Shown: in pieces, positions 1-64,000 of the stretch
Position numbering within the stretch: the first letter of the stretch is position 1
Layout: each line of letters opens with the position of its first letter
The notes under the pieces: generated by a model
Databases searched by the model: none
The model's input: only the letters and a program-made list of their open reading frames with translations
Told to the model about the DNA's origin: nothing
Assembly: GCA_946965045.2 (NCBI GenBank)
Contig: OX337232.1
Coordinates: 1,922,001-1,986,000 of the forward strand
Length of the DNA stretch: 64,000 bases
Origin: Epithemia pelagica
Lineage: Eukaryota; Protista; Bacillariophyta
Direction: 5' to 3'
Made by a program: the position numbers and the translations under genes

Positions 1-624
1 GGAATCTACATCAATATCCGTGTCTAAGAACCGGGAACGACTTGAAACACCTCCATTGTTGATGAGAATGTCAACCTGCTTGGATTTATCATCGGTAAGC
101 TGCGTGGAAACCTGCTTAACATTGCTGGGATCGCTTAAATCGCAAACAATCAAATCGATCGGAATTGATCCATCCACAGCAGAGCATTCTTTGGCTAGCT
201 TCTCTAGATCTTCTTGTTTTCGCGACGACAAGATGAGTCGATGTACCTTCCATTGAATCAGCTGCAGTGCCAAGGCCTTGCCCAAACCACCAGTGGCGCC
301 AGTCAATAAAACGGTTTTGGCTGCGTATGCTTGCTTGATAGAATCTTCCATCATATTTTCTCTCAGGTTTTTGTCTATTCCGTCAATGGCTTCCTCGTCT
401 GATGTAGAAAGTTGCAAAGGCACGGTAGTAATCGTTGTGGATTGCACACGAGAGGATCGCAAGGGTTCTCTTGATGGGTTCGTTCGCGGGCGTGTTGATT
501 TAGGCCAGTCGACAATCAAAGCCTCAGTGAAGACTGGAGCGATAAGAAGAACTGTCCAGATCAGGAACGAAATACGAATATTGGACCGAGATTGATGAGC
601 TACGCTGGTGCTGGTGGACTCCAT
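1..624 (-). CDS. Short-chain dehydrogenase/reductase (classical SDR), 3'-partial, with possible plastid bipartite presequence
   Basis: Not in the ORF track because it runs off the window. Hand translation from ATG 624 gives MESTSTSV..SFLIWTVLLIAPVFTEAL (signal-like), an S/T/R-rich stretch, then KTVLLTGATGGLGKALA (TGxxxGxG) and VDILINNGGVSSRS (NNAG-like). An upstream in-frame ATG exists at 762. Confidence 0.85.
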   Translation of the reverse strand, partial: MESTSTSVAHQSRSNIRISFLIWTVLLIAPVFTEALIVDWPKSTRPRTNPSREPLRSSRVQSTTITTVPLQLSTSDEEAIDGIDKNLRENMMEDSIKQAYAAKTVLLTGATGGLGKALALQLIQWKVHRLILSSRKQEDLEKLAKECSAVDGSIPIDLIVCDLSDPSNVKQVSTQLTDDKSKQVDILINNGGVSSRSRFLDTDIDVDS

Positions 625-944
625 GGCGAGAAGGGGTGGTAAAAGTGCCGCAGAGCCAAGACAGAGAGAGAAACGCGACCGGGTTGGAGCGAAATTCTCC
701 CGGGCGCGGGTACCGGGCAGGGACAGGGGCAAGACCGGCAGAGGGCGAATTGTGCACGGCATTTTACCTCAACGTGGTGTAGCAACATTGGGTGAGACAA
801 TGCTCCAACAGGGCAACGAAGCTGAACAAACATTGAGTGTCTATTCACCATCACGGAAGTGAGAAGAGCTGTCTACCTACCTACCAGATTGAGAGCATAC
901 CGAGGCTTGCGCTGACCGATTAAAGTTCATCTCGCAATCAGAAG

Positions 945-2279
945 ATGAATGACGACAACAATGCTATCGATTCGGCCTCGCAAGAAGATCCCTTCGATAG
1001 TAGCATTGGATGCAAGCCCTTGGGAATTCCACAGTCTATTTCGAAGCAAGGATGGTTCACAGAGATGGAAACCATGTGGCCTGGACAAAAATTTTCATTG
1101 GCGTTGGAGGGGTTTTCAACTGAAAAGTCTATCTTGTTTCACGAACGATCCAAGTATCAAGATATACTTGTGTTCAAGTCCGCCCAGTATGGCAATGCGT
1201 TGGTGTTGGACGGTGTTTTGCAGCTGACGGAACGCGACGAATTCGCCTTTCACGAAATGATGGTCCATGTGCCTCTGTTTGCCCATCCTCGCCCCGAAAC
1301 AATATGCGTGGTGGGAGGAGGCGATGGAGGTTGTTTACGCGAACTTTTGCGCCATGAAACTGTACGTCGCGTCGTGCTGGTGGAAATCGACCCTCGTGTC
1401 ATCTATGTGACCAAAACATTCTTTGCGACGAGCCGTAGCGGTAGCTTGGCTTCGAGCTTTGATGATCCTAGGGTAGAAATTGTGTTCCAAGATGCTGCTA
1501 CCTACCTGGAACAACAGCCATCCAACATGTTTGACATCATTTTAAGTGATACGTCGGATCCTGTTGGACCTGCTGAATCTCTTTTTCAGCCCGCTTTCTA
1601 TGAGTCGATGCATAGAGTCTTGCGGCCTCAAGGAATTGTGTGCGTTCAAGCACTCTGCCTTTGGATTCAGCTGGATCTCATATCCGATCTTGTCGCTTGT
1701 TGTGCCGATATTTTTGACACGGCCGAATACGCCTCTACCATGGTCCCAACATATCCTTGTGGACAGTTACGTACATTGCGGTTAGATCTTGGACATATCC
1801 TCGCTATATTGGGATAGATGGTAAATGCTAACCCTTGTTTTGTGTTTTTCGGTTGCTGTTTCAAAAACCACAGAATCGGATTCATTTTGGCGTGTAAGGA
1901 ACGCTTTCACTCCTGTCGACGGCCCATTCCTCGACAATCGACATTGAATCAAAGCGAGATCTTGTCCCATTTGAGATGGTACTCATTCTCACAACATACT
2001 GCTGCGTTCACATTACCACGTTTTGTGGAACAACAACTAGAACAAAAGTACGACTTGGATCCAAACATGATGAACGGAGAAGGCGGAATTGATATGAATG
2101 GGGATTATTACAATCCTGACGATCTTTGGGACACCACCGCTATGATGGAAGAGAAGTGCTTCCATTGGTTTCCTTGTTTGCGGTCATGGCTCACTGCACC
2201 AACTTCGGTAGTCAGCAGTCCAGCGCTCAGCTCGCATAGGCGCAACGACCGAACGTATGACAACGATAATCTTGGGTGA
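945..2279 (+). CDS. SPDS: Spermidine synthase (aminopropyltransferase), 2 exons, about 408 aa
   Basis: Motifs GWFTE..WPGQ, LVLDGVLQLTERDEF, VGGGDGG, VEIDPRV, DTSDPVGPAESLF, YPCGQ|IGF. GT-AG intron 1766-1873 joins the two track ORFs in frame. Confidence 0.93.
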
Positions 2280-2906
2280 CACTGACAGCCACAAAAACTA
2301 GTGACGCCTGGCCTTAAGCGATTTCTTCTCTGTTCAAGGTCAACTGCGAACATATAGTCATTGGTAGGGGCCTGGTCTTGATTTGGATGTTTACTCAAGG
2401 AGGAAAGTAATTCAATTGAAGAGGCTTTGTCGTTGTCTGAACAGCTCTCTGTCAAATTTGACATTCGGTTCAATCCACATCCACAATATGTTTGTCGCTT
2501 CTCAGTAGTTTTGTGGCGTCTGCATGCAGTGCCAGTCCAATTGACGTGTTCCAAATGATGTATAGTCAATGCGTTGCCTCGTTCATGAGCTAACCCTGTA
2601 GCAAAGCATTACACAATTGACATGCTAACCGCGATGTGATGAGGAACGTCGCTAAGGAGAGCAAATGACAGCGTGCCAATGATCACGTAGAACACCATAT
2701 TCACAAGTTCAGCTTACTAGTGTTTGCATCAAGTGCAGCAAAGTGACAACGGTACCTTTTTTATGAAGCGACAAGGGAATCGAATCAGTTTGTCCTATCG
2801 AGATCAGCAGACAAAATATGAGCAACATTTTAGGGAAAGCGTTTCTCAGTCGTCGGGACACTGCCTTCAACCCTGCTTTTAAAGCAGTGTCTTTGCGGTG
2901 AATCGA

Positions 2907-4150
2907 TCAGAATGAACTCGAATGCGGTTGTCGGATACGCACTGTCGCCCCAACAGCAATGTGATCAGAGGGATGATACTTGTTTGGCCAGTAAATGAGC
3001 GGTTTTTCCATACACCTGTCTTTGTCAGTTGGTGATGAGGCAGCCGCAGCTGCAGAATAGGACAAGGCATCTACCAAAGAGGCGGGCAAGTAATCTTGAA
3101 CTGCCGCTGGTTCCACATTTTCGGATACAAATATGTAGTCGTAAACCTTATGCGACGGTGCATACGTCCAAGGTGACGAGTGTGGTGATAGCTTTAGCGA
3201 GCCTTTGACATCTCGCAAAGGCAGAAGCGGCAAAGAAGAGGCTGTCATTTCAGAGACTTTGGACGGTAACTGATCCTTGTAATCGCTCCTGTCATCTGGC
3301 CACCGACCTTTCACAAGCAGCTTGTACAATGGATCGGATGGCGAGAAATTAAAGTCGCCCATCATCATAATTTCAGGCTGATCTTCCCATCGAGCACAGG
3401 TAATGCCCTTCTTGTCCGAGTAGTCATCTCGTATTCTGTTCCAGGCCAGTTTCATTCTTTTCAAAAGTGATTGCTTTGTTTAATAATTCCATGTATGAGT
3501 TGATTGCGAATAAAACCCCATATCACCATCACACTGTCAAAGACACCTACCAGCTGGGAGAATCGCGTTTGCGCCGTGTGTTTGAAATCAAGTGAAGATG
3601 CCTGCAAATGCACATTCACAAGGAAAAATGGACGAACTTTCATATTTTCATGCTGAATTCCCAGAATTAGAGCCCGTGAACGAGATTCTTTGAAAATAAC
3701 GTTCCATTCTAAACGTCGCGAGATGAGGACAACGTTAGTAACGGGGTGACTTTCGTCAGTATCTTGAGCGTGTGAGTCATATCCCATTTCAAGGAACCGT
3801 TCTTTCAATCCATCATAGACAGACCATTCTACTTCTTGGAAACATACAACATCCGCTTTGCTCTGCGAAAGAGTATCCATTATTTTCTCCAATCGATAAC
3901 ACCACTCTGTATATGCAGGCCATCTGTGATCACCCGACAAATCTCCAAACAAAAAGGAAGGAGGGGCCTTCAAGTAGCTTTGTGCGAGTATGTTCCAAGT
4001 CAAGACACGGATGGGGTTGGTTTCAATGTCGCTGTGATCTTTTAGCGCTTGGTGCCTCACAATTGAATTGGCAAACGTCGGAGGGGGTCGAACATTGGAT
4101 ACAAGAAATGCCGTGGGACAAAGGATCCGGATTAGTATCAATGCTTTCAT
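2907..4150 (-). CDS. Endonuclease/exonuclease/phosphatase (EEP) protein, CCR4/nocturnin/PDE12-like, predicted plastid-targeted, about 388 aa
   Basis: Motifs VLTWNILAQ, DVVCFQEV, VNVHL, MGDFN, YDYIF, HPSDH. Phase-0 intron 3474-3550 (GTAGGT..AAAG) gives RFSQL|QSLLKRM. The N-terminus MKALILIRILCPTAF resembles a signal peptide plus ASAF-type motif. Confidence 0.85.
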
Positions 4151-4465
4151 GACATGAGGAGGGAAAAGCAATTATAGAGAGTGTATTGTTGAGCCGTGTA
4201 TTTATGTGTATTATGGATCAATCCTCGACATACACGAAAATGACAGAAAGGTATGGTCTTGAGCTTGGGGGGGGGGAGGTTCGTTTGTCATTGATAGATG
4301 ATATGGACATGGGGGCGCAAATGATGGGTGGAGCAAACCACCCCCAAAAATGCTGTTATCACACTCTCTCATGACCCATGGTCACAAAGGCAATCCTTTG
4401 GAGCAACCAACATCGGACTCTTGCTAGTACCTTACTCCTCTATTGAAGTCCTCCACACTCACTGT

Positions 4466-6528
4466 ATGGATTCAAAGGAATCTGGACTTCGTCACCGTTC
4501 AACACCACTTTTCCCGGACGAAAACAACGAAGACAGAAATACGAGGGATCCCCCAAACCCAACATCAACCGCCTCTCCCGCAACCGCATCCGGAACCTCA
4601 TCGACAGCATTTGTCACAAGCAGCTCCAACTCTCATAAGAACGCTTCTTCCATGGTCGTTCGTCAACGTCCTGCCATTGCATACTCTCGTCTCCCTGGTG
4701 GTACAGCAGGAGCCTTTGCGGGTGGCAGAAGTTCCCTCCAAAACTATCGCAACAATATTTTGGTTGTTCTGTGCATCACCATTCTGTACACGGCGTTTCT
4801 CTTTTTCCGCTCCCCTGGTACGTTTTGTATGTACATTTCAGCAAGATATCTGCATCGTCTTCTTGGAGATCGGTTGGCCGAGTATGTCAATCGTCTTGCG
4901 ATCTTGTGAAGTGATGAAGCTTCTCATTGTTGCATTTCTTCCCACTCGAATATTGTTGTGCAGGCGGAGCGCGAGCCTTCCTTTCTACCACTCGTCGACA
5001 AATGCAGGTGTCAACATTCAATGTGGCGGCGATCAATAACAACCCCTTTGAATATTGGTTGACCATGCCAGAAAACCCTGGATATGAAGTTCTCATGGCA
5101 AAGATTGAAGATTTTATTGAGAACCCTGGTGACAAGGATGTCCCCGTCAGTCAGGTTTTTACACCTGAAATGTTCTCTGAGCTTGATCAAAAGTTGACTT
5201 CGGTTGGATGGCCTTCAATGAAATCTTACTGGGACTCGGACTTTTCCCAGCGAAGCATAGTCGCTAGCTTCCTCAAGGATGGTACCCTCGGAAGCAAGCG
5301 TCTTGCTTCCATGCCAGATCGCGTGACAAACGTAATCTCAACGGCCGATGGGAAAACCTTTTTCCGGCCAACGATTATAAGTATGTACGAGAAAGACCTC
5401 AATAACCAAGATATGTGGTGGAAAGCTTGGAAATCCTTCATGTTTGACCAGAAGTTTAAGATCACGACCAAGGAGGGAAAGTTAGAGGAAAAAGCTCCGT
5501 GGGAAATGCTTCAGAAAATAAAAAAGTCAAAGTATCCTGCAGTTTCAGAACAAGAAGAAAGCGATTCTCTTCCCTTGCAGACCTTGTGCAGTGCAATCTT
5601 TGACGGAATCTTGGTTCACATGATGAACACGGTGTCAACGCCAGACGTTTGGCAACCACTGAAACGGATCATTGTTGATAATCTGAACAAAAAGAAGGTA
5701 CCTCATACATTAGAAATACTTGAAACGGAGTACATGGACTCTGACATTATTACGCTTCAAGAAGTGTCAACGTCTTTGATCAATCAGGCTCGAAAAGGAA
5801 AGCTTGGAAAGAACTTTCATATAGTCGCGCCATACAACATTGACACGGTGCGAGACCAAAACTCGGTCATCCTTCTGAGCAAAAAAACTTTTCCCACGGG
5901 AGCCAAGAAAGAAATTACAGACATTGTTCAAACGAAGTTTCCTCAAGGAAAGGATGTCCCTGTAGCCCACGGTGATATCGTGGCAATAGTTGCCAAAGAT
6001 ATTAGCGGTCAGGATTTCGTCATTGCATCCTTTCACGGCGACACAAACGGACTAGCCACAATTCCAGTCCTTGACGCTATCGTGGCTGCTATGGAAAGTA
6101 CGAAAGTGGTACCAAAGAACGCAAAGTTACTCTTTGGGCTTGATGCAAATACATACGAACGAGGAACTCCTGGCAAAACACAGGATGTCATGGAATGGGG
6201 TAGCCACTATGTGTCACATGGCCTGACTTCGTGTTGGGGTGATGTCCCACAAAAATCAAATTACACAACGTACAATGCTCGAACGTATCTTCAGCCTCAG
6301 CTTAATAAAGCTTGCAAACGCGATGACAAACGAGCGAAAGGAGATGTCAACCCCAAGGACTTCATCTTGTTCTCTAAAAAAGACTTTTTTGTTGAACGTA
6401 CGTGGAAGGACAATACTGGACATCGTGTGTATAAGGAAGATATGGCTTTCCCGACATTGCAGTTTCCAAGTGACCATGGTATTCTGACCACTGTCATACA
6501 ACCACATCAAGTGGAGGAAAAGAAGTAG
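4466..6528 (+). CDS. Single-pass (type II) membrane protein with C-terminal EEP/DNase-I-like domain, about 638 aa
   Basis: Intron 4818-4963 (GTACG..GCAG, phase 1) joins ORFs 4328 and 4927. TM segment ILVVLCITILYTAFLFF. EEP motifs STFNV, ITLQEV, SFHGD, GLDAN, KDFIL, FPSDH. Confidence 0.8.
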
Positions 6529-6661
6529 AAGCATATAGCCACCTATCTCCCATCATAGAGCCCACATTAGAGTCTAAAGTGTCAGTTATAGTGTGGTCTC
6601 TGTCACTTTAAAATGACACTTTAGTATTTTATTTTGCCCCAGAATATGTTACAAGTGACCT

Positions 6662-8362
6662 TCAAGACCCAGCAACGGCAACTTCAGTTGGCGATGACTC
6701 TGCAGCTGCCCCCAGAGAGGCTTCTGTACTCGTAGTCTCACTTTTCACCTTTTTGGAAGGCCCTGATTCCCCTTCTTCTTCCGATGGACCTTGACTGGGG
6801 TTTCCGAAAATTGTTCTCTTTAGAGTCGCTGATGTCATTGGCGCTCTGGCGGTAAGCGTAGCACAGTGGCGACTTGCAACTTCTTCTTCTTCCGTGAACC
6901 TTCTTCGGTCAGCTTCCTCCTGCTTCAAATATTCCAAGCGGTCCTCTGGTCGCAAAGATTCCCATGTATCTTTTAACCTTCCGTTCAAGTATGAATTTCG
7001 GAGATATAAATCATCTTCAATTTCCGGAGGTACTCCTTCTTTTGCAAGCTGTTCCTTGGCGAACCAATGGAAATCGGTTGTGATCGGTTTCACTCGTGAG
7101 AGTGACAATTCATACTCCGCCGCTTGACGATCCCGTTGAGCTTGTATCTCTTCCGCAGTTCTGTCGTCTAAACTGTCCGCTGCAACCGCGGTCGAAGAGC
7201 AAGACGATTCTTTTTCCGCAGAAGATTCGTGATGCACCCGCGACGGAGGTGGTCTCGTATGCGGAGGCATGTGACTGGAATGAATCTGGTGCGGAGCGTG
7301 AGGTGACAGGTGATATCCTGGCGGTGGTTGTCCATGGGGAGACGCTCGTTCGTGATGTGGATGAGGACTGCTACCCCCGGTCCCCGAGGGCACGCGTCGA
7401 AGTATCCTGGCATGAGGCAAACCCGTCGGAGATGAGGTGGGAGGATACATACTTGTGTGCTCCGGTGGATAGCCGCTCCCACTACTGCCGGTTCTCTCCG
7501 GTGGTCCGCCATGTCTGTACTGCGGTGGTGGTTGATTATGATGCATATGCCCCGAAGGACTACTGCGAACAACTTCGGCAGGGGATGCACTTCCACTCCG
7601 TTCCATCGACGAGGCCGGAATGTGTTGAGCGTAGCCTGGTTGTGGTACGCCTGTGGAGTAGGTCATGGTATATCCATGAGGCGGTGCTCCAGCAGCACCT
7701 GCTCCTGGGTGACCAGACAGAACATAGCCAGTCGTGGCCATTTGAGGAGGAGGTGGACCACCATGGTGTTGCACGATGTAAGTCGCAGCGCCGTGGTGGT
7801 GAGGAGGAGGGGGAGCCCCATTCGCTACTGCGCCTGCACCAGCACCTCCCCGATGAGGAGGCGGATGATGAAAGCCTCCATGTGACGTTGGATACGGTGC
7901 AGTAGCGGCTGAACCTCCACCAGCACCTCCACTATACATGGGCATGCTTATGTTGCTGTATCCACCAGAAGGAGAATGAACGTAGGCAGTTCCTGCAGGA
8001 GCGTGCGATGTATGTTCCGGATGTGGTGGTTCTCCTTGTGATGAAGGGTATGAGGCTTCTTGACTACTTTGTCCAGGTGATCCACCAAATGAATTGGTCA
8101 ACGGAGACGTTGGATCTGATTCCAAATGTGGATGTGGCGTTCCAGTTTGAGAATGTTCCGGATGGGATGGATAACGATACTGAAGGCCAGGAGTCGATGG
8201 GTGCTGTTGATGCAAATGTGCTGCGTCAACAAAAGCTTGTTGTTGGTCTGCAACAAAGGAACCGCTTCCCAAATAAATTGGCTGTCGTGACGGTGGATTT
8301 GAAGAGGTTGTTGATGGCGCTGATGTGGGAGGATTATGATCAGAGGCAGCACGAGAAGGCAT
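6662..8362 (-). CDS. HMG-box protein with long P/H/G/S-rich disordered N-terminus, 566 aa
   Basis: Long intronless ORF. The C-terminal TTDFHWFAKEQ..LNGRLKDTWESLRPEDRLEYLKQEEADRRRF segment fits an HMG box, followed by basic NLS-like PSKKVK. Confidence 0.75.
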   Translation of the reverse strand: MPSRAASDHNPPTSAPSTTSSNPPSRQPIYLGSGSFVADQQQAFVDAAHLHQQHPSTPGLQYRYPSHPEHSQTGTPHPHLESDPTSPLTNSFGGSPGQSSQEASYPSSQGEPPHPEHTSHAPAGTAYVHSPSGGYSNISMPMYSGGAGGGSAATAPYPTSHGGFHHPPPHRGGAGAGAVANGAPPPPHHHGAATYIVQHHGGPPPPQMATTGYVLSGHPGAGAAGAPPHGYTMTYSTGVPQPGYAQHIPASSMERSGSASPAEVVRSSPSGHMHHNQPPPQYRHGGPPERTGSSGSGYPPEHTSMYPPTSSPTGLPHARILRRVPSGTGGSSPHPHHERASPHGQPPPGYHLSPHAPHQIHSSHMPPHTRPPPSRVHHESSAEKESSCSSTAVAADSLDDRTAEEIQAQRDRQAAEYELSLSRVKPITTDFHWFAKEQLAKEGVPPEIEDDLYLRNSYLNGRLKDTWESLRPEDRLEYLKQEEADRRRFTEEEEVASRHCATLTARAPMTSATLKRTIFGNPSQGPSEEEGESGPSKKVKSETTSTEASLGAAAESSPTEVAVAGS

Positions 8363-10216
8363 GGAGATAACACAGTACCCAATGCTCTACCAGACCTCCG
8401 TGGCCACCAAGACGACGTAGATAGGAATCAACTTCTTTCCTTGGATCTTAACACAGTCTTTTTTGCATGATCGCAAACAGGCTCGTAATGCTGTCGTTAG
8501 AGTTGATCTGTTGAGCAAATGTAGTCGTTGGATGAGAAAGATTGATTGTTGGGTGCTCTGCATCACCTTTTCAACGGACACCCACTGGGAATTTGCCTCA
8601 GATCAAGGCAAAATGGGGTTACACCTCGAAAGAAATGTTGAAAATTCTCGAAATAGCCATTGGTTTGGTTGTTAATTTCCTTATTTTACTTTTATTTTGC
8701 ATGTTTCGGAATAATTGAGACCCCAACATTGCCACGGTAGGTGGAGGTGCACGACAACTTGCAGACCCAACGTATCTTCCAGAGCCAAGTTGAGCGACCT
8801 CCCGGTCATATTTACTGTAGTCCTTCAGAATCTTCATAGTCAGTTGGGGTACATATCAAGTCTATACAAAAACTATTCTAATTATGCCAGCATGACCGTT
8901 CATGTCCGAAGACTGAGAGCAATATCCCCATTCTTGTAGAGAGTAGAGAATCCAGAGCACATCGTTCATCAATCGTAACGAGTAAATCGACTATGGTTGC
9001 AGAAAGCTCACCTACCGGTTGTCGTTGGAGTTGGACGTTACGGCGTTGATATCGGATTCCATGCGATTGCGCCAAAAAGGTTCTTTAGCTCGTAACGATC
9101 TCCTTGCAGCGATCGAGACGCGCCTTAGCCTTTCTTCGTGGGGTTGTGTTGTATCCTTCTACAACAAACATTGTCGAAATTCGGAATTCGGAAAGTCAAA
9201 ACTAGAAGCAGAAGTGAGACAAAGGGAGTTTTGAAGCTGGAGTACAACCATTGTTCCACAGACCGTCGTCGTGGCTGCTATTTCATTATCATTTGTAATT
9301 TTTAGTCAAACACGTCGTGGGAGCTGGATCTTGCAAAATTGCACCTTTGTGCGGGACTCGTATCTTTTGGAGGTACGGTTACCAAGTACCAACTCGGGAT
9401 ATGCAACGAGATGAGAGTCAGGGACTACGTGGAAGTTTCCTTTGTGCCTAGATAGGACAATTCTCTCCTCCCCATAGCTTTGAACAAGGCAGAGTGAAGG
9501 ATGAAGCAGCAAATGAAGCATGGGAGCGTGGAGAGTAGGTTTCGCATTTGTTTCGTTGGCAGAACTAGCCACACCATCCCGACTACAAACCAGAAATTGG
9601 AGAGTGAAAAAGACTCTGTTTGATCCCATTGCCCATGGTATCTTCCCTCATTTTTTCCATGGGTTGAGCTAGTAGGACTAGAGGAGTACCGACCTACTCC
9701 TAAGGAGTAGCTAGAGTACTCCTAGCGTAGAGGTTAGAGGGGTCGGTACTTGTGAAGACATAGACCATACTGGGAGTAGGTAGTCTTCAGCTGACTTGAT
9801 GACATGACACATGACGTAATGGGCAATGTGCACGTTTGAGAAAAAGGGAACCGATAACGGACACGTCGACGTCACGTGTGTGTGTACAAATTGCCAGCGT
9901 CAATTCATGTTAATATAATGGTGAACATCTGAATTGGGAGCATATCACGTACTAGGTTTTAATTTGTACATGCGTGGTCGTCCATCTGTCAACCGCAGAG
10001 GTGGCACATCCTCGACGTCGCTGTATTTCAGTGTACAGCGAGAGTTCTCTTTTCCTTCCGATTGAACGAAATCGCAAATCGCTCGTTCCGGTTGCTTCTC
10101 TCCCTCCATCTCTCTGTTTGAATTGATCTAAGATCAATTCAAACATGCTCACATCAAACCCAGTTCAGATAATCTCTTGACTATTTCGTACTTAGTACGT
10201 CGAGGGCGAGAAGAAA

Positions 10217-11917
10217 ATGCTCCGTTCAAACGTATTTCACCAGAGCTCCGAGGCAAGAAGGGAGGCCTTGGTGACATCTGGAAGAATGCTTTGGTCCATT
10301 GTAAACACTTCCAAAGGCTCGGTGATCACACGCGCTCAAAACCTCCAAGGTACACGTTTGAGTTCAACGTATGGGTCTTCGTGGGGATCCTCTGCCTCCT
10401 CTATAACGGAGGATCTCGACGAAGCAATCAATGGCAATGGTTCCCTGACGCAAGAGAAGTCTATCGTAAAGAGCAGGCATCCACTAGGGGAGAGGGCTAC
10501 TTCCCGGAGACAATCAGACGAAGCTCCGAACGACATCAGACACAACAACTCAATTTACTCTGTAAACCTTACAGATAGTTTTGCTTGGGTCAATCGGGTT
10601 GAGAGATGGTGGTTTAAGCTTCTCGACGAAAAATGGCGACCCATGACGCCACTTGAACGTGCTCGTAGGTTCCCAGAAGCAATGATGGCTTTGGCCATTC
10701 GTGACACTGTCCAATACCAGAACATCGTCGATGCCAAGAACACACGACGCAATGCCTGGACGACGAATGCGCCAAGAAATGCGTTATGGGCCACATCAAA
10801 ACCACTTCACTTGATCTCCGAGCAAGAACGAGCTCAGGTTTTGTCTTTATTACTCGCTGAAAATCGAGAGTTCCATTATGGGGATGATCTAAGCAAAGAT
10901 GACAAGGGACAGAGGATAGCAACTCGGGTCCCTTGGCGACAGCAATACCAACAGCGGCTTCCAGTGGAGGATCTGGGAAGACTGGGCCCACTTATTCTTT
11001 TGTGGATACCTCCCATTGTTGGTTTCATCCCAACGATTCTCTCCATTGCAGCACCGCAGGTATTCACACGGCATTTTCATAACGCATACGAGATAGTTAA
11101 GTACTCGTTGATCGAAGAACAACAACGAAGACAGGAGTTTCCAGCTGTCCTTCAGAAAGGGCTTTCTTCGGCGTCAACTCAATCTCTCCATCGACTGCAA
11201 ACTTTCTTTTCCAAGATACCCTTAAGCAATGATGACAACCAAACGAATCTGTCGATGACAGCTTTTGTCCAAAATCCGGTTGGTCTTTATGAAGCTTTGT
11301 TCGGGTCGTCGTCTGTTTTCCAACAGAGAAATTCAAAAGCTCTCTTTTCGAGTCTGGATGATCTTCCTGCTCCACACATTCGCCATCTTGCGCTTGCCAC
11401 TGGTGTCTATCAATCTCTACGAATTCCTTACTTGAACCAGTTTATGGCATCAATGACTCCGACTGCATTGTTGCGCTCTCAGCTTCGGAAAATCTTGTTT
11501 ACCATGGTCGAGGAAGATGCTCAACTTATAGTTGAGGGTCATGAACGAGCTCAGTGTACGTCTCTCACTGACCAAGAGGTCTTAGATGCTTGCTTAATGA
11601 GAAACTTGCCAATTGTCTTGGATGACGAAATAGAACGAGGACCAGAGGTCGTACAATATCACTCCATGAGATTGAACTTGACGGATCATTTGCAATGTAT
11701 GGCATCTGTCTACAAACATGTGTTGGACACTATGAGACGACAACAAGGACTTGCTGGGGAACTGGACCAACTGGAGGTTCATAGTTTGTCCGAATCGACC
11801 AAAGAACGTTTGGGTATGTTTGCGATTCATACGGCTATTCTCCGACAGGAATTCCACGACAGAGGAAATCAAGCACTAAGTGGTAATACGGATGCCTTCG
11901 CCCGATTGCAACAATAG
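10217..11917 (+). CDS. LETM1-like domain protein, probably mitochondrial, 566 aa
   Basis: Pro-rich TM segment LILLWIPPIVGFIPTIL, and EEDAQLIVEG..LTDQEVLDACLMRNL resembling the LETM1 ribosome-binding-domain pattern DD..I..EG...L...EL..AC..RG. R/S-rich N-terminus. Confidence 0.7.
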   Translation: MLRSNVFHQSSEARREALVTSGRMLWSIVNTSKGSVITRAQNLQGTRLSSTYGSSWGSSASSITEDLDEAINGNGSLTQEKSIVKSRHPLGERATSRRQSDEAPNDIRHNNSIYSVNLTDSFAWVNRVERWWFKLLDEKWRPMTPLERARRFPEAMMALAIRDTVQYQNIVDAKNTRRNAWTTNAPRNALWATSKPLHLISEQERAQVLSLLLAENREFHYGDDLSKDDKGQRIATRVPWRQQYQQRLPVEDLGRLGPLILLWIPPIVGFIPTILSIAAPQVFTRHFHNAYEIVKYSLIEEQQRRQEFPAVLQKGLSSASTQSLHRLQTFFSKIPLSNDDNQTNLSMTAFVQNPVGLYEALFGSSSVFQQRNSKALFSSLDDLPAPHIRHLALATGVYQSLRIPYLNQFMASMTPTALLRSQLRKILFTMVEEDAQLIVEGHERAQCTSLTDQEVLDACLMRNLPIVLDDEIERGPEVVQYHSMRLNLTDHLQCMASVYKHVLDTMRRQQGLAGELDQLEVHSLSESTKERLGMFAIHTAILRQEFHDRGNQALSGNTDAFARLQQ

Positions 11918-12256
11918 AATACGCAGGACCGGCCAGCAATAGACGAATAAGTAGATGTAGCATTTTGTTGTTTTAGACATCCCATTAGATTCCTGACGCA
12001 ATCCAGCGTGATAAAATGGACTGTGAGCAGCACACATGGATGTCGCAACATGGTCGTTAACATCGAACCATCTAGTCTATTTGATGGCTGGGGGAAGCGC
12101 CTACGCTCACTGGACGACCATCGGTGTAAGAGATTTTCCAATTGGGTCTTGCACATGGAAGCATCTGAAGGAAACCAATTCGTCCAAGAGAGAGGAACTC
12201 ATCCACATAACTTCATCGGATGAAACAAGCTATAACGCTCTCAAGTTCCCCGCTTG

Positions 12257-14190
12257 TCAAGTCCCGCCTTTGCTAGGTGCTTCTTCCACACTTGGTTTCT
12301 TGCTATGAATACTGAACTTGTCACGTTTGATGTCTGTCAAGAAAGGAGTCCAATGCAATTTCGACGGATCCACCCGTGGTTCCTTTATTGGATATTTCTT
12401 TGCTAGAAGTTCCAAAAGGCTTTTCTCGGCAGCAATGAAATACACGTCGTTGATAATCTTGAGTAGACCAAGCTGATTCAATGTAAACACAATGTCTTCA
12501 GCCATGATACTCGTCCTTTTGCTGATATCCATGATACTCAAAGTGGATTCCTCCGATTGATTGAGCAAGAAATCCAAGATTGTCGACGCCCAATATGGTT
12601 TGTAGGCCTGCTGGCCCAAATCTGACATGGGCTTCTCTGGAGATCCGACCTTTTCTTCTTTTTTAGTCAACTCATACGAAAAAGCGATCAGAAAGCGTCC
12701 ATATCCTTTGCGTTGGTGCGCTGGAAAAGTCAATATACAAGCTAGATTGTAGCCAACATCAGAATACTTCTCTTTGCTGTAGTACCCTATCGTGGTGAAA
12801 AAAGGATATGAGATGCAAGTCAGTATCACCGCTCAGCATCCCAGCACGCTCAGAAAACTTACCAACTGGGTGGAATCCTCTGCTGTCAACTTCGCAAAGT
12901 ACGTAAAAGAGAAAAGGGTCAACGTCAAAGTACAACGTTTTGTGGTCAAGAAACAGTTTGGCAATGTAGCACAAATTCTGTGAATAGATTTTTTCCTCTA
13001 AACCATCAACTTCAAACATGGAGAGGTTTCCGCATCGATAAATTTCGTTGCCAGGTGGATGGCGTTTATCAACTGGGAGTCTTTCCTGATGACGACGGAG
13101 TTCTGACTTTCGAGAAAACAGGCGAAAAGTGAACTCACAAACATATAGAACATCAATGTAACCACCTGGACCGAGTAGTTCTTTCGGTAATGGCGAGAAA
13201 TACCAGGTCTCCATTTGACTACAAGAACCAAGCAAAAGGTCAGAACAGCAAAGGGGAATTCCGCAAGAGTATTTAAGGGTTGATTTCTTACAATGGACCC
13301 AACTCGACAAAGGCGACATTCTTGACTTTAGTTACTTCTTCATGTTCCCGCAGCGACGCTTCATCCAAACCCTCATGTTCATCCAATTCTTGGGCTTGAA
13401 CAGTAGCTACTACATGCTCTCCAACTGTATGAGTAATTGCGTCAGCCGGCAACGCAACTTCCTCTTTCTTTTGCTGCTGACTGATTTTGTTATTTGAACG
13501 TTCTCCCTTTTCCTCCACACCACCTTCTCCATCCTTAGACTCACTTGACACCAATGGCCTAGCTTCGTCATCACCTCCCGCCATGGTACTAGTCTTCCTG
13601 CGCAATCGAGTTCTCCTTGTCGCTGTCTCGGACGAAGTTCCATTCCCCGCAGATCCGTCTCCAGTGGACACATCGGTTGTTTTCCCGGATGCAGCAACAC
13701 CCGGGGCAGGTCGTCTTCGACTACGCGGAGCATCCAAAAGCTTTTCTTCTTCCTGCTTCCTTTGTTGCTGACGCTTTAGCCGTTCTTCTTCCTTCTTCAA
13801 GGCTCGTGCCTTTGCATTTCCAATCGAAGGAGGAGAAACGATGCGATCCAAGGAAATCCACTCGTCCATACGGCGGTTGAAGTCTCGATAGTGGACGTAA
13901 TAACGCCACACCCCATCAGTTTGTGCTCTGTCGATGATGTCACACAGTCGAACTGTTCTTTCGGAATTAGACTCGTCAATGTCCGAATCTGGCTCCGACC
14001 ACCAATCCTCTTGAGCATCCTTGTTGTTGTAGTGATACACCTCTATCACAGACCCTCGCGCGAAAGGATGAATATCTTGTCCAGAAGGCGACGTACTCAA
14101 CAATGGTGCACCAACATTACTTGCAGAAGGTCCAGTATTTGATGAGTTTGAAGCACCGTCCTTCTTTGCAGCTGCCGTTGATGTGGCCAT
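12257..14190 (-). CDS. MYST-family histone acetyltransferase (Esa1/Tip60/MOF-like) with chromo-barrel domain, 3 exons, about 594 aa
   Basis: Motifs YYVHYRDFNRRMDEWI, KLFLDHKTLYFDV, YNLACIL..HQRKGYG, GSPEKPMSDLG. Introns 13219-13291 and 12787-12862 (both GTAAG..AG) give a 1785-nt frame. Confidence 0.95.
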
Positions 14191-14576
14191 GGTGGCAATG
14201 AGAAAAAGTTCGACCGAGATCGCTTTTCAAACGAAACGCTTTTCAGTCGCTCAATTTCGACGTAAAACCGAGCGCTACGGACACGATCATGTATATTTTC
14301 TACCATTGAATCCACAAAAGCGTGTGATGAAAATTGCTGAGTCAGATCAAGTTGTTGGTTGCAGTTTGCGTTTCTGCAGAAGCACAAGGGGATGACCCAG
14401 TGACCACATCCTGCAGCAATCGTGGCGCTCTGTCGCCGTGCAGGTCTCTCTCATCGTAGTTCTAGTCACGCTAGGGGAGTAGACGCGTGTGCCGTAAAGG
14501 CCCCGGAACCAAAGATGGCTCCCAAGGGCGGGTATGGGGCTAGTTTTGAATGTCTTAGAACTCTATCTATCTCGAG

Positions 14577-15519
14577 CAAGGATGTAAGTGCTGACAAGTC
14601 AGTTTTTTTTACGTCTGACGAATTGACCGAAAGCGTCACAAGTCACGTCAGCCTATTGGGCCGTGACCAATTTCTTGGTGACCAATTAAAAAAAATTCTT
14701 TTTTCTTCCCCGGGCTTCGTTGGTGCAATTCCATGCGACGAGAAACGTACAAAAATGAGAAAAAAACAAGAAGCATGGAGGTAGACGATGAACCACAACC
14801 ACCTGTGTCATCCGGGGATGAAGACGAGGAGTACGACCCTGAAGGTGAAGGTGACTCTTCTAATGAATGTGATAACGAAGAAGAAGAGGATGCAGCAGCA
14901 GAAACAACAGCGTATGCAGAACAAGCACCAGATAGAACGAAGAAAAATCAAGGGCAACGCTCATTGTATGCAGCAAACCGTGACCTCTACAGGCACTTCA
15001 AAGAGATTGGACGACGAAGTGGTAACATGTATGTCATTTGTCTTCACTGCGAGAGAGACTACCAGCAAAAAATGGACAAACACAAGACTCATCAACTTTG
15101 GTATGCACCCAAACAACCCAAGCAGCACCGTAAACGTCCTGACAATTGCAAGAAACACCTGAGTAAATGCCAGGCATGTGCTCACTTCATGAAGAACAAT
15201 GGCAATGGACGCACATTGACACGGGAAGCAACGCCAAGGAATAACAGTGCCACAACAACAAACAACCTAGACCACTCCCGAGTCCCCCGACTATTATGGG
15301 AGCGTTCAAGTACCATTAGGAGATGGAGAGTCAACATCAGATCTAGAGATCACTCTTCATTAGATGTAAGCATCCGTAGCTTAGTAAATGTGTGTTATTG
15401 CGGAGTACCTAATGCGTCACCCATTTGACTAATTGGATTAAAAGAAGTCACCCTTTGGTCAAAATCTGGTCACGTCAAGTCAGTAAGGGGGTCCGTGACG
15501 TGACCTACTTACATCCTTG
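14577..15519 (+). mobile_element. Element D: 943-bp non-autonomous hAT-type deletion derivative
   Basis: Perfect 13-bp TIR CAAGGATGTAAGT (14577-14589 / 15507-15519). 7-bp TSD TCTCGAG (14570-14576 / 15520-15526). Many subterminal GTCAC/GTGAC motifs. Carries transposase N- and C-terminal remnants. Confidence 0.88.
14775..15319 (+). pseudogene. Internally deleted hAT transposase (acidic N-terminus, BED-like finger, terminal PTIMxAF motif)
   Basis: YVICLHC..NCKKHLSKC resembles YVMVCRHC..MLQHLKHC of the 39206 transposase. An out-of-frame tail PTIMGAFKYH* (15287-15319) matches that transposase's LPTIMSAFHC*. Confidence 0.78.
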
Positions 15520-15803
15520 TCTCGAGGTCTTGCACTTGAGTAGGCAGGGACACCCGGTACTTTGGTAGCAGCTTGGACTTTTCCGCTTTCGTGGTAGTCT
15601 CCTAAATTGGTACAGTGTGAATTTAGCGATCTCTTACAACACAATAAGTTAACTACTTAACAACAATTTTTTTTGACTTTATTGATAATTAAGTGTTTTG
15701 ATCTTGAAATAAGATCAAAATTGCTTTCTGACGTTAAATTAGGGTTTAAACAATAAATGTTTTCGAGTCCGCAAGTCAGAGCCACGTGTGACTTTGAGGT
15801 AAT

Positions 15804-15929
15804 GTCGAAACCACGTCGAAACCAAGTCGAAACCACTGGACACCAACTCGAAACCACTGGACACTAACTCGAAACAAGTGGAAACAAGTGGACACCAACT
15901 CGAAACCAACTCGAAACCAACTCGAAACC
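15804..15929 (+). repeat. Element A left subterminal array, 12 units of TCGAAACCAAC/TGGACACCAAC, 10-11 bp period
   Basis: Unit starts at 15805, 15816, 15827, 15837, 15848, 15858, 15869, 15879, 15889, 15900, 15911, 15922. Confidence 0.9.
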
Positions 15930-16185
15930 TACATACGAGCTCCACCTCCAACCACACCATCGCTAGCACAACAATCAACCTCTTTGAATATGAACAGCTA
16001 CTATTATAGAACATCTACCTAGCTTTGTACACGCTTGTATGTGCCGTAGGTCGTAGGCAATCGTTTCGTTCATCTTCACCATCCTGCATCGATCCATTTG
16101 TCTTCGTTGGTTGTTGTTTCACCGTCCATCAAGGTTTAAAAGGGGCTCTCGTTGACATTGCACCCAGCGACAAAGGTTCCAACGG

Positions 16186-16835
16186 GGGAGTTGATTGTTG
16201 AGTAAGGTGTTGTTGTGCTTGGTGTCAGATTGTTGTCGTTGTTTTCTACAAGTGCTGTAGTTGTTGTTCGTTTGGTGGTAGCCAGTAGTTGATTGTCGCA
16301 TTGGGGCTGTTGGGGCACAGCCATTTTCCGTCCAGTCGTTGTCCTTGTCGCCGCTAGTCATTGTCGCCGCTTGCTGTCGTTGTCATTGTCGCCGCTAGTC
16401 ACTTGCTGTTGTTGTCGTTGCTGCGACAGTCCTTGTCGTCGCAACGTCGTCTCCATCACCACTACTGCTTCCTCCATCCAAGACCACCATTCTTCCCTGG
16501 GAGTTGATTGTTGAGTAAGGTGTTGTTGCGTTTGGTGTTGTCGCAGCATCAGACTGTTGTCGTTGTTGTCTCCGAGTGCTGTAGTTGTTGTTGTTCGTTT
16601 GGTGGTAGCCAGTAGTTGATTGTCGCATTGGGGCTGTTGGGGCACAGCCATTTTCCGTCCAGTCGTTCCGTTGTCGCCGCTAGTCGTTGTCGCCGCTTGC
16701 TGTCGTTGTCGTTGTCGCCGCTAGTCACTTGCTGTTGTTGTCGTTGCTGCGACAGTCCTTGTCGTCGCTACGTCGTCGCCATCACCACTACTGCTTCCTT
16801 GACACTTCCTCCATCCAAAACCACCATTCTTCCCT
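16186..16835. repeat. Two-copy tandem duplication (period 313 bp) of GTT/GTC-rich sequence inside element A
   Basis: GGGAGTTGATTGTTGAGTAAGG starts at 16186 and 16499. The copies stay near-identical to ..CCACCATTCTTCCCT, with small indels. Confidence 0.85.
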
Positions 16836-16872
16836 CCCATGTCCTGTCCTCTTGTACGGACTGGGATGAGGT

Positions 16873-17656
16873 TGTTAGAATTCTCACCGTCTATGGTGGT
16901 TAGATTCTACATCTCATCGATTCCCCATGTCACATAGCCTCGTGCTATCGCATCATGCCATCTAGCTTCGAGCTATGTTCCCTAGCTTTGCGCTATATCG
17001 ACCTATATTTCTTCGCAAATCATGAAAAGTGAGAATAGATTGACGAACTCACTCTCAAGACTAAACTGGGTGGTGCGGTATTACAACGGACGTAAATTTG
17101 GCCGTTGCTCGGACATTATACTAACGCCCTAAGCGTTCGCGCCCGAAATCATCGAGCGCGCCCAAGCGACATCCGAGCGCTGTCGGCATCTATCCGACCC
17201 AACGGTCTAAGTATCCCAAGCACGACACACGATCACGCGAGACCATATTTCCATTCCCACAATCTCCAAATTGTCAACAAGCTGCGCGCCATGAAAACAA
17301 CTATGCCAATCCAAAGCAAGAGCTGTTGACCCTGTATATGTTATCCGTCCACATATACATGTCATGTACATCACATGAATCGACTCCAACTATTCCAAAC
17401 CTGTTGCCGCCAAGAACCTATGACACATGACCCTTGGCAGGACCGAACATTTCACGTAGACCTATCGTAGTAATCAACACACAATCTAACAATATCACCA
17501 TTTATCACATCCTCTTTTGTGGCCCGACTATCCTTTTGATAGACTACGACTTGCTTTCCTCTCTTACCCGTGGAGAGGTTTGTATCGGTTGGTGACTACC
17601 TGATTGTCTGCTCTAACGAGCATTGATGTCCCTACGATTCAGAAAGAATTGTAACA
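16873..17656 (+). repeat. Copia-1 5' LTR
   Basis: TGTTAG...GTAACA; direct repeat of 24475-25258. Confidence 0.97.
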
Positions 17657-17670
17657 GATTAACAGTCTCA
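17657..17670 (+). promoter_or_regulatory. Copia-1 primer-binding site GATTAACAGTCTCA
   Basis: Abuts the LTR terminal CA. The same 14-mer is at 42931-42944 in Copia-2. Its reverse complement looks like a tRNA-Asn(GTT) anticodon arm. Confidence 0.75.
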
Positions 17671-17692
17671 AAGCTTATTTCCTTGTGGTTTC

Positions 17693-18472
17693 ATGGATAC
17701 TAACGAGCTTATCACTCCTGTACGACAGATCTATCGAGCCGACCTGCATTCCGGGCAGCCCGATACCCTGGTGCAGCAGGAACTGGTGCCGACGCCGAAG
17801 ACAGCCAACACATCGGTCAACATCTCCGTCGACAGTTCCAACAGCAACCCATTCGAGACTCCAACCCAGCCTCATGCTCCGATCCCTGCGCCGTTGCTTC
17901 GGCCCCCGAGTCTGCCTCGTCGGCTCGTCCCTTCTCGATCCCGTCGTACCACCCGGTTGATTGCTGATCATATCAAGTACTTCCGTCAACCAACTTCTTC
18001 GACCTTCGATCCCGAGATCATCCGTGGGGAGACCCAGATCGAACGCCAGTTCCAATCGGTGACCCACATCGTCGACCAAGAAGACATTGAACGTCTGAAC
18101 GACCAACTTCATCGCTCTCCGAGGCGTCGCCTCATCTTGGCCGCCCTCTCGGGCAACCCCATCCGTACTGTCCACCTCCGCTTCCTAACCTTCGAGCGCC
18201 CAACTGGATACTACAATACCATCTACGTCGTGAACACGACGACTTGCCCTTTGCCTCCTAACGTTGTACGCCTAGATAACTACGTTGCCTACATCCACAA
18301 GGTCCATACCATCGAGGACCATCGTGCAACTATCTTCCCTTTGCGTACCGAGGTCGAGAACCACTTGGCTGAAGGTGATAGCCCTTCTTCTGTTGCTTGT
18401 GCTGCCCCATCTGAGCCTGGAAACGACTCTGATTATTCGGAAGAGAGTGGAGATTCGGAAACCGAAGCTTAA
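17693..18472 (+). CDS. Copia-1 extra upstream ORF (ORF0), 259 aa, unknown function
   Basis: Intact ATG ORF between PBS and gag, homologous to 42969-43709 (NPFxTP, RRLxPxRxRRT, HIxxFRxPT, FERPTxYxxTI). Confidence 0.8.
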   Translation: MDTNELITPVRQIYRADLHSGQPDTLVQQELVPTPKTANTSVNISVDSSNSNPFETPTQPHAPIPAPLLRPPSLPRRLVPSRSRRTTRLIADHIKYFRQPTSSTFDPEIIRGETQIERQFQSVTHIVDQEDIERLNDQLHRSPRRRLILAALSGNPIRTVHLRFLTFERPTGYYNTIYVVNTTTCPLPPNVVRLDNYVAYIHKVHTIEDHRATIFPLRTEVENHLAEGDSPSSVACAAPSEPGNDSDYSEESGDSETEA

Positions 18473-18792
18473 TTACTCATAGTTAACTCCCGTCCTCTCA
18501 AAACCTTTCCAAGACTTAAACTCAACGCACATCCGGGTACCCTTGGTCGCACAACACGCCACACATTCCCGTCAAATCGCGAAAATTTGGCGAAAATTTG
18601 TTGAAACTCGGCGAAAATTTGTCGGAATCAACGGAAATTTCCAGGAGTCGCACATCACAACACACATCCGGGTATCACATACGTGGTACATACGTGGCAC
18701 ACGTGGTACATCCGGGTTCACATCACATCACACATTAAATAAACCACATCACACCGCACATTAAATAAACATCGAACCAACCAAATAACACC

Positions 18793-21700
18793 ATGGATCC
18801 TCAATCACCCAAGACACCTACGACTCCTAAGGGAGAAGATAACCAAGACAATGTCTCGAACACAGACCTATTCGACCACATCATATTTACTGTCTGCCAA
18901 TTCTTTACCAAGGAAAGGGCCGACTACTTAATGAAGTGGATGAAATACCATGGTTTTGAGAACATTACCCATGTTATCTCGTATATGCAAACTAATACCG
19001 AGGAATCCATGAACGAACTGACACAATACAAGGTCAACAAACAGACACATGATCTACAAGGCCCCACAAGACAGCAGATCAAGCTCTTGGCTTATTGGGC
19101 CATATACAAGACCAACGAAATTCAAGACGAGCTATCCAATAGCGACTGGATGAACCTAACGAGGAAAGAGTTCAACACTTGGAGGATCAACACAGATTTC
19201 TCTAAGGGACCACCTAGCCAAGTTCCAGTCTCGCCAATGAAGTCACCGTCATCTGTGAAATCTGTCAGCACAGTTACTACCGCATCCCAATCTCAACAAG
19301 ACCTTACAGCATTCAGAAAGGGAACTAAGCGTGACGCAACTGCGTATGAGGTATTCAAGGATGAACGATACTACGATTCATTCTGGCGTGTATTCAAGAC
19401 TACAGCTAAGGCTCAAGGCCTATCCAACGTTCTGAATTTCAAATACACACCACCCCATGATGATGAGTATGCCGAAGAACTTTTTCAAGAGCAACAAGTA
19501 TTTCTTTACTCCGTTCTTGTCCGTATCATTCAGACTGACCAAGGTCAAGCCTATGTAAGTGAACACGAACATGATGAAGATGCACGTGCCGTATTGCAGA
19601 AGTTACACTCTTTGCATACCGAATCCGACCTAGCAAAACGAGAAGTCCTCCGTTTAACCAACTACATTTCCAATCTACGTCTTGACGACACATGGCGCGG
19701 AACAACACGTCAATTTCTTCTACACTTTCAAGAGCAGCTACGTCTGCTAGACAATCTAGTGACGTTATCTGATCGCATCCCTGATCATACCAGGATGACC
19801 TTTCTCATGCAAGCTGTAGAAAAGGTACCTGATCTCCGCCGAGTCAAGATCTTGGATAATGTGGTGAACACCAAATCCGGTGCAAAATCCCTTTGCTATC
19901 AATCAAACTTCCGTCTCCTTCTAGACGCAGCTTATGACCATGATCAAGCAACCCAGTCATCTGTTCATAGTCGCCGTCGACATGTCAAACAACATGAATC
20001 ACTATATGGCCAAGATACAGATGCCGACATAACCTCACAAGATGATATGGAGTATCATGTCCACAACACCAAAGTGGCATCTGAATCTCCATCCTCTTCA
20101 TCCAAGGTTAGTCTACCGCGTGACCTATGGTTCAAACTTTCTGAAGAAGATCGCAAATTGATCATTGAGTATAACAAGATGATTCAAGCACCTGCATCAA
20201 CAACACCGAGGAAAGTGCAAACACATGCCCTCGACATTGATCCGGAACCTGATCCTGACCCCAACCAAGTTGCATCTGATGACGACTCACCTGGCGCAGT
20301 CCCTGAGCATCCAGATGATTCAGATCCGGTTACACAATTTATCAACCAAGCCATGACGACTGATATCAATCACCCGGCAACTGACCTGACTAGTGTTCTT
20401 TCTAACGCCAAGTCCAAGACAAGCAAGAAGGTTACTTTCAAAGCCAACATGCATAAACAAGCAGGACATGTTCCACGCTATTTGTTTTCCAGGAAATCTA
20501 CTTTACCAGGAAATCAATTGATTGACCGTGGTGCTAATGGAGGACTTGCTGGTTCTGACATGCGCATCCTTTCTAAGACTGGCTGCCATATCACCATTGT
20601 GGGTATTGATAACCATGAACTTACTGGACTTCCTGTCGTCACATGTGCCGCAAAGTTTGAGAGCAATGATGGACCTATTGTCGGCATCTTCAATGAATAT
20701 GCTTATTATGGAAAGGGCTTATCTATCCATGCTCCTGGTCAATTCGAGCATTTCGGACTTGCTGTTGATGAACGATCTGTTAAAGTTGATGGTAAACAAC
20801 GCATCACTACACTTGATGGTCGTGCTATACCCCTTCACATCAAGGATGGGTTAGCCTACATCCACTCCTTGGGTATGCCCAGCAACGATGACATGAATAC
20901 CTTACCTCAGATCATCTTCACGTCACCCGACACATGGGATCCTGGTGTTCTGGACCATTCGCATTCTCCCACACCCTCTGACAATGATCCTGATTGGAAA
21001 CACGTCAAGACTGATGGTAGTATGTCAAACCATCCATATGACAACTTTGGGGAGTACACTGATCGTGTTGTTTGTAACCTCAATCTCCTTTTGGATCTCC
21101 CATACAATCATGGACCTGACGACGCACCCTTCTTTTCTATCTATGCTGACGCAGAAGGTAATGATCCTACACTTCATGCCTCTGTCCACCGTCGTTACCA
21201 GGAAGCGTATGACTGGAAGAAGTTCCGTCCATTCTTTGGTTGGCAATCTGAAGATGTTATTGCCGATACGTTCAAGCACACTACACGTAATGGTAGCATT
21301 ACTTTTGACCACGACACCCTCAAGAAACATTTCAAGGCTCGCAATCCGGTCCTTAATATACCTCGACGTCATGAACCCGTTGCTACTGACTCGGTTTTCT
21401 CCGACACCCCTGCTGTTGACCATGGCGGTAAAGTCACACAAATCTTTGTTGGTTGAGATACTCTGGTTACTGATATCTATGGGATCAAGTCGACCAAACA
21501 GTTTGTCAATACTCTTCAGGACAACATCCGGTTTCGTGGTGCCATGGAGACTCTTATCAGTGATGGTGGTTCATCTCTCATCTCTCAAAAGGTCAAAGAC
21601 ATTCTTCGCACTTTGCTTATTGGGGAGTATCGATCCGAACCTTATCATCAACACCAGAATAAGGCTGAAAACCGTTACCAGACCGTCAAACGCATGACCA

Positions 21701-24480
21701 ACGCTCTCATGAATGCCACTGGTTGCCCTGCCAACACCTGGCTTCTTTGCCTTGAGTATGTCTGTGACTTATTGAACCATACATCATCACCCACCCATTC
21801 CGGTCGCACTCCTCTTGAGGCTCTCTCCGGACGCCCACCCGACATTACTCATCTCTTGTTCTTTCCTTGCTGGGCTGAGGTTTACTACCGTGTCGACCCC
21901 GCTGAACCCAATTCTGGTTCATATCCATCTTCTTCTGATGAGAAACTTGGCCACTGGGTTGGTTTTGCTCACAACGTTGGTGATTCTTTTACTTGGAAGA
22001 TTCTCACCCAGGATAACCAGATAATCTACCGTTCTGCCGTTCGCCGTGTTGAATCCACTACACCTAACCTACGTGTGGATCGACCTTCAGGGGAGGATTC
22101 GTCTGAGAAGGATGACAACGATAAGCAAGCTGACACTGTCTTCATTTGCAGTGATAGTGAAGATCCATCCAAACCAATGCCCACGATCGATTTTGACGAC
22201 ATGATAGGACGCACATTCCTATGCGACACAGAAGAAAATGGGGAGCGACACCGTGCACGTGTCATCAAACGAGTCATTGATCTTAATGAAGAAGCAACGA
22301 AACAAGAAGAACGTGTCAAGTACATCTACCGAAAGACAAATTCTGATGTTGATGAGATGATATCCTATAATCAACTCATGGAGTATATCGAACGAGATAA
22401 CCAAGCTCAAACCTCTGGAGATAATCTTTTCAGGTTCAGGGACGTCATTGCCCATCAAGGCCCACTGAACACAACTGATCCAGATTACAAGGGGAGCAAA
22501 TATAATTTGCTTGTTGATTGGGAAACTGGGGAGACTACCTATGAACCTTTATCACTCATCGCCAATGATGATCCGATCACTGTAGCAATTTATGGAAAGA
22601 AACATGGTTTACTCAACGAACCTGGATGGAAGCATTTGAAACGTTATGTCAAAACAAGCAAACGTCTCATTCGAGCAGCCAAACAGTCAAGGATTAAACA
22701 AGTTCACCATTCCGTCAAGTATAAGTTTGGATTCCAAGTACCACGCAATTATGAGGAAGCTGTCGCTCTTGATAAACAACATGGCAACACAAAGTGGCAG
22801 GATGCAACAGAATTAGAATTGTCACAGATCCAGTCCTACAAGACATTCAAGGATTTTGGGAAAGCCATCTTCATTAAAGGGAAAGTATCCAATGCACCTG
22901 AAGGATATCATAAGATACGTGTACATCTTGTCTTTGACGTAAAACATGATGGACGACATAAAGCAAGACTTGTCGCAGATGGACATCTCACAAAAGAACC
23001 TGTTGAGACAATCTATTCAGGTTTTGTTTCCATTCGCAACCTCCGCATTGCCTTATTCCTGGGTACTTTGAATGACTTGGAAATATGGGGAGCAGATATT
23101 GGAAACGCATATCTTGAAGCCTTGACAGGGGAGAAAATCTTCATTGTCGCAGGACCTGAATTCAAGGAATTAGAAGGTCACATCCTGATTATATACAAGG
23201 CACTTTATGGATTGAAGTCATCAGGCGCACGCTGGCATGATGTCTTATTCAATGTTTTGACAGACATGGGATTTTCACCAAGCAAAGCAGATCCGGATAT
23301 CTGGATGAGGAAAGCACCTGGAGAAGACTGTTACGAATACATTGCCGTATACGTTGATGACTTAGCCATTATTTCTACTGATCCTGGGAATATCTGCAAG
23401 ATCCTGAAGGAGAAATACAACTTCAAACTCAAAGGAGATGGACCTATCGATTTCCACTTGGGATGTTGTTACACCAAGGATTCTGATGGAACATTAGTAG
23501 CAGATCCAAGATGCTACATTGGTAAGATGATGGACACTTTCGAACGAATCTTCAAGGAGAAACCCAAGAAAGCCAAAACACCTCTTATTGGTGGAGACCA
23601 TCCTGAATTGGATGATTCTGAGCTCCTTGATGAAGAAGGTACTAGCCATTTCCAAACTCTGATTGGACAACTCCAATGGGTGATCACTATTGGTCCTTTT
23701 GACGTCTTCACCGCTACAATGACGCTGTCACGCTTTCGTGCTGCTCCGAGGAAAGGACATCTTGATAGAGCCAAGCGTATCTATGGATACCTTGCACATC
23801 TCCCAGAAGGCGCAATCAGATTTAGAATTGGAGAGCCTGATTATTCAAGTCTTCCTACCCAAGAATTTGATTGGACTCGCACTGTCTATTCGAATGCAAG
23901 TGAACGTATTCCTGAAGACTGCCCAACACCTCTTGGCCGCTATGTTACCACAACTCATTATGTTGATGCCAATCTCATGCATGACATAGTCACTGGTAAA
24001 TCCGTCACTGCTGTTCTACATTTGTTGAACGGAACACCTATTGACTGGTACAGCAAGAGACAGAGCACGGTGGAAACTGCTACCTATGGATCTGAGTTTG
24101 TGGCTGCAAGGACAGCAATAGATCAGATTACAGAATTACGACATTCTCTCCGCTACCTTGGAGTACCTATCCGAGAGCGAAGTTACATGTACGGAGATAA
24201 CAGATCTGTTGTGCTCAATGCAACCGTTCCTCATTCCATACTATCCAAGAGACACCATCTTCTGTCATACCACCGAGTTCGTGAAGCCATCGCAGCAAAG
24301 TATGTTGCATTCTACTGGAAAGATGGAAAGACCAACCCTGCCGATATCCTTAGCAAACATTGGGATTTCGTATCTATTTGGCCCATGCTCAAGCCATTGT
24401 TGTTTTGGAAAGGAGAAGTTCAAGACCTCAACAAATCCAATGATGACAAGGCTGAAACAACGAGTTGTGGGGAGTATTAG
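18793..24480 (+). pseudogene. Copia-1 gag-pol with one in-frame TGA at 21454-21456
   Basis: Protease LIDRGANGG, integrase ATDSVFSD/LISDGG/NKAEN, RT HKARLVADG/YVDD, RNase H DANL/GSEFVA/ADILSK. Track ORFs 18793 and 21544 share a frame; Copia-2 has CGT (Arg) at the stop position. Confidence 0.92.
24465..24474 (+). promoter_or_regulatory. Copia-1 polypurine tract TTGTGGGGAG
   Basis: Immediately precedes the 3' LTR; identical 10-mer at 49701-49710. Confidence 0.8.
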
Positions 24481-25258
24481 AATTCTCACCGTCTATGGTG
24501 GTTAGATTCTACATCTCATCGATTCCCCATGTCACATAGCCTCGTGCTATCGCATCATGCCATCTAGCTTCGAGCTATGTTCCCTAGCTTTGCGCTATAT
24601 CGACCTATATTTCTTCGCAAATCATGAAAAGTGAGAATAGATTGACGAACTCACTCTCAAGACTAAACTGGGTGGTGCGGTATTACAACGGACGTAAATT
24701 TGGCCGTTGCTCGGACATTATACTAACGCCCTAAGCGTACGCGCCCGAAATCATCGAGCGCGCCCAAGTGACATCCGAGCGCTGTCGGCATCTATCCGAC
24801 CCAACGGTCTAAGTATCCCAAGCACGACACACGATCACGCGAGACCATATTTCCATTCCCACAATCTCCAAATTGTCAACAAGCTGCGCGCCATGAAAAC
24901 AACTATGCCAACCCAAAGCAAGAGCTGTTGACCCTGTATATGTTATCCGTCCACTTATACATGTCATATACATCACATGAATCGACTCCAACTATTCCAA
25001 ACCTGTTGCCGCCAAGAACCTATGACACATGACCCTTGGCAGGACCGAACATTTCACGTAGACCTATCGTAGTAATCAACACACAATCTAACAATATCAC
25101 CATTTATCACATCCTCTTTTGTGGCCCGACTATCCTTTTGATAGACTACGACTTGCTTTCCTCTCTTACCCGTGGAGAGGTTTGTATCGGTTGGTGACTA
25201 CCTGATTGTCTGCTCTAACGAGCATTGATGTCCCTACGATTCAGAAAGAATTGTAACA
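24475..25258 (+). repeat. Copia-1 3' LTR (begins TA instead of TG)
   Basis: Direct repeat of the 5' LTR, followed by TSD GAGGT. Confidence 0.97.
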
Positions 25259-25831
25259 GAGGTTTCAAACTTCCGGTTCGGACAATGTGACGGTGGCCGA
25301 TGCCATGGAGTTTGTCCAAACGTGCTTTCGGGCACAAAACGACAACAACGACGCTCGAATACTCACAGCCGATACCGTAGCCAAAGCCATGGGTGCCGTG
25401 AAACGTCTCGATCAGATTGTCGAGCAAGTGAAACAAGACACCTAGCAGAGACCATCCGCCTCCTCCCATCGACACATTCGACGAGGATTGTCCGTCGAGA
25501 TTCAACCCTATACACCACCACCCTCGTCAAGGCTATTGATTGATTGTTGCGTATGGTGTTGTTGTTGTTGTCGTTGTCGCCGTCTGATTGCCGCTTTTCC
25601 ATTTCCCGTTCACTGTCGTTCGATAGGACCAGCAGTAGGAGGGTAGAAAGACGAGAAGGCCATAGCCGAGACATGCGTATCACCTTGTTGCATCTATGGT
25701 GCTTGTTGTTGTTGTTCGGGAGGTCGTTGCTTGTTGCTTCCTCGTTGTTGTTGGTTCCATAGTTGTTGGGTCAAAACGATCCGTCTGTTGCGCGACATGG
25801 TTGATTATTGCGTTCGCAGTTTGTAGAGGGG

Positions 25832-25990
25832 TCGAAACCAACTCGAAACCAACTCGAAACCAACTCGAAACCAACTTGGAAACCAACTCGAAACTAGTGG
25901 ACACCAACCCGAAACCAGTGGACACCAACTCGAAACCAGTGGACACCAACTCGAAACCAGACGTTAAAACCGGGACCAACCCGAAACCAA
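25832..25990 (+). repeat. Element A right subterminal array, about 12 units of TCGAAACCAAC type, same orientation as the left array
   Basis: Unit starts at 25832, 25843, 25854, 25865, 25877, 25888, 25898, 25909, 25919, 25930, 25940, 25951. Confidence 0.9.
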
Positions 25991-26421
25991 CACGACTCAA
26001 AACGAGAAAGCTTTAGCGATCGTCATAATACAAGACTCAGATGTGACACAAAAAACGACTAATTAACAATTCGTTTGGTCTTGAACACGTGTCTTTGACC
26101 CGAACCCTATTGTGCATAAAATAAAATAGCTAGCCCTCGCAAAATTAGCGATCAGCCCTAGCTACCCAAAAGGAGTTTAGGTAAAGTCATCCTGGGACAC
26201 CCGCTACTTTGGTAGCGGTATGGACTTTTCCGCTTTCATAGTAGTCTTCCTATTCAGTACAGTGTGATTTCAGCGACTACCTACAATACAATGAGAATTG
26301 TACTTAAGAATTCGATTTCCGTTGATTACAAGTATTTATGAGACTTGATCTTGCATCAAGACCAACATTTATTATGACCATTAATATAGGGTTTCGCCAA
26401 AAAAAGCCTTGACCTGCTGGC

Positions 26422-26591
26422 TCGAAACAATGTCGAAACCACGACACAACGTCGAAACAAAGTCGAAACAAAGTCGAAACAAGGTCGCAACAAAGTCGAA
26501 ACAAGGTCGAAACAACCCGAAACCAACCGAAACAAAGTCGAAACAAAGCCGAAACAAACCAAAACAAACTCGAAACAAAGTCGAAACAAAG
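26422..26591 (+). repeat. Element B left subterminal array, about 16 units of TCGAAACAAAG
   Basis: Mostly 11-bp period (26452, 26463, 26474, 26485, 26496, 26507 ...), ending just before the ORF1 ATG at 26594. Confidence 0.9.
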
Positions 26592-26593
26592 CC

Positions 26594-27171
26594 ATGCCGC
26601 CACGAAGGTCTGAGTGGATTGACTGGCGTCGCAGTGCAGCACGAGCCATCCTTATTCGAGATCTTGAGCCATGGATGCAGTTCCGGCTGACCACTTGTTT
26701 GTGTTCTACAAGAAGCTTCCCGAGTTTGCGAATGTTCCTTTCGATCAATTCAAGGAACGACTGAAGAACCACCGCAAACAATCAAACAACGCGCAGGAAT
26801 TGGTGGACCGTGACCACAAGGCGCACCATGTTGACCGTCACGTCCATCCACGAAAGGACCGGAACTGCTGTGGAGAGCTGGTCTTCGACGTCCATCCAGC
26901 AAAGAAGCTTCTCCGGATGGACGTGGCCAATGGCGTTCACTTGAAATTGACGCCCATGGCACTGAGGAAGACGCGTCCCGCCTATATGGCATTCAAGCTA
27001 GAAATCTTCAAGTTTCGAATCTACCAAGAAGTGAGACGAGTGCGCTACTTCAACTACTTGCGGCTCAAGGAAGAGGAAGCCAAACAGAAGCTCAATCTAC
27101 CTGCTGTCTCTCCAATGGACGAATTGATGCGACGCCGAGAACTTGCAAACCACATCCTAGCCTACAAGTAA
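26594..27171 (+). pseudogene. Element B ORF1, accessory protein with two internal helical repeats, frameshift near 26670
   Basis: ATG 26594 reads MPPRRSEWIDWRRSAARAILIRDLEP and continues in the 26671 frame (YKKLPEFANVPFDQFKERL; HPAKKLLRMDV..TRPAYMAFKLEIFKFRIYQE). Confidence 0.6.
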
Positions 27172-27219
27172 AACATGGTAGAAAACCAATTCTCAACTAC
27201 ATTGAATTTATGGATGAAT

Positions 27220-28143
27220 CTACGGCTCAAATAGGAGACTTGTGCCATTGTCAAGTGCATACTGAACTGTCACAGCGACTGCACGAAATGCTATGCCGTG
27301 TTTCTCGTCCGAATGCCTTTATGTCTGGTTGAGGCATCCAAAAGTAGCCATTTTTCCATTGAAACTTTCATGCCGAAGACGGATCCGGCTCTTGAGGTTA
27401 TTGGCTTGTTTGGAATCTTCATGGGGATTGGGCCAGGATATTTTCCCACTGTACTCCTTCTTAATGTACCCACGATCAGCCACAATCAATTTGCCTGGCT
27501 TGAGTCGTTCCAACACGCCGGACCGTTCGAGCATCTCCAAGTCCCCCATTCCCCCACGCACGGGGCCATATATGTGAACACACCTCGGTCGATGTGCCGC
27601 CAAAACAATTTGGTATTTCAGAGCACCGTGCGCATGCTTGTGAGAGCAGTTCCCACGATCGAACGGAAGCATTTGAGTCTTGTGCTTGCGCTCGAAAACT
27701 TTTTTGTCGACACCATCCACGGACAACACATTCACCTCAGACTCGGGACTGTCAAGAATTCTCGGCCAGAAAATTACCTTCTTCTGGAGAAACGCAATTT
27801 TCCGAATCCACCCCCACAAATGCTCTCCTCTCGCATAGCACTCACACATGTCAAAGCGATCACTGAGCTGCTCACTATTTCTCGTGTAGTTGTAGAGGAA
27901 ATAGTGAGCAACCATGAACATCTTGAATCCTCCTCTTTTGATTTCATTCGTAGATAGTAGTTCCTCGCCATTGTCGTCTGTTGCGTGGCATAGGTCGAAC
28001 CATTGCGCAGCAATCACCAACGGGTGAGACCCGTAGTGCTTCGTAAACTTGAGTCGTCGTCGTTCCAATGTCAATTTGCCCGCATCATCCACATGAAGAA
28101 GCCGTAGGCCCCTTTCGAGGACTTCCGACGGTTGAAGAGACAT
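27220..28143 (-). pseudogene. Element B DDE transposase (PIF/Harbinger/IS5-like), one premature TAA at 27319-27321
   Basis: Motifs SVDG, SHKH..LKYQI, YGP, VADRGY, RLRHESFN. The frame continues past the stop: T*RHSDEKHGIAFRAVAVTVQYALDNG..* to 27220. Confidence 0.88.
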
Positions 28144-28564
28144 TCTTTGATTGTTGAAAATGTGGTGACGAATGCAATGATGGATTCTTGGGGACAAGAA
28201 CTCTATTGGCACTCGGGAAGGTCACTCACTAGTAGGTAGGTTTCTGTCTTCTGTCACAAAAGTGTTCAATAACTCCACGCCTGTCTCACACGGCGGGGGA
28301 CCCCCATGATTAGGACCCGTGGGTAGTAGGAGAGACACATGATGCGCCTGCAGATTCACGAGTTCTCAACTCGTGAGCACAAGCATAGAAGGCTGCGCCT
28401 AAATAGACATCCTATTACATATGCACATGACAATCAAACGATGTTTATTTGTTATCCATTGATGTAGATGCCAAACCAGGATTGGCAATCTCGGTAGGTA
28501 GACGACTCACTCGCTCGATCCCAGGAGATTGTTTTCTCTCCGTTTGCCCATTCGACAAACAAAC

Positions 28565-30007
28565 ATGGAGATCTCACAAGACGAACTTTCGCAAATCAAC
28601 GAAGAGGAAGATTGGGTTGGTGACTCTGTCAACAGTGAGGCCCAAGATCAGCAAGAACAACCGTCGATTGGAACCTTGCAACGAAAGAAGCCGGCGCCAG
28701 GTGGATTGAGTGCTGAGAAAACCAAGACCCTCCTTGAAGCCTTTGAACTGTCCGGCGAGACAAGGGAATCATTCGACCTCTGGGCACTGTGTTCAGCCAA
28801 CCCGACCACATTTGGAGCCGAAGGAACCGTGCTTCGCAGGCAAGTGCAGCAACGTTGGGCAAAGTGCAAGGGCCGCTCAATCAGGGCCTACATTGCATAC
28901 TTGAAAAAGATTGGTGTGACACCCGGTCCCAAAAGCCTCAAAGAGATGAATAAGAAACCAGCCTACCCCGACAAACCAGCCTTCTCCGACAACGCGTCGA
29001 CCGCACCGTCCACCTCTGATGAAGAGATCATCGTTCCCGACGAAGAAGAAGAAGACCCATATGCGATGGTTGGGATTGGAAATCCCTTTGCAAATGACAA
29101 CGTGGACCAGCTTGAAGCAGACTTTGGCCAGGTTTCTCTTGCCAACGACAGGAAGCCTGCTGCAAGGGCCAGCGTCCCATCTCTCCCGGCGGCCCAAAAC
29201 CAAGCAGCTGTGAGGATGTTTCACACTCCACCCCGTCCTGTTGCGCATGCTGGTGGCTTTAACCCTGGCCAACAACAGCATCGCTTCGGACGCCTTTCTC
29301 CTCTTGTTGCCCAGGCCGCCCATACCAACGTGGCACATGCCTTTGTACCCACTGCCTGGTTTGTGAACCAGAATGGTACAGTCAAGAATCCATGGGTGAT
29401 TCCGATCCATGTAGACAAGATGGCCGAGCGACACCGCGAGTTCGATGTCCAGTTCGTCGAAAATATCAACCAAGACGGATTTTTCACTCGCAGCGGTTTT
29501 CACATCCACCGGCCCGTTGCCTGCCCGGATATGAACGACTGGGAAGCGGACATCCCAACGGACGACTACGACGAGATGTGGAGAGGACGACTCATCCGTT
29601 TCAGGGGCCCCGCTCAAGATTTTTGGATTCGTGATACGGAGCGCTACCATACGGGGATTGGCAGGGAGTCGAAGATCAAGTGTGACGCAACTTTCAACGC
29701 ACACAGTGCAACTGAGGTTGCGATTGAAGAGTCCAAAGAACACTGGCGTGCTAGTGCCTACTGGATCATGGTTTTCCCGCCCGGCGTTCAGCTTGAGAAC
29801 AAGATTTTCTCGTTGGACGATAACATCGTGCCAGTCACCAAGAACCCTCTCAAGCTAAAGAAGGACCACCCAGAAAACCTCTTCAACAAAGAAATCCTGG
29901 CCATGACCCTGTTTTGGCGCATTGCTCTCAAGGGAGGCAAAAAGATTGGTGGTAAGCAATCTGAGAAGAAGAAGGAGGCCAAGGCCAAGAGCATGTTTGA
30001 AGACTAA
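28565..30007 (+). CDS. Element B ORF3, 480-aa accessory protein of unknown function
   Basis: Intact ORF divergent from the transposase. Helical N-terminal domain (LLEAFELSG..LWALC..FG..G..LRRQVQQRW..Y..YLKKIGV), disordered linker, beta-rich C-terminal domain, K-rich tail. Confidence 0.75.
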   Translation: MEISQDELSQINEEEDWVGDSVNSEAQDQQEQPSIGTLQRKKPAPGGLSAEKTKTLLEAFELSGETRESFDLWALCSANPTTFGAEGTVLRRQVQQRWAKCKGRSIRAYIAYLKKIGVTPGPKSLKEMNKKPAYPDKPAFSDNASTAPSTSDEEIIVPDEEEEDPYAMVGIGNPFANDNVDQLEADFGQVSLANDRKPAARASVPSLPAAQNQAAVRMFHTPPRPVAHAGGFNPGQQQHRFGRLSPLVAQAAHTNVAHAFVPTAWFVNQNGTVKNPWVIPIHVDKMAERHREFDVQFVENINQDGFFTRSGFHIHRPVACPDMNDWEADIPTDDYDEMWRGRLIRFRGPAQDFWIRDTERYHTGIGRESKIKCDATFNAHSATEVAIEESKEHWRASAYWIMVFPPGVQLENKIFSLDDNIVPVTKNPLKLKKDHPENLFNKEILAMTLFWRIALKGGKKIGGKQSEKKKEAKAKSMFED

Positions 30008-30091
30008 CCAGTACGCCCCTAGTAATTGACTACATAGTAAAAGCGAATTCTTTGTTTGAAATGCACTACTCCTATTAGTTATTCATGTATG

Positions 30092-30550
30092 CTAATGCTG
30101 TCCCTTGAACTTGATGCGACGCCAGCGGGCCTTTTCATTGGGTAAGGCATTCTGTGCAGCAATGGCTCTATTGAGGTATGACAAGAACAGAGTTGCAATT
30201 CGTTTTCCTCCTTCTCCTGATCCTGAGATCTCCTCGAACTCAGCCATTTTCCTTGTGAGCACCACAAACATCTCCATAATGTCTGCATTCTCAAAAAGCA
30301 TTGCCTCCTCCTTGTTTGATGGGAGCTGGACATCAGCCTCCATCACAAAACTTGTGTGTAGAATCCTTGTTGCCTTCAGAACCGTAGGACTTGTTTTCAC
30401 TTGGATGATCACATACGTGTAGAAGCGAGTGCATTCCTTCGCCGTGTCCACCCATGCTCGCAATCCCTTGTAGTCTCCCAGCACAATCTTGATCCTTGCC
30501 CCCTTTCTTTCATTGATGGGTGGAAGATTCGACGATTTCTTCTCCACCAT
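30092..30550 (-). CDS. Element B ORF4, 152 aa, KOW-like N-terminal motif
   Basis: Intact ATG ORF. GARIKIVLGDYKGLRAWV resembles the KOW pattern GxxVxVxxGxYKGxxG. Confidence 0.62.
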   Translation of the reverse strand: MVEKKSSNLPPINERKGARIKIVLGDYKGLRAWVDTAKECTRFYTYVIIQVKTSPTVLKATRILHTSFVMEADVQLPSNKEEAMLFENADIMEMFVVLTRKMAEFEEISGSGEGGKRIATLFLSYLNRAIAAQNALPNEKARWRRIKFKGQH

Positions 30551-30691
30551 ATTTGTCTTGTCTGTTGCTTTGTTTTATGACTGTCCCCGCAGTGAACAAG
30601 AATCTCCCCTCTCACTCGCTCGAGTCGCTCATCGTGCCACCATTAGCGACATTGAGCGACCATGGTTGATTATTGTGTTCGCCATCATGGG

Positions 30692-30850
30692 TCGAAACAA
30701 ACCGAAACAAAGTCGAAACAAAGTCGACACCAGGTCGAAACAAAGTCGAAACAAAGTCGACACCAGGTCGAAACAAAGTCGAAACAAAGTCGAAACCAGC
30801 CGTTAAATACGGGACCAACCCGAAACAAGACATGACACAAACTCGAAACA
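30692..30850 (+). repeat. Element B right subterminal array, 10+ units of TCGAAACAAAG, same orientation as the left array
   Basis: Unit starts at 30692, 30702, 30713, 30724, 30735, 30746, 30757, 30768, 30779, 30790. Confidence 0.9.
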
Positions 30851-31310
30851 TTTAGCGATTATCCCAATCCACGACTCAGTTGCGACATCGAAAAAGAAAT
30901 TGTTAACTTAAATATTTGATTTAAGCACGTGTCGTTACATTACTATAATAAGAGTACAGAAAATAAAGCTAGCTAGCTAAAACAGCGATCAGCCCTAGCT
31001 ACCCAGTTGCCGGAATAGGTAAAATTCTCTACCAAAATGCCGGGTGTCCCTGGGGGAACCAAAATGCCGGGTGTCCCAGTGTTCGTGTCTCCGCTCACTA
31101 TCTCAAGATTGTGAGCTCGACTCTGAGGGCTGGTCTTATCGTGCGTGAAATTTCACACATTTCACCCAAAACCAGCTTCCAAATGTCACAGTTTTTAGGG
31201 TGTGAAAAACTTGGGTCCAATCGATGGCTACGAGTGTGAAATCGATTTCACACAGCCGTAGCCTTCCCCCAAGGGTCATTCATGTGCTTCCAACAACCAA
31301 ACAAATAAGC

Positions 31311-32636
31311 ATGATCTATTCCAAGTACCTAGAGGCAGAGGCAATGGAAGAAGAAGGTGACAAAGAAGACTTCCTTCACTTACTCAAGCTGATAGAATTT
31401 TATTCCCTTGCCAAGAAGCACCGAAGAAGCAGAAGCCCAATCCCTCGGTCCCAAACTCCTAAGGTTGAACAACTCAAGTGGTCGACCTTTGTGAGAGCCC
31501 AAATGGCAAGCGACCCAAAAGACTTTGAGAAGAGCATCAGAATGCCTTTAGAGGCTTTTGAAGCTCTTCATGAAATTCTTAAAGAGTCTCTGAACAAAAA
31601 TGAAGAAATGGGGGCTTTACGTGGTGGTGCAATCGCTTCGGAATTACGACTGTACTTGACAGTCCGATACCTTGGTGGTGGTGCAATGCATGACATTTGA
31701 CGGATTTTTGATATAAAAAGGTCCACCTCCTACCATATAGTCCGCGACGTCTGCCGAGCCATAGTCCAGTGTGATAAGTTGGGGTTTAGCTTCCCAAGAA
31801 CAGAGGAGGATTGCCAAAAGGCTGCCCTTGGTTTTTGAAGCATCTCTTTCGATGAAGCAATCATCAACTGCGTTGCTGTTGTCGATGGATATTTACTTCA
31901 CATTGAACAACCTAGCAAGAGAATTGCAGGCAATCAACGTCAATATTATTCCGGTCATTATAGAAAATTTGGCATCAACATACAAGCCGCGTGTGATCAT
32001 AATTCACAATTTATCTACTTTGCTCTTGCTGGACCTGGTAGCCAAAATGACAAGGTGGCCATTGACCAATGCTCATTGGGTCCCTTAATTGACACTTTAC
32101 CCGAAGGATATTGTGCTATTGGTGATGCTGCATACTATCCTACCGAACGGTTGGCACCTATTTACTATGGCGTCAACCGGGACGACCCTCTACACGACAA
32201 CTTCAACTTTTTTGCCTCTCAGCTGCGAATCAGAATTGAGATGGCGTTTGGTCTCATGCAGATGAAATGGAGGTTCCTGCAGCAGGCACGCCAACCAACA
32301 AAGAATCTTCCTATGTATGTAATGGCCATAGCCCGGCTGCACAACTATGTTGTTAAGTACCGGTTGGAGCAAGGCAGCACACTTACTGAAATGATGAATG
32401 AAGATCACGGACAAGATGGTGAGAGTGGACAAACACCCGTACTACCATCACAACCTGTGGATGATAATGGCAACCCTATGCTCTACGATGATATGGGCAA
32501 TGTCGTACGAAGGCCCTTGCCCAAGGGGCATTCCATGACAAGGCATTTGATGGCTGTTCGGATCCAGCAGAAAAACCTAGTCCGTCCTCTGCGCAACACC
32601 ATTCAACGCGATGCCGAAGATCAAGAAGATGAATAG
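31311..32636 (+). pseudogene. Element C HARBI1-like DDE transposase with two in-frame TGA codons (31698, 31836)
   Basis: Motifs FEKSIRM, LRLYLTVRYLGGG, AVVDG, FGINIQAACD, IGDAAY, RIRIEMAFG..KWRFL, ARLHNY, all in one frame. An alternative ATG is at 31224. Confidence 0.9.
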
Positions 32637-32657
32637 AAAATCATTGTTATATAATAA

Positions 32658-33979
32658 TTATAGTCCTAGATCTTTGACAACTTCGTCGATCCTTGTTTGA
32701 AGTCTCATTTTCATGTCCTCATTGTCTGTTTTGCTGAGAGCCACAGTGAGAGTACTGAATTCATTGAGTAATGCAGCTCTCTCCATACGAGTCTCGCGTT
32801 TCTTGGCATTGTCAGCCATCACATCCGTAGCTGAAGATATGGCAGAGGCAATTTTATCGTCTGTTTGAGCTGTGGACATGGAGACAGGAGTTGTAGCTCG
32901 AGACGAAGCTCGAGATGAAGGGCGAGACCACACTTTACTGGAAGAAAGAGGAATATCTGCACTGTCTATAGTCAACGTTGGGGCCAGAGCTGTCGTGAAC
33001 TTGGTGGCAAACTCGGGAACTGCTTCACTTTTGGAAAAGAAGTAGAAGGCAACAAACTGTGTCATAGAGGGCCCCCCTTTGACCTTTGACAGGGCCTGGC
33101 GTGTAAAGTCCCAGGGGTCGCTTGAGTGACTGCCACTTGCATTCATTGCCCTTTGGATGTTCTTTCGTACATTTAAGAGTGCCTTGAACAAGTCCGACAC
33201 CTCTTTTTCATTTACTTTGTAAGTATTCTTTATTGATGGGTCCACTCGGCTCAAGATGGCATCTAGCACGTGGTGGTTGTATGCAGCGTTCACTGCATCA
33301 CTTTCATTGCTTTTTCCAATTTGCCGTACTTGTCGGAAGACTCTATTGCTGCTTCTACTTCTTCGTCAATGATATCATCATTGTCATCGACGAGGCGTTG
33401 GGTGAACGTCGCTGTCGCCTCTACTGCCTTCTTTGCAGGAGAAGAATCAGCTCCATTGACCGCGTCCACGACTTCCTTCCAGAACCTTTGATACTGTGCA
33501 CCACTGCCTGATTCTTGCACATCCCGAGACCTGCTATCGTTGAAGGCCATGAAATCATCAATGAAGTCTCTGTGGAACAACACATTGATGATCCGACATT
33601 GTGTGGAAGGAATTTGTTCCAAAGTTTTGTTAATGCTTGACTGATTGCAACTTGTTTTAAGGATATGGAAGCGAATCTCTGTCTTCGTTAAACTGGCTTT
33701 GGTGATCCCAATCTTCCGCCCTAGCCTCCTTAGTTGATAAGCTGAGAGATCCTTGTCCAGATGTGTCTCATTATTGTCCTTGGCAATGGTACATGCCACT
33801 TCGACTTCTTCATCGTCACCCTCACTGTTCTTGATTATCTTCTTCTCTGTAGTCAGCGTATAGTCTTCCAGGTTCAGAGAGTCTAGTCCCTGTAAATACT
33901 CAGGTAATGGCTTCTCTACTCGCTTGGGCTTCTTCTTAGCAGGGCCATCCTCCTGAGGTGCGGTGGACAACGGCGTCAT
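32658..33979 (-). pseudogene. Element C accessory DNA-binding protein (SAP-like motif plus Myb/SANT-like region), frameshift near 33310
   Basis: Motifs LSAYQLRRLGRKIGI..LTKTEIR and RIINVLF..F..FN..R..FWKEV. One extra A in the A5 run joins ORFs 33290-33979 and 32658-33293 as KYGKLEKSNESDAVNAAYNHH. Confidence 0.7.
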
Positions 33980-34549
33980 GGTGGCAATAATTGTTTGATT
34001 GTTGCGGAGGGGCTAAGAACGTCTTCATGTACTGGGGGGAAATTACACCTAGTAACTAGTAACCACCTAGTAACCATAGACGAAGTGTGAAATTTTTGTG
34101 AAACTGCAATGGGGGGCCTCAAATTGCCTCGTGTGAATTTCACAAAAAATTCACACTCGGCCTGTGCAACGTCAGGACACGTAGGCCAAAAGTGTGAAAT
34201 GTGTGAAATTTCACGCCGATAAGACCAACCCTGATGCTGATGTTCTGTCTTCTAGCTCCAACCAAAGTTGCGCGCTGGCCGTGGCCGTGTGCGCGCTCCG
34301 CGCGTGCTCGTCCATCTGATGTCCGAACATCTGCTCCCGAACTCCTGCCGCGTCACGACGTACGCACGACAGACAAATACTTCCACCATCGTCAATCGTC
34401 ACCGATATCTTCTTCGCTGTGGGCTCCGGGGGACGAAAAATTCCACCGTATTATCTATCGTGGTGGAATTTTTCGTCCCCCGGACCCCGTACGCCCATAA
34501 TATCGCACTGACGACATAGTTGTGTCACACGCTGAAGGGATTCTCCACC

Positions 34550-35215
34550 ATGAAAGGCTCTGTTGCTACCTTTATTTCCTTTTTGTTGACCTCCTCTTGT
34601 GTTGCCTTTGCACCACTTTCGGTGCCAAAGCAACGCACCAATACGGTCTCTCTTGAAGCATCCAAGTCCGAGTTCGGAGCTGGCGTGTTGTCGGCTGTGA
34701 CAGCGGCCTTCCTTGCCGTCAACGTGGCTTCCACGCCCGCTTCGGCAGTCGAATACAACCATGATCTTTTCGATTTTGGTGGATCTTCCAATATCGTTGC
34801 CGCCCGCAGTGGAGGACGCGCAGGAGGTCGTGCTTCTTACGGTGGTGCCCGAAGCAGCAGCTACAGTCGTCCTTCGAGTTCTTACTCGTCTTACCGATCT
34901 TCCACCACCATTGTGGCGCCGCCTCCGTCTCCAACTGTAATTGTGTCGCCCCCCGTCACCTACGGGTATGGATACAATCCTTTGGGGGGATTGGGTGTTG
35001 GATACGCTCTTGGTTCAATGGGAAGCATTGGGAACGACATCCGCGATTATCGTCAAGAATCAGAAATCCAGAGATCTAAGATGGAATTGGAACAATCTCG
35101 CATGAAGGAAGCGGAACTTGAGGCTCGTCTTCGTGGCCTGGAAGCACAACAAGCTGCTCAAAACGCTGCACAACGAGCACCACCACCGCAAGCCCTTCCC
35201 CAAGCGGCAAACTAA
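34550..35215 (+). CDS. Predicted plastid (thylakoid) protein, 221 aa, with ARSGGRAGG motif and C-terminal coiled coil
   Basis: Signal peptide ending SSCVA-FAP, transit-like segment, second hydrophobic segment ending PASA, G/S/Y-rich region, GG-rich hydrophobic helix, coiled coil. Confidence 0.8.
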   Translation: MKGSVATFISFLLTSSCVAFAPLSVPKQRTNTVSLEASKSEFGAGVLSAVTAAFLAVNVASTPASAVEYNHDLFDFGGSSNIVAARSGGRAGGRASYGGARSSSYSRPSSSYSSYRSSTTIVAPPPSPTVIVSPPVTYGYGYNPLGGLGVGYALGSMGSIGNDIRDYRQESEIQRSKMELEQSRMKEAELEARLRGLEAQQAAQNAAQRAPPPQALPQAAN

Positions 35216-36046
35216 ACGCTTTATGGAAAGATCCAACCATTGAGCATTCCCCCGATCATTTGAACTTTTTATTCTGGCGTAGTTTGAGTTTAATCTTAGG
35301 AACAATCCATACATTAGGCATCCGTGGAGTAATCGTTTTCTTTTCAATTGTCTTGGATGCCGATCGTTCGCATGCGTTTGTTAAAATTCTGATCTACAAG
35401 TCAAACTCGATTCGAATTAGAAACTCGATAGGCGCTACGACCTGTTCCATGTCCGTGCCACACTTTGCAGAGAAAAAAGTGCCAAGCAAAGTGAAGGCAA
35501 CAAGCAACGTTGAATCAGAACATATCTTGCACGGCAAATGGATTCATCCTCACCATCATCCTCACAATGCATCTTGTAGGTTATATCAACTCACAACTCA
35601 TTCTCGACTCTGATGAATATGAAGTACTCCAACAGACTCCTACTGCCACTCCTTACTTCTACTCCTAGACGGTAGTAGTGGTACTCTAGCTAGATGATGA
35701 GGAATATCTTCATATACATAGAGGTAGCCCAGGTAGCAGCAGCGGCATCCAATCACGCGCGCGCCGACATTGTCACATGGAAATGGCGCCCAATCCTGCA
35801 AGTAACTGACGCCAACCTGTGCCCCAACAGGCGATTTGTACTCCTCGGCGCCACTATTTCAAACCCTGTTCAAAACAATAGAGGTAGAGCATTGATTGGC
35901 TTTTTCGTCGAGATATATGCAGCGTCAGGTTGTACCAAACCCAAAATATCCTTTCCAAGATCCCACTTCACCACAGCCAACAGCGGCAAATGGTAGAAAG
36001 GCGAAGCTTCCAAGCTCGTTCTTCTGCATCAACAACATCTTTATAG

Positions 36047-37674
<1,628 letters not shown>

Positions 37675-38060
37675 ATACTGCCAAAGGAAATTCATTGGTA
37701 CGCGTAGGGATGGTGAGTGGTGAGCGTTCGATAGAATCGATTATATGAGGGCCGGAGCCAGAGGAATGTGTCTGTTGTTGAAACGACGATATCTAAATAA
37801 TACTACAAGCCTGTGTGGTTCGAAATAAGTAAATCATCTTTCATGTGAACTTTGTTCGTCTTTCCCCTTTAGTCTTGTTCGTCGTCCAAAGGCGAAATTA
37901 CAGTGGAGCAATGTTGTAACTAGCATCACGGTGACAGTTAAGGAAACATCGTGACCTTATTTATATTCAAGATTTATCTGTGGTGGTACAAGCGATTCCT
38001 AGCGATGATGTCCATTTCTTTACTTTCCAGAGACACCTTTCCGTCCAGCAAATCCAAAAT

Positions 38061-38747
38061 TCAGTGAGGGTGTTTGGAAGCAAAGGCATCCACGCGTTCA
38101 GCAAACCGAAGTCCATTGCCATCCTCATACACCCCCAAAGCATTCGTTCGGTTCGCCCATTCGTTTTTGCCCCCTCCTGCAGCCGATTTTTGATCCCTGA
38201 GACAATTCAGACATTCACGAGTTTCAGCAGGCACATACGGGCAGTTATCCATCAAATGGCTCACTGCCAAATTCTGCGCCGCTTGATAAAGTCCGGATAG
38301 CTTTGATGGATAATATGTAGAGCCTCGTGTTCGTTCTGAAGGTGGGAGAAAGTTGCAGTGACGACAGCGAATTCCCACTTGTCCCAAAACAATGGGGTTG
38401 TTGCGTCCTTGGGCATTAGAGTCTACATCAGCCTGAAGAGCTTCGAACAACTCAATATTCTGTCGAACAATCACCTGGTAATCTGAAAAAGTTCCAGGAT
38501 CACACGAGAGATACAACTTGATGGCAGGTCGACCTGTCAAGGGTTGCCGGCTCACCAAGTTGTTATCCGGATGGGCATATGCCTCCTCTCCCGAACTGCT
38601 GCTCCCATGCGATATAGATCGGGTAGAAGTGGACTGATCTGTCACTTCTTCCTCGGTCATAAAGTCTGTCGACATGTCTCCAACCTCGAAATCCCCCAAA
38701 CCTTCCAAGGAGTCCAACAACATCTCAGTTGAATCTCGTTTCACCAT
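38061..38747 (-). CDS. Protein with the diatom-type QGRN..LGQVGIRCxHC domain (putative Zn-binding), 228 aa
   Basis: FSDYQVIVRQNIELFEA, QGRNNPIVLGQVGIRCRHC, YYPSKLSGLYQAAQN..HL..C, GGGK.EW. Family recognised from memory of diatom hypothetical proteins. Confidence 0.75.
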   Translation of the reverse strand: MVKRDSTEMLLDSLEGLGDFEVGDMSTDFMTEEEVTDQSTSTRSISHGSSSSGEEAYAHPDNNLVSRQPLTGRPAIKLYLSCDPGTFSDYQVIVRQNIELFEALQADVDSNAQGRNNPIVLGQVGIRCRHCNFLPPSERTRGSTYYPSKLSGLYQAAQNLAVSHLMDNCPYVPAETRECLNCLRDQKSAAGGGKNEWANRTNALGVYEDGNGLRFAERVDAFASKHPH

Positions 38748-41700
38748 GTTTTACGAGAATCTGTTTCGCAGTTCTGGACACGAAAAAGGAAAAAGTGTCC
38801 GTAGTCCGTACTCGATGCCACACTATCAGGTGCTTTCTGGATTGTTCTGGATGAACAACTTCGAAGATATCCGTGAATCTCCTATGAATAGACGGAGATT
38901 GGAGATAGGACCATCAGCATCGATATGCCCAGGGTGACCGGAGTCTAATTATACCCTCACTTTTAGACCCGGTCTAAAAGGGTATAATTATTTTAGACCG
39001 AGGTCGAGTCTAAAATAAAAGTTTTAGACTATTATCCTTAACCCTTCAGTAGCGCCACCACGATTAACCTTAACCCTTCAGTAGCGCCACCACTGTGTGA
39101 GTATGAGAGCGTTCAGCCTCATTCATCTCAATGCCATCTCAGTCTCAATGAACAAAGCAAGGCCTCAGTTACTATTCTTTCTCATCCTTAGAGACTTCAA
39201 GAACAATGTCATCCATACCGTCCAATAGCTTAGATGATGAAGCTATGGGGTCCTCTGATTGTGATTCATCTTATTCCGATTCCTCGTCACACCAAAACCC
39301 AGAAGAGAGCCATGAAGATTCTGATTCCCCCTCTGATGTCCCTGATGATGAAGAACTACCAGATGACACAGAAGCAGTCGAACAGAGTGAATTGGACCTT
39401 ATCAACCATGAAAGAGAAATTGAAATGAGCCCATATCAAGATCCTGGACTCGGTCGCATGTACAGGGATTTTCGTACAGGAGACCTTCATCACCTTGGAA
39501 AGGAAGACCCAAGTATTCTCCATCGGCCAGATTGCATTTTGGTACCTCCACCACCATCTCAAAACAATAGAAGTACCAATATTGCACCAAAAGAGAAACC
39601 CCACAGAAAATCTAGCTCCCAAAAAGCAAAAAAGTACAGCTCTTCGATTACAAAAAAACAGGAGCTTGAGCTGATTCAAGAGGATTTCACATTTCCTGAT
39701 GGTGTGAAGAAATTTGCAATAAGCAACACAACAGGGCAGAAGACACCTCATTATGTTATGGTCTGCCGGCACTGTGTTGTTGCATTTTCTGAAGCCAAGA
39801 CATCCAATAGAAGGATGAAGCGACCTGAAGCAAAAGGGTACTACAGAAAAACAATGCTCCAACATTTAAAGCATTGTCCTGAATTCAAGAGAAGAGCAGA
39901 AAAGGAGACTGTTTTGGCCATACTGGCACTCTCCGAAGGGAAATCCAGATGTGGAACAGAAATAGTTGTGTCTCGGTCAAGAATTGCCTCTCGGCAAGCA
40001 TCAAAGAATAATTCCAACGCTCCATCACCTGACAACCCCATATCTGAAATAACGGATGAAGCACATCAGTTATCCAATGTCAAGAGTCAATCCAAGCATG
40101 CTACGGGTTCCACCCGAACTCTGGATCATTATTTTTTCCCACCCATGACCAACAGTGAAATAGAAGCTATGCACAAAGAGTGCCTTGAAGCCATAATTGA
40201 CAATGCTCTTCCGTTTCAACTTGTTGACTCACCTTCATTTCGGAAGTTTGTTGATTCCATACGCCCTGGAGTTTCTCAAAACCTACCAGGAAGGACAAAA
40301 TTGTCTTCATCTCTTCTAGATTCTGCCGTATTTACTGCAGAGACATGTATGTCAAGTGAGATGCAAGAACTATATAAAAAAGGGAGACAACCTGGTGTTG
40401 TTGTGGATTCCTTGACGAGCGTTTCAAAACAAGACGTCGAAGCAGTCTGTTTGGTTCTCGGAAACCAATCCTTCCTCATTGATTCATATCCACTTGGGGC
40501 ATGCCACAATGGTGTGGCAGTTGCCAAGTTTTGGGAAGAGACGGTACTTTATGCAGTGAAGAAAATCATGAGTGAGCATCTTGAGCTCCGTGAAGATATC
40601 ACAAAACCCTCGTATTTCCTTTCAGATAATGCGGGTCAATGCAAACGAGCTCGCAACATCTTAGCTCGCCGACACCCTAGCATAGTCTTTGGATTTTGTT
40701 GGGCACATCAGATCAATCTGATGGTACGATGTCTGCTCGAGCGTTCTGAATTCAAGGAGGTACTCACAATGGCATCCAAAGCTGCTGTGGCAGTAACCAA
40801 GTCAAGTTCAAAATGGTACAAACGGCTACGTCTTAAGGCCAAAGAATTGTACGGCCACAATGTTCCTGTCGCCATCCATAATATTGGTGCAACAAGATGG
40901 AATTCCACTCAGGCCTGTTTCGCGTCTCAATTGAGGATTAGAAGTGCCTGTGAAATTCTTGTTACCACGTACAAGAATTGTCAAGGGGAGAAACTTCCAA
41001 GGGAGCTACTGGCATGGGGACAATCAACATTCTGGGTAGATCTTGAAGAGGCGGAACTGTTGATTCGTCCATTTTGCGATGCATCGCATCTAATGCAACG
41101 TGAAGGAAATACCATGGCACATGTTTTACTGACCCTCATGAATCTATACAATGACCTATGCTACTCCTATGGAGGATCAGATTCTCCACGAACCTCTTCA
41201 GGAACAAACATAGCACAAGATATAGAAGATCGATGGGCAGCTGCAGAACAGCCTCTATTTTTCCTTTCCTTTTGTTTACATCCTGAATATCAATCCCTTG
41301 GTACCGCCATTCTTCGCCATTCAACCGACACAAATGGCTCCTACAACAGTGGTAATGCACTTACTGTAGGACGACTACAAATGGCTGCAAGGTTCTACTG
41401 GCAGAAGTTTGTCTTAACAGAGAAGGCCAGAGCATGCGAATGGACAATCGGAGATGGCGAAACCACATCCACGACACTTGACAAGCTTTCAGCAAACCTC
41501 AAGAAATGGCTTAAAAAGGAGAAAATGGTTGGTCTGGACAAATGGGATCGTAAGACCGAGAGTTCTCCATTGGAATACTGGAGACTACAACAGGATGAAT
41601 ATCCAGTGCTCAGTTTCTTTGCCGTGTTTCTTCTTGGTGCTCCAGTGCAGGCAGCAACTGCCGAAAGAGTTTTTAAGCATTTTTCTGGATTCCACACCAA

Positions 41701-42172
41701 AGAACGTAATCAGATGAAGCAATGCACGACAACGAAGCTGACAAAACTGAAGTACCATATACAAATGCAAAGGGAGAGAGTATCCGAAGAGGAAGGACAA
41801 GACCAAAGAAGAAGTTCAAAAATCAAAACTGCAAATCGTATTGTCCGTTGCACAGAGCACCGAAGGAAAGATAACGAAGAGTCAACAGAGGAGCAAGTTG
41901 AGGATGAGTGTAGTCAGAGGAAGAGTGGCATTGCCAACGGCAGTATTGAACAATCTGGAAATGTCAATTTGTCGTCGCATGAAATGAATGATATTGATGA
42001 AGACGATGACCATCTACCCACATCCATTGAAGAAACACTTGATGACTGGAGGGGAAATATTCATCAAGAGGACATAGAGTCCACGGATGATAATGAGTCT
42101 GAAGTGGGTGAAAACCAGGTACCGGAAGACTCTGACATGAATGAAAGCCATAGTGATGGGGGAAAAGAGCTT

Positions 42173-42930
42173 TGTTAGGATTCTCGCCGAAAACTAGGTG
42201 GCGAAACCTACAACTCATCGAATGATGCTAGTATTTTATGGCATCCGATGACATTTTCCTAAAAATGAGAAAAGAATGTCGGCATGCTCGCAAAACTATA
42301 AATTTGGCCACGGCATGCTCGCAGTGCACGCGTTATCGGCGACCGCTCGGATATTAACTATGGCCCAACACGTGCGCGCCCAAAACTATCAAGTGCGCGC
42401 CTCTACTATCCGAGTACCCGCATCCACGATTCGACCTAACGGTCTATGTAATCAAAGCACGAATCACGATCACGCGAGACCATATCTCTGTTCCCACAAA
42501 TCCAAGAATGCAAACAGCAACGCGCCCAGGACAAGACTTATACCACGACAAAGCAAGAGCTGTTGCATCCCATACATGTTATCCATCACCCCATACATTC
42601 AATATACACCAATGCCGGTCTACTCCAACCAGTGAGGACCTATCACACCAGATCCATGGCCGTATACAAGAGCCAGGACTTCGGCACCATCAACCACCTT
42701 AGTTAGTAATCGTCTCACAATCATTAATATCACCATTTTAACACTCATCTTAAGACTAACCTCTTATCAGTGGACCGACTGCCCCCACCCACGGCGGACT
42801 TCGACTTGCAACTCTTCTCTGACCCGTGGAGGATTGTTGTATCGGTTGGTGATTCGATTGTCGGCTCAGCGAGCCTTTTACCTATCCTACCTATCTGTCT
42901 AACCCCTGTTGAATCGAGAGAAGTTTATCA
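42173..42930 (+). repeat. Copia-2 5' LTR
   Basis: TGTTAGG...TTATCA; direct repeat of 49711-50468. Confidence 0.97.
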
Positions 42931-42944
42931 GATTAACAGTCTCA
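42931..42944 (+). promoter_or_regulatory. Copia-2 primer-binding site GATTAACAGTCTCA
   Basis: Abuts the LTR CA; identical to the Copia-1 PBS although the sequence on either side differs. Confidence 0.75.
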
Positions 42945-42968
42945 TCGTTTATTTCCAAGAAGCTTTCG

Positions 42969-43709
42969 ATGTCTCACGACGATTCCAACCTCTCTATTCG
43001 ACACATCTTTCATTCCTTCCAACAAAGCGGGGAGGAACTCCATCCACCCGTGTCCCATCCGGGCGAGCCCTTGATTGAAACTCCGAAACAGACCCCGACT
43101 CAGGCCAGTGCTCCGAATCCCTTCCAGACCCCGGACCAAGTGGTCCAGCCTCCTTCGATTCCGACTCACCCTTCGACTCCGCCTCGCCGTTTGAACCCTA
43201 CTCGCACCCGACGTACGAGCCGTCTTCTTACTGCGCATATCCGACACTTCCGCGAGCCGACTGAGTCGACTACCGACCCCGACGTGATCCGTTCCACAAC
43301 CGAACGCGAGATCGATTTCCAGTCCGTCCAACCCGTGACTGACCTTGAGGACATCCAACGACTTCTCGACCTCTTGTACCAGTGCTCGAGACGCCGTTTC
43401 ATTGTCCAAGCCCTGTTGGGCAACCCTGTGGAACCCATCCGTATTCGATTCATCTCCTTTGAACGTCCAACCAACTACTTCCACACCATCTGGATCGTCA
43501 ACTCGACGACGAATCCGCTACCTACCCCGACTACTCGTCTCGACGAGTACGTCTCCTTTGTTCACGAGATCCATCTCTGCCAGGATTTCCGTGCGACTAT
43601 CTACCCTCTCTTCACTCAACACGTGGACCACTTGTTGGAAGACGACGACGTTGAAGAACTAGGCAGTGACCGATTCCGCATCTCGTCTTCAGTACCGAGC
43701 CGAAAGTGA
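42969..43709 (+). CDS. Copia-2 extra upstream ORF (ORF0), 246 aa
   Basis: Intact ORF homologous to 17693-18472; first internal ATG 38 nt after the LTR end. Confidence 0.8.
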   Translation: MSHDDSNLSIRHIFHSFQQSGEELHPPVSHPGEPLIETPKQTPTQASAPNPFQTPDQVVQPPSIPTHPSTPPRRLNPTRTRRTSRLLTAHIRHFREPTESTTDPDVIRSTTEREIDFQSVQPVTDLEDIQRLLDLLYQCSRRRFIVQALLGNPVEPIRIRFISFERPTNYFHTIWIVNSTTNPLPTPTTRLDEYVSFVHEIHLCQDFRATIYPLFTQHVDHLLEDDDVEELGSDRFRISSSVPSRK

Positions 43710-44033
43710 CCAAGAATAAGTAACTTTACGTAGTTTCTACACCAAACCAGACACAAAACCGAGTTCCGCACATCCGGGTACCCTTGGTCGCACAACACGC
43801 CACACATTCCCGTCAAATCGCGAAAATTCGGCGAAAATTTGTTGAAACTCGGCGAAAATTTGTCGGAATCAACGGAAATTTCCAGGAGTCGCACATCACA
43901 ACACACATCCGGGTATCACATACGTGGTACATACGTGGCACACGTGGTACATCCGGGTTCACATCACATCACACATTAAATAAACCACATCACACCGCAC
44001 ATTAAATAAACATCGAACCAACCAAATAACATC

Positions 44034-47000
44034 ATGGAAGCGACACCTCCCAAGACACCGTTTACTCCTCCTGAGGACAAGTCAAGTCATATAACCAACC
44101 AAGACCTCTTCAACCATATAACTAAAGGCATCTTTGGTTGTAATGATGAACGAGCCCAATCACTTCAAAAGTGGATGCGACATCATGGTTTTGAACATAT
44201 CCTTCATGTCCTCGATCATGTTGCAACTGATCCCGAGGAGACACTCAAGGATCTCATGCAATACAAGGTTGGAAAACAAGTCAACGACCTACAGACAAGT
44301 ACAAGATTACAACTCAAACTAATGGCATATTGGTTACTACGACAACGGCAACTCCAACATGGAAAACTACCCCGTGCTACATGGATGAACCTCACGAGGG
44401 ACCAATATGACGATTGGAGGATCAACACCGACTTTACCAAGTCTGGTATGAACCAAGACCCAGTTTCTCCTCTGAAATCACCTGCACACTCCGTATCATC
44501 CCGATCTCCCACTACATCCTCTACAACATCTCAATCCATGTTAGATCTCTCTGCTTTCAAGAAAGGAACCAAAAGAGATGCAACAGCATTTGAATCATTC
44601 AAAGACGAACGATACTTTGATTCGTTTTGGCGTGTATTCAAATCAACTGCGAAAGCACAAGGATTGTCGAATGTTCTTGATTTCGATTACAAGGTACCCA
44701 AGGATGACGAATGCGCAGAGTTACTTTTCCGAGAACAACAAGTCTTTGTCTATTCTGTACTTGTACGTATTATCCAAACCGACCAAGGAAGAGCATATGT
44801 TCGAGAACATGAACATGATGAAGATGCAAGAGCCGTCTTGAAGAAACTCCATGTTCTACACACTGAATCTGATCTAGCTAAGCGAGAAGTGTTACGCCTA
44901 ACAAGCTACATTTCGAATCTTCGACTGGATGACTCTTGGCGTGGTACAACTCGTCAGTTTCTCCTACATTTTCAAGAACAGCTACGACTTCTGGATAACC
45001 TTGTACCACTGTCGGATCGTATCCATGACCATACAAGGATGACCTTCCTTATGCAAGCTGTTGAAAAGGTACCTGATTTAAGACGAGTCAAGATCTTGGA
45101 TAACGTTGTCAACACAAAATCTGGAGCCAAGTCTCTCTGTTATCAATCATATTTCCGCCTGCTTCTTGATGCTGCTTTTGACCATGACCAAGCTACCCGA
45201 ACTTCTGCGTCTAACCGCCGTCGTCATGTAAAGCAACATGAATTTCAGTTGGATGAACCTTTTGAACCAGTGGAGCCCCCTGACTACCAGATCAACAACA
45301 CGAATATCCAACCCGAAAAGTCCCCAACTTCGTCGAAAATCAGCCTTCCAAGAGATGTATGGTTTAAACTCTCTGAAGAGGATCGGCAAATCATTGTCAA
45401 CTTCAATAAATCCGTCCAAGATTCCCCGACAACTCCACGCAAGGTCCAAACACATTCTCTTGACATTGATCCTGAACCGGACCCTGATCCTGATGCCAAC
45501 AACATTGGTGATACCCATCAAGATGCACCAGAACAAGATCCATTCGATACATCCTCTGATCCGGTTACCCAGTTCGTACACCAGGCTATTGCATCGACAG
45601 ATATCAATCATCCAGCATCTGACCTCAGCAACATCTTGTCAACTTCTACGACAAAGTCAAGTCCTAAAGTCAAGTTCAAGTCTTCTGCTGATCACAAGCA
45701 AAAGGTTCATATATCACGATATCTATTCTCCCGCAAATCCACCTTTTCTGGTAATCAACTCATCGATCGAGGTGCCAATGGAGGCCTTGCAGGATCTGAC
45801 ATGCGTATCCTTGCCAAAACCGGACGTCATATTACCATCGTAGGTATTGACAATCATGAATTGACTGGCCTTCCAGTTGTTACCTGTGCTGCCAAGTTTG
45901 ATACAAGTGATGGACCCATTATTGGTATCTTCAATGAGTATGCCCACTATGGAAAGGGTTTATCTATCCATGCCCCAGCGCAATTTGAACATTTCGGCCT
46001 ATCTGTCGACGAACGATCCGTCAAGGTTGATGGCAAACAACGCATTACTACCCTTGATGGACGCGCATTGCCCTTACGAATCAAGGATGGCCTTGCATAC
46101 ATTCAATCTCTGGGAATCCCTTCTGATGACGATATGGATAAATATCCGCATATTGTGTTCACTTCACCCCATATCTGGGATCCTTCTGTACTTGACCATA
46201 CCCATCCAGACCCCCATCAAGACCCTGCACCGAACTGGACATCTGTGGAGACTGATGGTAGTATGGAAATGTACCCCTATGACCAATATGGGGAGTATAC
46301 CGATCGCGTTGTATGCACTTTGAATCTCCTCCTTGATCTCCCATATGATCATGGCCCCGATACACCTTCCTTCTTTTCCATCTATGCTGATCAAGATGGC
46401 AACGACCCCACACTTCATGCGTCTGTCCACAAACTCTACTAGGAACAATACGACTGGAAGAAATTTCGCCCTTTCTTTGGGTGGCAATCGGAAGACGTAA
46501 TCGCCGATACGTTCAAGCATACAACTCGTCATGGACACATTTCCTTTGACCAGGATACCTTGAAGAAACACTTTAAGGCCCGGAATCCTATCCTTAACCT
46601 ACCACGACGGCATGAACCCGTTGCCACTGACTCCATCTTCTCCGACACCCCGGCTGTTAACCATGGTGGCAAGATTGCTCAGATTTTTGTTGGTCGTGAT
46701 ACTTTGGTTACTGACATTTATGGTATCAAGTCTACCAAGCAATTCGTCAATACCCTCCAGGATAACATTCGTACACGTGGTGTCATGGAGACTTTGATCA
46801 GTGATGGTGGTTCGTCACTTATTTCCCACAAGGTCAAGGATATTCTTCGCACCCTTCTGATTGGTGAATACCGTTCCGAGCCCTATCATCAACACCAGAA
46901 CAAAGCTGAGAACCGCTACCAGACCGTTAAGCGTATGACCAATGCTATCATGAATGCCTCTGGTTGCCCTGCTTCTGCATGGTTACTTTGTTTAGAATAT

Positions 47001-49716
47001 GTGTGTGACCTCCTCAATCACACTTCCTCTCCCACCCACTCTGGCCGCACCCCTCTTGAGGCTCTTACCGGTACCCCACCCGACATTACCCATCTCCTTT
47101 TCTTTCCTTTCTGGGATGAGGTCTACTATCGTGTCGACCCTTCTGAACCTACCTCCGGTTCTTACCCTTCGTCTCCCGACGAGAAGATTGGCCACTGGGT
47201 TGGTTTTGCCCACAATGTTGGTGATGCCTTTACTTGGAAGATCCTCACTGCCGACAACGTCATCATCTACCGTTCCGCTGTCTGTCGCGTTGCCTCCACT
47301 ACCCCCAACCTTCGTGTGGATATCTCTTCAGGGGAGGAGTTGCCGCATAAACCCACTGACAAGCAAGGTGACACTGTCTTTATTCGCAGCAGAAGTGAAG
47401 ACCCATCCACACCTATGCCAACAATTGACTACGACGATTTAGTTGGACGCACATTCCTTTGTGACACTGAAGAGAATGGGGAGCGCCACCGAGCACGAGT
47501 AATCAAACGAGTTGTCGACCTGGAACAAGATGCAACCAAACAAGAAGATCGACTCAAATATATCTTTTGCAAGTCTAACTCCAATGTTGATGAGATGATC
47601 TCCTACAACCAGCTCATGGAATACATTGAAAGGGATAATCAAGCCCAAACGACAGGGGATAGTCTCTTCCGATTCAGAGACGTTATTGCACACCAAGGAC
47701 CTTTGAACTCAAGCGACCCAGACTATAAAGGGAGTAAATATAATGTCCTTGTTGATTGGGAGACTGGGGAAACGACATACGAACCTCTGTCTCTTATTGC
47801 AAATGATGACCCCATCACAGTCGCCATCTATGCCAAGAAAAATGGTTTGCTGGATCTACCTGGATGGAAACATCTCAAGCAATACGTCAAGACAAGCAAA
47901 AGACTCATTCGAGCAGCTAAACAATCCAGGATCAAACAAGTTCGTCGCTCTATCAAGTACAAGTTTGGTTTCCAAGTACCTCGCACCTATGAAGAAGCAG
48001 TGGAACTAGACAAGCAATTTGGGAACACGAAATGGCAAGACGCAACAGAATTGGAACTCTCACAGATCCAATCGTATAACACTTTCAAGGACCATGGAAA
48101 AGCCAAGTTCATTAATGGAAAATTGGCCAATGCACCAGAAGGATATCATAAGATAAGAGTACATCTGGTCTTTGATGTCAAGCATGACGGAAGGCACAAG
48201 GCACGACTTGTCGCAGATGGACATCTCACCAAGGAACCCGTTGAGACCATCTATTCAGGGGTTGTCTCCATTCGCAACCTTCGCATTGCCATATTTCTTG
48301 GAACCATGAACGACATGGAAATATGGGGAGCAGATATTGGGAACGCATACCTAGAAGCATTGACAGGAGAGAAGATTTTCATCATTGCAGGACCAGAGTT
48401 CAAGGAGTTAGAAGGACATATCTTGATCATCTACAAGGCATTATATGGTCTCAAATCCTCAGGTGCTCGCTGGCATGACAAACTGTTTGATGTTCTCATT
48501 GATATGGGATTTTCTCCAAGCAAGGCTGACCCTGATATTTGGATGAAGAAGGCTCCTGGAGAAGACTGTTATGAATATATTGCTGTATATGTTGATGACT
48601 TAGCTATCGTTGCCATGGACCCTGAAGCTGTCTGCAAGATCTTTACAGAAAAATACAACTTCAAACTCAAAGGAGTCGGACCTATCGAGTATCATTTGGG
48701 GTGTCGTTATACCAAAGATCCAGACGGTACACTTGTGTCTGACCCACGAAGGTACATCGAGAAGATGATCGATACCTATGAACGATTGTTCAATGAGAAA
48801 CCCAAGAAAGCAAAGCCGCCAGTCATTGCTAACGATCATCCTGAACTCGATGACTCTGAGCTCTTAGATGAAGAAGGGACCCAGCATTTCCAGACTCTTA
48901 TTGGACAACTGCAATGGCTAATTACCATTGGCCGTTTTGATGTCTTTCCTGCTACCATGACTCTATCAAGGTTCAGAGCTGCTCCAAGGATTGGTCATTT
49001 GAAGCGAGCTAAACGCATCTATGGATACCTCATGTCATTTCCTGATGGGTCTATCAGATTCCGCACTGGGGAAGCCAGATTTATCAGCTTTACCTATCCA
49101 AGAATACGATTGGAGTCGTACCGTATACATGGACGCCAAGGAACGTATCCCTGAGGACTGTCCAACCCCACTTGGGCGTTTTGTGACAACTATACATTAT
49201 GTCGACGCAAATCTCATGCATGATACGGTTACTGGGAAAGCAGTTACAGCTATCCTGCATTTTGTAAATGGTACACCCGTGGACTGGTACAGTAAGCAAC
49301 AAGCCACAGTGGAAACAGCCACGTATGGATCTGAATTTGTTGCCGCAAGGACTGCAGTTGATCAGATCACGGAGCTACGCCTTACACTCCGATACTTGGG
49401 AGTCCCTCTGCGAGAGAAGAGTTACATGTTTGGAGATAACCGCTCTGTCGTTATCAATAGCACCACACCACACTCAATCATCTCCAAGAGGCACCATCTC
49501 CTATCCTATCACCGAGTCCGTGAAGCTATCGCTGCAAAGTACGTCGCATTCTACTGGAAAGATGGAAAGACAAACCCAGCTGATATCCTCAGTAAACATT
49601 GGGAATTCGCCGCAGTTTGGCCCATGCTCAGATCTTTGTTATTCTGGAGAGGAAAAATCCAGGAAAGTGATGAGGGAATTGACAATCCTCATTCGACGAA
49701 TTGTGGGGAGTGTTAG
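44034..49716 (+). pseudogene. Copia-2 gag-pol with in-frame TAG (46440-46442) and +1 frameshift near 49072
   Basis: Same PR/IN/RT/RH motifs as Copia-1, which has CAG at the stop position. GGGGAAGCCAGAT vs Copia-1 GGAGAGCCTGAT shows one extra base. Confidence 0.92.
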
Positions 49717-50468
49717 GATTCTCACCAAAAACTAGGTGGCGAAACCTACAACTCATCGAATGATGCTAGTATTTTATGGCATCCGATGACATTTTCCTAA
49801 AAATGAGAAAAGAATGTCGGCATGCTCGCGAAACTATAAATTTGGCCACGGCATGCTCGCAGTGCACGCGTTATCGGCGACCGCTCGGATATTAACTATG
49901 GCCCAACACGTGCGCGCCCAAAACTATCAAGTGCGCGCCTCTACTATCCGAGTACCCGCATCCACGATTCGACCTAACGGTCTATGTAATCAAAGCACGA
50001 ATCACGATCACGCGAGACCATATCTCTGATCCCACAAATCCAAGAATGCAAACAGCAACGCGCCCAGGACAAGACTTATACCGCGACAAAGCAAGAGCTG
50101 TTGCATCCCATACATGTTATCCATCACCCTATACATTCAATATACACCAATGCCGGTCCACTCCAACCAGTGAGGACCTATCACACCAGATCCATGGCCG
50201 TATACAAGAGCCAGGACTTCGGCACCATCAACCACCTTAGTTACTAATCGTCTCACAATCATTAATATCACCATTTTAACACTCATCTTAAGACTAACCT
50301 CTTATCAGTGGACCGACTGCCCCCACCCACGGCGGACTTCGACTTGCAACTCTTCTCTGACCCGTGGAGGATTGTTGTATCGGTTGGTGATTCGATTGTC
50401 GGCTCAGCGAGCCTTTTACCTATCCTACCTATCTGTCTAACCCCTGTTGAATTGAGAGAAGTTTATCA
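49711..50468 (+). repeat. Copia-2 3' LTR
   Basis: Preceded by PPT TTGTGGGGAG (49701-49710) and followed by TSD AGCTT. Confidence 0.97.
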
Positions 50469-50770
50469 AGCTTCTCGCAGCTGCGGCAGAACATAGATAT
50501 GGAAGGTATGCAAGAATGGGTGAAAAATTCCCAGAATCATTTGAGGATGACAACAACCACCCAGGATGGCCAGCACAAACAGACTTGACTCTTCGAAGTA
50601 TTGAACGGCAATTTGGGGATTATCCGAGAGTTGACAAGTACAACCTTGCCACCTTAACAGCAGTCTTCAGCAAAAGTGAAGGTGATGGAAAGTTGGACCT
50701 GCCCACGATCATGTCAGCTTTCCATTGCTAGATAGTCTTGGTAACTTCCTACTTCCCATATAGATTATGT

Positions 50771-52260
50771 TTTTGTCCCCACTTTTCTTGCTTTTTATTT
50801 CGTGCAATGTGTCCCCACTTATCTTGCTGTTCTCTGCTTCATACACTCGGCTCACGTTTTGTCCCCACTTTTCTTGCTTTTTATTTCGTGCAATGTGTCC
50901 CCACTTATCTTGCTGTTCTCTGCTTCATACACTCGGCTCACATTTTGTCCCCACTTTTCTTGCTTTTTATTTCGTGCAATGTGTCCCCACTTTTCTTGCT
51001 GTTCTCTGCTTCATACACTCGGCTCACGTTTTGTCCCCACTTCTCTTGCTTTTTATTTCGTGCAATGTGTCCCCACTTATCTTGCTGTTCTCTGCTTCAT
51101 ACACTCGGCTCACGTTTTGTCCCCACTTTTCTTGCTTTTTATTTCGTGCAATGTGTCCCCACTTATCTTGCTGTTCTCTGCTTCATACACTCGGCTCACG
51201 TTTTGTCCCCACTTTTCTTGCTTTTTACTTCATGCAATGTGTCCCCACTTTTCTTGCTGTTCTCTTCTTCATACACTCGGCTCACGTTTTGTCCCCACTT
51301 TTCTTGCTTTTTACTTCATGCAATGTGTCCCCACTTTTCTTGCTGTTCTCTGCTTCATACACTCGGCTCACGTTTTGTCCCCACTTTTCTTGCTTTTTAT
51401 TTCGTGCAATGTGTCCCCACTTATCTTGCTGTTCTCTGCTTCATACACTCGGCTCACGTTTTGTCCCCACTTTTCTTGCTTTTTATTTCGTGCAATGTGT
51501 CCCCACTTATCTTGCTGTTCTCTGCTTCATACACTCGGCTCACGTTTTGTCCCCACTTTTCTTGCTTTTTACTTCATGCAATGTGTCCCCACTTTTCTTG
51601 CTGTTCTCTGCTTCATACACTCGGCTCACGTTTTGTCCCCACTTTTCTTGCTTTTTATTTCATGCAATGTGTCCCCACTTTTCTTGCTGTTCTCTGCTTC
51701 ATACACTCGGCTCACGTTTTGTCCCCACTTTTCTTGCTTTTTATTTCGTGCAATGTGTCCCCACTTATCTTGCTGTTCTCTGCTTCATACACTCGGCTCA
51801 CGTTTTGTCCCCACTTTTCTTGCTTTTTACTTCATGCAATGTGTCCCCACTTTTCTTGCTGTTCTCTGCTTCATACACTCGGCTCACGTTTTGTCCCCAC
51901 TTTTCTTGCTTTTTATTTCGTGCAATGTGTCCCCACTTATCTTGCTGTTCTCTGCTTCATACACTCGGCTCACGTTTTGTCCCCACTTTTCTTGCTTTTT
52001 ATTTCGTGCAATGTGTCCCCACTTATCTTGCTGTTCTCTGCTTCATACACTCGGCTCACGTTTTGTCCCCACTTTTCTTGCTTTTTACTTCATGCAATGT
52101 GTCCCCACTTTTCTTGCTGTTCTCTGCTTCATACACTCGGCTCACGTTTTGTCCCCACTTTTCTTGCTTTTTACTTCATGCAATGTGTCCCCACTTTTCT
52201 TGCTGTTCTCTGCTTCACACTTCACACACTCGACTCACATGTTGTCCCTACTTTTCTTGC
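50771..52260. repeat. 86-bp tandem satellite, 17 full units plus one degenerate partial unit, inside hAT element E
   Basis: GTCCCCAC anchor at 50775, 50861, 50947 ... 52151 (exact 86-bp steps). Each unit has two TGTCCCCACTTwTCTTGCT sub-repeats (36+50 bp). Confidence 0.97.
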
Positions 52261-52972
52261 AATCCCCTAGCTGGCTGTCTAGGGTTGCTGGCTCCTAGGT
52301 AGCTGGCTGTCTAGGGATAGGGTTATTGCTTCTCCGTACAAAAACACGGAGAGATTTTAGACCCTGTTTTAGACATTTTGAGACAGTCTAAAAGCTTTTT
52401 TAGATTTATTTTAGACCCGAAATATTTTAGACAGTCTAAACGGTCACCCTGATATGCCGGTGTTTCCGCCATCTGTCTTTTGCCGTCTCTCGATGATATA
52501 CAATACAGCGAAATGAGCCTTCTACACTAGTGTACTGCAGAGCCAGAGAGTAACCAGTCACTTCATTCCCCGCGTGAGCTCCACTTCAGGAGCGCAAAGC
52601 TCAATTATTCAGTCTTCGAAAAAGATCAATAGGTATAATCGTCACGCTCGAAAGTGACTTCTTAGCGGTCACGAGAACATGTTTTACGAGACCTTCCGCG
52701 AACATCTCTATCTTTTCTTCTTGGATCTGTGATGGGAGAGCTGGTCGGCACCTCATGAGTTGATGGGTGGCAATAATACTACGGATATGAAAACTTACTC
52801 CACCTGATTGTGCTAGCGATGGCATCCGCTTCTCAACAGGACACTATCGTCCAGACTAATAAAGAGTATTCGAATCTCTACGACTGACAAATACCTCACG
52901 ATACGGTTTCTTGCTGTGTTATTCAGAAAAAGGATGAGTCCTGAAGGTCCATGCACTCTTCTGTTTGGGGAG

Positions 52973-55900
52973 CTAGAACCAGTAATTGACACTAACAGAT
53001 GTGGAAAGTGACCGCACATAGTGCCACCAGCGAGATGGAATAAATAAGGCATCGCCTGGGCCGAGTACAAGAACTTCCAGAAATTCTGCGTCTTTTGTTA
53101 ATGGATGGGTGGACCAGTTCTCTTCTTCACAATCCACTTGGCTCATGTTGCCCTGTGCTGCATACCCGGACGATTTCTTCTCTGAAACGTACAGATACGG
53201 CGATTGGTCCGGTCTGTAAAGGCGAATATACTTGGCACCTACCACTTGAACCAAAATGTTATCGTAACTGTCGTAGTGCAATGGTGTCCGTGTTCCTCCA
53301 GTTCCTATCCAAACATTTACATGCTGCGGCCCATCGGGTCCGCAAAGTGTAGGTTTCATATCCAAGGCTTGCCTCATTGACGGTATCTGATCCAATAATG
53401 GATGTTGCGCAAGGTATGCAACTTCTTCCGTGCGATCTTCAGCTGAGACATCAGCAAGACTCCACGTTCCTTTCTTCATACTGGGTTCTAGATACCGATC
53501 GACTAGAACTCGTAATGTCGTGACTTGCTCCTTCATCCCTTGGGACTCTGAACTAGTTCCAATCATTGATCCAAGCTCTAATGGAACAGCACGGTGGCCG
53601 TGATCTCGAGACAGAAACTGCATGTCCCGCCATTCGTGGCATGCTGGCCAGTTTGCAGCAAAGTTCCGTAGAACAAGTGGTTGGGATGTCCTCACATGGC
53701 TCTTCAGAAAGCTATCCAGTGAAGGAGCAGACACACGACAATCGAGTTCGTCACACTGAGTTCCTAACGGCATCGGAGGTAATACTTCCTGGAATTGCTC
53801 CTTAGTCGGTACCTTGGACAAGAAGTCGCCTCGTCTTCTTACCGCGTTGTATGGACCCTTTGCTCTCTCGTTGCCATGCTGTTCGACGTACGAAATAAAG
53901 CCTTGCAGTTGTGCGTGCCACCTGGGGAGACCCAGTATCAGGGCCTTGTCAAGGAAGTTTATGGCTTCCAGGTGACGACATTCGTGCGCTAATCCCGCAG
54001 CAGCAGTAAGGCAAGCACACCAATAGGCTTGTCGCTGCCAGGCTGTGGACCATGAACCTCGATGTACCAATTGATTGTATAAAATATTCTCCAAGTCAGT
54101 GCCAACAATTCGACACATGGCAAAATCCCCTTTCAACATACCATTCTTGGAACATTTTTCGAGAAGATCATACTGTACCTTCAGATTGGATCCATCCTCG
54201 ATTTCGCCTAAGGACCACTGGCAAGTGAGTTCATGAAAAGTTTGAACCACAAACGCCGATACACGAGTGTGAAACAATTTAGGCACTGCTCCAAATTTGG
54301 AATGATTTGAAACACTATCCAAACGTTCGACGCGCTGCTGTAAATTGGATATCCCTTTATCTTCCTGGTCATTTGATGATTCGTCATTCGATACGATTCC
54401 TTCTTCATCAATGGGGGAATCCTCTTCGTCGTCGCCAAACGGATTCTCGTCATCCCATAGAGGTTCTTTATTATGAACTTCCGGAGTAGATGCCCCTGTC
54501 TCATCCGTCCCTTTACCATTTTCCTTCTTCGGCTCCTCGTCACGGCACTTTTGACATCGACAAACAAACCCATAATGAGAAAGCGCCCGCTGACGTTCAT
54601 GATACGAACCAGTTGCATTGATATACGAAATGGTTAACTCTTCCTGGGCCTGAATATCTCTCAAGGCAATCGCATAAGCAGTCAGAGGATGATTCGATCC
54701 CCATCCTTTGCATGGTTTGTACAAAATGATTATGTTTGGGTCACAGGAATGATTCATTTTGCACGCTGTTGAGTACATGGCAGTTCCATCGAGAGGTATG
54801 AATACTTCGTCAAGATCATCTCCTGGCGACGTATCACCTCCACTGTCATGGCTTACGCTCTCGTCACTCTCATCTACGGCTTGCCTAGGCGTAGAAGTTG
54901 CATCTGGCGCCAACGCAACCTCGTCACGCACTGTTCCTTCTTCATCAATAAACAGCTCATTTGCAAGGTAATTGGCAATCTCGTCCACTGTGTAGTCGTC
55001 GTCTTCTTCTTCTTCTTCCTTTGACGCGTGCACGGTAACTTTCTCAGGTTTGTGCAACGGATGGCGCTCATCTGTTTCGTCACCGGGTGGTCGTAATTGA
55101 GCTTCCTCCTTCGGCGAGGCGTCTCCAGCAACATTTATCTCATCCTTCCAACCATCTTGATCGTCGCCACTGGAGTCTTTGTCCTTCTCTTCTTCGTCAT
55201 TATTACTCCCAATGAATCCGGCTTCCTGCAAGCAGGCGACAATTTCGTCTTTGCGTCGTTCCAACAATGGTCGGTCGGCTTCCAAAATGGACCGACACAA
55301 GGCATGGCGTTGTCGAATTCCAATGGCATTTTGTTCACATGACCCAATGCGTTTGGCAATATCCAACGCTGAGATTGGAGGTGGCAGACAAGCACAAGTC
55401 TGGTCATGACTGTGTTCTGGAGACCAGGCTTGTTGCAACAACTCTGACGCTGTTTCACAAATTTCGTGTAAGGACTGTTGCAAGGACGAGGTACCGGGTC
55501 TATTGGATGTCGAAACATCAGATTGGCCATTGTTCTGGTCTTGTTGTTGACCCTCATCTTGTTCCTCTTGCGCTACAACATCCCACCATGGATTCATGAG
55601 AAAATCTTCATACATTGTATCAGACGATGGATTGCTCGTGTTTGTCGGCTCTTGCAATGAATGGCTGTTAAACTGCGCACCGCAATGTTGTGCCACCCAC
55701 CATTCTGCCACCAAGAGAAGAATTTCATTGGTCTCTGTAGCAAAGCGCTTGAACTGAACCAAGGGGTGTTGATCGGAGGTACAATGCCCGGTACACAAAT
55801 GTCGGTGGAATCCATGCCAGGCATCATCTTCACACTCTTTGGAACAATAGAGAAATCCACATTTGTGTCGACAGGGGACAACTGTAAAAGATGAACCAGA

Positions 55901-56254
55901 CAAGGATGAGTTCAAGGATTCTTTCTCTGGATCTTGTAGAGTTGATGATATTTGTCGCGGATCCTGTGATTCTCGTTCCTCAAGGTTTGTTGCTGAAGGA
56001 AACCGATGAAGGAGTGCATAGTCTGGTCCACCCAGAAACGCTTTGCAACAGTGACAAACAGAAACATAACGTTGATTGTCTAAACTTTGCAAGGCTAGCA
56101 ACGGTCGTTCGCAAAATACTAAACGACCCTTTTCCATAGCCTTCGTGGCCACCAAGTGACGCCCACGGTCGCCGCCGGGTGTCGTATCGTCACAACGACG
56201 ATACAACAAACTGGGTGTCCCCACCGGTTTACAACGAGCATCCTCCAGTGTCAT
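52973..56254 (-). CDS. SET-MYND (SMYD-like) methyltransferase fused to a JMJD5/KDM8-like JmjC dioxygenase, about 1093 aa
   Basis: SET/MYND motifs GRHLVA, CHCC..CRHKC..YCSKEC..H..C, KMNHSCDPN, EELTISY, YGFVCRCQKC. JmjC motifs WPACHEW, YLAQHPL, RTPLHYD, GAKYIRL, LFIPSRWWHYV. No stop between the domains; alternative ATG at 56296. Confidence 0.9.
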   Translation of the reverse strand: MTLEDARCKPVGTPSLLYRRCDDTTPGGDRGRHLVATKAMEKGRLVFCERPLLALQSLDNQRYVSVCHCCKAFLGGPDYALLHRFPSATNLEERESQDPRQISSTLQDPEKESLNSSLSGSSFTVVPCRHKCGFLYCSKECEDDAWHGFHRHLCTGHCTSDQHPLVQFKRFATETNEILLLVAEWWVAQHCGAQFNSHSLQEPTNTSNPSSDTMYEDFLMNPWWDVVAQEEQDEGQQQDQNNGQSDVSTSNRPGTSSLQQSLHEICETASELLQQAWSPEHSHDQTCACLPPPISALDIAKRIGSCEQNAIGIRQRHALCRSILEADRPLLERRKDEIVACLQEAGFIGSNNDEEEKDKDSSGDDQDGWKDEINVAGDASPKEEAQLRPPGDETDERHPLHKPEKVTVHASKEEEEEDDDYTVDEIANYLANELFIDEEGTVRDEVALAPDATSTPRQAVDESDESVSHDSGGDTSPGDDLDEVFIPLDGTAMYSTACKMNHSCDPNIIILYKPCKGWGSNHPLTAYAIALRDIQAQEELTISYINATGSYHERQRALSHYGFVCRCQKCRDEEPKKENGKGTDETGASTPEVHNKEPLWDDENPFGDDEEDSPIDEEGIVSNDESSNDQEDKGISNLQQRVERLDSVSNHSKFGAVPKLFHTRVSAFVVQTFHELTCQWSLGEIEDGSNLKVQYDLLEKCSKNGMLKGDFAMCRIVGTDLENILYNQLVHRGSWSTAWQRQAYWCACLTAAAGLAHECRHLEAINFLDKALILGLPRWHAQLQGFISYVEQHGNERAKGPYNAVRRRGDFLSKVPTKEQFQEVLPPMPLGTQCDELDCRVSAPSLDSFLKSHVRTSQPLVLRNFAANWPACHEWRDMQFLSRDHGHRAVPLELGSMIGTSSESQGMKEQVTTLRVLVDRYLEPSMKKGTWSLADVSAEDRTEEVAYLAQHPLLDQIPSMRQALDMKPTLCGPDGPQHVNVWIGTGGTRTPLHYDSYDNILVQVVGAKYIRLYRPDQSPYLYVSEKKSSGYAAQGNMSQVDCEEENWSTHPLTKDAEFLEVLVLGPGDALFIPSRWWHYVRSLSTSVSVNYWF

Positions 56255-56437
56255 CTTGGAAGATGCCGTCTTCGTTGAGATACGCAACACAAACATCGAT
56301 GGCCAGCGACGACAGACATGCAAAAAATACGCGATCGAACAGACTTGCTTCCGATCAGTCTGACCGTCTGTCGTTTCCCTTCAACGCATCACAGTTTTTG
56401 TTTGTGTTGGGATCACAAATGGGTAAGGCGCCAGAAG

Positions 56438-57703
56438 ATGAATAACAATGATGAGTTGCAAGTGAACTTATTTGAAGTGGAAGAGCGTGAAGTAGTGGAA
56501 ATTCCCCTTCCTTCTCGCTTTGTTGGTGCTCACAAGACAAATGATGTTCCAGTAGCACCACTCTCAGCAGCGTCAACGGTGACAGAGAGCCGTGGCATCG
56601 ACAAAGAGCACAAGAGGGACTGCAAAGGGCAGGGTCATCCACCATATTCTCTTTCTCTTGGACAATATAACAGTTATCACAAAGACTGGGGGATTTATTC
56701 CACTATCTGGGATGGAGGATTGGCATTGATGTACTATTTGCTCGATCGCTGGTCGCCGTCCTCCGGACACTGCGACATTCTCTTGGATTTGGGATCTGGT
56801 ACAGGTTTGGTTGGATTGGGTGTAGCTTCTTCAGTATCTCTACGAGCGCAATCTTTCACAACCAACAATGCGCAATCATCAGCATGGTCCATAAACCGGG
56901 TCATTTTGACCGATCAGACAGTGGCCTTGCCACTTTTGAATGACAACATCACACGCAATGCCCATCTCATGGTCGACTCCACGTCGCGATCGTCTCTTCC
57001 AGTGGCTCGTATTCTTGATTGGTCAGATCCTCAAACGGCCATGAAGTCCTGGATGATCAATGAGGATATTATGGGTTTCTGCACCAACACGTTTCATCAA
57101 AGCTCCACCAATGGAAAGAATAATACTGAGACGACAGCCTCACCATCTATCCTTCTAGATCAAGTGTCTGGACAAAAACAGGCAAGAAGAATTCTTTTGA
57201 CGGGCGCTGATGTCGTCTACCGACCCTCTCTGTTTGAACCATTACTCTCAACCTTGGACGAATTATGGTCCTTTTTCATCCACCCCGATGAGGTTGCGAC
57301 AAAAGATGGCGCACAATGTGCAACGGACTCAAGGGATGGCGCCGATCATCACCACTTTGAATCTACAACACTGGAATGCATATTGGCTTGTCAATCAATT
57401 CGCACTCACTTGCAATCATTTTGGGACGCAGCGGAACAACATGGATTTGCAGTGCAGTATATGGCGGTTGTCGATTTGAATGACTCGGACAAACTGAACT
57501 TGGATCAGGCGGTGATTCATCCTTGTCATCCACAAATGGTCGCTCGAAAGAGCAATCTTGTTGCAATGCCACCTCGTCAATCAACTTTGGCAGAACTGTC
57601 CTCCTCGTCTTTCCTGGAAACTCCTCATCCCCATGACCTTGATTCAAATAGTTTCACACCGCGAGAAGGCCGCATATGGATCGTTCGGCTTTGGAAACCG
57701 TGA
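56438..57703 (+). CDS. Class I SAM-dependent protein-lysine methyltransferase, METTL21/family-16-like, about 421 aa
   Basis: Motifs IWDGGLAL, LDLGSGTGLVG, ILTD, ILDW, GADVVY..LL.TL. Confidence 0.85.
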   Translation: MNNNDELQVNLFEVEEREVVEIPLPSRFVGAHKTNDVPVAPLSAASTVTESRGIDKEHKRDCKGQGHPPYSLSLGQYNSYHKDWGIYSTIWDGGLALMYYLLDRWSPSSGHCDILLDLGSGTGLVGLGVASSVSLRAQSFTTNNAQSSAWSINRVILTDQTVALPLLNDNITRNAHLMVDSTSRSSLPVARILDWSDPQTAMKSWMINEDIMGFCTNTFHQSSTNGKNNTETTASPSILLDQVSGQKQARRILLTGADVVYRPSLFEPLLSTLDELWSFFIHPDEVATKDGAQCATDSRDGADHHHFESTTLECILACQSIRTHLQSFWDAAEQHGFAVQYMAVVDLNDSDKLNLDQAVIHPCHPQMVARKSNLVAMPPRQSTLAELSSSSFLETPHPHDLDSNSFTPREGRIWIVRLWKP

Positions 57704-57825
57704 GTGTCACGACATCCAGAATGCACAAGGAGAAAGTGGATCAGAAGCTCTGTACCTGACCTCGTTGAATTTCGTGAATGATTTCTTCAAAGATGAATCA
57801 AAAGCAAACTACGATGGATACCGCG

Positions 57826-57946
57826 ATGAGTCTGCTGCGATGCTGCCCATTCAGTTGCATATTTGCTGTTCCTGTATGTTCAATACAATGAGTCTGCTGC
57901 GATGCTGCCCATTCATTTGCATATTTGCTGTTCCTGTATATTCAAT
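57826..57946. repeat. 59-bp direct repeat (period 62) between convergent genes
   Basis: ATGAGTCTGCTGCGATGCTGCCCATTCA..TTCAAT at 57826 and 57888, 2 mismatches. Confidence 0.85.
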
Positions 57947-58200
57947 GACGGCGATCTTGAACAACAGCAACAAGACGGGGTACGTTGCTGCAGATCAACA
58001 CGAGGATAGGAAACCCCACAGCGTTGATTGTTCAGTCTAATGAGCCAACGGAACATGGTACGGCAAGAAATACACAAAAATGGTTTGTAAAGATCTGGTC
58101 CAATTATGTCTGACTTGTTGCAGTCCGCTCTTTGATGACAAATCTCAATCTTGCAATGCTGTGGAAATCAGATACTGTTCATATGGCCTCTCACAAAAAT

Positions 58201-61200
58201 TCATCCAACAAAACCAAGACCCTTCTTCAATTGAGCAGTGGATTGCCGCACGTCCTCGTATGACATATCGGATCCCCAAGGAGTTTCAAGCACCATGGCT
58301 ATCGTATTTTCCTTTGATGATATGTCCGCCTCTGCCTTCTCGTCTTCGATAATGATCATATAGACAATCTCGGCAACACGTGAACGGAACCGCGGATAAC
58401 GGTGTTCAAGCATCTTGCATAAGAAACCAAGTGATTGGTGTCGATACGGAGCTGATACCGGTGAGGCATTGATCAATGCCGCTGTGACTTCCGCCAATGC
58501 CACTAGTCGATCCATATCACGACACCCCTCAAATTCATGCTCAAGATGTTTCAGCAATGAGGCACCAAAGTCTATCTCTTCACCCTGCAAGGGTCCATCA
58601 AAGCATTTCCGTGCAAAAAGTTTCACCAGCGTCCGTAGAAGCGGCAGTGTGACTCGACCAACTCCTGAATATTGCTCAAACAAGGTCAAAAGACTGTTAC
58701 AAAGTCGGGCTTGAGCTTCTGTGCCATTCACGTGTCTCGCGTGGTCAAGGAGCGCGGTTGTAGCATGCGGTGATTCCGCTTTCCCCCCAACACTTGCAAC
58801 AATACCAGCAATGGCGGAGTCGTAGTAAGGATAGTGGGATTCGTCTCTATGCATGGTATCTTGAACCACCGCAGCCGCCATTGCTTGACGAAAGACCGAT
58901 TCGAGGTCTGCCCAGTTGCTATCCATGATGCGTTCTCTTAGTTGAAATACGGAAATCAGTTCATTCTTCCCCTCAATCTCGGGAAATGAAGCATTATCTC
59001 GTGATAAAACTTTTTGGAGACAACATCCAGCACATGATCTCACCGCATCTAGTCGTTCAGAAAGTTGTTTTATCAGCAAACCCACAAATTTGGTTCCGTC
59101 GAGAGTCGTAAAATCAAGTTTCATTTCCTCTGATACCTCACTGCAGAGTAAAATCAATGATGATAAACCCTCCATAGCGGCTACACGACACCAAGAACCC
59201 ACATCTCCTCGCCTGTCAACATTGTAATCATCAAGCGACAAAAAGAGAGCATCTACTGCAGCTGACAGCTGATCTCCGGTGATAGACGCAACAGGATATA
59301 CTCTTGTTTGGATGGGAGCCATGGTTGAGTAGACAACAGTTGTGACAACGCGAGCAATTGACCTGATGGCGTTCCGCCGTGTCTCTGCATCCGCCTCACC
59401 ATCCACTTTCGCTCGGGGGCTCGAAGCACCACAGAGAGCTTTGAGAGTGGAACTGAGCGACGCGCTTGTCGGAGCCAGAAGTCGATCGGGTAAGTGACCC
59501 AGGGCCAGTGCATAACCCCGCGTGGCAGCTGGATTCTTGCTTGTGTTTAGCGTTCGAATAAACTTCTCAAGAACTCTAGTTCGTAACCTCTCCGTTGGCC
59601 CCTTTTCGCTCACGGGAAAGTAGGCCTGAAAAAGTTGCTCGAGCGCTGCACAGGCACAAAGCTGAATCTCTTCGTTAGGATGAGGTATGCTTGCGTCTAC
59701 AGAGTCCAGCATTTGGACTTGAGTCTTCACATCCAGTGGAATAAGAGCGAGTGAGATACACTCAACAAGTCGACATACAGCCACTCGCATGATCTCGCCT
59801 CCTCGTCCTCTGTATAGTCTGCGTTTTTCAATTTGATTCACTAGATCCAACATTTTTGTTCGTGTTTCCTGCGAAACATGGGTTTCTAAAACGCTATTCT
59901 GAGCACCGAGGACGCGTATCAACTCTGCTACGCCCAAGACAGCTCCATGTCGAACATTTAGATTTTTCGCATCCAAACTTTTCTCCAATAGGAATGGTAT
60001 AGCAACTTGTCCCATTCGTTCGAGGTGAAGAGGGGCGACAAAAGCCAATCCTCTTGCAGCCAGCTGCCGGATGGAAGGATCCCAATGAAAAAGCTTCTTT
60101 CGGTAAAGGTGCTCAATGATGGGAAGTCTATACTCATCCAAGTGTGCAAGCTTGGCAGCAACGGTCGTATACGCCTCGTTGCGATTGCCCAAAGAATGAA
60201 AGTCAGCCGTTGTGACAACGAAGATGCCGTGCGGAAACGACGCCATGCCCTGGCGGCCAACGGCCTCCTGAAACGCAGCACTGGCGGCCCTTCGACAATT
60301 TACCTCCCGATCAAACAAACTTGTCAGAATGACGGCTTCAGCAAGCTCGTCCAAATGATTTCTCAGTACCTTCGGACTGTACGATCTAGCAAAGGCCCAA
60401 AAGGTATAACAAGCAGCATCTCGAACATTGCTTCCCACGCTAGAATGACCCCGTCGGACGTCGTAGTGAATGGCTTTGACAATCTCCCGCGCAACATCAG
60501 GCAAGGAGGCTGGTAGTAAAAGGCCTTTTCTGGCCAACTCGGCCAACGCTAGGCACGCACCATGCCAACAATTGTCTTTCTCAGGAAACTCGAAATACTC
60601 CAGCACTGCGTCCAAAACATCTAACGCACAAGGTGCCGGTAAACGCTCGGTAAGTCTGCCGACACCCTTAGCGGCCGACCAACGAACAAAAGTGGACGAA
60701 TGTCCAAGGGATTCCAAGATTCGGCCCATAGCATCTTCAACTTGATCAGGTACAAAGAAAAGATCTTCATCCCTGGTCTTGGATCCATTATTCCTGTCAT
60801 TTGGTGTTTGTCCAATGTTTCCCTCTGTTACTATCTCTGTTGTCTGTCTTGCTGACTGTGTCTGCAGTTGATCCATCAAGAGCATCCTTTTCCCTCGCTG
60901 ATAACGCCACGGAGCAAAGGCGCGAGTGGGTGGAAAGTAGGCACAACTGGTTCTCGTCCACCATTTCACAAGGTATCGGTGCAGGAGCAAGTTACCACTG
61001 GTGCTGGGGTCATCGGCAAGCTTCAACAGGGGATCCCACAATGGTTCGACAAGCTGTTCAATGACCGTTTGACGAGAGGCACTGGTATGCTTAACTAGTT
61101 TCGTGAGACACTGGAGAACGCCCAGTATTCGATTCAATATGTTCATCTTTGAAGATGTCCTGGTACTGGAACCTTCTTTTTGTCCAACGTAGTCCTGGAT

Positions 61201-61956
61201 AATGCCATGCGACCAAGAAACGAAGCCTGTCAGGTCTCCGTCTGGTCGACAGAGCCACAACGACACACATGTCGCAGCAGCTTCCTGGACCGGTCCAGTT
61301 TGATTTTCAACCTCATTCTTGGCTGCTGAAAAAATTTGATCAGCAAAGCCTTGTTCTCCTGACATTACTTGAGAATGAAAGGGAACGAGGCTCAACACTC
61401 CCATCCAATGCCACAAAATGTAGAGTGCTTCCCAGTGTTTGTTGTTCTCGTTGTTCGTTTTCCAAGACAACAGTGCCTTCCATATTAAGTCAACATCTTC
61501 GACTTGATGAGATAAGAAAGACACAACATGCTTGTAACCTCGAACCTTTGCTAGTGCATACAGTGCAGTCAGTGGATATCGAATTGATCGAATCTGGTAG
61601 TCATAATCAATCGTTTCGGTTTGCTTCAGAATTGCCTTGACCTGAACGACAAGCTTTTGAACCATTGATTCAAGAGATGGGTCCAACAATGTCGGGCACT
61701 CCAAATACTTATCCACAATGGAACGTATGGTTCCGAGAGCCGTTTCCGCGTCATTGTTGTCATCGTCATCAGAGGCCAGAGCACTGTGTGTGGATGTGGG
61801 CTTTGGCATCATTTGATCAATGCATGCAAAGAACTCATCCTTTTCTCGAAAGAGATGCGAATCTGGGAACTCAAGGTTGTTTTTGGTAGCTTCATTTTCG
61901 GTCGAGTCTCTTTCTTCAGAAGAAGGTAGCGGGTTGCTGACTTTTTCTTCCAACAT
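58201..61956 (-). CDS. TBCD: Tubulin-specific chaperone (cofactor) D, about 1251 aa
   Basis: Motifs YLECPTLLDPSL, KVRGYK, WRYQRG, VRWSAAKGVGR, WHGACLALAELA, NVRDAACY, DREVNCRRAASAAFQEAVGRQG, RGDVGSW. Confidence 0.95.
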   Translation of the reverse strand: MLEEKVSNPLPSSEERDSTENEATKNNLEFPDSHLFREKDEFFACIDQMMPKPTSTHSALASDDDDNNDAETALGTIRSIVDKYLECPTLLDPSLESMVQKLVVQVKAILKQTETIDYDYQIRSIRYPLTALYALAKVRGYKHVVSFLSHQVEDVDLIWKALLSWKTNNENNKHWEALYILWHWMGVLSLVPFHSQVMSGEQGFADQIFSAAKNEVENQTGPVQEAAATCVSLWLCRPDGDLTGFVSWSHGIIQDYVGQKEGSSTRTSSKMNILNRILGVLQCLTKLVKHTSASRQTVIEQLVEPLWDPLLKLADDPSTSGNLLLHRYLVKWWTRTSCAYFPPTRAFAPWRYQRGKRMLLMDQLQTQSARQTTEIVTEGNIGQTPNDRNNGSKTRDEDLFFVPDQVEDAMGRILESLGHSSTFVRWSAAKGVGRLTERLPAPCALDVLDAVLEYFEFPEKDNCWHGACLALAELARKGLLLPASLPDVAREIVKAIHYDVRRGHSSVGSNVRDAACYTFWAFARSYSPKVLRNHLDELAEAVILTSLFDREVNCRRAASAAFQEAVGRQGMASFPHGIFVVTTADFHSLGNRNEAYTTVAAKLAHLDEYRLPIIEHLYRKKLFHWDPSIRQLAARGLAFVAPLHLERMGQVAIPFLLEKSLDAKNLNVRHGAVLGVAELIRVLGAQNSVLETHVSQETRTKMLDLVNQIEKRRLYRGRGGEIMRVAVCRLVECISLALIPLDVKTQVQMLDSVDASIPHPNEEIQLCACAALEQLFQAYFPVSEKGPTERLRTRVLEKFIRTLNTSKNPAATRGYALALGHLPDRLLAPTSASLSSTLKALCGASSPRAKVDGEADAETRRNAIRSIARVVTTVVYSTMAPIQTRVYPVASITGDQLSAAVDALFLSLDDYNVDRRGDVGSWCRVAAMEGLSSLILLCSEVSEEMKLDFTTLDGTKFVGLLIKQLSERLDAVRSCAGCCLQKVLSRDNASFPEIEGKNELISVFQLRERIMDSNWADLESVFRQAMAAAVVQDTMHRDESHYPYYDSAIAGIVASVGGKAESPHATTALLDHARHVNGTEAQARLCNSLLTLFEQYSGVGRVTLPLLRTLVKLFARKCFDGPLQGEEIDFGASLLKHLEHEFEGCRDMDRLVALAEVTAALINASPVSAPYRHQSLGFLCKMLEHRYPRFRSRVAEIVYMIIIEDEKAEADISSKENTIAMVLETPWGSDMSYEDVRQSTAQLKKGLGFVG

Positions 61957-62449
61957 TGTCCCTCGTCGATGCGATATGCGATTGGCACGCAAAGTTAGTT
62001 ACGAGAAAGAAGAATCTTTTCCTGAATAAGGATAAGGATTTTTCCGCACTGACCAAAGCGGAAAGGTAGGCGAGCCTGGCTCGTAAGTCGTAAGTCGTAA
62101 GACGTAAGACTCTTGAGCAGTACACTAGTAGCTACAATAGTATTGCTATATGCCAAAAAAAGCGCAGGGCGACCCACATAGCCGCCCCAAGCCCCATCCC
62201 GATGACGACGGGATTACTGTTTACTGTCGAGGTGGTGGTTGGTGGTGGTGGGCACTGGGGCTGGGACTCCCCCCCCCATGTACACAGGGCACACGGCGCA
62301 CGACTGCAACGAGAAGCAAGCGCAGAGTATCCACCATCAATCACAAGTTTTGGTGTAATCTGCCAGGGGGTTCACTTTAGCGGTGCCATAGAGGCAACCT
62401 CCTGCGAACAACACCATCGATCACAACACAAGTTTTGGTGTAATCTATC

Positions 62450-63130
62450 ATGACCTCTGCTTTACACAGCATCAGCAACGACAAGAAGAGGGTTCACTTT
62501 GGCGGTGCTTTAGATTGGGAGGAAGAACGTCGTCGTTCTTGTCGAGGAGTGGAGGCAAGACAGCGAAGAAAGGAACAAAAGATGTCACTACAGAGACAAC
62601 AACAAGCGCTACGGAAGGCTGTGCTCCAGATCCTTCGAGACAGCAAGTACGAAAATGGCATTGTAAAGATTTGTAGCACAGGAACACTTGGTTTCGATAT
62701 CGCTACACGGGCTATCATGCTGGAAATCATCGGGGATGGAGGGAATGGTGACCAAGAGGGTGCGTGTGATGACAACCGACTGCGACTACTGCTACAACAG
62801 TTTCGGTCCTCGGAAAAGAAAACGATTGAGCAGCTGAGTGATTCGGAATTATTTGGCATCGATTATTTGAAAGGTTACCCTCCCTTGAACGAAGAATTCC
62901 ATGCAAGTCTTCCTGTGACGGTTGTTACCTCCTCTTCGGAGTCTTCCTCGACGGAAACTACACCTACCGGCACAGAGTTCGCAGCGAAGCGAAAGCGACG
63001 GAATGAAAAGCAGGGCAAAGAAAATGCTACGAAACGGTTCCCGCGAGGGATGGGCGGCCCCATTGTCTTCCAATCGGCGCGTGCGCATGTTCCACCCGAG
63101 GAAGACGAACAAGTTGATGAACCGAATTGA
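62450..63130 (+). CDS. Hypothetical protein, 226 aa
   Basis: ATG ORF divergent from TBCD with protein-like charged composition and basic clusters; no motif recognised. Confidence 0.55.
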   Translation: MTSALHSISNDKKRVHFGGALDWEEERRRSCRGVEARQRRKEQKMSLQRQQQALRKAVLQILRDSKYENGIVKICSTGTLGFDIATRAIMLEIIGDGGNGDQEGACDDNRLRLLLQQFRSSEKKTIEQLSDSELFGIDYLKGYPPLNEEFHASLPVTVVTSSSESSSTETTPTGTEFAAKRKRRNEKQGKENATKRFPRGMGGPIVFQSARAHVPPEEDEQVDEPN

Positions 63131-63703
63131 ACAGAAGAATTTAATGACAGAACTCAATGTTTCTGTGATGGATATATATGAGGCCAGTTATTTGTCTGCA
63201 GATTGGTTATTTCCCGGAGACGGTCGGCATTACCAGTCAGAATTCAATGGCCTCATGTTGAGCTGGTTCTACAAGTAGTAACCATGGATCCGTTGCTTAG
63301 AATCTTCGAGCTATGGTTTGCTCGAATCAACGGTTAATTCCTCCGTTTGCTTTTTCTCTCGGCGTCCTTAACGTCATGGAGAAAGGATAAAATGGTCTCG
63401 AGATGCGACCGTCTTTTGTCTTCGAGAGGCCTTCAAGCAGAGCTAGAGTGCGGAATACAAAAGTAGGCGTAGCTAGCAAGAGCTTACTCTCTGCTCTCTC
63501 TAGTAGCTACTCTAGAACTCTAGCTAGAGAGAGCTATTAGAGTAAAGGAAGAGCTTAGTAGAGAGATGAATAAAGAATCTATAGCTGTATTCTAAAGTCT
63601 AATTCTGAAAGTCTAAGAGCTCTAAGTCTAAGAGTAATATCCGTTCGTGTTCGTTTTCCTCTCCTTGCCTCACTCATGACTGCTCGCAAATACTCGTAGA
63701 ACA

Positions 63704-64000
63704 ATGGTAGTGGTAGAGCCATTGGTGTTAGAGGCAAGGGCGGAGTCGGTTGCATCATTATCCATTGCAGGCGTTGATAGTCGATACTATGTTCAAAGGC
63801 TGGAGGCGATAGCACAATCCGTCGAAGAAGGGGATGAAAGGTCGCCACGGGGGAAAGAACAATGTGACAACTCCACCTGTCTGTTTGAATCAGCGTTGGA
63901 CACCTCCGAGAAAAACTGCGCGGGTGGCGTCGTTGCCGATGAAGGTGAAGTGGAAACAAATGTAGACGAAGAGGAACGCGATAAAGAGGAAGAATTGATA
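63704..64000 (+). CDS. N-terminal 99 codons of a hypothetical acidic protein, 3'-partial
   Basis: Hand-translated frame MVVVEPLVLEARAES..DEGEVETNVDEEERDKEEELI is open to the window edge, so it is absent from the track. Confidence 0.5.
   Translation, partial: MVVVEPLVLEARAESVASLSIAGVDSRYYVQRLEAIAQSVEEGDERSPRGKEQCDNSTCLFESALDTSEKNCAGGVVADEGEVETNVDEEERDKEEELI

Follow-up and report, generated by a model that had tools for sequence, protein, structure and literature searches.

A four-gene transposon, probably of a young PIF/Harbinger family with CWG target sites, in the diatom Epithemia pelagica

In canonical PIF/Harbinger transposons, such as Ping/Pong and Harbinger3_DR, a second element-encoded protein is required and non-autonomous derivatives occur (PMC2836001, PMC4482050); their TSD is TWA (PMC4482050). 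NuwaI, a group of the PIF/Harbinger superfamily (PHIS) that has been described from animals only, has two genes and is marked by a CWG TSD (Han et al. 2015, PMC4482050). DNA transposons with extra genes include ISL2EU, which has YqaJ (PMC4482050), KolobokP, which carries a His-Me endonuclease (PMC9587614), and fungal elements that carry TET/JBP (PMC12730594).

The element described here is probably a copy of a young PIF/Harbinger (PHIS) cut-and-paste family with three accessory co-factor genes. When matched on the published description of TSD, TIRs, and length, its closest known group is NuwaI, with which it shares a PIF/Harbinger-type DDE transposase, a 3-bp CWG TSD, short GG-starting TIRs, and a length of about 4.5–4.9 kb. 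Since the CWG TSD is what defines the published NuwaI group (PMC4482050), this part of the finding is not new. In contrast, NuwaI consists of a transposase and a Myb/SANT protein and its TIRs usually start with GGG, whereas the present element has four genes, none with a detectable Myb/SANT domain, and TIRs that start with GGA. The likeness to canonical PIF/Harbinger elements lies in the DDE_Tnp_4 transposase, the 3-bp TSD, and the derived non-autonomous copies; the differences are that the latter have one Myb/SANT or MADF partner instead of three partners with other predicted folds, and that long subterminal arrays of 8–11-bp units set the present element apart. ISL2EU, KolobokP, and the fungal TET/JBP elements are likewise TIR transposons with a stable linkage between the transposase and extra conserved genes. 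They carry, however, one extra enzyme of a recognizable family, whereas the three families here are apparently non-enzymatic and unnamed, and they also differ in TSD and transposase subgroup.

The element lies on contig OX337232.1 in a stretch of 64,000 nucleotides, the window, to which all coordinates refer. It is delimited by two CTG copies of the 3-bp TSD (26192–26194 and 31050–31052) and by imperfect 21-bp TIRs that start with GGACACCCG. The left TIR, GGACACCCGCTACTTTGGTAG (26195–26215, plus strand), forms the same end in 8 full-length copies, and its pairing with the right TIR (31029–31049, minus strand) amounts to 84% complementarity over 25 nt, flanks counted. The right TIR of the window copy falls 7 bp below the family consensus length, and its first 19 bases equal the adjoining TIR of the element into which this copy has inserted. 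Toward the interior, a left subterminal array of about 16 units of the 11-bp GTCGAAACAAA (26420–26594, plus strand) stops at the start codon of ORF1 (26595–27171, plus strand; 198 aa in intact copies), which is followed by the DDE transposase (27223–28143, minus strand; 307 aa in intact copies). A divergent intergenic region of 421 bp (28144–28564), which presumably holds promoters for both directions, separates the transposase from ORF3 (28565–30007, plus strand; 480 aa). ORF4 (30092–30550, minus strand; 152 aa) is, like ORF3, intact in the window copy, and upstream of it lies a right subterminal array (30690–30802, plus strand) of about 10 units of the same 11-bp GTCGAAACAAA, which point the same way as those on the left (direct orientation). 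The resulting layout, two convergent pairs flanking the divergent region, is as an earlier note on this DNA had described it, with ORF1 and ORF3 on the plus strand and the transposase and ORF4 on the minus strand. That note had also taken 26195–31049 as a single TIR/TSD-bounded unit, a view borne out by the boundaries shared among copies and by an empty site.

The surroundings of the element supply this empty site. Host element A (15548–26191, plus strand) is a gene-less B′-type shell that also has a copia-type insertion, and is an older relative of the studied element; its outer TSD is CAG (15545–15547). Its last 25 bp, including its right TIR, are found on the other side of the studied element (31053–31077, plus strand), followed by a CAG TSD (31078–31080). 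The window is heavily nested: the copia-type element and the studied element (element B) both sit within element A. Insertion of the studied element took place 23 bp from the right TIR of element A, and excising it in silico together with one CTG restores the right end of that element, which then matches uninterrupted B′-type ends (L012, L038) and constitutes a paralogous empty site. A composite origin, through separate insertions or through an ordinary Harbinger that captured host genes on a single occasion, would draw its appeal from the unusual gene number only and from the heavy nesting of the region. Against such an origin, which is extremely improbable, the empty site gives back the host sequence exactly, as expected of one insertion and not several, and the unit has the same boundaries in 8 copies and contains no internal TIR/TSD pairs.

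The window copy is non-autonomous because of two mutations. A 19-bp deletion at about 26669 shifts the frame of ORF1, whose open piece in this copy spans 26671–27171, and an in-frame TAA interrupts the transposase at 27319–27321 (codon 275), where intact copies have Trp275. The four-gene set claimed for this locus is made up of real genes, but two of them, ORF1 and the transposase, are broken here, and the window copy is a slightly decayed member of a recently active cut-and-paste family.

Eight full-length copies are present in the genome, all with CTG or CAG on both sides. Copies L002–L005, situated on four contigs with different flanks, are 99.9–100% identical and have all four genes open. 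The intact master copies have been mobile recently, and the existence of near-identical intact copies suggests that the family may still be active. Shorter copies with both element ends also occur in the genome and may be internally deleted. Genome-wide, CWG precedes every match to the TIR pattern (41 of 41), and a reversed control pattern gave 0 matches; the boundaries are not accidental. The middle base of CWG, read on one strand, is the same in 15 of 16 paired ends, which marks CWG as directly duplicated rather than as belonging to the TIR. Insertion is strictly at CWG, with a 3-bp duplication.

The transposase of intact copies matches the Pfam profile DDE_Tnp_4 (PF13359) with an E value of 1.7e-11 and 44.4 bits (cut-off 24.8), and that of the window copy scores 40.3 bits. 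The catalytic triad, D143, D223, and E259, is invariant among 7 diverged relatives, down to 40% identity. The element thereby combines DDE_Tnp_4, a DDE triad, and TIRs with a 3-bp TSD, the features by which PIF/Harbinger (PHIS) elements are recognized. Instead of the TWA TSD of PIF/Harbinger sensu stricto, it has CWG at every end, the mark of NuwaI, and CAG is found in a distant relative, L069; TIRs start with GGACAC in family B and with GGATAC in L069. A second gene of the Myb/SANT type was sought with Pfam, and no Myb, SANT, or MADF match was obtained for ORF1 (122 members), ORF3 (97), or ORF4 (20). When all four proteins and the 97, 122, and 20 family members were scanned singly, Pfam reported the transposase domain and low-complexity noise only. 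A neighboring element, C, taken as a canonical comparator, encodes a distant DDE_Tnp_4 transposase, whose catalytic C-terminal part shows about 21% identity. The Myb/SANT gene that had been ascribed to this neighbor was not confirmed: its second gene has no Myb match in Pfam.

All four genes occur together in families B, B′, 2, 3, and others of this genome, in the metagenome contigs L031–L037, and in Cylindrotheca closterium (L071); in other families and species, the proteins are 24–49% identical. When contigs were chosen by their ORF1 only, the four-gene linkage was present in 3 of 3 cases. Among relatives that have the four genes, four different gene orders are found; in L069, for example, the order is ORF1 (minus), ORF3 (plus), transposase (minus), and ORF4 (plus), between TIRs of 660–760 bp and with a CAG TSD. 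The three extra protein genes are linked to the transposase in each of the diverged relatives examined, regardless of how the genes are ordered. dN/dS ratios of 0.06–0.16 overall (ORF1, 0.16; transposase, 0.10; ORF3, 0.16; ORF4, 0.07) indicate that all four genes are under purifying selection. The two halves of B and B′ differ in synonymous divergence (about 0.6 versus 1.7–2.0), so that modules can recombine and are not strictly co-inherited.

Co-occurrence at such protein divergence, together with purifying selection on all four genes, refutes a one-off capture or nested insertion. The multi-component lineage proposed in the earlier note is thus substantiated by recurrence across families, a second diatom species, and metagenome contigs, and the homologues proved to be linked to the transposase rather than single-copy host genes. 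The further proposal that orphan protein families may be explained as transposon genes also gains ground, as the families of the accessory proteins are indeed sizeable and unannotated: at E ≤ 0.001 the ORF3 family has 1075 cluster representatives, and the ORF1 family comprises at least 294 proteins. A literature search returned no paper on this gene set.

Structure prediction offers a tentative view of the three accessory proteins. ORF1 is strongly basic (pI 10.2), and its model (pLDDT 94.5) consists of two tandem three-helix modules, both of which match DNA-bound homeodomains, GARP/Myb, SANT, the Tc3 bipartite domain, and FF domains (Z 4.2–6.3). All fold matches reported here have Z < 8, a range that, according to the tool, small helical or sandwich domains often reach without being related. 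ORF3 comprises a basic helical N-domain (aa 47–130; pLDDT 82–91), an acidic low-complexity linker, and a C-terminal beta-sandwich (aa about 265–470) modeled with moderate confidence (pLDDT 60–76). Of the 46 best fold matches of ORF3, almost all are HSP20/alpha-crystallin or CS/p23 domains (Z 4.7–7.9), and the C-domain is possibly an HSP20/CS-like sandwich; no sequence-level match to HSP20/CS was obtained. In ORF4, single members gave sub-threshold matches to KOW (E 0.069), KOW5_SPT5 (0.056), and SH3_KIN17_C (0.2), which weakly suggest a KOW/SH3-like N-terminal half; among 20 members no KOW profile matched this half above threshold. Its C-terminal half looks helical when the sequence is judged by eye. 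A language-model atlas gave a KOW lead for ORF4 at 0.79, with every score under 0.9. Nothing meaningful emerged when profiles of the three accessory families were searched against PDB sequences, and Foldseek searches of the ORF1 and ORF3 models against the PDB returned zero matches at E ≤ 0.001. Profile–profile comparison of ORF3 with ORF1 (probability 0.2) gave no relationship, so that an origin of the ORF3 N-domain by copying of the ORF1 module was discarded.

These models modify the statement that none of the extra ORFs looks Myb-like. It holds at the level of Pfam matches, but ORF1 is predicted to have a tandem three-helix fold of the homeodomain/Myb/FF class and the ORF3 N-domain to be small, basic, and helical. 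ORF1 is likely the DNA-binding partner for the family-specific 8–11-bp subterminal arrays. Alternatively, the N-terminal helical domain of ORF3, and not ORF1, would be the equivalent of the Harbinger Myb-like protein, with ORF1 in another role. This domain has a basic pI of 9.5 and is predicted with confidence to be helical, the DNA-bound Reb1 Myb-like repeat (Z 4.5) and TrpR are among its best fold matches, and a helix with RRQVQxRWxKxK recalls, in an alignment read by eye, the third helix of Myb/SANT-like domains. The assignment is nevertheless doubtful, given that 0 of 97 family members match Myb, SANT, or MADF models, that the fold matches, from a whole-protein search, do not rise above noise, and that ORF1 is the more basic and better conserved protein, with two modules that look DNA-binding. 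The two readings are not mutually exclusive.

With ORF1 as the favored binder, the arrays become its candidate targets. Arrays with a family-specific unit are present in B, B′, family 2, family 3, L031, and L069; the units are 8–11 bp long, and their spacing is 10–11 bp in most families, approximately one helical turn. Their orientation is direct in family B and inverted in L069; a direct orientation is unusual for transposase-recruiting sites and counts against such a role. The favored model would have the three accessory proteins act as transposition co-factors that replace the single Myb/SANT protein of canonical Harbingers. ORF1 would be a sequence-specific binder that coats the subterminal arrays and marks the ends for the transposase, and ORF3 and ORF4 would serve as adaptors for the assembly, import, or regulation of the complex, roles that we infer from predicted folds. 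As the arrays are situated immediately upstream of ORF1 and ORF4, their binding could feed back on the expression of both genes. In its full form, to which we give roughly even chances, the model describes a distinct, hitherto undescribed PHIS group in diatoms and marine metagenome contigs that transposes via a four-protein machine: a minimal DDE transposase, a tandem three-helix binder on helically phased arrays, an HSP20/CS-like scaffold, and a KOW/SH3-like protein, with the Myb/SANT partner wholly replaced.

The accessory genes could instead be dispensable for cut-and-paste and serve persistence, through anti-silencing, chromatin modification, or steering into other transposons, as suggested in the earlier note; a targeting or anti-silencing role is speculation. 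ORF3, with its acidic linker and CS/HSP20-like domain, and the KOW/SH3-like ORF4 do look more like chromatin or chaperone adaptors than like factors that cleave DNA. Target choice beyond CWG is hinted at by two independent insertions, in opposite orientations, at the same site of a 91%-identical repeat, and by the position of the window copy in the end of a related element. The remaining insertion flanks, however, have no sequence in common, and all three genes are strictly kept in every lineage and gene order, as expected of core machinery, which makes a role in persistence alone an unlikely explanation.

To our knowledge, one or two proteins suffice for nearly all cut-and-paste transposons. 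The maintenance of four genes through divergence and reshuffling of their order suggests a transposition or host-interaction machinery more elaborate than is known for the superfamily. With this element, the CWG-targeting branch would extend beyond animals. Three sizeable unannotated families from diatom genomes and marine metagenomes are assigned to mobile elements, which improves gene annotation; if the four-protein group outlined above is real, the accessory families, which make up more than a thousand sequence clusters in public data, would be transposon genes now annotated as hypothetical host proteins. A family that is possibly active could become a genetic tool for diatoms.

Between terminal inverted repeats (TIRs) at 26195-26215 (GGACACCCGCTACTTTGGTAG) and 31029-31049 (an imperfect inverse of the left TIR), each with a CTG flank outside, the interior of the studied element is filled by four open reading frames: ORF1 (+), a transposase (-), ORF3 (+), and ORF4 (-). 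A 421-bp divergent spacer lies between the inner two, which bears out the two convergent pairs and divergent center described in an earlier note on this DNA. Only the transposase has a Pfam match (DDE_Tnp_4). An 11-bp unit, GTCGAAACAAA, is arrayed just inside both element ends in the same orientation at each, with ORF1 directly downstream of the left array and the right array upstream of ORF4. The window copy is 1.3% diverged, and because its ORF1 is frameshifted by a 19-bp deletion and a TAA replaces Trp275 of its transposase, it is a decayed, non-autonomous member of an otherwise intact family (family B). At its right TIR (window 31029-31077 region), 7 bp of the family consensus are missing, and over its first 19 bases this TIR does not differ from that of the host element, element A, 27 bp off, suggestive of conversion or repair involving the two neighboring ends.

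A copy search of the window's own assembly (60.5 Mb; G000) recovered eight full-length copies at 97-100% identity, together with diverged subfamilies and shorter copies, possibly with internal deletions, that have both element ends. L002-L005, four copies each on its own contig, are 99.9-100% identical and have all four genes open (ORF1, 198 aa; transposase, 307 aa; ORF3, 480 aa; ORF4, 152 aa); with these intact copies as the source of the proteins, neither a spliced gene model nor stop read-through had to be assumed. CTG or CAG is found on each side of all eight full-length copies. The studied element is a genuine multi-copy transposon that has been active recently. A separate locus, G000:C18:2139362-2154622, contains four left-type TIR ends on one strand at ~5,080-bp spacing, with CTG before each, and represents a tandem array of a unit holding one element end rather than ordinary paired ends.

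The CWG target duplication proposed in the earlier note is confirmed by element ends, paired ends, and a paralogous empty site. CWG precedes each of the 41 places in the genome that match the TIR pattern, and the reversed pattern, used as a control for the genome search, gave 0 matches. Of 16 paired ends, 15 carry the same middle base on one strand, as expected of a duplication; an extended inverted repeat would show the reverse. The studied element interrupts element A (window 15548-26191 plus 31053-31077) 23 bp short of that element's right TIR, and in-silico removal of the insertion and one CTG rebuilds the terminus of element A, matching uninterrupted ends of the related subfamily B' (L012, L038). 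Element A has B'-type ends and no genes of its own, and is older than the studied element; coding remnants of the four genes were looked for in it, and none were found. Also inside it is a copia-type retrotransposon, whose ORFs at 18793-24480 encode 887 and 978 aa, and three nesting levels occur within 16 kb at window 15548-26191 and the studied element.

The accessory ORFs might be host genes unlinked to the transposase, or the unit might conceal nested insertions. Every ORF3 homologue in the genome for which flanking DNA was examined has a homologue of one or more of the remaining three genes beside it, two or three in most cases. Identity to family B declines in parallel across the proteins: in B', 85% for ORF1, 89% for the transposase, 55-60% for ORF3, and 85% for ORF4; in family 2, 59%, 64%, 44%, and 42%, respectively; and in family 3, for the three proteins compared, 63% (transposase), 37% (ORF3), and 39% (ORF4). 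The earlier note had proposed looking for all four genes together in relatives, and they co-occur in this genome, in metagenomes, and in contigs from elsewhere. Metagenome contigs keep the gene order of family B (identities of 47, 49, 32, and 30% in L034). On L069, a contig from another assembly, the complete gene set, arranged ORF1- ORF3+ TNP- ORF4+ (TNP, transposase), is enclosed by 660-760 bp TIRs starting GGATAC, with CAG flanks; a Cylindrotheca closterium contig (L071) has the order TNP- ORF4+ ORF3- ORF1+. Three contigs picked solely for encoding an ORF1 relative all carry the full gene set, one arranged in a fourth order. In the comparison of B with B', each of the four genes shows purifying selection (dN/dS: ORF1, 0.16; transposase, 0.10; ORF3, 0.16; ORF4, 0.07). 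Unlinked host genes are thus rejected by linkage to the transposase across families and assemblies, and hidden nested insertions by the empty site, the shared boundaries, and the co-occurring genes; linkage and purifying selection support the multi-component transposon lineage envisaged earlier.

Synonymous divergence between B and B' (L003, an intact family B copy, against L010/L047/L038) is ~0.6 for ORF1 and the transposase and 1.7-2.0 for ORF3 and ORF4, an inequality suggesting that element halves were swapped between lineages to give a recombinant mosaic. In both B'-type copies of this genome, L047 (G000:C9:3212796-3217831) and L048 (G000:C5:954015-958952), ORF3 is broken by one stop each (a different stop codon) and by a frame change at a position common to the two, close to residue 350; ORF3 is intact (489 aa) in L038, a near-identical element from another assembly.

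The transposase triad D143/D223/E259 is invariant, with ~140 residues before the first catalytic Asp. The ORF1 family has at least 294 members, and a Pfam scan of 122 of them gave no match. The AlphaFold model of ORF1 (pI 10.2), computed with the family alignment as input, is very confident (pLDDT 94.5) and comprises two tandem three-helix modules, each closed by a long basic helix. Foldseek returned nothing significant for this model; structural matches of the modules, at only Z 4.2-6.3, are DNA-bound homeodomains, GARP/Myb, SANT/SLIDE, the bipartite Tc3 DNA-binding domain, and FF. ORF1 is longer in L071:8001-8876 (291 aa) and in L072:3409-4206, from another relative (257 aa); in both, part of the protein matches the ORF1 profile twice, which points to internal duplication of the three-helix module. 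On the modeled fold, ORF1 is probably the main DNA binder.

The ORF3 family comprises 1075 cluster representatives at E<=0.001, with no Pfam match among 97 members scanned. Its N-domain (residues 47-130) is basic and confidently helical in the model; that this domain holds the DNA-binder role, alone or jointly with ORF1, seems rather unlikely. An acidic low-complexity linker leads to a C-domain modeled at pLDDT 60-76, whose best structural matches are nearly all HSP20/alpha-crystallin and CS/p23 sandwiches (Z 4.7-7.9). About 25 ORF4 relatives were gathered; they share a conserved motif, G-x-I-K-h-x-x-G-x-Y-x-G-x-x-G-W, that resembles KOW in sub-threshold matches only.

Transposition is of the DDE cut-and-paste type, targets CWG with a stagger of 3 bp, and, as judged from sequence comparison, depends in an evolutionary sense on three co-inherited proteins. 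ORF1 would act as the end-recognition factor, binding the subterminal arrays, whose unit varies by family (GTCGAAACAAA, GTCGAAACCAA, CGATACAACC, TGGAAACAAC, CGAGACAGT, AATCCACA) and whose spacing in most families is 10-11 bp, approximately one helical turn. ORF3 and ORF4 would serve as adaptors in assembly, import, or regulation. Alternatively, the accessory genes may serve silencing avoidance or target choice. Target choice beyond CWG is hinted at by the position of the window copy inside the end of a related element and by two copies, L003 (G000:C8:2266510-2271402) and L007 (G000:C8:2533892-2540086, with an additional insertion of ~1.3 kb). These differ by 1.3% and occupy exactly the same CWG of one repeat, facing opposite ways with respect to it, and look like independent insertions at one preferred site; the two repeat copies share only 91% identity over 870 bp.

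PIF/Harbinger elements, as defined by Han et al. 2015, combine a TWA target-site duplication (TSD) with a Myb/SANT partner, and NuwaI elements have a CWG TSD, TIRs usually starting GGG, and the same two-gene content (PMC4482050). The studied element shares the transposase domain and CWG TSD with NuwaI; compared by published description, NuwaI has two genes, including Myb/SANT, whereas the studied element differs on both counts. NuwaI has been reported from animals only (PMC4482050), whereas the studied element comes from a diatom genome. Next door, neighbor C (window 31224-33979) had been taken for a Harbinger with a transposase and a Myb/SANT protein. It does encode a DDE_Tnp_4 transposase, in several pieces and with only ~21% identity to the transposase studied here; neither of its two ORFs on the minus strand (211 and 229 aa) gave a Myb/SANT match, and that half of the description is not borne out. 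Harbinger-like elements in Thalassiosira receive only a mention (PMC2806351), and the literature searched here contains no account of a Harbinger-type element with four genes or of the ORF1, ORF3, and ORF4 families. The studied element bears on both transposon biology and diatom genome annotation.
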